Assembly: GCA_024704765.1 (NCBI GenBank) | Contig: JAKMXF010000332.1 | Location: 218,619 to 282,618, forward strand | Direction: 5' to 3' | Length of the DNA: 64,000 nt | Origin: Oopsacas minuta | Taxonomy: Eukaryota; Animalia; Porifera | Part shown: positions 1-64,000 of the stretch, one piece after another | Position numbering within the stretch: the stretch's first letter is position 1 | Layout of the letters: every line of letters starts with the position of its first letter | The notes under the pieces: generated by a model | Databases searched by the model: none | What the model saw: the letters and a program-made list of their open reading frames with translations, nothing else | What the model was told of the DNA's origin: nothing | Program-made: the position numbers and the translations under genes

Positions 1-48
1 CAAGTCCCTTTTCAGTCACATTTTGAAGAGCCTGAATTGACTTGATCA

Positions 49-860
49 TAAGCAATTACAAACTGTCTCCCCCTTATCTTGGATAAGGGGCCATCTAATT
101 CCAAAACAAGTCGCATTTCTGACCAAATTTTGAGGTAGTCTGCAGTGGCGTAGCTGGGTATTTGTTTACGGTTGTGTACTATGGTCCGGGTAATGGTGAA
201 TTGTATTGGACAATTAAGTAATTAATTGTAAGGTAGCTCTACAAATTGATTGTATAATTGTTTCATTATCTGTCTCAAACAATTCAGAGATTAAATATAC
301 TAAATATGCGGTACAATTTTACTAATAATTCCTACGATAGTCAGAAATTATGCGAATGATGTATACTACCTTGGCTATGCCTCTGTGTTGTTGGAAATAG
401 ATACGATCGCTAGCAATTACAAACTGTGTCCCCTTACCTTGGATAAGGGGACATCAAATTACAAAAAGTCTCTTTGCTGACCAAATTTTGAGGTTGTCTG
501 CAGTGGCGTGGCTATGTATTGGTTTATGATTGTGCACTGTGGTCCGGGTAGTGGTGAATTGTATTGGAGGCATAGCAAAGGTGGTGCGCATCATTTGCAC
601 ATTTCAGACTAACGTAGGATGAAATGAGTAAAATGGTATCGGATATTCAATATATTTATCTCTGAATGGTGTGAGATAGATGTGAAACAATTGTACAATC
701 AATTTGTGGAGCTCCATGACAAATGACTATTTAATTACCTGTGTTGTCAGAAATCGATATAATTGCTATCAATTATAAACTATCTCCCCTTTACTTAGAT
801 AAGGGGACACAAAATTTCAAGACAAGCCCCTTACTTCGACAAATTTTGATGTTTTTCGGA
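49..860. repeat. Degenerate ~360-bp tandem repeat (about 2.3 units), each unit with a CCCCTTA..TAAGGGG hairpin
   Basis: The block 'gcaattacaaactgt.tcccctta..ttggataagggg...ctgaccaaattttgagg..gtctgcagtggcgt' recurs at about 51, 412 and (partially) 770. Hairpin stems are at 70-78/82-90 and 427-436/444-453. Confidence 0.85.
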
Positions 861-3487
861 AATCAGCTTGATCGCACAGCATGTTTCATAAGTTTACATC
901 AGTTCAAGCCATTACCGATCTATATAGTATGCGCCCATTAGGAAACATTCCTACTAGGTATGTTATAATTTTAACGCAAACATATTTTACTATAAAGTCT
1001 ATACATGTCTCTTAATCTATGAATTTTATCAATATATTCACTTTACGGATGGATAGAAGTCGTACAACATCCATGTCATTAGGAGCATGGATGCTGTACT
1101 ACTTCCGTACGTCTGTCCGTTCGAGGGATCCTTCAAAATATGTTAGTCATGATTGACATCAGATTTGGCACATTCCAAATTTTCCTAGAGATTAACCCAC
1201 CTGTTAGTCAGGGGTAATCGGGAACCTAAAATATCATTCAAATATTTCAAAAGCATAGACACGTTTTCCATATGACTAAACATATTTTCACATCTGAAGT
1301 TTATTATTGAATTGTAATGTGAATTGTTTCATATATTCGGAGCATCACTTAGGGTCATTCTTCAAAATTCTGTATATATCAAGTAGTATGTCTGTGTTCG
1401 TGTTTGTATATGTGTTTCATCACATCTCCTCGGAGATGGCTGGACCGTTGTTTTGCAGGATACACTTTGGTCACCTATTATGAATAAGGAGTATTTAGAG
1501 ATCGGATGATGTGATCAAAAGGTATGTGATTTTTTCAACACGTCTTTCAATCAAATCAATGCATTATATTTGATATTAAATTAGCCAATCATATTATACT
1601 TTGTATTTTGCTGAATCACCGAGCATAACAGCATACTAACCCATTGGGATACAGTTTCTACAGGTTATTCACAATAGATTGTAGCTGTCCAATATAATAT
1701 CCGCCGTTGCGCTACTAAACAAATCAGATTTGTTGTTGTACACGTGGTTACATACACCTTATAACATGTCCTGATATTGTTACTATCGTGGGGGTCCGCG
1801 ATACAAAGGTAGTTCATTTAAATGAGGTATAATGAATGTTAGGGGAGGCTTCGGTATTTCAGCTATCAATATCAATTTTCGGAGTAAGGCTCGGACCCTA
1901 AAAGTAATTTAGGGAGGGTAAATTATCAAATTCTTTATACACTGAGATTTTATCGTTCGCATAGTAATTGTGAACAAAAATAATTTCGGCACAGTAAATG
2001 AGCTCAAGATTCTTCACCAAGTATATTTATTAATCAAGCGACTACTCATATATGGCCTATTATAGCTATAAGTGATGATCTTGCTATTCACATATAAATG
2101 GGAAAAATACTGGAAGAATTCACAAATTTTATTCCAATATGTTAGGAGCTAATTTATTCCTGAAGATTTATGAAAAATAAAATGCAAAAATTGGACAACT
2201 TTAGGTATTTGAAGAATATTAGATTATTTCCAGATTTAATAATTGAAATTTGAGTGAAGACAAAATGAAGCGCCGTTACTGGTGCGCGCTCCTCAATTAT
2301 ATGAGCGACTCTCCAGTTTCGTTTCCTTATTTCACGAAAGAGCGACTCCAGCCTCCGCTCCTCAAAGTTTGACCGTGGACCTAGAGCGCGTTCTTCTAAT
2401 GCTCTGCATATATGGACCACCATACGTAGACTTTGTGTCTTATACTGCCAGTATACGACACAAACTGTCCGAACGTGAAGATTATGAGAGGAAACAGATA
2501 CTCTTGGGCTCAACTTAGCGATTGCAAAACTAGTACCAGAAGCAATACTAAAATTTCCACCTGTTCTTTCAACGAGAGGAGATTCATGCCAGAGGGAAAG
2601 CCATTGCAGAGAACGGATGGGTATACTAACATACTATCTAAAACGGAGGTGACTGATGATAAAATAGGTAGAATACCCCTCAGTAGATAATATGGAAAGT
2701 GTTCCTTTAGCTAAACAGAAAGGGAAGCGTACATCCCTCGTACGAAAAGAGCCAAATAGAATGGGCGAATGATCATAGTCCTCATGGGATTCGGTAATCT
2801 GAATACAAATTATAAGAGAATACATATACAGCAATGTAGGATGGCTTCAATAAAAATCCCTATCCAACATCTACCGATGAGCAGCACCATTAGTGAGGTA
2901 TAAATGCCCGAATCAATTCTAATAGATTTTTGTTTAACTAATCAGATGAAAAGTCAGGTCAACAACTCCAGCGACTCAAAAAAACAATGTCCCTTGTCCT
3001 GACACACGTCCAAGGCGAGAAAACAAGAAATACACCCTATTGTGTGCTATTGAGAAAGATCATAGGTGTTACCGTTGATCACAGTCTTCTCGAATAAAAC
3101 TTATCTGAGATGGCCCTACCAATCTCAATTTTGAATCTATACATGTGCTATAACTGGTATTCAGTTGTTTATAACGAAGAACTAATTCGATTTTTCGTCT
3201 GCTCACTTTGTTTTTGGCACTACTTAACTGGTGTATCAGGAATTAGAGAAAAATTGAGGCGTGGAGTCGAAGGTGATGGTATGTCTGATAGACTTGAAGA
3301 ATGGTCACTATACCAGAATTCCAGATCAATGTTTTTTGAAATGTCTTCTGAAATAGGAGCTTCATCCCTATCAGATGATACAATAGCATATTTAATGCTG
3401 GTTCAGTTTTCTTCTCTGGACTTGCATGTGATGATCTATCACCAAAGCTGTCTTTCTCGAAATTCTTCTCTTCAGAATCTCGGGTTT

Positions 3488-3987
3488 TTATGTATCTAAT
3501 ACACTTAATAAGCATTCGCGATTACTTTTCCTTACATTACAGAATGGGGTATGCCTTGGCCACCATTTAGGTTGTTTCTGGCTCTTTAAGTTTCGTTTTC
3601 TTCCTAAACGAGTAAAATGGTAAACCCAGAGAATACGTAGTACAAATAATTGGGCAATTAAATACGTATTACCAAACTTACAGATTGCTGTGTTATCCAA
3701 CCGACCATCCGCCGAAGTGTTGAGGCATTCAATCTGTGATAGTTTTTTGTGGATAATTCTGCAAAATCTCTATCAATTTCTTGTTTTACTAATGGACTTG
3801 CCTGGCTAGGTATGCCATATTTCGCTCTTAATTTTCCAGTACACTGCTTGAATGAATATCCCCCAATGACATTCATTTTTCCATTCCAGGTGGATGTTGC
3901 ACCTATTGCTTCGTCAGTAACCTCAGTAAATACATCTAGAGCACTTTGAAGGTGTTGTCTAGCATTTGCTTTAGTGACTCGTGGCAT
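3488..3987 (-). pseudogene. ORF fragments resembling the NRF1/Erect-wing-type DNA-binding domain
   Basis: 3658-3987 ends '...RLNASTLRRMVGWITQQS'. 3488-3700 contains 'GRKRNLKSQKQPKWWPRHTPFCNVRKSNRECLLSVLDT', which resembles the NRF1 DBD signature KPxWWPxxxPWxNVR as I recall it. The two pieces are in different frames, and the AT-rich stretch between them contains GTAAGT...TTTAG, so an intron or a frameshift is needed to join them. Confidence 0.4.
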
Positions 3988-4199
3988 TGATAAATTAGTA
4001 TAAAATTGGAGTGCGATTCGTAAGTTAGTAATTATTATTCCTCCTGTGGATATTTTACTCGCATATATATATATATTATTGATCCTCCTACGAACATGCT
4101 CTAGATCTGTGTAAATTTATATGAGCATGCTCTGTTAACTTTTGGTTACCTTGAATTTGAAGAAGGAATAAGCTCTTAAATATTCAATACCATTTATTC

Positions 4200-5240
4200 T
4201 TTTTGAGATCATTCTTTGACTATATGCGCAGGTTCAAGATCACTACAATTTAGAATGATGGACTATCGAAACATTATATGCATCTTTAATGCTCTAGGTG
4301 AAAATCATTTTTCAATTTCTCAAAATTGAACCACCATATATCTAGTGAGTTGGAATCAGGTAAATCACAATCAACACTATATTCTAGACTATTAGCTATT
4401 TCGAGGTTTGTTGAATACTTAAAAATATATCGTCCCAATCTTCTACCTAATGAAAGCAAATTGCAGTTATTGATATCCACTATCAAAGGTATGATAGTTT
4501 CATTAACCAATTACAGAAAAAAAGACGGAAAGTGATATTTACAAAGAGTCGAAAGGAATTTAGTGACACTACTAAAGTTCTTAAGATGTGGCGTGAGCAA
4601 CGTAAAACTTACAATTCCTTGTTTCTTTTCGAGAGTTATACCGGAAACGATGATATAAATGTATCACAAGATGACTATTTAAAGATGCGAAACTTTTTGA
4701 TGACAGAGTTAATTATCCCAAATGGACTTAGACCGGGTGTTATTACTGGAGTCATTATTGAGGAAATAGAATCAGCAGAATTTGAAATTACTGAACAGGG
4801 TTATCATAAGATTATTGTTACAAATCATAAAACTGGAAATATTCAGCCAGCCACTTTATTTGTATACCCTGAAATTTTTCGTTCGCTTGATATCTTCGTG
4901 CATATAATTTTGTATAAACTTCCTTGTTATCTGTCTAATACCATTCAATTATCAAAAGAATCTTTTGTTTTCCAGACTTATATGGGTCAACCAATACCAT
5001 CGCCCAAAATCACTCTGATATTGAGGAATTTTCTCTCTCAAATGGGTATTTCTTTTACTGGTACATTAACTGATATTAAAAAAGCTACGGCTACATAAAT
5101 TGCGAAATTTGATCCCCAAATGAACGATGTGATGTCTTTGTTTCTTAGCCACAGTAGAAAGGCCCACGACAAGTACTAAGTGATGAATGTTGGACATGAT
5201 GGGCTAGGTGAAGCTTTTAAAAGTCTTGAGAATTATCAAT
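4200..5240 (+). pseudogene. Tyrosine recombinase (Crypton-like) pseudogene
   Basis: The N-terminal helical piece is 'SQSTLYSRLLAISRFVEYLK' (4326-4535). After a frameshift come the catalytic-domain motifs NGLRPG (R), IVTNHKTG (K) and FVFQTYMGQP, then TDIKKATAT*, where the second catalytic Arg position reads K. Reading through the stop at 5096-5098 gives LFLSHSRKAHDKY* (H, Y). Confidence 0.7.
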
Positions 5241-5814
5241 CTGATCCTGATCATTTGAATTATTGTAGCACTACTGTAGAATCTGGGAATCTATCTCTAC
5301 TAGAAGATTCAGAGTTAATTAATGGACTATCAGAATGTTCTTCAGTACTTCTGATCATACCTCAACTCCCCTTAAAGATTTGTACTCTAAGACTATTGAA
5401 GTAACTCAATCGCACAATATTATTCTCCGTGATTTCCATTGCTCTGATAAAGATCTTCTGCCTACTACTACAGAACTTGAAGATTTTGTTCCAATTATAC
5501 CTGAGATGCAATCAACTAACTTAAGTTCATCTCGTGTATCAAATTCTCCTCTCTCGGAATAATTGATATTTCCAGATTTTTCACAGGAGACCAACACACT
5601 TATAACAGCGGGTCCTATTCCAACGCACTGCTCATCGGATTACCATTCATACAGAATCAAACAAGATCATGTTGTATGATTGCTGCATTGAATGATTTGG
5701 TGTGCAATTGGTGTACAAACGGAACGTTTAAAACGCGGCGAAACACTTCTTCCAACTGTATACAATTCATGCTGAGAGAAGATATTTATTCCTCGGATTC
5801 CGTTATTCCTGCGT

Positions 5815-6480
5815 TTATGCTTTGACTACATATAAGAGTGATTCCAGCCATATTACTGTCCTGAGGAAATTATTAGAAAATCGAATGATAGTAATGTTGG
5901 ATTTTGTAAAATGTGCCATAAATGCTTTTGAAGAAAATGTTATTGTGGCCATATCAGATTGTTTCTTATATTTCTCGCAAAACATCCCCACAAAAGATTC
6001 TATCTCTTGGGCTAGCATCCAAATGCAAGAATGATAAGGCCTGTGCTTTGAAATTAAAGATGCATCCGAGTCTGACTTTCATTCCAGAACACGAATTGCC
6101 TCATGTATTTGTGTTAATGCAGTACTTTCCCTAGCCAGCTCGTGAAACAAGTATATTGGTAAAATAATGGGCAATCACACCAGAAAAAATCTACCAGTTC
6201 CAAATTCAGATATTGAACAGGTACGAGAGGATAAGCACAAAACTGGCTAAAATAAATAACTCAGTCGAAGGATGGCACAATGCAATCAAATAAAGGATAT
6301 CTTCCCTACACCAATCTCAAGTTAATTTCAAAATATTCCTACAAAGAGAACAAACGTTTCAGGAAGCAAATGTCGCAGAGTGGGAAGCAGGGACTGTCAT
6401 TGCAAATCGAAGGAGTGTCACTCGTGCAGAATGGCTATTACACATTGTTATGGGTTATTAAAATAGAGATCCTGTTGATT
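5815..6480 (+). pseudogene. MULE (Mutator) transposase C-terminal remnant
   Basis: Fragments DFVKCAINAFEENV..SDCFLYFSQN (cf. DFExAxxNA...GCxFHFxQ), SLTFIPEHEL, and NNSVEGWHNAIK at about 6255-6290. Many stops and frameshifts. Confidence 0.8.
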
Positions 6481-7109
6481 TCTCGAGAGGAGCTAGCTAC
6501 AATTTGGATTATGACAACACAACCAATCATTAATATCAGCATAGTTTGTTTAAAGCTTTTACAATTATTCTTATCACTTATTATCTCTATAATCAGTTCG
6601 AAAGATGTTAAGAATAAGGCCAAATAGGTTTATCAAGTATAATATAATATATACGCAAATACGCGCACTATCTCCTGTATCAATATGAGAAAAATTAGTG
6701 GTTATCAAATATCTAAGAATGTGGATAATATATATATTACAAAGAAAAAAGTTGTTGCAGTGTTGATAAAGGTAGCACTAGATGACAATCGGGGTTTAGG
6801 ATTGAAATATTATTCTGAGGAAAACCCCCAGACTCCCTCTAATACAATCGCTCACTACGTTCGCTCTTTTACAAATCCTGGATTCGCAAATGATACCCCA
6901 GATATGCTCGGACCGACGGGGACAAAATAAACATCTGAGTAAGTGATAGGAAATGCCTTTTTGATCAACAGAATACTTCAACACAATATTTAATCTGTAC
7001 TTAATTACATAAAAGGAATAATATTATTTCTAAGGTGTATTTCAGGCCGGGCGCCACAGTGGGTGTCCTGCTATCTGAACACACAACCACGAAAAATTTA
7101 GCATTTCCT

Positions 7110-7380
7110 TATATAGCAAGGCGTTGTAGACACTGTGAGCTCCCAATTGCACCAACTGGTAGTTGGCCATACATTAAATGTTCCGTTTGTGCATTAGATA
7201 CCCAAAAAGCAACATTTATGTCCGGTAAGCAACATATATTTCCTAATAGTACTTGAAATCTTCCGATAGCACAGTATATTCCAAAGGTAAGGCACCATAA
7301 AAGTCCCGCCAGCACTTTGATGTCCGGTTATCACATTAAATGTCCCAATAGCACCATTAGTGTCCTGTTATAACTTTTTA
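7110..7380. repeat. Degenerate ~20-bp tandem repeat (TGTCCNRTAGCAC-like); related copies at about 7822-7885
   Basis: Examples: tgtccggttatcacattaaa|tgtcccaatagcaccattag|tgtcctgttataac, and tgtcccaattgcatctta|tgtcccaatcgcacataata. Confidence 0.55.
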
Positions 7381-9379
7381 TATCCCGATATTAGGGATTG
7401 ACTTGCCTACGGGGAAGAACGGGAGATCTTCCGGTGGGTCGATGGGCCAGTGAGCTGCTTATAAACCATTCTGTGCAGTGCAAGAATTTCTCAAAACACC
7501 ATAGAACTGTCAAAAGACGATAAATATTATGGGAGTATTTCAAGGTCTGCTATTATCATGATCATTCTGCCCATTTCCTATTGTCAATATATTACGGTAA
7601 TCTAATTCTCCAAAATATATTTACTCCTTATCTTGCTGCCTGGGCTACATTAGAGGTCGCAATCTCGGCGTTTCTTGCCTTCTAATTAGAACGTGTTAGA
7701 GAATATATTTTGATAGGGCAAGACATTTTGACACCTATCACATCGAGTTTCTAGAGATATCATTTAGATATTACAATTTATCACATTCTATACACATGAT
7801 AAAACTAATCTCTAGCTCTTACTATGTCCCAATTGCATCTTATGTCCCAATCGCACATAATATGTCAAGATATCACCTTATATGTCTCATTAGGCCCTTA
7901 AATTTCATAAAAACTTCAATACTTAGTCTAAGGCAACCCTCGTTGGACGAAGTACCCCTTTTTACAGTATGTAATATGCGACAAAGTGTAAAAAGATAAT
8001 AATTCGAAATTTGAAAAAGATTATATGATCCAATTATCAGAAAATTTTAGCATGTAACTATTAATGTAGGAAATGTAAATATTTCAATTTAAGCGCTAAG
8101 AACGGCCAACTGTGTCGACCTTGTCAATAATCTTGCACAAAGGTATCCCTAAGGTACATACCTTTTTGATCATCTTTGTATTCACAATGTGTTCTGGATA
8201 ACTTTCATATAGTACTGAAAGAATTGGAGAGAACTAATGGCATGTGTGAGCTCGTTCCAAAATATCGCTCTTAGATACATTGACTTTGCTAGCTAGATGC
8301 GAAATTAATTCAGAAAAACATCTTTAAAAATATTCTCATCATTCTGGTTCTAAATATGCTTCTTGGATGGGCTTTTCGTAATTCCATTTTAGAATATGGA
8401 CTACGACGATTTTCTTTACAGAAATAATTATTCGATTCACACATAAGTGAAAAGGCTTCATCTTGATTCCCATGTCAATCTTGTTCAGATTATGCTCACA
8501 TTTCAAAGAGGTAGATTCATGGACAGATGATTCAATAGATAAATTAAATGCAGAATCACTAGATTCACAGCTTAGTAATCAAAATACTACGGTTTAGAAT
8601 GGGAAATGGATAAATTTCCATGCAAGAAATTTCATGAAATCCATATATTTTAATTCAATCCGTTTTTCCAGACAAATTATATTGCATATATTGTTTATTG
8701 CATAAATGCATTTTAATTTAAGAGTACAAGGCACTAACCCAAGGCCTTCTTAAGTCAAGTACATGATAAGGGAGTTCTACTGTAGTAACCAGCTTAGGCA
8801 TCGCATAACAGTTGTGGAATTTACAGGGTAAAGGGGGCAATTGCCCAACCAGTCACCAAAATGTCATTATTCTCGTATAAAATGACATGGGGTTATATAA
8901 ATATTAGAACTAAATTGTTGTTACAAATGTGATAAAAATAGCACTTGATGGATATTCGGGTGTTAGGTATTGAAATTTTACAAGGGGTAGACCCCCCAAC
9001 AGGGGTGTCCCTGGGGGGTAGTTATTCTCCACCCATTTTTGAGCATGAAATATTCTTACTAATAGGCTTTTGACATTTTCTATACTTTTGATATTTCCTC
9101 TTCTACAGACTAAATATAACATTTCTTCATTCAATTTAAACTTTTAAATACTTGGAAAATTATTCTAACTTTCTTGATTTTTCCCTTTTTATTTCCACAA
9201 AATTTTTCAAAAATTCCATTATTCCTAAATTAGAAGAGGCCGCAAAAATACAGATAACATCAGATAGCTCAGAATTTTTCAATAGTTATTCAATTATGTA
9301 ATATATTTGACATACTAAACTATCTAAATGCGCTTTTATGAAAATAAAGTTAAGTTAATATTTACCATTTTGAACAATT

Positions 9380-10089
9380 TAGGTAGTTTAATCTTTTTAT
9401 ATATCATCTTCATAACAATAAACTGAGTTGGTCTACAAACTCTCCAGCTATTAAAGAATCCATGAAGTTATTCAATCCCTTATTCAGGAAAAAACTGGTT
9501 TGAAAGTTGACCTACCTGTTCCCAGCGGCGGAACGACTTCTACAGGGAATGTTGCTCGAGGAGCCTTTTCTGACGACACTGGTACCTCAAATGTGTATTA
9601 TCTACAATTGGAATTTACCATCGACCAACTTTAACGAAATCCATACGTGAGATTAGCCTCCCAGAGCGATCCTATTTCTATAAGCTTTCGGCGAAGTTTA
9701 ACTTGTGAAATATGTGGCCAATCTGGTCATTCATCGAGATCAAAATGTTGTGAATCAGATAATATCCAATACCCATCCGATATAGATGCTCTATTCGCTT
9801 TCTTAACCAGTTCCTCATAGTTGCTATACTTGTACTTAGATAAATAGTTATGTATTCATCTGTACACATGATTTTTGTGTTTTATGAATTAATTATTACC
9901 AACCATATTTTGAATAAATTTTATGCACTCTAATGACGTAATATCAAGAAAAATGGATGTCTTAGAAGAAAATTAACATCCGCAATAGACTCGTAGATAT
10001 CGATAATAAATATGCAAATAATACATTATACAATGATAGGACTCATAAAATTACCTATTCCTTACCAAATGCCGTTTTAAACCACTGTG
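9380..10089 (+). mobile_element. Transib/RAG1-like transposon 3' remnant with a CACTGTG right terminus
   Basis: Translation gives EKTGLKVDLPVPSGGTTSTGNVARGAF (9487-9570; cf. Transib GxxVDxPxxxGxxNDGNTARRF) and QSDPISISFRRSLTCEICGQSGH...LTSSS* (9662-9820). A candidate terminal heptamer CACTGTG lies at 10083-10089. Confidence 0.7.
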
Positions 10090-10149
10090 CAATGATCATG
10101 AATCTAGGATTATGAATGTGGGACAATTATTATAATATACAAATAACTT

Positions 10150-10310
10150 ATATATAGCTCAGCTATACTATAGTACAGTTTTTGTGTGTTAGCTTTTCTA
10201 TCTTCAAGGAAAGGTCATTTTTCGGATTAATGAAAGTCACCTTTTGAATGAGGCCATGGGGTTTTTGTATTGCAAAAAAATGTACTATACTATAGTTCAG
10301 ATATATATAT
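10150..10310. repeat. ~150-bp MITE-like repeat with TATAGCTCAGCTATA-type ends; inverted copy at about 20530-20685 and a related end at about 63123
   Basis: The core 'tttttcggattaatgaaagtcacc..ttgaatgaggccat' is the reverse complement of 'atggcctcattcgaaatggtgactttcattaatccgaaaaa' at about 20578-20620. Confidence 0.7.
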
Positions 10311-10994
10311 GGAATCTCTATAATATATGTGTTTATATATTGCTAGAAAAGGATCCTCGACAGTTAACTGGGATGATTCTATTAGTGCATTATTGCAACA
10401 CTGAATAATTCTCGGGAACAAGTATATAATGGATGTATACTTTCCAACTTTTATAATTGACATTCCTAGATCCCATGGAAATATTTCCTTCATTTCTCAA
10501 GCACTTCGGCAGCAAAATTTTGCTCCCTCAATTTAATTTGTTATTCTAATGCCCCCAAGGTTGAAATTATGGAATATCCAATTAGCCAAAACTTATGTGA
10601 TTTGCATCCCAAAATACTTTCGCCTTGTTATCCCACTGCCACCAGACCCCTTCATACATTCGCTGGCGCGTTTCGCCTACCTTTTCTAAATTCTGGATCC
10701 GCCACTACATAAAGAATTATTTTATATGTAATTAAACCTCAATAATGCAAATACTTTGTTCTAAAATTTTTCAGATTATCTCTTCTCAGCCCCATGTAGC
10801 CCGATCTCTAGCTCCGCCGCTGATCAATATTCTTAAACGCGATTGATCTGTAAATGTGTACAGGGTGCGTTTTAAGTCCTGTCCTATAGCTAAATATCTT
10901 AAACTTCAATAAAACACTTGCTATAATTCTCAAACTTGTACTACTAATTAGAAATGCCAGTATCTTCATTTATACACACACAAGTTACTCAATA

Positions 10995-13605
10995 CAGGGT
11001 GTTTCATAATTGATGCCCTATTCAGATTTAATATATTTTATAGAATACCCATTAGTACTATTTTACTACAGGAGCATTCAATATATACTAATCACTGTAT
11101 ATTTTTAATGAAATAGCAGTTCTAAGCTAGTATTTCTCAGTGCAATTCTATAGAACCATAATTCAACTTTCTAACAAAACTTAGAGAGAGTTGATCACTT
11201 AATTATTTCCTAAGTTTCAGTTATTTTTAGAAACCTACATTTTCTCCTTTACATTTTTCATGGCTTCTTGTCCAAATTTTCGGAACTTGAACAACGAACG
11301 TACATCAAATTTCGCACCATTCTCGAAATCCCTCCAGTCTATTCATAACGAGTTGGCAACGATATGTGGAGAAGATACTTTATCGTATTCAACTGTCAGA
11401 AGGTGGGTGAGCCTATTTAGGGAAGGTAGGACCTCTGTCCAAGACGCCCCCCGTCCTGGAGCACCAAAACTGGTGACCAACAATGACAAATTGAGTGAAG
11501 TAAAGGAATATGTCGAGTCTTTTCCGCATTCTTCGGTTGAGGAGGTAGCTAACTATGTTGGCATTTCAACGAGAAGTGCACACACAATTCTGAAGGCGGA
11601 TTTAGAACTGAGGAAGATCCAAGTGCGATGGATACCACATTGCTTAACTTTTCCACAAAAGGCCGCGAGACTCCAAATGGCTAAGGAAAACCTTGAAATT
11701 TATGAAGGAAGTGACCCTAGGCGGTTATTAGAGATAGTGACAGGAGATGAAACATGGATACAATTCAAACCACCGATCAGAAAGCAAGATGGCAGGGTAT
11801 GGCTAAAGAAGGGAAAGGTACCCCCAGCTGTTTATGTATCCGACTTCCGTGCCCCGAAGGTCTTGTACTGCATATTTTTCGATGGCCTAGGTCCTGTAGC
11901 CCAAATCCCTGTTCCCAAAGGTGAGACACTCACAGGACAATTTTACGCAGATGTGGTGTTGCCTGAGGTCGAAAAACATTATCTTAAGCGTCGTCCAAAG
12001 ACTGGAACTCGTGGTCTCAAAATTTTGCACGATAATGCTAGACCGCATAAATCTTTGGCTGTAAGGCAAAAAATTAAAGATATGGGTATGCACGAAGTTC
12101 CACATCCACCTTACTCCCCTGATATAGCCCCATGTGACTTCTGGCTGTTAGAAAACTCAAAGATTACCTCTCCGGACGTGAATTTGAGGATCGGCTCAGC
12201 CTCGGTCGGGCAATTTACAGATACCTTGAAGTCATTCCCAAGGATGAGTACAGAAAGACATTTGAAAATTGGATTAAAAGGCTAAATTCAGTTGTAGCGT
12301 ATAAAGGAGACTACTTTGAACATTCATAGCAAAAATTACCAACTTTACACAAGTATCTATAGTTTTAGATGGTATGATTAGTATTTATTGAATGCCCCTG
12401 TAGTTGGACTATTCAGCATATATCTCCATAATATGACTGCGTAGTAGCTTTTTACGTATCTTATGGTCAAAGAACAGACTATTCAAACTCGTAATCGAGC
12501 AATTGGCATGTTGTAGGGTGGGTTGACCCAGAAATCGGTTGCTCAACAGATTGGAGTTAATATCCGAACAGTTCGTCGTTGGTGGTTGTGCTTTCTTGGA
12601 GGTCAGTCGCTCAAAAACAAATGGGGTCGTGGCCGAAAAACATCCGTCCCAATCCCAGCAAAATTAGTCATCACTAAGTCGACCCATAAAAGACACCAAT
12701 CAACCAGATCCATCTCTCGGAAGTTGAAATCCAAGCGATATTCAATCTCATACAACACCGTATATCGTTATTTACGGGATACCCTTAACTTCAAGGCATA
12801 TAAACGCCAGCAGCAACCCAAATTAACGGACAAACAGAAAGAAAACCGATTGAAATTCTGTAAAGCACGTAAAGATTGGACAACAGAGGAATGGAAAAGG
12901 GTTATTTTCTCTGATGAATGCCCCTTTGAACTGATCCATGCACCAAATCGGCAGAATGATCGAATTTGGGCACCTGACAAGTCAAATGTTCAACTAGTAG
13001 AACTGGTGAAACACCCACCTAAAATACAGGTGTGGGGGATGATCTCTTACCAAGTTGTCTCCGATTTGCACATGATAGATCCTGGACAAACAATAACTGG
13101 AGATTACTATGTGAACGAAATTATGAAGAAGACTCTTTGTGTCACATATAAAAGAAAACGAAAAACTGGATCGACTATCCAGAGAAAGATAGTGCACAAC
13201 ATGTCTCATTCAATTTTCCAACAAGACGGTGCACCAGCCCATCACTCAAAAAAGTCTCAAGAATGGTTAAAAAATTATCTGCCTTCGTTCTGGGAGAAAG
13301 GTATTTGGCCTGGCAACTCGCCAGATCTTAATCCGATAGAAAATGTATGGGCAATAATGAAAAGTGACATGGATACTATGGCTCTTCCCAACAATCTGAA
13401 AAATGCTTGAAAATAACATAAAACTGGCCTGGTCGAGACTTTCGCGTGATACTTTAGAGTCATTATATAATGGGATGCCAAATAGAGTCAAAAAGTGCAT
13501 CAAACTACATGGTGGTTACATTACAAAGTGAATTATTTGATTGCTAGCTATTAGTGCTGCGTTAATTCATTGTGTATGATAGGGCATCAATTATGAAACA
13601 CCCTG
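10995..13605 (+). mobile_element. Tc1-like DD37E element inserted at TA; transposase pseudogene at about 12463-13510
   Basis: TIR CAGGGTGTTTCATAATTGATGCCCTA at both ends, flanked by TA. Motifs are FSDE, FQQDGAPAH and NSPDLNPIE, with 37 residues between the second D and the E. Premature stops are present. Confidence 0.92.
11069..12400 (+). mobile_element. mariner (DD34D) element; transposase ORF 11260-12285, frameshifted near both ends
   Basis: TIRs are CAGGAGCATTCAATATATACTAATCA and TGATTAGTATTTATTGAATGCCCCTG, flanked by TA. Motifs are WIPHCL, TGDETW, LHDNARPH and YSPDIAPCD (D34D). Confidence 0.93.
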
Positions 13606-14647
13606 TATATCCACCTTTGTTTTGAATAACTTTTGATAATCTATCAGGTAGGGCCTCTACAACAGCACGGAGTACCTCTTGTGGTATCTTTACCCATTCC
13701 TCTCTCAACTTTGATTTTAAAGCCTCGACAGTTTTGTGAGAGTTAGTCAAAGTCTAGTTTCAAGAATGAACCATTTGGAATAGTCCATTGGGTTGAGGTC
13801 TGAGCTATAGGGTGACCATTGTTCTTTCTCAATAAAGTGTGGAACATCTTATGGAGCCAGCTTTGAGTGACATTTGATGTGTGGGCTGGTGCCCATCTTG
13901 CTGGAATATATGCTGCTCACCATTAAGCATGTTTCCACTACGGTTCTTTACTACGGGCTCTAAAATTAGGCTATAGTATGTCGTGAAGTTCATTTTCACC
14001 CCTGATGGAACAAATATCAGAGGCGTCTGACCCACAGCTAATATTCCGGCCCAAACAATTACTGAGAGTAGAATTTGAACTCGAGGAACGTACTTTAGTG
14101 CTGGATCAATAGAAGAAGCCTTGTCATATATGATCTTCTCGTTCTGAGGGTTCAACACCTCAATTGTGAAAATATTTTCATCAGAGAATACAATCTTTTC
14201 CAAGGTTTTGGGTAACCTGACTACGGAGTTTTCCTTTGCATCTCTCTAGCCTCTTCGCATTTACATGTTCAGTTAGGAAGTGAATTTTCCTTCGTTTGAA
14301 TGAATGCATTCCAAAGTCGATATTAACAACTTTCCGGACCGAAGACTTGGAGACTTTAAGATCCTTGGCCATTCTTCTCATCGAACGCCGGGATTCCTAC
14401 GAATGCGTTCATGAATAACCTTTCGGAGTGTTCGAGTTGTTACTGAACGTGGCCGACCACTTCTCACCCTGTCTGCAACACATCCAATTTCCTCGTATCT
14501 ACGAATATTACTGTAAACGAACTTTCGCCTACTATTAGGAAAATTTACGAGCCTCTAAATTTCTTCTGACTCTTTCCATTTTGAATAATTCAACAATAGC
14601 TGACCTTTCCAGTTCTATCGAGTGAAAATGGAATAACTTCAATAATA

Positions 14648-16027
14648 CAGTCTGTCAACTTGAAATTGGGAAAATCTTTTCCGATGTTAGAATGTTCCTA
14701 ATTGCATTTTCAAATTGGTTATCGTAATAATATTGATAGTTTGTGTTTTCAACTATTTCTAGTCATTTCTTAACCAACTGAACTTCTCTAGCTGACTGCG
14801 GTTACAAAATATTTCAATTTATACTTAGTTACTAATCAAATATTCTATATAAACATTTATCACTTGAATTTCTCGCGACACTTCTATTTCTTCGCTAATA
14901 ATTCTTTACTTTCATCAATTCGAAACCTTAAAATGAACGAGCAAGAACAGTGCAACAATATCAAGATACTTTTCGGCACATGAATCACGAATTGTATGGA
15001 ATTATCTCGAAGAACTGGAGTTCCAAATGGTACAGTTTATCGCACTGTTTACAAATTGAGGAATGCTGAATCCGTTGATAGAAAGATTGGTTCCGAGAAA
15101 CAGCGTCAGATCAAAGCAAATAACGCTAGATCACTTGTTAGTTTGGCAATCAACAATCCTAGGTTATCTGTGAGGAAGTTGACTTGCAAATTTAACAAAA
15201 GGCGAGGTCTATCGTCCTCACACGAGGCTGTAAGGATTGAGATGAAGCGGCGTGGCTTCACCCGCAAGGTTGCTAGAAAGATTCCGATGCTTACACAAAC
15301 CCATAAGGCTTATCGTGTCGATTGGGCTAAGTCTAACAGATGTAGAGATTGGGAGAAAGTTATTTAGCAATGAGATGTCCATTTGGCTAGCTGGTGGCAG
15401 AGTATGTGTCTGGTGTAAAGGTGATTCGAAACCAGTAAAACCGAGTACGAAACACTCTCCTAAATTGCATGTTTGGGAACGTTTTCAGCACGTGGAACGT
15501 TTCCTAACAAGGTTTTCAGAGAAAATCTCACCGGGCGACTTTATTGCGACATTCTGCACGAATGTTTAGTAGAACAAGCAAGTGTCTTGTACCCTGATGG
15601 ATGGGTTTGCCAGGAAGACAACGATCCCAAACACACGTGCAACCTTGCTAAAGGATACATGGAGGAGAAAGGGATACATAGGATGGATTGGCCTGCTTCT
15701 AGTCCGGATTTGAATCAGATCGAGAACCTCTGGTCGTGGATCAAGAGTGAAATCGATATGAAGTCACCACGAAATTTAAATGAGCTGGAAAGGGAGCTAA
15801 ATGAAGTATGGAATCCTTTAGAACATGAATTTTACGTCCATTTTGGTCATCGATGCCAAAAAGAGTCAAATTAGTACGGAAAAGTAACGGAAATAAGATA
15901 AATTATTAGGCCTACTATATTATTGATTGTTTAAGGATTCTAATAACATATTTAGAATAGAAATACACTAAATGTACTTGTAACTAGGGAAAAACAAAGA
16001 TCTTCCCAATTTCAAGTTGACAGACTG
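14648..16027 (+). mobile_element. Tc1 (DD34E) element; fragmented transposase at about 14933-15905
   Basis: 25-bp TIR CAGTCTGTCAACTTGAAATTGGGAA, flanked by TA. QEDNDPKH...WPASSPDLNQIE gives D34E spacing. Confidence 0.92.
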
Positions 16028-16770
16028 TAAATGTATTATGAGAAGTAGAAATATCAACTAGACGATATAGTAATGTAGATATCAAAAAATATGAATAAGG
16101 ATAATCAATAAGTATGCAAGAATTCATCTTGAAGTTATGGGACAGGACTTAAAACGCACCGTGCATATACACTACTCAAATACAAATACTTGCACACCAC
16201 TCAATATACTATTCTATATCCAGGCGATACAGCGAATATTTGAATACGCATACTATACCTGAAAAGTGGCGTCACGAACATAAGACAAGGATGGATAAAA
16301 GATGAACACCTTTCCTCTGTCCGAAATGTTTTCCATTCGTACACACAATGTCCTAAAAGTCAACACCTCTATGTTGACACATTGGCTGTTCCCCATTGTT
16401 TCTTCCCGAATGTTTTACGAGTGTGAAGTTTTCAGACTAATCCGCTGGGATAATTTCGGTCTCGAATTTAACTCACTTATACTCATCAGATTTAGACGAA
16501 ATTAGTATCATTCGAAAGAGGAGAGTTGCACGTTTACACTTTATGTTTTGTTTGAGAAAAATTTACTTATATTTACTTTTTTGGTTAGAATTTTTCGAGC
16601 CACGACTCCCTCAAATTCCCTAATTACAAGTCAAAATTAGATTCTGAAATCCTCAATATAGAATTTTTAGATCAATTCTTTAAGTTATTTCTCATCAGAA
16701 CCTCTTCAAATTTGTAGATTCCTTCTGTCAATTACCCTAAAGACAGTAGACTGTTTTCAGTACTTTTATT

Positions 16771-19670
16771 TACGAGCGTGAAGTTGGCTAAATATTCGAC
16801 CGGCAGTACTTCAGCCATTAACTTGGCTAACTTTCCATGGTTCGAATGTAGACATTTCTGGACCATTCGGAAGAAGAGATACAGACGTTTCTGAAAATGA
16901 ATTTATATTTCATAAACTTTTATCATTTCTAATAGAAATTGGTGCATACAACCCGCAGTAGTTCACATATGAATCTAGTATACTTGACCAATTATTTTTT
17001 CCTGAAATCAAGGGCGTAGATTCCTGCTGCATGGAATTTCTGTGTTTAAAGTATTACGCTCAAATAGTCATAACTTTTTGAGATATTACGTAGGTTTGAA
17101 AACTGTCTTGTTTGAGTCAAGTCTCTATTAGATTTGTACTAAGCACACAAATTTAATGAAACATTCTAATCCATTCTAACTATAGTAACGCATAACAGAT
17201 TACTGAAATATCAACTGTTTGATCTCAGTTGACTCATTATGAATTGTTCAACGAATTATAGAATTTTCAAAGTAATTTGTTATGTCATAGTATTTGGTGT
17301 CCATATATTCCTAAATTGATTAAGTACACCGTGTCTAATAAGTTCTGTCCTCATATTTCACATCTCATTGTATAGTTACTTGTGAACACCAAGAAGTTTT
17401 AGATGCATAATTTGTAACATTTTTTCTGCTCTTTCTAGCGATATAATAGGCTTCTACATAATATTGTTTGCACTTGCGAAAATAATGACTGAAAAAATTA
17501 GATCCAAATTTATCGCATATTTCGAAACAGGTAGTTCAAAAAGGGAAATTTTTCAAAAGCTAAAAAATGGAAGGGTTTCACCTAAGTTACTATATCGTAC
17601 CGTAAAACGATATAAGGATACTGGAAGCTTGAGTGACAAACCTACGTAGATCCGGTCGTCCAAGGCCTGTAAGGATTCCAGCCTTGAAAAAAAGTCCGCT
17701 GCCGAATTTCTCGGAATCCCCGGAGATCCATCAGAAAATGGCCCGTGAGTTATCGGTTAACCATGAAACGATGAAAAAGCTAGTAGTTGAGGATCTATGG
17801 CTAAGGTCTTTTACAAGAAAGAAGGTACACCACCTTAACCCGAGTATTCAGACGAAGAAGCTGGTAATATCGAAAGCACTTCTTCAGCGGTTCGTCCTGG
17901 GGCCCAAGACCAGAAGGTCTTCTCAGGTGATAATTTTCACGGGTAAAGAGGCTTGTAACAGACTGAATGATCGGATTCTTGCTACCAGTTCTACAAACAA
18001 TCCCAGAAAACCTGAAATACATCGATAGAGTGCAGAAGCCATTGTCAGTGATGGCCTGGGGTGGTGAGTCCACAAATGCACGGACTAATCTGATTTTTGT
18101 CCGTCAAGGGGTCAAAATCAACTCAGCAACATACTAAGAATTGATATTGGAACAGGAGATCAGTGTAGCTGGACAAAATCTATCTAGAAATAACACTTGG
18201 ATCCTTCAACAGTATTCTGCCCCTGTTCATGGACCCCCAAAAGCACTCAAGACTGGTTAAGGGAAAGAAACATCGAGTTTATTAGCAAAGACGAATGGTC
18301 CCCCATCTAGTCCAGATTTTAATCCGCTCGATCATAGTGTCTGGGCAAATCTGAAAGCAAGTGCCTGTGCTAAACCTCACAAGAGTTTAGACTCTATGAA
18401 GCTCTCCCTTTAGCGTGAATGGCAGAAAATACCACAAGATGAGCTGCGAAATGCAGTAGGGAACTTTAGGATGCAGCTATAGGCTGTAATTTCTCAAAAG
18501 GGAGGATATATTGAGTAAACACTTTACTAAACAATTTATGACAAAATATTTTGTTAGTTTGTAAGATATCAACCAAATTTGTTAAATATAGAAAATATCG
18601 CTTATTAGACACCCTGTATATTCAATGTCTGAAATATCGAGTAGAAATGGATAATTCAGAGTTATTTGCTAAACTTCGGTGAATTTATCAAGTAAGGTTA
18701 GATGTACCCTAAAATAATTTTAATAGATACATATTCATATGATGATTTTCCCATACGAATCACTGTTGCTGAAAGTAAACCTCTGGAAATAGTCCTTTGG
18801 AATTTGTATCAATATTATCTTATATTTCATCCATTCATTGACAAACTCTTTTATTTTTATCACTTTCATCAAAAAATCTTTCATGACTCTACAAATCCAA
18901 ACTCTTACACAAGTCTTATTGACTTAGGTTTGTTTTCTATTTTCAATATACAGTATTTCCCGATTAGTACGCCGGGACGATTATATATTTCGAGGTCCCT
19001 TCAGGGAGGCGCTTATTCGAAAAGGGATACTTTCTATTCGAGGATAAAGGTATCTAAATTCTGCCTTATTTACCAAAGATTGTATTATTTAAATTTCGAA
19101 TTATACTTTCGTTTCGACCTTCTTTCAATGGAACCAAATAGTTTCATTGCTTCAAGTGAATCAATATTTCAAAATGTAACTTCATTCTTTCTATTTAAAT
19201 TATTTCCGTCTCATCGGAATGCGTGGTAGATGTGTAGTAATCGATTGCTATAACAAAGTAAGATTTATCTTGACCCCTTTTCTGTTGAGTACGACGCATG
19301 TAGTATATCTATGTTCCTTTTATAGTTCCACGAAAGCTTCAGCTGTTACTTTTTTATATTGAGCCCACTTTCAATTCATACAAAGAGGTTGTGAGTTCAC
19401 TTTCTGTTGACCCTAGCCTTAGCGATTCTATTGGAGCATTATTTGTAAAAAACTACATTGCCGAAATAATCTGGCTCAACGAAAATCTATTTATTTGAAA
19501 TGGAACAATAATTACACAATATCCGTGTATTATTCGAGGGAGTAATCCCTTTATCAATCTCACCCCAGCAATCTATAGATTTCATACCGTTAAATCGCTT
19601 TCTCCATTTCCACCATCTCTACAGAGTGCAACAAAATCATTGATTGTAAATTATAGTCTCGACTGAAGGC
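16771..19670 (+). repeat. Diverged, internally truncated second copy of the left end and interior of the Foldback/NOF element
   Basis: Colinear with 25338-26826 plus 29086-29200 (starts acgagcgtgaagttggctaaatattcgac). Interrupted by the maT element at 17327-18616. Confidence 0.88.
17327..18616 (+). mobile_element. Degenerate maT (DD37D) element
   Basis: Ends are CACCGTGTCTAATAAG and CTTATTAGACACCCTG, flanked by TA. Fragments include RSGRPRPVR, QKPLSVMAWG and WSPSSPDFNPLDH. Confidence 0.85.
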
Positions 19671-19739
19671 TTTGTAGGAAATTCTCACTTTATATAAGCT
19701 GTGATTGTATTTTGGTTATAAGAACATCCTCTGGCACTA

Positions 19740-19908
19740 CAGTAGACTATGCTGAATAGGGCTACCGTTTAATCGGGTCACTTGACGAGATACAGAACCA
19801 TACAAATAGTGTTAAATAACTCTGGTTAATCGGGCCAACGCCTTTATTCCGCTTAATCGGGTCAAAATGGACAGGTATCAATGTGATCGCATTAAGCGGA
19901 GTCTACTT
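19740..19908. mobile_element. pogo/Tigger-type MITE
   Basis: TA|CAGTAGACTATGCTGAAT at the left end and ATTAAGCGGAGTCTACT at the right. Internal repeats of TTAATCGGG(T/C)CA. Confidence 0.6.
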
Positions 19909-20888
19909 ATATTTACATAGGCACCAAGTTTGGGTACCTTGGGGGTTCTGAAGTCTCTGACTCCCCAGGCTTTGAAGTTGAGACAGTATTCATGTGAAAT
20001 TTACATAGAAGTCCTAGTAATTTCGTAATGTAACCTTCCAGGTTTAATTTAGTTTCTAAATATGGGTGCCAATGTCTATATATGAAGTTAACATAATTTG
20101 CATGTGTTTAAAACTGTTGCTCTTATATCAGGCCTGGAGGAACAGATTTTGAAGTGGTCCAGTTAACAGTAACAAGCCCTAAGAAACTGGTCCAGTTAAA
20201 ATCTCACTTAACATAGCAGTACAAAACTAACAGCACCAAAAGTGGTTAACCCGGACAGCGCCTGCTATATCATGCGCCCACTGTATTCAAGTTTGAAATA
20301 GCAGTAGTTGTTTGTGTCCTATTGTACGTATATTTGAAATTCCTGGAGGGCGTAGTGAGTGTAGGTACAGTTTGGCATATAGGGTAACAACAAACCGCCC
20401 ACCTGTTGAATCTCTATTAAAACCCTGTTTATTTGAGGCCCTGTACTACTTATATATATTTATCAAGTAGATTCAGGCATACTCCTGCTGTCCTAATCTT
20501 CGGTTATGTATTTCTATATCTGATTCCTTATATATAGCTTAGCTATAATACATTTTTAATAATAATACAAAAACATAATGGCCTCATTCGAAATGGTGAC
20601 TTTCATTAATCCGAAAAAATGAAATATCCTTGATGTTAGAAAAGCTGATACAAAATACTGTACTTAGTATAGCTATCTATAAGCTATTTGTTTCTTTCTC
20701 TGCAGCTTCTATATTTACCGATATTAGCTTACTCATTATGCACCTATCGATGGGGTCTCAAAGTCCTTCTATCGGGTTCTGGCATTAAGTGAGGATTTAT
20801 GGGGGATTTAACCCCAAATTGTGCGAGCATAGGATATCTAGACTTATAACATTACATAAGTAAAGATAATTTTCTCCCTAGTAACCTA

Positions 20889-22215
20889 CAGGGTGTTAAG
20901 AAATTGATGTCCCATTTTATAACCGCCGCTATTCTCTAGTTTAATCCAAATATATATGGTATTACTTTCCTATGTAATCTCCATGCAGTTTAGACATTTT
21001 CTAATTCGACCAGGCATCCTAGCTATGAGTCTTTCTAGTGTCTCCGGTGAGATTTCTTTCCAGGCCAAATTTAACTGTTTTTCTAAGACTTTTAAGTTGG
21101 TTACGCGCTCCATTGCATCCAGCTTGGTTTGCAAAGTAGCCCAGAGGTTTTCGATAGGATTTAAGTCTGGTGAGTTCGGAGGACATATTTCTTTTGTCCA
21201 AAAACCTGCCATATTGTTTTTCAACCACTCCTGGCTTCTTTTAGAATTATGTGCCGGGGGCTCCATCTTGTTGAAAAATTGCTTGGGACCTATCTGGCAA
21301 CAATTTTCTCTCTGGGATCGTCCCTGAATCTCTCGTTCGAAGTAAGCTGGATGTTAGAGACTGTTTCAATATGACTTCCACATAATAGTCTGATGTCACA
21401 GTTTGTCTTTCGGGATTATATGAAGGTCTGAGAGTCCTTGGGATGACATCACACCGCATACCATGATTTTTCCAGGATATTTGACTTTTTCAGTGGGAGG
21501 GACATCAACCTTGGATTTCGCCCACACACGGTCGTTTTGCTTATTCGGAATGTGGAATAGCTCAAAAGAGGACTCATCTAAGAATATGACTCTTTTCCAG
21601 GTGTTAATTGACCAATCCTTCCTCTCATTGCAGAATTTTAGTCGAACTGTCCTCTGTTTTTCTGTCAATTTTGGTTGAACCTGCGGTTTGTAGGATCGAA
21701 CATTGAGATTTTACGCAAGTACGAGTGTCATAAGAGATAGAAAACCCCTTAGATTGGAGATTCTTGGAGATATATCGTGTAGACTTCATCTTTTTAGCGA
21801 TGGCCTTAGCAATTACCACTTTAGGTACCATAGTGATGGACGTTTTTCCTTCTACGGCCCTTCATGTTCTGTAGAGACTCACCGGCCTTGAACCTCAGTA
21901 ACCAGCGTCGAATGGTACGGGTAGATACACCTACAAGTTTAGCAACCTGATGAATCAATATACACGCTTCTATAAAGGAAACTGCACGTATACGGGTGTT
22001 TGGAGTGCTTCTTTAACAATATCAATTTCTAGTATATTATAGATAGGAATATTTGAAAAATTGTGTATTTTGAGTAGAAAGAATTTTGGAAATTAACTGA
22101 AATTTAATAACTAAGGTAATTTTGAGTATGATTATAGAGTTAAAACATGATTCATTAAGTGAAATTGTGGTTCTATTTCATTACCAAAAGGGGACATCAA
22201 TTTCTTAACACCCTG
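20889..22215 (-). mobile_element. Tc1-like DD37E element (relative of 10995-13605), pseudogenised
   Basis: 25-bp perfect TIR CAGGGTGTTAAGAAATTGATGTCCC, flanked by TA. Fragments include VIFLDESSF, IFQQDGAP and NSPDLNPIE. Confidence 0.92.
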
Positions 22216-22469
22216 TACATAAGAGATAAGACAGGGTATTTGACATTTGAAATGTCCCAAGGGGTGTGAAATTTGAAAAATCTTCGTATCAATTAATGGA
22301 CAAACGATAGAAATAGACTTTGATTACATTAAAATTGAAGATAAAAATCTAACCAGAATATATATGTGAATCCTTATAGTTTCATAACTTCTGCTGCATA
22401 CTGAGAGGTACATAACAACTAAATGCATCAACTCGTAACTCTACAAATTAAGACTATACAAGGATTATA

Positions 22470-22850
22470 TAATCTAATAATTTGATTATTCATTTCTACT
22501 CGAAATTTCAAACATTTATTATGTTTAATCTATTTTGGAATAGACACCAAATACTATGACATAATCAAAATACTTAGCATATTCTATAATTCATTGAGTA
22601 ATTCCTAATGAGTCAACTAAGATCAAACAGTTGATATTGCAGTAATCTGTTATGCGTTACTATTGTTACAATGGATCAGAAGGTTTCATTAAATTTGTGT
22701 GCTTAGTACAAATCTAATAGAGACTCGACTTCAACAAGACCGCTTTAAAACCTAATTATCTCAGAATGTTCAACTATTTGAACTTAATATTTTAAACACA
22801 TAAATTCCATGCCCATGATTTCAGAAAAAATATGATTACGTAACTTAATA
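22470..22850 (-). repeat. Inverted partial copy of the Foldback/NOF left arm
   Basis: Reverse complement of about 25560-25930 and of about 17000-17325, e.g. 'gtgcttagtacaaatctaatagagactcga'. Confidence 0.8.
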
Positions 22851-23238
22851 TGCTTATTGTAGCATAGTGATATCCTCCTTTGTTTAGATTTTTGCTCTTC
22901 TTTGGTATTTTTGCATTTATTGATGTATTTGGTGTTTCATATTCTTCTCTTATTTTCATTGTTTCAATTTTTTCTGAATTGTCTTTTCTGATATTCTTTC
23001 ATATTAGATTTCACTGTGAGGGGGCATGATTTTTCTCAAATTGTGGCGTGCTCGTATTGGCTTGCACTCTCTAATAATCGTATGCCCAAACTTCGCTGGA
23101 ATATCTTTTGACTCTCTGGCTCTGTCTATTGCAACTTCATCTGACCTACTGTCTGCTCTTTGTGCTTGTGTGACTCTTCTCCACATTTGCATCATTGAGA
23201 TCAATCAGGATCGATCACACTAACTCAAAATACGAATC

Positions 23239-23681
23239 CAGGGTGGGCAAACTACAGCCCCCGGGCCTGGTCCAGTTCGCCTTGCTTAAATTTTCTGACT
23301 GCTCTAATTATTTGATCACTGTCTTACTCTTCCTTCGCATTCGGAATTTTTGTCCCATTGAGAATTTTATTAAGTGATCTAGGAGATGTATAAATGACAC
23401 AAAGTGAACCTTCCGCGATACCTTCCTGACCTATCAATGAATTTGTTCTAGTTTTTATTCCTAATCCTGTCTTGGTACTGCTTTGAAATTACAAGAATCA
23501 GCTGCATTGCTCTCATTAACAATATTAGTGAAATATTATGTATAATTATTGTTTCCATTACAATTATCTAGGAGAGTTTCTGTAAAAATTAGAACATGGA
23601 AAGTAGTCGTTGGCTAATGCGGCCCGAATCAAAATTTGGAATTAGAATGCAAGCCGCGCAGAAAAATGTATGCCACCCCTG
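23239..23681. mobile_element. hAT (Charlie/MER-type) MITE
   Basis: Ends are CAGGGTGGGCAAACT and GTATGCCACCCCTG, with internal GCGGCCC motifs. No clean TSD is visible. Confidence 0.6.
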
Positions 23682-23999
23682 GGTACTAATCACTAACAAG
23701 GTAATTAATTACTTTAGTTTACTAATGTTCTTCATTCCGTAATTTTGTATATTTATTTAATTGCCCGCATATTTTAGGATTACCTAGGGATATTATCTTA
23801 ATGGTTAGCTTCATGATCTCAACTTTTCGTTTTTTGATGCTTTGATTCACAAGATGTCTGTTAGTGCTAAAACTTCTAAATCTATGCAGAGGATCCATTT
23901 GCAAAAGGGTTCTATTCTTGTAATAAACCTAACAAGGGACAAACTATTTAAAGTGGAACAACAACTCCTGCAACATGAAGTCTATTGTCAGAAGTGGTT

Positions 24000-25337
24000 T
24001 CGCTAGAAGTTCCCATTTGAAATGTACAGTAAATTTCTCTTGTTCAGATGAAGAGTTTTAAGTGAGTTTTAGGATTGCCAAATTAGCTATTTCAAAGGGA
24101 GCATCAATATTAGCATCTAGTATTGCTAAGTGGTACATTGTTGCCTCAACAATACAACAAGCTTATTATAAATGGAGAAATCTGTGATTTTTTCACTCTT
24201 GCACCACAAATATGCTTGTCAATTGATGTTTTGTTCAAACAGACAAATGCGAACTTATTTTGGAGTGACGAGTCACTTTATTATTGAGTTTAAATTGTAG
24301 AGTGTCATGTTTACGACGATCTCATTGGTCACACGCGTTGAATATATTCTCCAACATTTTGAGGAGATATTGTCATTATTGGTATCAATGGTAGACTAGT
24401 GATATGAAGAAAGCTTTCTGTCTCCTTGATGTTTGTGTTACTGGGGATCAAGATGATATTGATGGGAATGAAAATTATGATAAGGAGGAACCAATATTGA
24501 TTTTTGGACGGATGAACTGTCATTTCAACTCCACTTTAAAGTTATATGTCATCACTTATGTTTCGATCACACATGGCAACTTGTTGTTAAAGATGGCCTG
24601 AAAAATGCAATACAGATTCAAGAGTATTGGAAAAATCTTTCATGTGACTCACTCATCCCAATCCTGTGACCTCTTCGAAAATGATCTGAAATTCAGGTGG
24701 CTAATGCGACAAGATGGAACTCTCAACTAACATGATTACATCATTACTTCTATCTGACTCAAATATGCAGATCCTTGATTTACCCGTACACACAATGCTT
24801 TTCTGAAATTGGCGCCAAACATCTGATCGAAATCCAAGGTGAGAACCAAGTGAGAGCTAGTTTACCAGTGATTCGTGGACTCCGAAATGGGATTACTAAA
24901 TTGGAAATCACATATACATCTCCATTTGTGACAGTCCTCAAATTATCTCTTAATTCCTCCCTTTCGTATTTTGAAGTGCTTTCACTTGGCTGTTGCACTT
25001 GACCCAAGATGGAAGCTAGATTGGTGTACAAATGAGGAGTCCGCAAGATTGAAGAATTTTATAATTGAAAAAGTAACCTGCAACAAGAGTTATAGATGTG
25101 GATTCCACTATGAATTTGTCAAATTCTTTCGAAACTTCACCAGTCCCTAAAATGCCCCCGTCAGTTCGAATTCATCCAGTCGTCTCCTAATCCCAGTCAA
25201 ACCTCTGATGCAGACATTGACCTCAAATCTCAAAAGCAGAGTGAAGATTATTTCACCAAGCCCTGCTTAGTTGGTGTTACAGATCCTTTGAATTTTGGAA
25301 AGTAAATCAATACAAGTATTCAGAATTAGCACATCTT
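24000..25337 (+). pseudogene. hAT (zBED-type) transposase remnant, 5' part; continues at 42074-42300
   Basis: Fragments include RQMRTYFGVTSHFI, TDPLNF and WKVNQYKYSELAHL. The dimerisation motif resumes after the 16.7-kb insertion as HLACIYFRISASSARV*LLFSIVGK. Confidence 0.75.
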
Positions 25338-26826
25338 GACGAGTGTGAAGTTGGCTGAATATTCGACTAGCAGTACTTCAACCATTAATTTGACCAACTT
25401 CCCATAGTCAGAATGTAAATATTATTAGGCCATTCGAAAGAAGAGATACGGACGTTTCTGAGAATATATTTATATTTTATAAACTTTCATTTTTTCTATT
25501 AGAAATTGGTGTAATTTAACCAGTAGTAGTTCACTTATGAATTTAGTATACTTAAACAAATATTTTTCCTGAAGTCATGGGCATGTATTCCTGCTGTATG
25601 GACGTTTATGTGTTTGAAATATTATGGTAAAATAAGCAAAACTTTTTGAGAGATTTACATTTGAAAACTGGCTTGTTAGAATCGAGTCTCTATTAGATTT
25701 GTACTAAGCACACCAATTTAATGAAACATTCTAATCAATTCTAACTATAGTAACGCATTTAGATTACTGCAATATCTACTGTTTGACCTCAGTTGACTCA
25801 TTATGAATTACTCAAAGATCAGAATATACTTTCAATTAATGCCATAGCATTTACTTTCCATATATTCCAAAATAGATTAAATAATAATCAAAGTTTACAT
25901 GTCTAGTAGAAATGAATAATTCGGAATTATTGCTAAATTTCAATGACTTAATCAACTAATGTTAGATGTACCATGAAATCATTCTAATAATATACATATT
26001 CACATGATAACTTCCCCATTTGAAATACAAAACACTGTTGCTGAAGTATAAACTTCTTGAAATAGTCCTTTGGAATTTGTATCAATATTATCTTATATTT
26101 CATCCATTCATTGACAAACTCTTTTATTTTTATCACTTTCATCAAAAAATCTTTCACGATTCTACAATTCCAAACTCTAATATAAGTCATATTGACTTGG
26201 ATTTGTTGTCTATTTTCAATATACAGTTTTTCTCGAAAAGTACGCCGGGACTATTATATATTTCGAGGTTCCTTCAAGGGGGCGATTATTCGAAGAAGGG
26301 CTACCTACTATTCAAGGAAAAAGGTATCTAAATTCTTCCCTATATCAAAGATTGTATTATTTTCTCCACATTTAGAATCATACTTTCGTTTCGACCCTCC
26401 TTCAATGGAACCAAATAGTTTCATTACTTAAGTGGAATCAATATTTCAAAATGTAACTTTCTTTCTTCCTATTTAAATTATTTCCGTCTCATCAGAACAC
26501 ACGCTTGATGTGTAATAATCAATTGCTATAACGAAAGTTGAATTTATCTTAGCACGTTTTCTGGTGAGTACGGCGCATATAGTATTTTTATGTCCCTTTT
26601 TTAGTTCCACGAGACCTTTAGCTGTTACTTTTGTATATCGAATCCACTTTCAATTCATACAAACAAGTTGCGAGTTCACTTTCTGTTGCTCCTAGCGTTA
26701 GTGATTCTATTTGGGGCATTATTTGTAAAAAACTAGATGGCCGCAATAATCCTGCTCAACTAAAATCTATTTATTTGAAATGGAGAAATAATTCACACAA
26801 TATACGTGTGTTATTCGAGCGAATAA

Positions 26827-29082
26827 CACAACTCAACAAGATTTCTCATCAGAGATCACATACATTTATCTTAGCATACTTTTGAATGCTGAACTCGAAT
26901 CTGCAATCAGAATTTCTCTAGCACGTCTAGTTGTTCTGAAATCCAATATCCATTTTTCAATAGTATAGTATTACCTAGTTACTAAATTGCTATATGATCA
27001 TGCCTATTTTTATCCAATTATCTGGAATATAAATGACTTTACTTATTTGAAATCAAGTAAATCAAATTATAAACATGCATCGTAATTGTAAAACTCATCT
27101 CGACAATTTTTGTTACGTTTGTGGTCATTTTTGCGTAAAATCACAAAGACGGCCAATCACAAATCAATTAAAGAACATATACAAATTGACTTCGAATGTC
27201 CACTTGGTGACCAAGACAAGTCGTGGGCACCACATGTTATATGCACTTCTTGTTCAAGTGGACTACGTGATTGGTTGAACAAAAGGAAAGTTTCAATGCC
27301 ATTTGCAATACCCATGGTCTGGAGGGAACAGAAATATCACCTGGATGATTGTTACTTTTGCCTTATCGACATTACAGGATTCTCAGCCAAGAATAAGCAC
27401 GCTCTTGTTTACCCAGACTTGGATTCTGCTCGCAGGCCAATTCCACACGACATCTCATTACCAATCCCAATTCCCAAGCCACAGCAAATTAAAATCGGGT
27501 CTGATATGGTGGAAGATCTTCATCCAGATTCAACAGATGCTAATTATGTCCCGGAAGATGAATTACTAGAGCCACAAACATTTACACAGGGAGAATTGAA
27601 TGACCTAGTCAGGGATCTAGACTTATCTAAAGACAAAGCTGAACTCCTTGCACCCAGGCTCAAACAGAAAAACCTACTCGACAAAGATGTCCTAGTATCC
27701 CACTATCGCAAGCGAAATTTCGATCTCGCTCAATACTACACCACTGATGGTCCACTGTGCTATTGTAATGATATCGAAGACTCTATGCAAACCTATTACA
27801 AGAACATTCTTCCTCTGATAGGCGCCTTTTCATTGACTCATCAAAACACAGTTTGAAAGCTGTTCTGTTGCATAACGGAAATCTAAAGCCTGGCGTTCCA
27901 ATTGCTCACTCCGTCTATCTCAAAGAAACCTTCGTCAATTTGCAGGAAGTTTTGGAGGCAATACAGTATAGAACACATATATGGAATATCTGCGGTGATC
28001 TTAAGATAATCGGGCTATTGATGGGCTTGCAACAAGGTTTTACAAAGTATTGTTGTTTCCTATGTCTATGGGACAGCCGATCAACTGGTGAACATGATAA
28101 AAAATGTGATTGGCCGAAAAGAACCTATGAAGTGGGGAAAACCAATTTACAGCATTCGCTATTGGTAGATCCAAACAAAGTTTTCTTACCACCACTTCAT
28201 ACTAAACTTGGATTATTGAAAACATTCGGATTTCTGCATTTAGTAGGCAAATTTCCGAAACTAAGCGAGGCAAAGTTAAAAGAGGGAGTATTTGTAGGAC
28301 CACAAATCAGACAAGTATTCAGAGACCCAGATTTCGAGAAGACATTATCCGAATTAGAAATGAGTGCTTGGAATCCTTTCAAATGGGTTTGTGAAAACTT
28401 TTGGGCAACAAGAAGTCGTCCAACTACAGAGAAGGAGTGGAAACCTTGCTCAACGCATACAAGAAGATGGGCTGTCGCATGTTGCTAAAACTTCACCTCT
28501 TGCACTCTCACCTTTATTTTCTCCCTGAGAACCTTGGTGCTGTGAGTGATGAACAGAGTGAGAGTTTCCACCAAGACATACAGGAGATGGAAACCCGGTA
28601 CCAAGGTTTCTGGAATGAGGGCATGATGTCCGATTACTGTTGGAGGCTCTTCAGGAATAATCCTAACAAGATATATAAAGGAAGTCGTACTCTCAACACT
28701 TTTAATTTAGTTAGCTACCTTTATACTTCTAGATGGATATGTATTTCCCTTTAGTTTGTGAGTAGTTGATACATGCATGAATGTGAATAATTATATGTAA
28801 GAGCTAGGATAATAACTGATATTATCTTGGCATTAATCTAAAACATCGAAACGTTGATTTATTTCAGATGGCTATCATGTAAGAAGACAAAAGACAGCCA
28901 CTGCAATAAAATAACAGGAAAAATTTAGGATTACATAAAAATCGTTGACTTGTAGATGGAAATAAAACTGGGCGTGCTGGAAAGAATCTGAAAGTAGATT
29001 TGAATTCAGCGTAAAATACTAGCTTAGAAAATGTCAATCTAATACTTGATGAGAAAATGAAGTTAAATTTTGTTGACCTGTG
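26827..29082 (+). mobile_element. Chapaev3-type (CMC) DNA transposon; transposase pseudogene at 27075-28750
   Basis: CAC...GTG termini with ~110-bp imperfect TIRs and a 3-bp TAA TSD (26824-26826 and 29083-29085). The homologous empty site is visible near 19545. Motifs are DNFCYVCG, LGDQDKSWAPH, ICGDLK, LPPLHTKLG and SDEQSESFHQDI. The family name is from recall. Confidence 0.82.
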
Positions 29083-29942
29083 TAATCGATCTATCAGTCT
29101 CGCCTCAGCCATCTATAGATTTCATACCGTGTAAATCGCTTTCTCTATGTCCACCACCTCCACAGAGTACAACCAAATCATTGATTGTGAGTTATCGTCT
29201 CGACTCTTTCTCAATAGTGGATTTGCCATCTCTTCAAACTGCCACAATTTATCGAGATATTGTCCATTGCCTGGAATCTGCGTCTTCTTTTCATGATAAT
29301 CATGAAGGAATATGTTGGGAGTCAATTGAACAGGATTTGTTAGATGATAGGCTAATGGTAATTTGGTCTTCAGCTGCATCAGACCATCTCATTACTATGA
29401 TTTGAGAGATGAGCGATACAGTATCGACCTTTGCGGATGTAATGATAGTAGTAGTTTAGTCGAATATTATTATTACAACAATCACCAGGTTCAGTTGTGG
29501 ATTGATGGTTGTAGCTTTTACCGTTATCGGAGTCCAAATTCTTACGAATGTTTTTGGGAATTTGAAAGCATTGAATTTGTAGTGTAGTTGATTCGTAAAT
29601 AATTTTCCAAAAAGGTAGTATGAACATCAAGTCATTGAGCAGACAGCCATGTTGCTAATGTGGATAGTTCTACATAAAATTGATTGTAAATCAACTATTT
29701 TGTTTGAGAATAAGTACTTGCTTCTGACCAAAGATCAGATGAGTTTATTTATTCATTAGGTAGTCAAATTGCGAGACCAGTTTTCCTGTATCGGTATTGA
29801 GGCATTTAAAGCTCTCTATACTAATTGCATTAATGCTAGGATATGCGGAATAGAAATTTCCCCGGATTGTCACCAACTCCTGGTCTGAAAATACTCTTCA
29901 TCTTCGTGTTGATGAGGATTTTGAAGATGAAGATCCTATCAA

Positions 29943-32103
29943 ATGAACAATATTATGTCAAATACAGTTAATGACCAAATAGCCCCGTTATCTGATAAAT
30001 CTCATGTATTTCTTATGACACCAGAGTCAAACGTCAATGGAGAATTTCTTCTTGAGATTGGTGAATGGGATAGTATTCATTTTATCGATTTTCAAGGTAG
30101 AGATATGTTGAATAGAGATTGGACAGCTGTGTTTAGCAATAAAATATCTAAATTATATCCAGCATGTGTTCTTAAATTTAACAATTATTGGTTTAGAAAG
30201 TCTTCCAGCCGAAAATAAATGCGCCCTACTTTCGAGCATCTGCTGAATGCAAGTTTTCTAATTGTTACAAATTTTAGTTTTGTGTTGACGAGCTTGTAAC
30301 TACGAATACAATCACAATACAATATGTAGTAAGTGGTTCACTCTCCTTGCAATAGTCTGATGGAGAGACTGTATATGCACGTCATATATCTGGTAGTTTG
30401 CGAAAAATTTATGGAGAAAGTCTTCAGCATACATCTGTCACAAATATTTTTCAGAAACAGTTCAACTGTCAAAGTAGCTCAATGGAATATTGTAGAGGTA
30501 ATTTTACTAACCTGAGGTCTCAAGAATGCTTAAGACAGATAAAAACTGAAGCTATATCATCAAATAGATTTTCTAATAATCTAATTACAGATATTTTATC
30601 ACTCAAGAATATTATCGTAACTTATTGAGTGAAAAGCCAATACCTGGTTATATTCAATATTTTGTTAAGCAACCTTTCATTATGCATCTATATATGAAGA
30701 GGCAGATAGAGGTGTTGAAATATGTAACTAAAGATATAGTTTTGCATTTGGATGCTACAGGTTCCATTATATGTAAACCTCAGTTTTGCACCAAATCTAT
30801 TTATTACTATGCTTTAACTCTACAACATCCCGACAACCACATTACACCTATCCCTGTAGCAGAAATGATAAGTTCGGACCAAGGAACTGGTGAGATAACC
30901 CACTTCCTTAACAAATGGTACTTGAATTCAAAGTTAATTCTACACAAAGAAATATATTCATAACAAGAGTGGAAATAGATTACAGTTGGGCATTGATTCA
31001 TAGCACATGTATCGCATTTAATAAAATTAATATTTTAGGGTATTTAGAGAGTTGTTGGAAAATGTAAATTCAGACGAAAGATCGGTTGATGTGGATGTCT
31101 TCACTGTATTTCATTTATGTTCTGCTCACGTAATGCATAAGTTGAGTCAGAACTTGTCAAAAACATTCAAAATCGATAAAACTCTAAAACAACTAATCCT
31201 GCATGTCTTTGCTGTAATTTTGAAAAGTATTACGATGAGAGAAATAAATTGACTTTTCATATTACTGTGTAATGTTTTATCTGTTAAGCATTCAACCGAA
31301 ATTGTCAGTTCAAGTTTAGTAGAGTTAAACGATTTAGTGAAGGGTAAAATAGAATTACAGTTAGAAAACGAAGGAAAATTTGAACTTGATACTGATACGA
31401 AAGAGAATCCTATCACTTATCATTGTAAATCACCATTTGGTAGACATTTCGATACTCTGAGAAAAGAAAATTGCACAGATCATAATTCACAAAAGGCAAT
31501 CGATCAAATCCATGTTATTCTCTAGAAGTTTTAGAATATCTGCTGACATATTATATGCCAATTGTACCTCTTTTGACTGGAATTATACTGTCTAAGAGCA
31601 ATGAAAACCTGTGTAAGGCTAGTAATGCAAATGCAGAAAATTGGTTCAGAATACTCAAACATCCAATTTTAGAAACGAAGGTAAACCTAAGAGCTGGCGA
31701 TTTTATACGTACAATGTATGAATATGTGAATGACAGAATTGATGCATTTAATTTTGGATTTCATCCTTTGGCTATCAACATATTTAAAAGTAGGAAAAGG
31801 AAATTAGAAATACAAAATGAAGAAAATTCCAAAGAAAAATGATGTCGCAGAAGTAAATGCCAACAGAGTTACATCAATCCTAATCTAAGTAGGGTAGATA
31901 AAGTTTTTGAAGCAATAAATGTGAATAAAACGGGTCGGAAAGTTAATAATAAGAGAAAGAATTCTGATTTTGTAATTCCACACAAAAAAAGGAATATTGG
32001 CAAAGATTCTGTAAGAAACACGAGCCCAGATGTTGTCCTCACAGTTAATAACGTTGAAATTATAACATTTGGATCTAATAGAATTGTGCACTTTAAATTG
32101 TGA
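29943..32103 (+). pseudogene. NOF-like (Foldback/MULE) transposase, fragmented
   Basis: Fragments include GYIQYFVKQPFIMHLY, LHLDATGS (first catalytic D), IYYYALT, PIPVAEMISSD, HLCSAHVMH and SNANAENWFRILK. Several stops and frameshifts. Confidence 0.72.
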
Positions 32104-32681
32104 TCTTCCAAGTTATAATCCCATCTCCCACACAGGAAAGTTAGATATTTGTAACACGTTACTTAATGTCAGGGTAAGTCTAAGAATAAATAATATTAAT
32201 AGTCAAATGAACAGGCCGTTGAATTATTATATACCTAGCAGAACTCAGTATATTCCTGGAGATGGGAACTGCTTATTTTCTTCCTTAGCATATTACGTGT
32301 CAGGTTCGCCAGATAATTCTCATATAATACGTAAATGCATTGTAGACAGTACGTCAAGTTCGCTAAAAGAAAAATGTGGAAAATTTATTACTAACAAATA
32401 CCCAAATACATATAGGAACATAATAGATTATATAAATAAAACAAACATCAAAGACAATGGAGTATGGGGTGGAGATTTGGAACTATTTACAGCAGCGCTT
32501 CTATTTAAGACTGACATATGGGTGTTTATGAAAGAGACTGGAAATAGTTGGAATGTATTCTCGGCAAAGGTTCTCAGTTTGATGAGGTATTAAATTCGCC
32601 TCCCGCTAATGCTAATGGATCAATATATATTGTACATACAGGTAATCACTATGAACCTGTTTTAGAATTTTTAGACAAGAT
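32069..32681 (+). pseudogene. OTU-family cysteine protease domain at the 3' end of the NOF-like reading frame
   Basis: IPGDGNCLFSSLA (Cys box), VWGGDLEL and HTGNHYEPV (His box). There is one frameshift near 32570. The hAT insertion at 32682 interrupts it just before the stop. Confidence 0.85.
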
Positions 32682-35470
32682 CAGTGGCGTCGTGCTCTAT
32701 GGGCCTGGGGGGGGCCTGGGCCCCCCCAAATTTCATGAGCCGCCTCCAGATAATTTATTTCTCCCTATTGACTAATGCTTTTCGCTTTTGGTCTTGATGC
32801 ATACTACTGATAGCTACATCATGTACATAGGCCAACTCTTAATCTTTTGTTTTATATCTCAATTTTGAACATTATTTGATTCTTTTTTCCTAACTTTCGT
32901 ATATAGTTATTATCTTTTGTTCGTCAATGAATTTGGATAAATATTTTCACCCTTTGTCACCATGTTCTCCTCCAATTATCCAATCAAGTGATACTTCTAC
33001 AGATGCAGTACCACTAATAGTTCTATATAATCGGAGACTTCGTTTGTGAATTACTCGTTGTTGAACGATGCTATGGGACAAGAATTTGTAATTCCAGTAG
33101 GCAGATTACTTCGTGCTGAATACATCAAATATGGACCTATACGACCGAAACTACCAAATAACTCGTACCCTCAGACATTATTTCATGGGAAAATGAGGGC
33201 TTTTCAGGCAAATTGGTATATTTCAAGACCCTGGTTAGTGTATAATAAGTATAATGATTCGGCTTTGTGCTTTCCCTTGTCGTGTTTTCGGTTCTGCATT
33301 AAATAAATATGATAGAATATTTGTGTAAGATGGATTTAGACAGTGGTCACATGCGTTAGAGAAAAATAGAGGATTCGATAAACATTCAAAAAGTGAAAAT
33401 CATTCCATGTGCATGGAAAAATGGACTAGTTATTTACATGAAACTCCGGTAGATGTCCTCATCAGCGAAGATATGAAGAAAGCATTATCTCTTGCGAATA
33501 AAGAAAGGCAATAAAAAAAAGATATTGTTTATCCCCTGATTGATGTAGTTATTACATTAGCTCAATTGAACTTGCCTTTTCGTGGTCATAATGAAGGAGA
33601 AGTGTCTGCGAATAAAGCTGTTTTCAAGGGAATTGTCGAACTTATTTCTCGTTATCACCCACCTTTAATGATTCATCTACAAAAGTGACAAGCAAATCCA
33701 AAAGGTTATCCCAGTTATTTATCACCTACTTCTCAGAATGAAATGATTCAGTATAGTGCCGAAATCTTGAGGGAAGATATTATTGAAAATATTCAAATAG
33801 CTCACTTTTTTTCAATTTGTTAAGATACTACTCCAGATATAGTTAAGAAAGATCAGTTATTTATTGTAGTAAGATATGTTAATATAAATGGTGAAATAAT
33901 TGAATCTCTACTTGACTTGATTGATCAGGCAAATTATACAGCTGTAGGGTTAGTGGCAACTATTGTTGAAGTTTTGTGTAAGCACGGATTATTGATCGAA
34001 TCATTACGTGGTCAAGGTTATGATGGATGTGCAACAATGGCTGGTAGATATAATGGAGTCCAAAATTTATTTTAAGTAAAGAACCCTAAAGCAAATTTTG
34101 TACATTGTTATGCGCATCGGTTAAACCTAGTTATTATTGATACTTGTAAACGCAATGTGATCACTAGAAATTTCTTTGGAATAATGCAAAAGCTGTACGC
34201 ATTTATTGAGGGTAGCACAAAGAGACATGGGTTATTTAAAGATATCCAGATGAAATGCTATGCCAGTCAGGGTGAAGGGAAGAAAATAGGCACACTTAAA
34301 TCACTAAGCGATACTAGATGGTCTTCCCGTGCAGAGGCATGCCAAGTTTTGCTTGAAAATATTAGTGTTCTTCTAAAGGTTCTAGATTCTATTATATACG
34401 ATGGTAAATATGATTCTGGTATAGCATCAGATGCTTTCTCTCTATCAAAATGTATAGATTTCCAATTTTGTCTATGTTTAGTTACCTTTACAGATATCTT
34501 CAAATTGTGTAGTATCATTTCAAAACATCTTCAAAGTGAAGATCTTAACATATCATCAGCAAGTCTACATATTGAATCTTTGATTAGTATATTACAAGGG
34601 TATACAACTGAAGCATATTTTGATCAATTATATTTATAAGCTGAAATAATTGCTGAGAATATTCGCGTCACATATAGTGAACCACGTCACATGAAGGTAC
34701 CTACAAGGTTGGATGATAGTAAACACCATGTACCAATAGTGTTAACTGGAAAAGATCGTATGAAAGAGAAATTCTTTAATGATGTGATAGAGTTGATTAA
34801 AGAAGCGCTTCAGAGTAGATTCTCACATGAAACCATGCCTCTTCTCAAATCTATTGAATGCTTAAATCCTCCTAAACCTGAAACTATACAGGATTTAAGA
34901 GTACTATCAAGTTATTATATTGGCGACTTCGATGCAGATTTTATAGAATATGAATACAAACTTCTTGCGAAATCAATTGAATTATCCAATATCGGGAAAA
35001 TTGGAATTCATAAACTTTATCTTGATATGGTCAAAGAAGGAATAGCCAAATTATATCCCAATTTGAACATTCTATATATGTTGATTCTTACACTACCAGT
35101 AACATCCTCCGCATTTGAACGTTCTTTTTCAACATTAAAGCTTATTAAGACTCGATTACGTAGCACGATGTGTGAAAACAGGTTAAGTAATTTACTGTTA
35201 TTGTCCGTTGAATCTAACAGAATGAAATCAATCCCTGAAACATTTGAGAAGATTCACGAGAGATTTTGGAATACTCCCAGGAAATAGTGTATATCAGTAC
35301 TGAACATATGAACACTAATTTAGAAATATAATAGTATTTACCATAGATTACTTGAAATATAGTTTGAAGCAAAGACAGTTCGAGTACTTTTATTATGATA
35401 TTTATAACTCTTTTGGGATGTATTATTGACTCTATGCCCCCCCAGAAATTTTCCAAGCACGACGCCACTG
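32682..35470 (+). mobile_element. hAT element with a ZMYM1-like transposase pseudogene (about 33046-35287)
   Basis: 15-bp perfect TIR CAGTGGCGTCGTGCT and a perfect 8-bp TSD GACAAGAT (32674-32681 and 35471-35478). Motifs are FQANWY..RPWL, LPFRGHNE, GQGYDG, TRWSSR and LPVTSSAFERSFS. Confidence 0.95.
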
Positions 35471-35949
35471 GACAAGATTATAGTATAGATACAACAAGAG
35501 AGGTCAACTGGTAACACACATTTCAAGACTATGCAAGGATCATATAATCTTATAATCTGATGTATTCTGTGAATTTTGATCAATGTTTTCGTATTTATTG
35601 AACTGAATATCAATTCACCAATAAATAAAACTATATTTAGATTCACAAATCATTTCATATTACATCAAACAGTAGATATTGCAGTAATCTAAATGCGTTA
35701 CTATAGTTAGAATTGATTAGAATGTTTCATTAAATTGGTGTGCTTAGTACTGTTGCGTAGGATTTTGACCCGCGTAGGATTTTGACCCGCAAGTAGCAAT
35801 TGCAAATCAAGTAATATCAACATTTCATCCCTAGTCATATAGTATTCGTATTTATAAATGTGTGACTTCCTAAATGCACACACTAACATTTTACTTTGTT
35901 TCTAGATTTCAACATCAAACACTTATATTTACTTTTGGCATTTTTCATT

Positions 35950-38900
35950 ATGGATGCGACAGAGCATGAAGCAATTCGTGGATACCTCCAGACGAATATT
36001 ATCCCACCAGAAATCAAGAGTGATCGCTACAGAAAGAAGAATTTTGTCAGAAAGTGCAAGGGGATTTACTTTCAAGAGAATAAGCTAATGAAGGTATATT
36101 CCTGAATGATATTTTTGATTTATACATATTTCCAAGACATAATTAGAAATCTTGAGGTAACTACATATCTGCGAGGAGGCAGATATGTAGATGCCTCATT
36201 AAATTTGCGTACAATAGGGAGATGAGAAGGGCGAAAACGCTAGGGGGCTCCTCTGCCCCTCAATGCTACCTATAACCTCTGCGTTTAACTAGAATAATTT
36301 TCTTGTAGATTTTCAGAAAGAAGAATGGCTGTGTGAAATACTTGGAGATTCCACTAGTCTCAGAAATTGACAACATTATCGGATTCTATCACAATGTCAC
36401 TCATCCTGGAATCAACACTACCATTGATGGAATCCGAAACAAATATGATTGGAATGGTATATACAATGATGTTGGATCCTACGTGAGTTACTAAATTACG
36501 TATTTCTTTCATATATGATTTTCCAAGAAAATGTGGCTGAGAACACAGACTTACCAACCCTCCAGGGATACCTGGATTACAAATTTTGAAATCCAGGGAT
36601 TTAGCAACGATAATCCAGGGAAATTTGCAAAAGGGGTTGGTAAGTCTGAGAACAGGATGTATTTTATAGTTTGAGGTTATTCACCTTGTAATTATTCTAC
36701 TGTATACACCTTTATTTGTGCGATCTGATGATATTTAGTATACCGGTATACAATTTTATCATATGGAAATCTATTTGTGCGGTACAACCAACCAATCATG
36801 TATCTAACAACTAATGATCCTTGCGGTAGTTAGTAATTGGGATAGGTAGTGGGAGTATTTCACATAAACATATTTGCCAACCTGAGTGAAGAAAAAGCGG
36901 GACGGAATGCTAATTTAGTGGGACATCTGGGACGTAGCAAATTACATTAGACTGGACTGCAAACTGACAATTAAATCATTTCCCGTTCTAGATCCGAACT
37001 TGCCATGACTGTCAAACCTCTGCTGCTCTACCTCCTCAGCCACAACGAGAGCTTCAACCTATTCCTCCTCCTGAAGAACCATGGTGTCATTGTGGAATTG
37101 ATCTCATATGTAATATGTCTCGCACTGTACTTGGATTTCAGCACATTCTTGTCATCGTGTGCTACCTGAGTAAATTTGTAATTGCCCGACCACTCAAGAC
37201 TAAAACATCTAAAGAAATATTGGATTGTTTACAGGAAATTTATCTCTCATTCGGTGTGCCTAACATCCTCCAACATGATCAGGGAACAGAATTCTCAAGC
37301 AAGGTAACTCATATTTTTACATACTCGAGATTAGTAATTGTAAATACACCAAGTAAATTATTCCTGATACACAATGCGACTTACTATATTGGATATACGT
37401 ACGTAACAAGTTGCATTGTCAATTGTCAACGCATTGCTTCAATATATACCCTGGTAGGAAATTATGCGTCCTGATGGCCATATTTAAGAAACCGTGTGGA
37501 AAATTGGATTTTAATTTATGTTAAATACTAATAAATAAGAATTTACGAATTGATGCTACTAACTTCGGGAGGAAAATATACCTTATTAATCGTTTTATCT
37601 TTCTTACTATTGTTGTACAAGACTAAATACATGCGCGTAGTAGATTGTCATTGTTCTCTTATTTACTTTCAAAATAGGAATTTCAGGAATTTCACAAGAA
37701 GATAAATATCAACACCAGAAGAACCACAGCATACCACCCACAAAGTAACGGACTTGTTGAGTCACACAACAAAATATTGAAAACGTGAGTATTGATGCTA
37801 AATATAAATGTATACCTATTCTAAGCCTTACATACGTTTAATACACGTCGTTTATAATTAGATAGCTTTGAATCAATTTAACACTTTTTACAAATAGAAA
37901 AATCAACAAGATGCAATCTGATGGGGACACTGAATGGACAGAGAAATTACAGACAGCAGTACTAGCAGCAAATACTCAAACCAAAATCTCTACAAGCTAC
38001 ACACCCTTCTATCTCATGTTTGGGAGAGACTTTGATTCATCTAACCTTCTCAATCTTATCACTTCTCCAACTAACCCCGGATTACTAACCGAAGCTGATA
38101 TCTCAGAGGCAGAAGTATCAGAAGATGAGAATATTCAAATGGATGCAAACGAACCACGCCCATTTGACTTTCCTATAATTGATAACGAATGGATAGAAAA
38201 TCTTTCTTCCACACGTAAAGCTGACAGGATGACTGCTATTGAAAACATCAAGGCTGGTCAGAAAGTTCAAAAGAAAACATATGACAGCAAAGTTAAACAC
38301 AACAGGTAAGCAATAACGAAACACATTCTTGTTGTGATGTAACATGTTGGAATTTCATACATCATCTCTTACTAAATTCAATTAAATTCACTGACTGTTG
38401 TATAATCAGGTAAATATGAAATAGTCTTGAATCGGAACTAATTTATTGTTTCCTCAATTATATGAATTCTTAAATTCCAAAACACTTACTTTTAGTTATA
38501 AAATTAGCATCATTACAAACTGTACGTAATTGGCACATTATTTTCTTTGTATAATCATAGTGTAAACTTTAGATCAGAATTTGTGGAAGGAGATGAGGTA
38601 CTTGTACATAATATAAAGAAAGCCAAGCGACTCCCAGGAACAAAAGATGCAAAGAAATATTTGGGACCATATACGATAGAGGAAGTTAAACCAAGCCACC
38701 TAATTGCTCGCAAAGACCCAGATAGCAAAACAACAAAACTACCTATCCATCTATCACGAAAATATCATTCTCGCATGAACGAAAAACGGCAGGTTCGAAC
38801 GAAGACAGGCAAATCAAAGAAGCCCAAAAGATCTTGCAAATTCCCTTCTAGCGGTAAATATATTAGCGAGACAATATTGTACTGAACTATAACTAATTGA

Positions 38901-40259
38901 CTCAGCCCATGATTAAGTACATATAAACTAGTTGTGTTCTGTATTGATTCGATTAATACGTAATAGCAATCCTACATTTCACATATTTATTTGTATTTAG
39001 ATTCTTTGGATGATATATTGAACCTGGATACCATGGAAGAAACATTTGAAACACCGCAACAACACTCAATCTATGAAAATATCGATTCTGAGCTACTTCA
39101 ATTGAAACCTCGAATACTATCAGCTCTTGTCAATAACACATACTTAACCCAACTACATGAGAAACTCGCTACAAAAGCTGCATCTCTAACTTCATTGAAT
39201 TTACTATATTCTTACCATCCACCCAACGAACTAAATTTTGAGATTAAGGAGAAACTTGCTGTATCAGCCGGTAATTGGTACGCAGAATATCGTTCCTCCT
39301 ATCCTACTGAAATACCTGAAGAGACACGAAGAGATCTTGACTATCCGATTGCTGTTCTATTACCAGTAATAATTGAGTTAATATTCACAACTGAGCAAGT
39401 TCATGAGATCATTGAAATACCAGAACAATCTATACAAAATGCATCAGATCTTATCCCATATCCTAAATGGGGAGGAGAGTATAACAACATCGTGCAATCT
39501 AACACCTGTTCTATCGACAATATATTGGCTATTCTTAGTTCGAATAAAGCAACCATCATAGACTCACTGAAGTTAATCGGAAGTACACATATTGAAGCTG
39601 AATTCCACTACATATTCCAATTGGCTGCTAATTGTGAATTTGAGAAACTTCGAGAATATGTTGCTACTAAAATTGGGCTTGAAGTTATTTATGATTCCTC
39701 AGGATTGATACGGTCTTATGATTTCTTTGGATCAGAGGGTAACATCATCAAATATTTACGAACAGAAGATTTGTGTAACGACAAATATTTCACTATCTTC
39801 CAATGCCACCAATGCACCAATATCTTTGAGACACAATCCATGATTAGTAATATAGGAGGCGTTATTACAAACCTGGAATCATCTGTTAATCGAAGTCTCG
39901 TTCCTATTAAATGCAAGTCTTGTGGATCAACTACTGCTGTCTTAGAGAGGATATCTGGTCAATTCAAGTCAATACCTGTCATGCTAACAATTGAAATCGG
40001 ACATCTACCCGAATTGCCAGACATTTTTGCAAGTGATATTGACAAACACTTTACCATCAGTCACAACCAACGGACACTTCACTACCAACTTGCTGGCTTT
40101 AGCATATTGAGTAATAGACACTTTTATTCAATCCTTTACCAAAACGGGCAATTCTATAAATATGACGGAATGAGAGAACCAATTATCCAACTTTGGGACT
40201 GTGACACTTTCATCGGATCACTCAATACTGTATTCTACCTCTTGCACTCTTCTGACTAA
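35950..40259 (+). CDS. Seven-exon Ginger transposase (H2C2, D(35)E, GPY) fused to a USP-like cysteine-protease domain; 894 aa
   Basis: Exons are 35950-36093, 36309-36482, 36992-37303, 37678-37784, 37898-38305, 38573-38853 and 39001-40259 (2685 nt). All introns are GT-AG and phase-consistent (0,0,0,2,2,1). Motifs are HNVTHPG..TCHDC, GIDL, QHDQG-35aa-VES and YLGPY. The last exon has SNTCSIDNIL, CHQC/CKSC and YQLAG..RHFYS..FYKYDG. Confidence 0.9.
36546..36648. mobile_element. 103-bp MITE in Ginger intron 2
   Basis: 15-bp TIR CAGACTTACCAACCC / GGGTTGGTAAGTCTG, flanked by duplicated AGAACA. Confidence 0.75.
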
Positions 40260-41445
40260 TTCTTAGCGATTCACGACTCTTTTCCATCATTCGAAAGCGC
40301 TCAAAGGCAAGGTACATCGAACCTTGTGGGGACCTCTGCCCGAGGTTATTCAGGCAACGCAATCCCTATCATGGTGAGCCCAGATAATGGAAACGCGACC
40401 TGCAACAGCACATCCCCAGTGGCGAATATCATCACTCTACCATCTAAGTATATTGCGAGAAAGGCAGCGCAACTGACGAGTCTACGCCGAGACGAAATAC
40501 AGCATGGAATCAGATACAAGCGAGTTTCTTATCTATTTTTTATTTTTTAATGTCTCCTTGTCTGTGGCCGTTCGGGGTCCGTTAGCTCCTCGCCTGTCTG
40601 TTAAATTACGATTTATTGTACGTATTCGTTTATGTTGCAGCTTAGAATCGAATTTGGTGTGATCGCAATCACATCAAACTCGCTCCAACACTGCACAAAT
40701 AAACAAGGTGAGGTTAACGTTAGACGTTTAGCGTTAGGGGGTGGCTGTAAGGGGAAGGAGGAGGCCACCGCAGCTGACTTGTTTTGTTTATAGAAATCTA
40801 GTGTTTTCCAGGAGTATGCAGCGTGCCAGAGGCTCGCGGTTTTCACCTCAACTCTATATGTGTATCAACATTATACCAAGACTCCGTAACAAATGCATAG
40901 TCTACGCTTGTCCAATAGATGAACATATTTCAGTGGTATATTCCTTAAAGCTTGTTAAGAAGTATAGAGAAATGGGTAAAGATGAAATCGCCTACAATTC
41001 GTACTTAAGATATTCCGAATATTCATTATCATGCTAATGCTTGTAAAATTTTTGTTATTTGATAGAATATATTGCATTATATAGATTGACATGTTAAATT
41101 ATATTATTTATTATGAGTTACTAAACACAATTATCAAATACCTACCACCTCCTGTCCAAGTAATATTAATATAAAATATTTATATACGTATACTGTCCAT
41201 TTTTGGCATTTTGGATGATTATACATATTGTAAATTTGTAATATGTAGTGGGAACATAGTTTACATGTTATCAAACAAATTCACCACTTTCTAGAATCCA
41301 ACTCTAAATTGACTTATTTATTCAGTTACGTATAAGTATAGCTAGTCTAAAGTTGAATTACATTACGTACATTTAGTGGTAATTACGTAATGAAAGTGTA
41401 TGGAATTCGAAAAAGTCAAATGAAAGAGAAGTAAGATTACTTTAG

Positions 41446-41710
41446 AGTCAAAATCGTATGACAATAATACATTATATGCGGGTCAGAATCCTACGACAAT
41501 AATACATTATATGCGGGTCAAAATCCTACGACAATAATATATTATATGCGGGTCAAAATCCTACGGCTGTAATAGGTGTAATACATTTTGATGCGGGTCA
41601 AAATCCTACGCATATATTACATCGTAGGATTTTGACCCGCACCATGGATATGCTATTAGGATTTTGTATTGCGGGTCAAAATCCTACGCGGGTCAAAATC
41701 CTACGCAACA
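41446..41710. repeat. Subterminal array of the 18-bp GCGGGTCAAAATCCTACG motif at the Ginger right end
   Basis: Copies at 41478, 41513, 41548 (35-bp period) and 41593, an inverted copy at 41623-41640, and two overlapping copies within the TIR. Confidence 0.92.
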
Positions 41711-44700
41711 GTACAAATCTAATAGAGACTCGATTCTAACAAGCCAGTTTTCAAATGTAAATATCTCAAAAAGTTTTGCTTATTTTACCATAATATTTTA
41801 AACACATAAACGCCCATACAGCAGGAATACATGCCCATGATTTCAGGAAAAAGTAATTTAAGTATACTAAATTCATATGTGAACTATACTGGTGAGATAC
41901 ACCAATTTCTATTAGAAAAAATGAAAGTTTATAAAATATAAATATATTTTCAGAAATCTCCGTATCTCTTCTTTCGAATGGCCTAATAATATTTACATTC
42001 TGACTATGGGAAGTTGGTCAAATTAATGGTTGAAGTACTGTTAGTCGAATATTCAGCCAACTTCACACTCGTCACACCTTGCATGTATATACTTTCGAAT
42101 TTCTGCTTCAAGTGCTCGAGTGTAACTGCTGTTCTCAATAGTTGGAAAGTATTTGTCCTAAAAGATGCAGGTTAGCTGACATTTTGTTCGAAAAATTAAT
42201 GTTTATTAGAAGTAATAGACTACACATGTAATCGTTGCACGTTGATAGTAGTAAAGATAATCTTGTTTTCAATCTTTGTGTTACTGTAAGTGATGTATGG
42301 AGCTTCGGTTTGTACAAATGATGTACTCATTATCCAACAACCTGTGATATGCCTTTACACCAATTGCATTTGTTTCAACCTTCCAGCTGAGCTGTGATAA
42401 TAATAGTATAACATTTATAGTAATCGTAATCGTAGTCGCTTAACAATTATAGGTTATAATCGTAGTCGTAATCGTAACCGCTTAATAATTTTAGGTATTA
42501 ACCAAAAGGCCCCAACCCTTTCTTGCTAGCCCCGAATCTTAGCGCTAGGACCGCTAATTTTCTTTACAAATTTGTAATTACTTCTATTTCTGTTGTTTCT
42601 TTTAGTTCTTTATTTAAATTATGAGGAGTCTATTGGGACCACCTTTTCTCAATTTCCAGTTTTCTATTGCTCCTTCCGCTATGGTTGTATGTGGAACTAT
42701 TCATGACTTGTCTGTTATTTCCTACCAATCATTATCTCCCTTCTTCTCAACCCTTTTCTCTCAAGAAGATTGGGTTGATGCTATCCTAACACTTTCACAA
42801 TGCTCAATTGATTATCTCTTTTGTAAAATGCATAGGATTCTTATATTACTGCTTCCAAGTGATAGCAGTCGACACAACTCTCCCTCACGCCCTGATCATC
42901 TTACTAAACAACTTTCTTTGACATCACAAATCGTAAATACAGAGTCTTTAAATATCCTCCTTGTAACTAATAAGATATTCACATTTCCTCTCTCTGCTGC
43001 TATTTCCAAAGCTTTTTCATTGTTTTCTATGAAAACTAATCCAAAACACTTTAAGGAAATATTCGTTGATTTCTGTCTAACTGAATCTGACAAAGAGATG
43101 CTATTTGAGGATAGACGATCTCTTACTTACCTTTCTGATGGAATACGAAGGGCTCAGCTCATTGTAGATTCCCCGGCCAATATGATGGACACTGATGGAT
43201 TTTTCCGCCAAATCAAACAGGTATTCTTCATTTGTATCTTATTGGTGCAACTGTAGTATTTACCACCCGAATCTTTAAAAACTCGTCAATCGAGAATTTT
43301 ATCGCTCTTTTATAGTACTCGTTGAATGAGAAATACCTGCAACCGACATACAATTATACCCTGAAATGGTATTATAAATCATTCTATAATTCTATTCAAC
43401 ACTTCTATACTTATCTGAATCACGTTCATACTTTTGTAAGAACTCATCTAGTCACCCTGATTATACTTAGATTTACTGTTCCGACTATACTATACTATAG
43501 TGTACCAGTATTGAAATCAATCAAACTACTGGGTATATTTTTCTCTATTATTTTATTTTTTATCAATTCTACTGCCAAAACTAGCTGGAATCAAGGTGTT
43601 ATATGATATTTTGTATATTTTAGTTATTCTTTGGGTATGCTTTTCCACTTAGCTTATCGATCCGACACTAAGTGCTACAGTTTGACACCAGTCAAACTTT
43701 TCTCTGGCGTCTATCTAAAATATTGAGCGTTAAAGTCCCATCAAATTTCTTCATTTGAAGTTGTGGTTCACTAATCAAAATATATTTCTAACTAATAGTT
43801 TGTTACTAAAATACATGATTTTTTTCGTTTAATAGTACTATTTTATTGTTGGTTGTTGTTAAATGATGAATTTGTTGAACAATTTGTTATTGTCATGAAC
43901 TCTGAATAGAATAACTCCGAACGGATTAAGGCTAGAATAGTATATTTTTGCAACGCTCCAAACAGTGAACTTAATTTCACAGATTATCCTGTTCACATTT
44001 TCGATCTTATTCCATTCCGTGGTATTCCAGTGGCGATTATTATCTGTCGCATTTCAGTAGTGGAAAAGTTGCAATCAGACCTATTTAGGTAACCCCAATA
44101 AGGAGTCGGATAAATGTAGCGTATGTTTTCATTGAATTTCCAATTTTACAACACCAACTGTTATTGATATTATATTTAGGAATTAAGACTGTATCATTTT
44201 TAAAATATTTGTTTTACTGTTTCATGGGATGATTTAATTTTTGTCAATGATTCGCAAAATTGCTATTAGATGTGTGAACTTAGGGAATTCCCACCATAGT
44301 CAGTAGGTAGCAAAGATCATATTGTAGACGCACAGTAATCGGCCATATTATTGTGGCAAGAAAGCAAACCGTGCTAAACATCCTTTTCAAGGTATACAAA
44401 AAGCCCATGGAGACTGTTTCGAATTGCTTCATCTTACCCGCTTTGCTGTCAAGATATTAGGCTGAATTCTGGACAGCATTAAATCAAGGGAGAACGGATG
44501 TTATTCTTTTGGCTTATCAGGGTAATCAATTTACAAAGTCTGGACGAAAATGGGAAATGTATCCAAACTGGCTGAAACGAATTGCAAATCAGTAGAATTA
44601 ACTTGTAGATTGCATGGTTCAGCACCTAATACTTTGGGTAAATATTCAAAGAATTACATGTGTAGCACAATTTTAGAGTTGTCAACTTCTTTAAGTTACC

Positions 44701-44859
44701 CTTGAAACGCGCCTTGTCAGCTACTTTTAACGAGAACTCTTTAGCAGCCAAGAACTCTATGTGAGTACAGACAAGAGGATACCAAGACTTGTTGCTGTTT
44801 TATAAGTGATGAACCTTTTAGAAATGATGGACTGCTTTGAATGTTTCCATCACTTATAA

Positions 44860-45800
44860 AAGGCTAGTTGTAAATCCTAAAAAATCTAGGAAACTATGTA
44901 AGCATGCCATGTCGGACATCAAATCGATTTCTATTTCCTTTTTTATGTTTACCATTCCTTAAATCCTCACAGAAGTCAGTGGTTGCAATAGTATCAGAGC
45001 ATCCATAGCGCGTTTAACAAGATTGAGATATGTTTGTTTCAAAGAACACCAAAACACTGGTAGCCTCTACGAATTGAATCATTTTGCAACATTTCCTTTG
45101 TTCTTAAGTGAATAATATAATCTTTATTATGGTCTACATCGATGATGCAGTTGCTATCAGTAGAAAAGGCATTATGGATCCTACTGCAACTTTTAGATCA
45201 CCTGAAACAAGCTAATCAGTAATAAGCTTTGCAGTGTCATCAAGTTGTTTGCACATTCAGTTTTAAGAGAATTTCCAGGATTTGTTAATTCCAGCCTGTC
45301 AAAGGACTTCCTCGAGCATTTTAAGGTTTGAATAGTTGCCTGCCCAGATTCTCCTCTTCATAAGGTCAACTTGGTCAATAAAGCTTGTAGGTCTTCAGCA
45401 ACATCTATTATATAGACTGCAGGTCCTTGGATTGAAAATTTTCACTCATTCATATGACTAAATATATCAGCCGTATTGGCAGTGACGTAACGACGATTAG
45501 TAACTCTTATTACCGCTAGTGGCGAACTCTGAAAGTTCCGCCCTCCCCATACGATAGATTGGAATATACAGTATTATTGACCGTGCCAAGTTGGAATATC
45601 CTGGTAGACAAGAGGCTTGAGCTGAATATACAAAATCATTCATTTACATAACCGAACTATTTTTACCATTCGAAGTTTAAGCCCAATGTTCGAAATATAA
45701 TTCCAATATTTGGATTGTCAGCATTGGAATCTGCCTACCCGGTTTTCCCTCACTAACTGTTAAAATGAAATCTCTAACATCATTTTGAAATATAAGCAAA
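44860..45800 (-). pseudogene. hAT (Charlie/Buster-type) transposase remnant
   Basis: Minus-strand fragments ADIFSHMNE..FSIQGP, TIATTDFCE and GNRNRFDVRHGM (cf. PFATTYLCE and KxRNRLDV). Confidence 0.6.
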
Positions 45801-45879
45801 ACGTGTGAGGAAATTTGATAAATCTGTGAATTTGTAACTTTCAGACTCAGTTGTGAAATCTTTCTTTAGAAATAATCAT

Positions 45880-46012
45880 ACCCAACCCGAGCTGCCAAAA
45901 TGCATATGTATACCTATTTTAATCAGACTGCTAGATTCCGCGCGGACGGACGGATTGATGTCGCACATCGTCTATGCCATTTAGGACATTTCCCTATTTG
46001 AGCTGCACTAAT
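45880..46012 (+). repeat. Interspersed repeat with a CGGA/GACT microsatellite and 3' hairpin (Helitron/Helentron non-autonomous-like); second copy at 58640-58793
   Basis: Both copies share 'gtcgcacatcgtc.atg.catt..g.cat.tccctat..gagctgcactaa'. Confidence 0.5.
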
Positions 46013-46970
46013 TAATCCTTATACTAATTTTCACCCAATTAAGAATTCCTACTTGGCTCGGAACATCATCAAAATCTTTAAATCTTTGAATGTGTCGCCT
46101 TATTTCCAGGATTTACAATTGTATATTAAGTGCTGGTGCAGGTGCTTTTATTCCAGTTAGTGATATGTAGTTGAAATTTTAATTTAGAAAAAGAGTACGA
46201 TATGTGATTCTCAAAAATTATTTCGAGATATTTGCTTGGAATAGTAACAGATATGGCGTTATTGAGTTATTTGGAATTGACCGCTCTTCGTTTCTTTAAT
46301 TTTGGTTCCTGTGTTTTGAAATGATATTGGTGTCGGCATGGGCGTCGTGAATTCTATATGCCTGTTTGACCGCCTGGTAGCCATACGAAATGGCCGTGAA
46401 CGTGGCCAATTGGCAGTTATTTCACGCCAAAACATTCTTTTGATTCAAGTGACCTAGAAATGATACTTCAGAATATATTATCGATTGATTATGATGAATA
46501 TTTGATATATGATAACAAATATTTCCTTTGTATGGATTATGTGATCATTCCAGGTAATAACTCTGGCTAGTCCTTATTTTGTGAGATCAACCCCCTTTGT
46601 AGCTGTTGAGAGCCAGTATCTACGTAAATTTTTAGTTTTTGGTAATTAGTTTACTTTGTATTCATAAATACAACAATAAATTTATATATGAGAAACTTTG
46701 AAAATGCGAAATTCGGATTCAGCGTACTTAGTTACCCATAGGTAATCATTTATTGCAAGCCTATTCATAAAAACAACAGTATACTTATATATCTACGGAA
46801 AAACAAACAGACAAACAACAATTAAGATTTACTAATATTGATGTTGTTTACAATAACATATTCGGACTCAGTATACTCGATTGCCTCTGTATAACTATTG
46901 AATCCATGTTTCTACAACAATATTGAAATTCGTTAACCTTATATTCTAAAAACAACAATAAATTTACTTA

Positions 46971-47862
46971 GGGCATTCAATAAGTTCCCATCTTTGTTTC
47001 ATATCTTGACACTACATTTACTTACTAATCACATTTCTACATAAAATGTTCGAAATACTCCCCTTTACATCTATGCATAGTTGTAGCTTTTCAACTCACT
47101 TCAAAAAATGTTTTTTATACTAGTCTCTGTCCACTGAATTGAGGTATTGATAAATTCCATTTCCCAACTCTTGTCGGGTATGAAATAGCCGTCTTCTGAG
47201 ATGTTTTTCAGCTCAGGAAATACCCAAAAATCACAAGGTTATAGATCTGGCGAATATGGAGGATAGTTCCATCGTTTCAAACCCGATATCTTCAATGACT
47301 TGCCTAACTTACACTGAAACATGAGGTCTGGCATTATCGTGGAGAGGTTTGATCCTCGAGTTCCTGTACGTGGACGTCGTGTTTTTATAGACTTTCTTGA
47401 CTTCTCTCAGGTATTTATCTGCGTCAAATTCTCCATCGAGTCGTTCTCTTTTAGGCACAGGTATTTGAGGCACTGGCCCAAACGTATCAAACAATATGGT
47501 GTAGAGAACCTTATCGTCTCGGAAGTCCGGACGTGGATTTTCTGGGATAAGAACCTTTTGGGAGCCACGATTTGCTTTGTTCCTTACCCAGAGGTTCAGA
47601 AATTTTCCTCACCAGTAACGATTATATATAACCTTCGAGAATCACCATCTCTATATTCTTTAAGCACTTTCTTCGTGCATGAAACCCTCTTCACCTTTTC
47701 CCCCTTTATGAAGATTTTTAGTTCAAGGTATATAATAGCTAGAGTGAATTGCTCAACAGCATTATTTGGTTTCGATAGGTTTTTGGATACACTATACCTT
47801 TCATGTAATCGAATAGAGTTTAGCTGCTATAAAGTATGGATGGGAACTTTTTGAATGCCTCA
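46971..47862 (-). mobile_element. Internally deleted mariner element
   Basis: Ends are GGGCATTCAATAAGTTCCCATC and GATGGGAACTTTTTGAATGCCTC. Fragments FGPVPQIPVPK and LHDNARPH are homologous to the 11260 mariner. Confidence 0.82.
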
Positions 47863-49882
47863 AGTACATATCAAAAAATTCGGATTCACCGTATTTAGTT
47901 ATCCTTTGTAGCCGTTTACACAAGCCTGCACGTATATTTGGAGATTTGGGTTGTTTATTTACTTTATATTCATTACAACAACAATAAATTTACAAATGCT
48001 TGATCCCAATGTGTGAAATCCTGATTCAACATGTTCGATATATTATGTTTTGTTGAATCCTGTTTACTTCCTTAATGGACACATTTATAGTTATGGAAAA
48101 TTGCATTCTGTAAATTCGTTCCTTTTCAACAAACAAACAGACAAACAGACAAACAGATAGGCAACAATTGAGATTTAGTATAATAAGATTACTATTGATA
48201 TTTGTCATTGGAGCTGTACTCATTGATATAATTAATTTTAAAATATATGGCAATATCGGCGTTCCGCCTCTAGTTTTCTTAGTTTTTGACACTAGGATAC
48301 TGTCTGTATTTTATTTGAATATAACTCATCAAATTTTTGGCAACCTACTCGGATTTAGGTCGAAAATTCAAAATCTGCTATTAAATTTAGTTTCTAAATT
48401 GCAAAATGGTTGAATTTTAATTGACGGTTTTGCGGTTTTTTATTCAATAATGATTTTCGAATAATTTCACTATAAGTGTAACTTTTGATTTGAATTCCGC
48501 AGTAATTTTCCACAAACTGAGAGGGCGAAACTCTTTCAGTTTGAAAACGAGTACTACATGGCGGCATCACTTTACTGTGGCAACGCAGCAGAATATGGCC
48601 CAAAAATTTCCAAATGCCTGTATCATGACACAACAATATTCAGAGTTATTCTACTATACCCTATTGCTGGTGAATTTTTACTTTCGTAACGAATAGGAAC
48701 ACAATAATTATTTTACCATTTCCTTTTACCCAATTCCCTCACCAAAAACGAGATTTTAGCACTTTTTTGACGTCATAAATTCACGGATTTTCGCAGCGGT
48801 GTTCGTTTCAAATACAGCACTCTAAGAATTCTGCACCCAAAATAGTTCTCCCTCGGGCAACCGCCCTCCCACTTTGTACCCCCATTGTCCTCATGTCTTC
48901 TATTAGTTCTGTAAATTGTAATCTAACCCAATGATGGAAAGTTTATCAAATATATATTTCAAGATTGCTGAGTTGAATTTTGCGTTAACTTCACACTCGT
49001 GAACGTACTGGGTAACCACTCAAATCTTATAGGCCAATATATTTATCATCAATTTTCTAGAATTTTTGAGATTTCTCCTACATATTTGATATCCTGCCAA
49101 CATATATCATATTCTGCACTCATGACAAATTTTAGGTGTGTATCTCATATCAGTTCCTCATTCCACGTTGGGCAATTTCCAATGTTTTATCATAGAATAG
49201 GACAGTTTGTCAGCTATTGTCAAAGATTACATATAAACTAGCGCACTTCACTTGCTAGGTGGCTACGCGACAGCTTAGTGCACAGAGTTAGCGTTAGTAT
49301 TAAAAGGATATATTTCTCAGGGATTTTGCTCGCTATGCGACAGAATATAATCAACACTCGTTCCTCGAGTCACGGAATAGTTAAAATTTGATATTATATT
49401 ACCCATGGTCCATCCATAATTCATTGAATAGCCTTCTGTGGTGACACTGGAGATGCAATGTTGCTTTTGGTTAGTAATCTCGGCACTGCGTGCCTCGCGT
49501 ATCAAGAAATTCTAAAATTTTTGGAAATTTAGAAAATTTGGATATCTGTTTTACATTCATGATGACTTAAATAATCTCTTGATGAGTTAGCTTTTGGTCA
49601 GAATCATGACATCTGTACATTTGTCACATTGAAAGGTACCCATGATTCAAATTTCAACCCTATATCATTTGTATAGACGGAGCATTATTTAATAATTTAA
49701 TTTTTCGAGAATTCAAATGGTTACAATTAAGTCATGAATCATCATAGGTCAGAATTTTAGTCTGAGACTCTAACTGGCCCGAACCAGGCCCAAGATACCC
49801 CTGCATGCCATAATTAGAACTTCTGGTCCTCCAGTTTATTAAACCAAATCTGATATACAAAATATATATATTTATACGTATA

Positions 49883-51231
49883 CAAGGTGTAACGAAAGTG
49901 TTGATACCTTGTATTTTCCCCTGAAAATCTTTAATATTAATGAACCATACATAGTTTGTTTACTATACTTTTCTAAAATATAGTTATAGTACTTTAGATA
50001 ATTTCTGACTACATTAATTACTTATTGTATTCTAATATTTGTATTTTTTTTCCAATTTTAGGAGTGTTACATTATTTTGTATTAATTGATGTCCATGATC
50101 ATGGAATCTTGCTTCGTTCTCGAGCTATAGGCATGCTAGATGCAGGGCTCACACAGAAGAAAGTGGCCCAAGACTTGAATATTTCAATCTCTTCGGCGAA
50201 ACGATGGTCTATTTTGTATATAAAAGGTAGTTCATTAGTGACTAAACCTCGTTCAGGGAAACCTCCTATTTTGAAACCGGCGGATAATATTGTTATTTCC
50301 AAGTCACTCGGTAAATGCAGGCAATCCACAAGAAAACTTGCACAGAAATTGAAGAATAGAGGCAATCCTGTATCTCATGTGTGTGTGTATCGTCATTTGA
50401 CCGAATTTGTGGATGTTGGGTCTTTCAAAAGGCAAGAAATACCTCGATTATCTCAAAAGAACATCCAAGATCGTCTGAGCTTTGCTCGGAAGCATCAAAA
50501 TTGGACAGTTAACGACTGGAAAAAGTTCTCTGGTCACACGAGTCTCCTTTCCAGCTCTTTGCAACGCCATACAAACAAAATAATCGGGTTTGGGCAAAGA
50601 ATAAGCAATATGTTTCTTCGGTATTTTCAGTTAAGTTTCCAGAAAGGATTCATGTGTGGGGCATGATGTCACATCAAGGCACTTTCAGAACTGCATATAA
50701 TTCCGCAAGGTCAATCAATAAATAGTGCCTGCTACATTAATCAAATTTTGGCCAAGACTTGTATGGAGGCAGTTAACCGTTGTCGATATAATGGATCGGT
50801 TTTGGAGCGGTCAATGATAGAAAAGATGTCCGAATTCATCATTATACAAGATGGTGCACCGGCAGACACGGCTAATACAACGCAGAAGTGGTGTCAAGAT
50901 CATTAGATGCTTTCTGGCGTAAAATTGAATGGCCTGGGGACTCCCCTGACTTACACCATTTTGAAAACCTTTTGGGAATAGTGAAAGAGAAGGTTAATGA
51001 AGAGGGCCAAATCACAAGGAGGGACACAGCTAATAGAAACAGTAAAATTAGCATGGAGAGACATTAATCGCAGTATTTCAGAGAATATAGTAGCTAGCAT
51101 GCCGGAACGTATAAGAATTGCATTAGAACAAAATGATTCATATATAAACCGATGCTCTTTCAAATCTCTCAAATATCTTATAAGTTTTAATGAATTATCA
51201 ATGGTATCAATTCTTACGTTACTACACCCTG
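49883..51231 (+). mobile_element. Degenerate Tc1-like DD37E-family element
   Basis: Imperfect TIRs CAAGGTGTAACGAAAG..TTGATACC and GGTATCAA..CGTTACTACACCCTG, flanked by TA. Fragments include RSRAIGML, QDGAPA and WPGDSPDL. Confidence 0.85.
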
Positions 51232-51364
51232 TACATACTAACAAATGCAAACATCGTGTACTACTCTGAATACTAAAAAATCTTTTCAAAAGTTGATACA
51301 ACAAGTCCCCATGCATGAAACCAACAGTTTTCACCAATATCTTGTACTAGTACACAAGTTCACT

Positions 51365-54007
51365 GGTCGCTCAGATTTAAATATCGATAAAAAAAAACTA
51401 CAATTTGTTCAAAACCTAGCTGAAGTGATAGAGTAGCATGTCTATTTCCCGAATATTCATTATTTAAAATTATTCGTACGCAAAAACAAAAATTTAGCTA
51501 ATTGTATTTTTTAATTTCTTACATCTTCCATTTTGCGGTACTTGCTCTTTGAATTCAATTCATGTTAATTTGCAGTGTTAAATATACACATGAATTGTAA
51601 GGATATTATCCTTACTTGTAGTGTCTTCACACTTGAATACATGTCGCTTAGTTTGGCATCCCTATTCAACTGCAAATACCATAAATATCGAATATTAGAA
51701 ACTAAAATCTATATTTGGAAGATAGAATCCTTTGGAACAATTTTTAGTGACAAACAAATGAAAGCGCGACAGAAGGTATGTCGAAATTGTTGTGTTAAAG
51801 TAGGGCAATGGGGTAAATTTAACTCCAAAGTTACTAAAGATGTATGCACAGTATTTATCAAACAACGTTGACGATCTTAGCTGCATGTTACCGACAGTTC
51901 TCTGTAAGACTTGTGCAATTTGGCTTGAGAAACCGGACAAGAATCTGAGTGCTGGAATATTCCGAAACCTTTTTCTTGGACACTGTCAATAAAGAACACC
52001 AGACCAAGCTCTTGTTTTGTTGATTCTCCTTGTGCTATGTGTCAAGAAGCGTATCGATTTGGACCAAAGAAACATGAACCTCAGCAAATTCGACATAAAT
52101 CTGTTGGTAGACCGGTAGAAAATTCTCCTCAACAAGTTGTAGAGTTGTGCAGTAAATGTTTTCTGAAAGGTAGGACGAGGTATTCGCCATGAATGTTCTT
52201 CTTCTAATGCTGTTACCAACACCAGACACTGCTTAGGTAAAGGAAAATTATTAGATAAATTTGTAGATGATATCGTTAAGTGTTTGGATGTAAGTGATGA
52301 TTTATACCTCGAACTACCACGTATTTCAGGAGGGCACCCGGGTTATCTTCAGATAGTTCTTCTTTGAATAAGTCTGCTTCAAGTAGTGTACTGTCTGTCA
52401 GTCTAGAACTCTCAGATATGTTACAAATACAGACTAAAGGAATTCTAAGTAATAACGGTCTTAAGTTAGTTATAAGTATATTAAGAGGTAAATTAATTGG
52501 CACCCCAGGCCGGGATGAAATTATTTTACACTGGTCGATATTAAATTATTGGTTAATTCTTTGAAGTTTGCCAGTTAGAGCTGAACCGATCTCAGAAGAA
52601 GGGATATAGTGATATTTGCCCTGTCTGGACAGTATTCTGTTGTGATGTTCCTAGCCTTCTTAGTAAAAGATTTTCTCATTCAGATGGGATTAATATCTAG
52701 AGATTACATTATAAATTAGGGCTGGACATTGGACAAGGATTTTTGAAAGTGACAATTCAACCAGAATTATCCAATAGCGTAAGCTATCTGGCTATAATTT
52801 GCCTGAGCTCTGTACCAGCAAATTATCACAACCTCAAGTCAATATTTTCCACTCATGAAATCAGACGTTTAATCCTAGACTTCAATGTTAGCCTAACGAT
52901 TGATATAAAAGCTGTACTAATAGCTTTTGGTATCATACATGGCAGACATCTCTGTCCCTGGTGTACCTGGGCGAAAGGGATAATCTTGACGATTTTTGGG
53001 AAATGGGAGCTAAGAGGGTCAACACAGCATGCTGAATTCTACCTATTGAAAACATGGCTTGTCTTAATCTCCCAGAGCTACATTTGCTGCTTGGAGTAGT
53101 AGGCCAGAGACTTTATGATGTATTTATAGAGTCCATGTCAGAAGACGAAATACAGACCATCAGGATACTTTGAAGAGATATAACGTCAAGAAAAGTCAAT
53201 ACCATGGTGGATGCTTTGAAGGGAATTCAATGAGATTATTACTGAAAAATCATGGAGATTTGTTTCTAAATAAGAATTCTAATGCCTACATAGCATTCAG
53301 AAGATTTGGCTCCGTGGTATCTTCTTGTTTTGGGATATCCAGATGTACTCCCGAGTTTCACGAAAGGATCTTTGAATTTGAAGAAGCATACAAAATGTGT
53401 GCATTTCTTGTGCAACTAAAGTACATATAGTATGTCGCCATTTGGTTCCTTTTCTGCTAAAATATTTATCTACAGATAACGGATTGGCTGTAGTATAAGA
53501 ACAGGCATGGGAATCTAGTCACCATCATTTTAACAATGTGTGGAGAAGATACAAATTTGGTGAGGATACAGAGGTTATGGTGAAGGGTTATTTAACGCAG
53601 TATGCGATTTTAATTTTATATCTCTTGCTACTGATAATGCAGCAGATGTTTGGAGGTATTACAAGATGAAAACGAGATCGAGTGCAATTGATAAGTTAAA
53701 TGACAAGTATGATTCTATTACAACCAGTGTGAATTAATAGTTTTCCAATATTTTTGTTTTAGTTTATATGAAAATAGTCATTAGAGATATTTGACACTAT
53801 TAATTAGCATGTATTGAATTCAAAGAGTAAATACCACAAATAGAAGGTGTTAGAAATTAGGTGAAAATACAATTGGGCTAATGTTTTGTTTTTGGTACAA
53901 ATAATTTTAAATAATGGATATTTAGAAAGTAGACATAGCTACTCCATCACTCCAGCTAGGTTTGACAAACTGTATTTTTTGATCGATATTTGAATCTGAG
54001 CGACTCG
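51365..54007 (+). mobile_element. Chapaev-type (CMC) transposon remnant with ~220-bp imperfect inverted repeats
   Basis: 51365-51585 is the reverse complement of about 53790-54007. Fragments include ARQKVCRNC..LPTVLCKTC (Chapa-like zinc motif), LGLDIGQGFLK, DIKAVL..HLCPWC and YHGGCFEGN. The outer termini are not resolved. Confidence 0.68.
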
Positions 54008-54165
54008 TCCCTTTGCTCTAACTGATATATCTCTTACACTTAGCCCTTATTTTGGCGATATTTTCATTTCATCGATGAAATGGACCCTGTATCTCAACAA
54101 GGAAAAGATATATTGTATTTACTTAACCTGCATAGGACTCAGCTATGGAACACTCCTGTAAGCAA

Positions 54166-54760
54166 CTCTGGGGTCATTTTTGACCCAATGAAAAATGTAC
54201 ATGCTGGACTCTTGGGCCATTTTTGACCCCAATAAAAAATGTACACGCTGAACTCTGGGTCATTTATGACCCCAATGAAAATGTACACGCTGAACTCTGG
54301 GGTCATTTGTGACCCCAATGAAGAATGTACATGCTGAACTCTGGGGTCATTCGTGACCCCAATGAATAATGTACATGCTGAACTCTGGGGTCATTTGTGA
54401 CCCCAATGAATAATGTACACGCTGAACTCTGGGGTCATTTGTGACCCCAATGAATAATGTACATGCTGAACTCTGGGGTCATTTGTGACCCCAATGAATA
54501 ATGTACATGCTGAACTCTGGGGTCATTCGTGACCCCAATGAAGAATGTACATGCTGAACTCTGGGGTCATTCGTGACCCCAATGAAGAATGTACATGCTG
54601 AACTCTGGGGTCATTCGTGACCCCAATGAATAATGTACATGCTGAACTCTGGGGTCATTTGTGACCCCAATGAATAATGTACACGCTGGACTCTGGGGTC
54701 ATTTGTGACCCCAATGAAATTGTACACGCCGAACTCTGGGGTCATTTGTTACCCCATTGA
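54166..54760. repeat. Minisatellite: 14 copies of a 44-bp unit containing the palindrome GGGGTCA-N4-TGACCCC
   Basis: Unit CTCTGGGGTCATTTGTGACCCCAATGAATAATGTACATGCTGAA starts at 54166, 54209, 54253, 54295, 54339 and then every 44 bp to 54691, with the last copy at 54734. Confidence 0.97.
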
Positions 54761-55713
54761 CAAAGTAAATGTGTGACTCTAGTCCCAACTAGTTATTTTC
54801 GAGCACAAGTTGTTCGATCTGGCCACAACTGATTGTATTCATCTCATTTTCAAAAGATTGTTAATGTGATCAGATTTATATATCATTGATCTACTGATAA
54901 AATCAAACTCAATCGAAATAATTCAAAAGATTTGAGTGGCCAATGTCAAGCTTATCGCTGTGTTTCTATGTCAATAATGGACTTAAGACTCTTGGCTCAG
55001 AATCCATTATTGATTTTGGTAAAAAACAATATGTAGAACCTACCTATGTGAGTTTGTTAACTTCAATTTAAGACACTTTTATTCTTCAGTAATTGAACTA
55101 AATTTCACATAATTAGATTCATTTGGGTCCTGCCGGTAGGCGTTGGGTTATGCAGGCTATGGCCCTACAAATAATTATTCCACTTCCATAGACTAATAGG
55201 AAGGTGTGCCGATGTGTTTGAGATATCAAGGCCCGAACGATCTTAATTCAAGGACTTACTAAAATTTTGTTCTGAATTACAGAAAAATTAACATACACAG
55301 CGTGGCGCGTGACGAATACATAATAAGTCTGGAAGATAAAGCAAAGCTTAACAGTTGAATTCAAAAACTATCCAGCCAATAGACTGGTAGTACAACTCAG
55401 GGTTATGCATTGTTCTTTTCAGGGGGGGCAGGTCTGGGGGTACCCCCCTTATTCCCCGTATAAATGCTGCAATGCACCAGACCCGAATGATTTTGGGCTC
55501 CTGGATCTGATAAATATTTCAAGAATTCGATATTATTCGTCCACCAATGTACTCATGTTCTACAGCTTCTACTATATAGATTTAGTAATCGTCTAGCATG
55601 CTAGAAGCAACTTATACCTATTTTACACCCACTCTATGTTGTTTCAGGTTATTTCATATTTCTTGTGGACCCAGAGTTTGTCTTGTACTAGTTATAAATG
55701 CGCCATCGATGTG

Positions 55714-55840
55714 GAGTTGATTTGGGACGAGTTGATTAGGGGCGAGTTGATTAGGGACGAGTTGATATTAGGGACGAGTTGATGTATGACCGAAATAATA
55801 GGTACGAATTGACTAAAATAATAGGTACGAGTTGACCATG
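55714..55840. repeat. Array of (A)GGGACGAGTTGA(TT)/GGTACGAGTTGAC motifs, probably a transposon subterminal array
   Basis: About seven copies with roughly 15-23-bp spacing. Confidence 0.7.
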
Positions 55841-55884
55841 ATAACAGACGACTAGAGCCTAAAATTTGCACGAGTTCACAAAAT

Positions 55885-56030
55885 TTTTAGAGTGGAGTTG
55901 ACTGGCTCAAGAAATACCACTCATGGAAAAATTAGCGAAAGTTTTCTTGGTACCTCCAGCTTCAATGTCAGACGTGGAATGATTATTCAGCGTCGCTTGG
56001 TACTAGTTGAAGAAGCACGAATTGATTGGC
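55885..56030 (+). pseudogene. hAT dimerisation-domain remnant
   Basis: LEW..AQEIPLMEKLAKVFLVPPASMSDVE*LFSVA. Confidence 0.6.
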
Positions 56031-57420
56031 AATCGTAGTTTGATAGTATTCTTCTCCCACCATGAATTGGATCTACTTCTAATAATCAGTCCAGATTACG
56101 TGCCTCAGCTTTGAAAAATGTGATTTCCATCTCAATTACGTCAGTGGAGGGAAGGTGATTAATCTGATTTGCGTAAGACCTAACTGTGAATAACGGCTTC
56201 CTTCGTTTCAATGACTGTTCTTCTTTTATTGTCGATTCTTGTACAGGGTGTGTATTCTTGATTTCGAATGCCTTTCTCTCCAAGTCAAGTACAATGTTCA
56301 TTATAGATTTTAGATCATTTAGATATTCAATATTCTCCAGGGCTTGTGTTCCAAATCGAGGGTCGGAACATGTACTGATCAAATAAAATTTATCCAATTT
56401 TATAGCCTGAAACGCTTTTTGAGAGTATTGCATAGTACAGTGGACAGAGAATTATTATTCACAGATTTAGTAGAAATTTCATCTAGCTCTTTATATACAA
56501 TATCAAGAGCGGGTGCAGGCAATACCATCCCACTGGCTCCATAACTGGCTTGTATTCGTTGGTAAATAATGCAAAGGGTTGAAGGGTTTTGCATAATTCC
56601 CGCAGGACATTCATCTCGTATTTGTAGGAGGTTCATATGAAGTTTGGGGAGTTCAGTAAATAGGTTGGAACATTTTTAAGAAAAACCTTAGCCCATTTGT
56701 TGAGCATTTTGCACTATTGACAAACTTCTGTGTTTTTCCACAATAATGTTAATTCTTCCCCGATGACCCAAATTTGTGTTCAAAATCTTTTACAGCTAAT
56801 TAACCTGTGTGGTATAAACACGGGGACCAAAATTGAAGAAACCCCCTAAGTAGGCGAGTGAGTAGAGAGTCAGAGAAGAATCTGACAATCCTAGAGACAC
56901 AAGATCGACAGTATGCAGCATCTGTTTGGAGTGTTGATTCGGTTTCAACAACATCTATGTCATCGCAATCATTAAATTCATGTTCTGATGATTCAATCTC
57001 ATCAAATTCTAATTCTTGACCATATTTGCACTATTATCACTACCAACTCGTGCAAGGCATTTCCTCCGATATAACAAATCACCAAACTCATCATTCAACC
57101 CTGCCATCTGGTCTTTGAAATTGAGAGTCTTTCCTTCTAAATTGTCTATTGAATCAAATTTCCTCTAACTTGTTCGAAATTCGCTTGTTCAGCTCTCTCC
57201 ATGCATCATGCTTTCCCCCACACTCTTTGTATTTTATCGTAGAAAAGTGTCGAAGTAGGTTTGTTAATGCAGTGGGTAATGCCATACCTAATACACTTAT
57301 GCCGTGTATTGTCTGACCCTTCGATGGACTGAAAAAACCGCGCGTACAATATAGCACGAGTCTCCCTATGTTGGATTTAGGGAGCATTTGATACTTCAAC
57401 ACATATTAGATCCTCACAAT
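56030..57420 (-). pseudogene. hAT (zBED-type) transposase remnant
   Basis: BED-like TNLLRHF (57154-57402), VLPAPAL..LKKRF, YLISTCSDPRF and EVDPI/WWEKN. Confidence 0.6.
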
Positions 57421-58199
57421 AATCGACAAGAAATACTTGACTATGTAAAATATCAGGTTCCATAATATTATCAGGCTCCATAAATCGAGAAATTTTGATG
57501 GATAAAAATCAAATCCTCATATAAATAGCGTGGGTAAAACAGAGGCGTGGCCAAGGTGATGCGCTGTGGTTGGAATCATCTGAACTTGTTCGGACTTCGT
57601 TAAGCTGAAAATGGTAAAGTGGTACTGGATATTTAAATATTTTGATCTCTGAATGGTTTCAGACAGTATTGTTTTGATTTGAGACAATTTATGATAGAAC
57701 TAATGACTTTCTACTTTTTAGATTCCCTAACAAAAAATATATATATTGAGTAATACACTTCGGTCTCCACAACTTATCACACGACTGTAATCAAAGACCG
57801 TGCTACGCCACTGCTAAGATAACGAAAACATCGATTTAGTAAGGTCTTGAGCCTCGACACATTGGGCCATCCGATTAAGTATCAATGTAGGTACATTGAT
57901 ACTAATCGGCAAATCATCTTTTCACTCGACATATGAATAAATCAGATAATGATTATTAACAGTGCTACTGGAAAAGACGTCCCATTGAGGAAAGAAAAGT
58001 ACCGTAGGATACGCTTTATCCTAATAGAAATCGCATTAATTTAAGTAGAACTTGGATAAAAGGTACTATATCCTTAAAAATAAAAATTCATCCCCATTCA
58101 TTTAATGTTATTATGTGTATTCTTTTCAGGGGCCAGAGACCAGACCCCAACTGATTTGGGCTCCAGGCTGGATCTGAGAAATATGTGAAAATATGATTC

Positions 58200-58630
58200 A
58201 CCACACGATTAATCACTGAGTAAAAGTTTTGAAAATGTCAAAATTGGAATCTACATACTCTCGATTACTCATTATTAGCAGTTGAAACGAAAGATATAAC
58301 ATGATTTGAAATATATGCAACAAGGTGTGATAATATGATTAATCATATGAAAAATAATATAGAAATAGATTTGAAAATGTGAAATTTGACATCTACATAA
58401 TCGATTACCCTAGGATAGGAGTTAAAACGTATTCTCTAGCATCATTTTCAATAGTATGCATAAGGTGTAAGTGTGAAAATATGATTAATCACATGATATA
58501 TCTGTGAATTTGTTACTTCGAGCTATGAAAATCATTAAATCGGACACTATACATCCAATACCCTGACAGCATGATATTCCAAATCTGTAGCATGCTTTTG
58601 AATTTTACATAGAAGTGTGAAATATTCACT
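58200..58630. repeat. About three degenerate ~150-bp tandem units
   Basis: Recurring 'gaaaatgt.aaa.ttg..atctacata..cgatta' and 'gtgtga.aatatgattaatca.atga'. Confidence 0.6.
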
Positions 58631-58947
58631 TTAGAAAATACTCATATCCGAGGTACCAATCTCAGACCCAAAATTTATATGTATACCAATTTTCATGTTA
58701 ATCGGAAGTGTAGATTTCGACTGACTGAAGGACATACGGACGTCGCACATCGTCAATGGCATTAGGGCATCTCCCTATAGGAGCTGCACTAAAAATGACG
58801 AAGTTATGCGTAAGATATGTTGATAGATCAAAGAGAATTGAACAAAATATTATAGACACTGAAATGTTTACTGTATGTATGTGGAAATATTTGAGATAAA
58901 ATGTAAGTGAAGAATACACAAAGTACTACTGAGTATGCTAAAAAATA

Positions 58948-60530
58948 TCAGGAACTAGATAATGGAGTCTTCACAGTTTGAGCAAACACAATATTTTTAG
59001 AATGTTTTGAGCAAACAAATAATCCACATATACGACAAGATGCAGTAACCTTTAAATCAACATTTTTTCGAACACATTGGTTGCATCGCCCTCTTTTACC
59101 TTTAGTTACTAGTTTCGAAATAGGTTCATTAGAATTAATTGAATCAGTGTCAGTATCAATATCAATATCACCCTGAGAGGGATTAGCTTTTGCGATAGTC
59201 TCAACTCCAAGTACATACGATTCAGATTCTGATACATCCAATATATCAGGAGATTGTTCAGAAAAATTTTCCGATATACTTCTATCGGTAGGGATACTTG
59301 AAGAAACTTGAGTAATAGCAGTCTTTATCACACTGTGATAGTACTTGAATTTTGATGAATTTTTTCGAATAACTATCAAAGGATTGACAAGTTGCTGACC
59401 AAGAATATAGAGAAATTCTTTCCGATTTTTTGTTTTTACCATCTTGGATTCTGGAAATTTTAGACAGTATAAAACCCATGCTGCATGTGTTGAAAACCCA
59501 ATTAGGTCATAAAATACGACACAAGGCCACCTGGCTGTTGCTCGATAACTTCGATACTCCTTAATTAATTGGTCCAGTTTATCAACCCCAGATTTTGATT
59601 TATTATAATCAAGAATAATTAAGGCTTTATTCTTATACTCCGATAGGGCTTTCGATGTATGCACATTAGTTAGCAAGAAAACATTTTTGTTTTTCTTTGC
59701 TATATAAGAAAGCAGAATGTGTTTATCTGTAAATAGAAATATTGAGGAATAGAGTTCCCTAGTCTTAGTAACATGTAAAGACCGTGGAATTTCAACTCTC
59801 ATTTTCTTAATAGTCCCTAAATAACCAATTTGATGTTGTTTAAGTAGTTTATTTGTGAGGCTTAAGGAAGTGAAATAGGAATCTCCAACAATGATATGTC
59901 CCGGATTTAATACACAGGCAAGCCTAAGAACTATATCCTCTGGCTTGTTACTCAAATTAGTTTTACCTATATAAATCTCTAAAATAAGTGGATAATAATT
60001 CTTGGAATCGGCAATAACCCATATTTTAATACCATAACGATCAGGTTTGCTCGGAATGTATTGCTTGAAAGAACATTTTCCGCGATAGCGAGCCAAATGC
60101 TCATCCACTGTAACCCAAGTTCCAGGTGTATAATATTCTCTGAATAAACGATTCAAACTTTCAAACACGTCACGAATAGGGGCTAACCTATCAGATTGTT
60201 TCCTCTCATCACGAGTTGATGCATCATCAAATCTTAGAAATTTAAGCATATGTTTCAACCGATCCCTGGGCATCGTTGCCTTAAAGATTGGTTTGGATTT
60301 ATTAATATCATCAGAAAATAGATCTGCAATTGATTCCTTATTAGCATGAAAAACACCAGTTAAAATCAAGAGTCCCAACAAAGCATTTAATTCCTCTGGA
60401 ATAAATGCATCAAGATATTTATGCGATTTAAGTTTGTCGCCATTTCGATCTAAATGTTCCATGAGTTTTGAGTTAGTCATTTGAAGAATAGTATCACACA
60501 ACTCTCCGGTAAAAAATAACTGAAAGAAAT
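58948..60530 (-). CDS. piggyBac transposase (517-aa open frame); 5' exon decayed and C-terminal CRD frameshifted
   Basis: Motifs VTVDEH, YIPSKPDRYGIK, VGDSYFTS, YNKSKSGVDKLDQ and C-terminal RCNQC...CRICGLFVCSKH. An acceptor-like TTTTCTTTTAG sits upstream at about 60531-60541. No TTAA-bounded TIR pair was found. Confidence 0.88.
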
Positions 60531-60673
60531 CTAAAAGAAAAGAATCAAATAAGTATATTTCATTAATTTACAGGTAATTAACCACTATACTCGAAGTAGA
60601 GATACACTGTAATGATTCCCATATCTTGTATTAATAGTAACCTAGCGGTAAGTTCCCTCCGTCCTACCCTAAC

Positions 60674-61113
60674 CTGGGCCGTCGAGAGCGCGAGCGGGCC
60701 CCCTCTGATATTTTGTTCCGTTATCGTGAAGTGAATACACCAAACGTAAACTATTGCATTCGCATTATATATATATTAAAAAATTTAAATAAAAAAAATC
60801 CTATTTACTCATATATTTTATGAATTTTGAAATAGCCTATAGCTATATAGCTATTGAGTTTATGATGTTAAGTAGTATAAATGAAAAAATAATACTACAA
60901 AGCTAATACTTCAAGAGGTATTAAAGTTAAGAACAGAAAAATACAAAAATTTACGGTCAGTGTAATTAACAGAAAGCCTTGTGTGCCTTCTATATTTTCC
61001 CCTTTACTTGTCTACTTAATGTAGCCAATAAAGCCCATGCATACCTTAACAGAGAGAATTTCTCGGGCCCCGGGGTAATTGCCTCGCCTACCCCCCCCCT
61101 CACGACAACCCTG
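60674..61113. mobile_element. hAT-type MITE inserted in the piggyBac 5' region
   Basis: Ends are CTGGGCCGTCGAGAG and CTCACGACAACCCTG. The 8-bp TSD reads ACCCTAAC / GCCCTAAC. Confidence 0.7.
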
Positions 61114-61621
61114 GCCCTAACTACATATTTTTCTTATGCAAATTCTTTGTTGATTTTTTGAATATAAAGTAAACCAATTGTTGAAATATTAAGTTATTAA
61201 TTCAATTTTGCAATTGTATACATTGCTAAATTGAAGGCACAAAGTGCCAAGTCCCATGCGAACACAAAGCGTCGGAAAGCCTCGCAGCAGAGCAAGCGAA
61301 GCACCTCGTTAGTTAGATGAAAAAATCTGGACAAATTAGTTCCGGCCGGAATCATTTCGAGCTAGAACAACAACTAACTCCAGATTTCATATTTATGAAT
61401 CCGTAAAATTCACTGAGACCCTTCGAACTCCAACTGGAACTAGTTTTGATCATATCAATTTCAAATTTTCCAACTGCCTCAAAATACTATACCACAGCCC
61501 CTACATAGAGAAAGCTATGATTATATATTCCATAAAGCTACTCTAAACAATTTATCAATTTGGATTAGAAAGATACTAAACAAATTCATTCATTGCCACG
61601 TAAAATATCAAATAACACATA

Positions 61622-63122
61622 CAGGGTTAGGCATAAGTTCTGCAACAAAATTGAAATTAAGCTAGAGGTTCTGCGAATGGTTTTAGGTGAATAATTATTT
61701 ATCATATATTATCTTCAATATCTTTTTATACAATATTTAGAGTATTGAGTCCTACTAGAAAGATTTTTTTGATTTATGGACAAAGAAGCAAAACGGTCAC
61801 TGATAATCTTGTATCATAATGAAGGCAAGTCAGCTTCCATAATATCAAAAATGCTGTCCATAAACAGATGGATAGTCTACCGTACAATCAAACGTTACAA
61901 GGAGACTGGCAGTACCCAGGACAGGTTCAGAAAAGGTAGACCTCGTTCTATTCGTACTCCCGCTGTTAGGAAGCTCGTCCGGGAGAGGGTCAAGAAGAAT
62001 CCTGTCAGAAGCATCTAAGGTATGGCAAAAGACTTCAATATTTCAACCAGAAGTATGGGGAGGATAGTAAAAGAGGATTTAGGCTTAAAATGCTACAAAT
62101 TTCGAGAGGTACAGTTACTTTCTGAGGTGAATAAGAGGCGTAGGTATGAAAAATGTCTGATTCTGAGAAAAAGGTTTACTGGTGGCACGCACCAGAGTAT
62201 TGTCTTCTCCGATGAGAAGATTTTTACCGTAGAGATGGCATATAGTCGCCAAAACAGTCGAATTCTTGCTCCAGATCAAAAGTCTATATCGTCATCAATA
62301 CGCACAATCAAAAGAACTCAGAAACCTGCATCGGTCATGGTTTGGGGAGCTATTACCTCTGATGGTCGGACACCTCTGGTGTTCATTGACAAAGGGGTGA
62401 AAATTAACAAAGAGGTGTATGTAGAGAGCATTTTAGAGAACGCATTGAAGCCTTGGGCTGGTGAGCACTTCAANNNNNNNNNNNNNNNNNNNNNNNNNNN
62501 NNNNNNNNNNNNNNNNNNNNNNNNNNNNNNNNNNNNNNNNNNNNNNNNNNNNNNNNNNNNNNNNNNNNNNNNNNNNNNNNNNNNNNNNNNNNNNNNNNNN
62601 NNNNNNNNNNNNNNNNNNNNNNNNNNNNNNNNNNNNNNNNNNATTGAAGCCTTGGGCTGGTGAGCACTTCAATGGCGCGCATTGGGTGTTCCAGCAAGAT
62701 TCCGCTCCCTCCCATAAAGCCAAAATGACATCTGAGTGGTTGAAACTCAATGTACCGGAATTTATATCAACTGAAGAATGGCCGGCCTCTTCTCCAGATC
62801 TAAACCCTATGGATTTCTGTATATGGTCCATCTTAGAGTCCAGGGTATGTGCAAAGCCTCACAAGAATGTCGAAAGTCTGAAGTCTTCCTTGATAAGAGA
62901 GTGGGATTTAATTAGTGAGGACGTGTTGCGTGCTGCTGCTGATAATTTCTATAAGCGATTGAGCCTATGTATTTCAGCAAAGGGCAATACATTCGAAGAG
63001 CAAGATTAATTTCGTATCCTTAGTATGTATATTCACTAATTCATTACGAATTTCAACAACTATTATGGTAAGATAAGAAATATACTAGTTTATACTTGTT
63101 GCAGAACTTATGCCTAACCCTG
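61622..63122 (+). mobile_element. Near-intact maT (DD37D) element; transposase 61776-63009 with one stop at 62016-62018 and an N gap
   Basis: 27-bp perfect TIR CAGGGTTAGGCATAAGTTCTGCAACAA, flanked by TA. Motifs are VFSDEKIF, FQQDSAP and SSPDLNPMD (D37D). Confidence 0.95.
62473..62642. other. Assembly gap (170 N)
   Basis: Run of N, flanked on both sides by the same 30-mer ATTGAAGCCTTGGGCTGGTGAGCACTTCAA. Confidence 0.98.
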
Positions 63123-64000
63123 TATAGCTCAGCTATTCTATATTCCAGCTTGTATTTTACCCAAACTGTACTATATATTAGCTCAGGCAGCTCAGCTGTA
63201 TACGTCTCATGAATCTGTTAAAATATTCATGTACGAATCATATTTTATTAACAAAAAAGAATTTTTGAAAATGTAACCATAAGTTGATATTTTCGGGGTC
63301 ATAATTTGGTGTCCAATAGAAATCGAGAAGATGTAAATGACAAGTAGGGATGGATATAATCCAAATTCTATCAACTGTGAACTGTGCTTAAAATCTATGA
63401 CAGTTTAACTATCCTAATAAGTGAAATTGGAAATGTAAAATGTTTCACATGTCATAATTCCAATTTCACTCCAACTTGTGATGAGTATTCACGTTGCAAT
63501 GTTTCTCAAAGTCTATCTACACAACCATACATATAAGGTATTATAGATCTCACAATTCTAATACGTATTCAATATCATAGAGACATAGATAGATAAAATA
63601 TCATGTTGACTGATAATATATTGAGTATAAATAACGAACTTTATCTATTTCATAAAATAGCATCACTAAAAGTATAAATATTTATTATCAATCATTAATG
63701 GAATGATATGACCAAACTAGTGTGTGAAAATATTATGTATAATACCGTGAAACAGCCACTGTTTGTTGTAACTTGTCTTACTACACGGAGTATAACAGAA
63801 TTATTTGAGATTTATAGAAAAGCTTCCATGGACATAACAATATATTAGGATAGTTAAACTTTCATAAAACAGACCTATATATATAATTCTTTTTGAACAA
63901 ATTTGGGAATTATTTAACTATCCCAGGAAAATACCTCAAGTAAACACTGATAGATTCCATTCTGAAAAGAAAAAGTAAAACGAACAACTATTTGTGTATT

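What the first reader, a model, noticed from the sequence alone, without database searches (positions are those of the whole stretch)
35751..41710. Intact, intron-containing Ginger transposon whose transposase is fused to a USP-like deubiquitinase fold
Seen in sequence: perfect 42-bp TIRs, a GTAC TSD, and seven exons that splice in phase to an uninterrupted 894-aa ORF with H2C2, D(35)E and GPY motifs. The 419-codon last exon has a Cys box (QSNTCSIDNILAIL), two CxxC pairs positioned like a USP fingers zinc site (CHQC, CKSC), a 'SIPVMLTIEI' strand, and a His box ending in an Asp (YQLAG..RHFYS..FYKYDG). Established: Ginger1 transposases are known to carry C-terminal Ulp1, OTU or PHD domains. Inference: I do not know of a reported USP/C19-like fusion, so this could be an undescribed, possibly active transposase-deubiquitinase that counters ubiquitin-linked silencing or turnover. 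Almost everything else in the window is decayed, so this element is probably young.
Basis: partly seen in the sequence, partly recalled or inferred. Interest (0 to 1): 0.9.

Follow-up and report, generated by a model that had tools for sequence, protein, structure and literature searches.

The report
Sponge Ginger transposon with USP-fold protease
An intact, expressed cut-and-paste "Ginger" transposon of the glass sponge Oopsacas minuta encodes an integrase-type transposase whose tail is a very divergent ubiquitin-specific-protease (USP) fold, where published Ginger elements carry OTU or Ulp1 proteases, and its 3' untranslated region holds a conserved hammerhead ribozyme motif.

Summary
Window 35751-41710 is a complete element with perfect 42-bp inverted ends (TGTTG...CAACA), a GTAC target duplication, and seven GT-AG exons giving an open 894-aa frame. 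All six junctions appear in an RNA-like public run, which moves the exon 6 start to 38573. The N-terminal half is a Gypsy-like integrase with H2C2, D143/D202/E238 and GPY.

The integrase-plus-USP layout recurs in at least two deep lineages. An OTU-bearing Ginger from the same genome nests among them on the integrase tree, so the protease module has been swapped. The nearest structural relatives are vertebrate C14orf28/DRIP1 and the C-terminus of the Drosophila FB-NOF protein.

I rate this a new variant of a known kind. Protease activity and substrate are untested.

I also found a type III hammerhead motif about 190 nt past the stop codon, with covariation in all three stems, behind an unexplained ultraconserved 140-nt block.

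This scan had already noted both features on other copies in this genome.

The parts
35747..35750 (.). Left target-site duplication, GTAC
   Evidence: Same 4 bases follow the right end. Other copies have GGCC, GCTC, GAGC, GGGC and GCGC/GCAC, giving a GNNC consensus.
35751..35792 (+). 5' terminal inverted repeat, 42 bp. It starts TGTTG and holds two tandem 17-18-nt units.
   Evidence: 42/42 complementary to 41669-41710. The 18-nt unit occurs 9 times in the window, all inside this element, against 0.01 expected by chance.
35950..36093 (+). Exon 1 (aa 1-48)
   Evidence: ATG start and GT donor. In X1, the contig overhang at 36093 reads the start of exon 2.
36309..36482 (+). Exon 2 (aa 49-106). Holds the first half of the H2C2 zinc-binding domain (H76, H80).
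   Evidence: Pfam Integrase_H2C2, E 3e-6. GT..AG joint 36482/36992 in X1.
36992..37303 (+). Exon 3 (aa 107-210). Holds C110/C113 and the integrase core with D143 (37100-37102) and D202 (37277-37279).
   Evidence: Pfam rve, E 2e-6 on the exon and 3e-10 on the near-identical P0004. Residue positions.
37678..37784 (+). Exon 4 (aa 211-246). Holds catalytic E238 (37759-37761).
   Evidence: Pfam rve_3, weak. 35 residues lie between D202 and E238. Joint 37784/37898 in X1.
37898..38305 (+). Exon 5 (aa 246-382)
   Evidence: In phase. Joint 38305/38573 in three X1 contigs.
38573..38853 (+). Exon 6 (aa 382-476). Holds the GPY motif (38664-38672) and a basic stretch that may be a nuclear localisation signal. 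The start is corrected from 38561.
   Evidence: RNA joint. The corrected reading matches the deposited proteins P0004 and P0012.
39001..40259 (+). Exon 7 (aa 476-894 plus stop). A helical region (aa ~477-620) is followed by the USP-fold domain.
   Evidence: Joint 38853/39001 in X1. 24 homologues in the word-indexed search and 200 in the exhaustive profile search. dN/dS 0.26 against the L001 lineage.
39441..40256 (+). USP-fold cysteine-protease-like domain (aa 623-894). Candidate Cys645 (39507-39509), His849 (40119-40121) and Asp864 (40164-40166). Zinc cysteines 744, 747, 780 and 783.
   Evidence: Model pLDDT 93.5, pTM 0.89. Foldseek and VIA-align hits are USPs. TM 0.76 to the C14orf28 cluster. 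Residue conservation.
40290..40432 (+). Ultraconserved non-coding block in the 3' UTR, function unknown
   Evidence: The ~260-nt block with the hammerhead is 80-86% identical between lineages, against 74% for the coding exon in the closest of them. No 3-base periodicity and no shared ORF. Does not fold better than shuffles, z -0.43.
40448..40502 (+). Type III hammerhead ribozyme motif. Predicted cleavage after A40452.
   Evidence: Full-length match to Rfam RF00008, but only 19 bits. Complete core. Each of the three stems has a change on both sides, 97.4% of cells are paired against 18-58% when slid. Found only at the homologous site in 257 kb.
41478..41640 (.). Subterminal copies of the 18-nt end motif, in both orientations. 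Probable transposase binding sites.
   Evidence: L001 has a longer array at the same place.
41669..41710 (-). 3' terminal inverted repeat, 42 bp
41711..41714 (.). Right target-site duplication, GTAC

Best explanation
This is an autonomous Ginger1-type cut-and-paste DNA transposon of Oopsacas minuta.

Shown:
- A spliced 894-aa transposase with H2C2 zinc domain, DDE integrase core, GPY module, basic linker, helical region and a C-terminal USP-fold domain.
- The USP-fold domain has a conserved Cys/His/Asp set and a four-cysteine zinc ribbon.
- TG...CA inverted ends carry repeated 18-nt motifs.
- Duplications are 4 bp, at GNNC targets.
- The family is transcribed and spliced.
- The protease exon is under purifying selection.

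Inferred:
- The integrase part binds the repeated end motifs, cuts at the TG/CA ends and inserts with a 4-bp stagger.
- The USP-fold tail is an active isopeptidase for ubiquitin or a ubiquitin-like modifier. It would act on the transposase itself or on chromatin and repair factors at the transposition site. OTU or Ulp1 modules are thought to fill this role in other Gingers.
- The hammerhead in the 3' UTR cuts the transcript about 190 nt past the stop codon. This would set or limit the transposase mRNA.
For: Anatomy.

Integrase domains.

Splicing and expression: run X1 has 10- to 100-fold deeper exons than introns, and GT..AG joints that the three DNA-like runs lack.

Mobility: six further copies at 93-96% identity, with different 4-bp duplications.

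USP fold:
- Model pLDDT 93.5.
- 400 Foldseek PDB hits at E<=1e-3.
- UCH-family clusters at TM 0.59-0.65 and C14orf28 at 0.76.
- Language-model features also point to UCH.

Candidate catalytic residues:
- Cys 33/35, His 34/36, Asp/Asn 30/31.
- The Cys sits at a helix N-terminus.
- The His opens a strand.
- The Asp follows the next strand, 15 residues on.

Selection: dN/dS 0.25 for the USP part.

Same architecture in L001 and L008-L014.

Module exchange:
- The OTU-like Ginger P0172 is sister to the window-type clade (100*).
- All eight Ginger rows form one clade (98.6*).
- USP-only monophyly is rejected (p-AU 0.004).
Against: - No sequence-level match to Pfam UCH or to any solved USP for this protein. 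Only 2 of 60 relatives touch UCH (E 0.035) and 1 touches Peptidase_C98 (E 0.002).
- Triad geometry could not be measured.
- Pseudo-USPs such as PAN2 are among the structural hits.
- The target duplication (GNNC) differs from the CCGG/CCGT of described Ginger1.
- No reference Ginger1 sequence was available for the tree.
- The exon 6/7 joint rests on one contig. Transcripts may come from other copies.
- The clade test was named after seeing the tree.
- The hammerhead scores far below Rfam's threshold, and contigs cannot show cleavage.
Confidence: 0.75

Rival explanations
1. The USP-fold tail keeps the fold but does not cleave. It would serve as a ubiquitin- or SUMO-binding or protein-docking module, as in PAN2 or other pseudo-USPs. 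It would tether the transposase to modified chromatin rather than remove the modifier.
For: PAN2 pseudo-hydrolase structures are among the good matches. There is no sequence-level UCH match. The oxyanion-hole position is not clearly conserved: Q at C-4 in only 18 of 34 sequences.
Against: Cys, His and Asp/Asn are kept in 94-97% of sequences that cover them, across 21-67% identity. Inactive USPs usually lose these residues. dN/dS is 0.25.
Confidence: 0.15
2. The protease works in cis or on element-encoded protein, not on host conjugates. It would cut the 894-aa product into an integrase and a tail, as the USP-fold papain-like proteases of some RNA viruses process polyproteins.
For: USP-fold viral proteases often combine polyprotein processing with deubiquitination (general knowledge; discussed for viral DUBs in PMC9741609). 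A long linker and a helical region separate the integrase from the USP part.
Against: No ubiquitin-like C-terminal motif (such as LRGG) is visible in the linker. The conserved WGG lies inside the domain's first strands. Nothing here tests it.
Confidence: 0.07
3. The last exon is not really part of the transposase. It would be a separate gene or a nested element that gene models and my splicing join by accident.
For: The exon 6/7 joint is carried by a single contig. Many database proteins hold the last exon alone.
Against: - The joint is GT..AG and in phase.
- Deposited models P0004 and P0012 read through it.
- Order, strand and spacing are kept in eight other loci, in at least two deep lineages.
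- The whole unit lies between one pair of inverted ends with one duplication.
Confidence: 0.03

Closest known systems
Ginger1 DNA transposons (Bao, Kapitonov & Jurka 2010, PMC2836005)
   Same: Inverted ends of about 40 bp starting TGTNR. 4-bp duplication. Gypsy-like integrase with H2C2, DDE and GPY. Several GT-AG introns. A C-terminal papain-superfamily protease for ubiquitin-like modifiers.
   Different: The protease is a USP fold, not OTU or Ulp1. Targets are GNNC, not CCGG/CCGT. The host is a hexactinellid sponge, whereas the 2010 paper found Ginger1 in four animal species, none a sponge. A hammerhead motif lies in the 3' UTR.
OTU-bearing Ginger of the same genome (P0172, LOD99_3154)
   Same: The integrase is 45% identical over 424 residues. 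It is sister to the window-type clade on the integrase tree.
   Different: The C-terminal ~280 residues do not align. They look OTU-like: Pfam OTU E 0.074, and OTU or otubain clusters by language-model features and by shape.
Vertebrate C14orf28 / DRIP1 (Q4W4Y0)
   Same: Best structural match: TM 0.76, rmsd 3.6 A over 255 residues in the ESM Atlas, and the best Swiss-Prot AlphaFold hit at 19% identity. PMC10318531 already classifies it as a USP-like deubiquitinase domain.
   Different: It is a single-copy host gene with no integrase. No sequence-level link was shown here. Its function is unknown.
Drosophila FB-NOF 120.7 kDa protein (P16320) and SWIM-type proteins in AlphaFold DB
   Same: Large transposon-type proteins whose last ~260 residues match this model (TM 0.41-0.62, rmsd 5-6 A).
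   Different: From my own recollection, NOF belongs to a different transposase superfamily (Mutator-like), not the integrase type. That was not tested here. I found no paper describing these tails.
Canonical USP deubiquitinases (MEROPS C19; USP30, USP46, USP12, USP1, USPL1)
   Same: Fingers-palm-thumb fold, Cys box and His box order, His-to-Asp spacing of 15, and a four-cysteine zinc ribbon.
   Different: 9-16% identity and no HMM match. A compact 272-residue domain. Substrate unknown: ubiquitin, or SUMO as for USPL1.
Type III hammerhead ribozymes (Rfam RF00008; plant LTR retrozymes, viroids)
   Same: Complete catalytic core, three stems with stem III open, and loops on stems I and II.
   Different: It lies in the 3' UTR of a cut-and-paste DNA transposon of an animal. 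Described animal hammerheads are mostly type I, in Penelope-like elements and retrozymes.

Membership tests
Ginger1 | Terminal inverted repeats of about 40-270 bp beginning TGTNR | tested here: met
   42-bp perfect repeats beginning TGTTG.
Ginger1 | 4-bp target-site duplication | tested here: met
   GTAC here. Four other loci have matching 4-bp pairs, and a fifth (L001) differs at one base.
Ginger1 | CCGG or CCGT target specificity | tested here: not met
   All seven duplications fit GNNC and none is CCGG or CCGT.
Ginger1 | Gypsy-like integrase with H2C2 zinc finger and DDE core, and no reverse transcriptase in the element | tested here: met
   Pfam Integrase_H2C2 and rve. The other exons match no retro-element family.
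Ginger1 | GPY/F motif after the core | tested here: met
   LGPYT at aa 412-416, aligned with IGPMT in P0172. By inspection only, with no profile.
Ginger1 | YPYY motif just upstream of the zinc finger | tested here: inconclusive
   Aromatic residues and a proline are present in aa 30-75, but no reference alignment was available.
Ginger1 | Groups with reference Ginger1 transposases on an integrase tree | not tested
   No Repbase references were at hand. It does form a clade with an OTU-bearing Ginger-like protein, apart from 53 mostly Gypsy-type integrases (98.6*).
Ginger1 | C-terminal OTU or Ulp1 (with or without PHD) domain | tested here: not met
   The tail is a USP fold.
GingerRoot / Ginger2 | 6-bp duplication, TA...TA ends and no H2C2/GPY (GingerRoot). 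AT-rich RTATAY target and no GPY (Ginger2). | tested here: not met
   4-bp GNNC duplication, TG...CA ends, H2C2 and GPY present, compared with PMC6839031 and PMC2836005.
USP / peptidase C19 | USP catalytic-domain fold | tested here: met
USP / peptidase C19 | Cys box and His box with Cys, His and Asp/Asn | tested here: met
   Cys 33/35, His 34/36 and Asp/Asn 30/31 of sequences covering them. Positions in the secondary structure fit.
USP / peptidase C19 | Triad residues within catalytic distance | not testable with these tools
   Model coordinates are not returned.
USP / peptidase C19 | Match to Pfam UCH/UCH_1 above threshold | tested here: not met
   No hit for the window protein. Weak hits in 2 of 60 relatives.
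USP / peptidase C19 | Isopeptidase activity | not testable with these tools
   Needs a biochemical assay.
Hammerhead ribozyme, type III | Conserved core (CUGANGA, GAAA, UH cleavage site) and three helices | tested here: met
   The core is invariant in the nine distinct copies aligned. 13 pairs are 97.4% paired, with one double change per helix.
Hammerhead ribozyme, type III | Rfam gathering score | tested here: not met
   19 bits against 48.5.
Hammerhead ribozyme, type III | Self-cleavage | not testable with these tools
   Only assembled contigs were available.

The most novel reading that the evidence does not exclude
The compact USP-fold domain of this sponge Ginger, the tail of the Drosophila FB-NOF protein, the tails of SWIM-type transposase-like proteins and vertebrate C14orf28/DRIP1 may be one transposon-borne USP subfamily. 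If so, the uncharacterised human gene C14orf28 would be a domesticated transposon deubiquitinase. Integrase-type transposons would be seen to exchange OTU, Ulp1 and USP modules freely because any of them supplies the same needed activity.
Probability: 0.25. Interest if true: 0.7.

Novelty: new variant of a known kind. Interest (0 to 1): 0.55.

Why it matters
Transposons of several superfamilies carry proteases for ubiquitin-like modifiers: OTU, Ulp1 and VTD. No one has shown what these proteases do.

This is a third, unrelated-by-sequence protease class on the same integrase chassis. It is kept under selection, and it has been swapped with OTU within one clade. That argues the activity, not the particular fold, is what transposition needs.

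An intact, expressed copy gives a concrete construct to test this, comparing wild type with Cys645Ala.

The structural link to C14orf28 offers a lead on an uncharacterised human protein.

The conserved hammerhead, if active, would be, as far as my searches show, the first self-cleaving ribozyme described in a cut-and-paste DNA transposon's mRNA.

Tried and rejected
- Sequence searches of the last exon against Pfam and PDB, with a single sequence and with a 20-sequence profile, found nothing beyond zinc-ribbon noise.
- The first whole-exon model was mediocre (pLDDT 73). I replaced it with a domain model built on 60 sequences.
- My first acceptor for exon 6 (38561) was wrong.
- GingerRoot and Ginger2 were excluded by end sequence, duplication length and motifs.
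- I first took L012 to read straight through the exon 6/7 boundary. Translation shows in-frame stops, so an intron is there too and this is not evidence of a continuous ORF.
- The conserved block after the stop codon is not coding: no periodicity and no shared ORF. It is not a tRNA. It matches no Rfam family. It does not fold better than shuffles.
- The hammerhead's minimum-free-energy fold is not the ribozyme fold and is not significant. The case rests on the core and on covariation.
- The deep Ginger-USP lineages L008-L010 lack both the block and the hammerhead.
- The source species of the ENA assemblies could not be learned.
- Text searches for Ginger-USP, for NOF with a peptidase, and for a hammerhead in a DNA transposon found no prior report.

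Full report
**The element**

Window 35751-41710 is bounded by two 42-nt arms that are perfectly complementary. They begin TGTTG and end CAACA. GTAC lies directly outside both ends.

Each arm is two tandem copies of a 17-18-nt unit. The 18-nt unit occurs nine times in the 64-kb window, against 0.01 expected by chance. All nine lie in the two arms or in a subterminal cluster at 41478-41640.

Between the arms, seven exons with GT-AG borders give a single open frame. My first model used an acceptor at 38561 and gave 898 aa.

**Splicing and expression**

I laid the contigs of four public runs on the element. Three runs cover it evenly, like DNA. Run X1 has exons 10- to 100-fold deeper than introns. 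It alone shows GT..AG joints, at 36482/36992, 37784/37898, 38305/38573 and 38853/39001. It also has overhanging contig ends that read across introns 1 and 3.

Exon 6 therefore starts at 38573.

- The run's type is not on record, so I infer it is RNA from this behaviour.
- The exon 6/7 joint rests on one contig.
- At several exon positions the dominant letters in all runs differ from this copy.
- So the family is shown to be expressed, but this copy is not.

**Host and copies**

The closest database proteins are hypothetical proteins of the glass sponge Oopsacas minuta, assembly GCA_024704765.1.

Six other copies fetched from that assembly are 93-96% identical over the whole element, introns and 3' region included. 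All six are broken, by one premature stop, by frameshifts or by truncation. A joint from 36481 to 40959 in two runs shows an internally deleted derivative.

Duplications at other insertions are:

| Locus | Duplication |
|---|---|
| L002 | GGCC |
| L006 | GCTC |
| L011 | GGCC |
| L012 | GAGC |
| L014 | GGGC |
| L001 | GCGC/GCAC |

The element makes 4-bp duplications at GNNC.

**The transposase half**

Pfam finds Integrase_H2C2 and rve. The residues are H76, H80, C110 and C113, then D143, D202 and E238, with 35 residues between the last two. GPY is at 413-415. There is no reverse transcriptase or RNase H.

Against the definition of Ginger1 in Bao et al. 2010 (PMC2836005), these features are met: arm length, TGTNR ends, the 4-bp duplication, H2C2, DDE, GPY and introns. 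The CCGG/CCGT target and the OTU/Ulp1 tail are not met. The YPYY motif could not be judged. GingerRoot and Ginger2 are excluded.

**The tail**

The 418-aa product of the last exon has no Pfam or PDB match by sequence, even as a profile.

A model of the whole exon was mediocre (pLDDT 73), but its hits were already all USPs. An exhaustive profile search gave 200 relatives, mostly fragments. With 60 of them, the last 272 residues model at pLDDT 93.5 and pTM 0.89.

| Search | Result |
|---|---|
| Foldseek, PDB | 400 chains at E<=1e-3; the 50 listed are all USP-fold proteins |
| ESM Atlas | nearest cluster is vertebrate C14orf28 (TM 0.76, rmsd 3.6 A); then UCH-family clusters |
| AlphaFold Swiss-Prot | best hit is human C14orf28/DRIP1; residues 795-1056 of the Drosophila FB-NOF protein also match |
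| AlphaFold clusters | top hits are long uncharacterised proteins with this fold at their C-terminus, one of them SWIM-type |

A 2023 survey already classed C14orf28 as a USP-like deubiquitinase domain (PMC10318531).

**Candidate catalytic residues**

Across the 60 sequences (21-67% identity):

| Residue | Kept in |
|---|---|
| Cys645 | 33 of 35 covering sequences |
| His849 | 34 of 36 |
| Asp864 (or Asn) | 30 of 31 |
| Four zinc cysteines | 41-50 of about 55 |

In the model, the Cys sits at a helix N-terminus, the His opens a strand, and the Asp follows the next strand 15 residues later, as in USPs. Coordinates are not returned, so I could not measure the geometry.

Between the window copy and lineage L001, dS is about 1. 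dN/dS is 0.25 for the USP part and 0.28 for the helical part before it.

**Is the fusion old?**

The same order, integrase and then USP-like exon on one strand, is seen in:
- L001, L011, L012/L013 and L014 (47-61% identity in the last exon).
- L008, a second family in O. minuta at about 27%.
- L009 and L010.

The closest integrase outside the family is P0172 of O. minuta, at 45% identity. Its tail does not align and looks OTU-like.

On an integrase tree, P0172 is sister to the window-type USP clade (100*). L008 and L010 form another clade (99*). With six long rows removed, all eight Ginger rows form one clade (98.6*) apart from 53 other, mostly Gypsy-type, integrases. Holding the seven USP-bearing rows together costs 43.5 log-likelihood units (p-AU 0.004). 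The group was named after the tree was seen, and the trees are quick searches. Read plainly, the protease module was exchanged within this clade.

**How it most likely works**

The anatomy, expression, mobility, fold and selection are shown. The rest is inferred.
- The integrase part binds the repeated end motifs, cuts at TG/CA and inserts with a 4-bp stagger.
- The tail removes ubiquitin or a ubiquitin-like modifier from the transposase or from chromatin and repair factors. This is the role proposed, and never tested, for OTU and Ulp1 in Ginger1 and for VTD and OTU in Helitrons (PMC9741609).
- The substrate cannot be named. SUMO-specific USPL1 is among the best matches, and one relative touches its Pfam family.
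- A non-catalytic binding module, or a self-processing protease, remain possible.

**An unexpected part**

The roughly 260 nt after the stop codon align at 86% between the window copy and L001, and at 80-82% with L011-L014. The coding exon is 74% identical between the window copy and L001, with dS about 1.

At 40448-40502 lies a complete type III hammerhead:
- stem III GUAU/AUAC, with cleavage after A40452;
- stem I UUGCG/CGCAA;
- core CUGACGA;
- stem II GUCU/AGAC;
- then GAAA.

Rfam's type III model matches end to end, but at only 19 bits. Across nine distinct copies the core is invariant. Of cells in the 13 pairs, 97.4% are paired, against 18-58% when the partners are slid. Each stem has a pair changed on both sides. 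A pattern scan and a covariance model find the motif only at the homologous site in 257 kb.

The 140-nt block before it (40290-40432) is nearly invariant. It is not coding, not a tRNA and not an Rfam family, and it is not significantly folded. I cannot explain it.

Contig ends at 40290 and very high DNA depth over 40328-40924 suggest this 3' module also occurs in other repeats.

Papers I could search place animal hammerheads, mostly type I, in Penelope-like elements and retrozymes. I found none in a cut-and-paste transposon.

**Novelty**

Published Ginger1 tails are OTU, Ulp1 and PHD. My searches found no Ginger-USP report.

The general theme is known. Bao et al. already cite a C19 peptidase on an IS5-like transposase. 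I therefore class the finding as a new variant of a known kind.

This scan's own notes show that other readers, and two follow-up agents, reached the same reading on other copies in this genome. They also show that the hammerhead was noted there. I found the hammerhead before looking those notes up.

Noticed in passing
window 40448-40502: Complete type III hammerhead ribozyme motif about 190 nt past the transposase stop codon. It is conserved in five lineages, with a compensatory change in each stem. It falls below Rfam's threshold, and cleavage is untested.
   Followed up: yes
window 40290-40432: A 140-nt non-coding block just after the stop codon is more conserved between lineages than the coding sequence. 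No known RNA family, no significant fold, no ORF.
   Followed up: partly
window 40290 onward; 40328-40924: Contigs of DNA-like and RNA-like runs diverge just before 40290. DNA depth is several-fold higher over 40328-40924. So the 3' module seems shared with other, more numerous repeats.
   Followed up: no
window 36481 joined to 40959: Contigs in two runs skip 4477 bases, with six other letters at the joint. This is an internally deleted, non-autonomous derivative of the element.
   Followed up: no
window 36539-36648 (minus strand), inside intron 2: A hairpin-forming stretch gives a weak mir-584-like Rfam match (26 bits against 80). It is probably a small inverted-repeat insertion, not a microRNA.
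   Followed up: no
L008:5203-8646: A second, compact Ginger-USP family in O. minuta. It has about 199-bp inverted ends. The integrase and USP-like genes are adjacent, at about 27% identity to the window protein. It has no hammerhead.
   Followed up: partly
L007:3075-5369 (protein P0173): A deposited gene model named 'PEP-CTERM domain protein' joins NHL repeats to the first exons of a Ginger copy. This is probably an annotation chimera.
   Followed up: no
L005/L006:1-1048 and 4738 onward: An inverted partial copy of the element's 5' kilobase carries the same flank as the full copy 3.7 kb away. It is either a local inverted duplication or an assembly artefact.
   Followed up: no
AlphaFold DB hits: USP-like tails are seen on the Drosophila FB-NOF 120.7 kDa protein, on a SWIM-type protein, on a GCM-domain protein and on several aphid and wasp proteins. 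I found no paper describing them.
   Followed up: no
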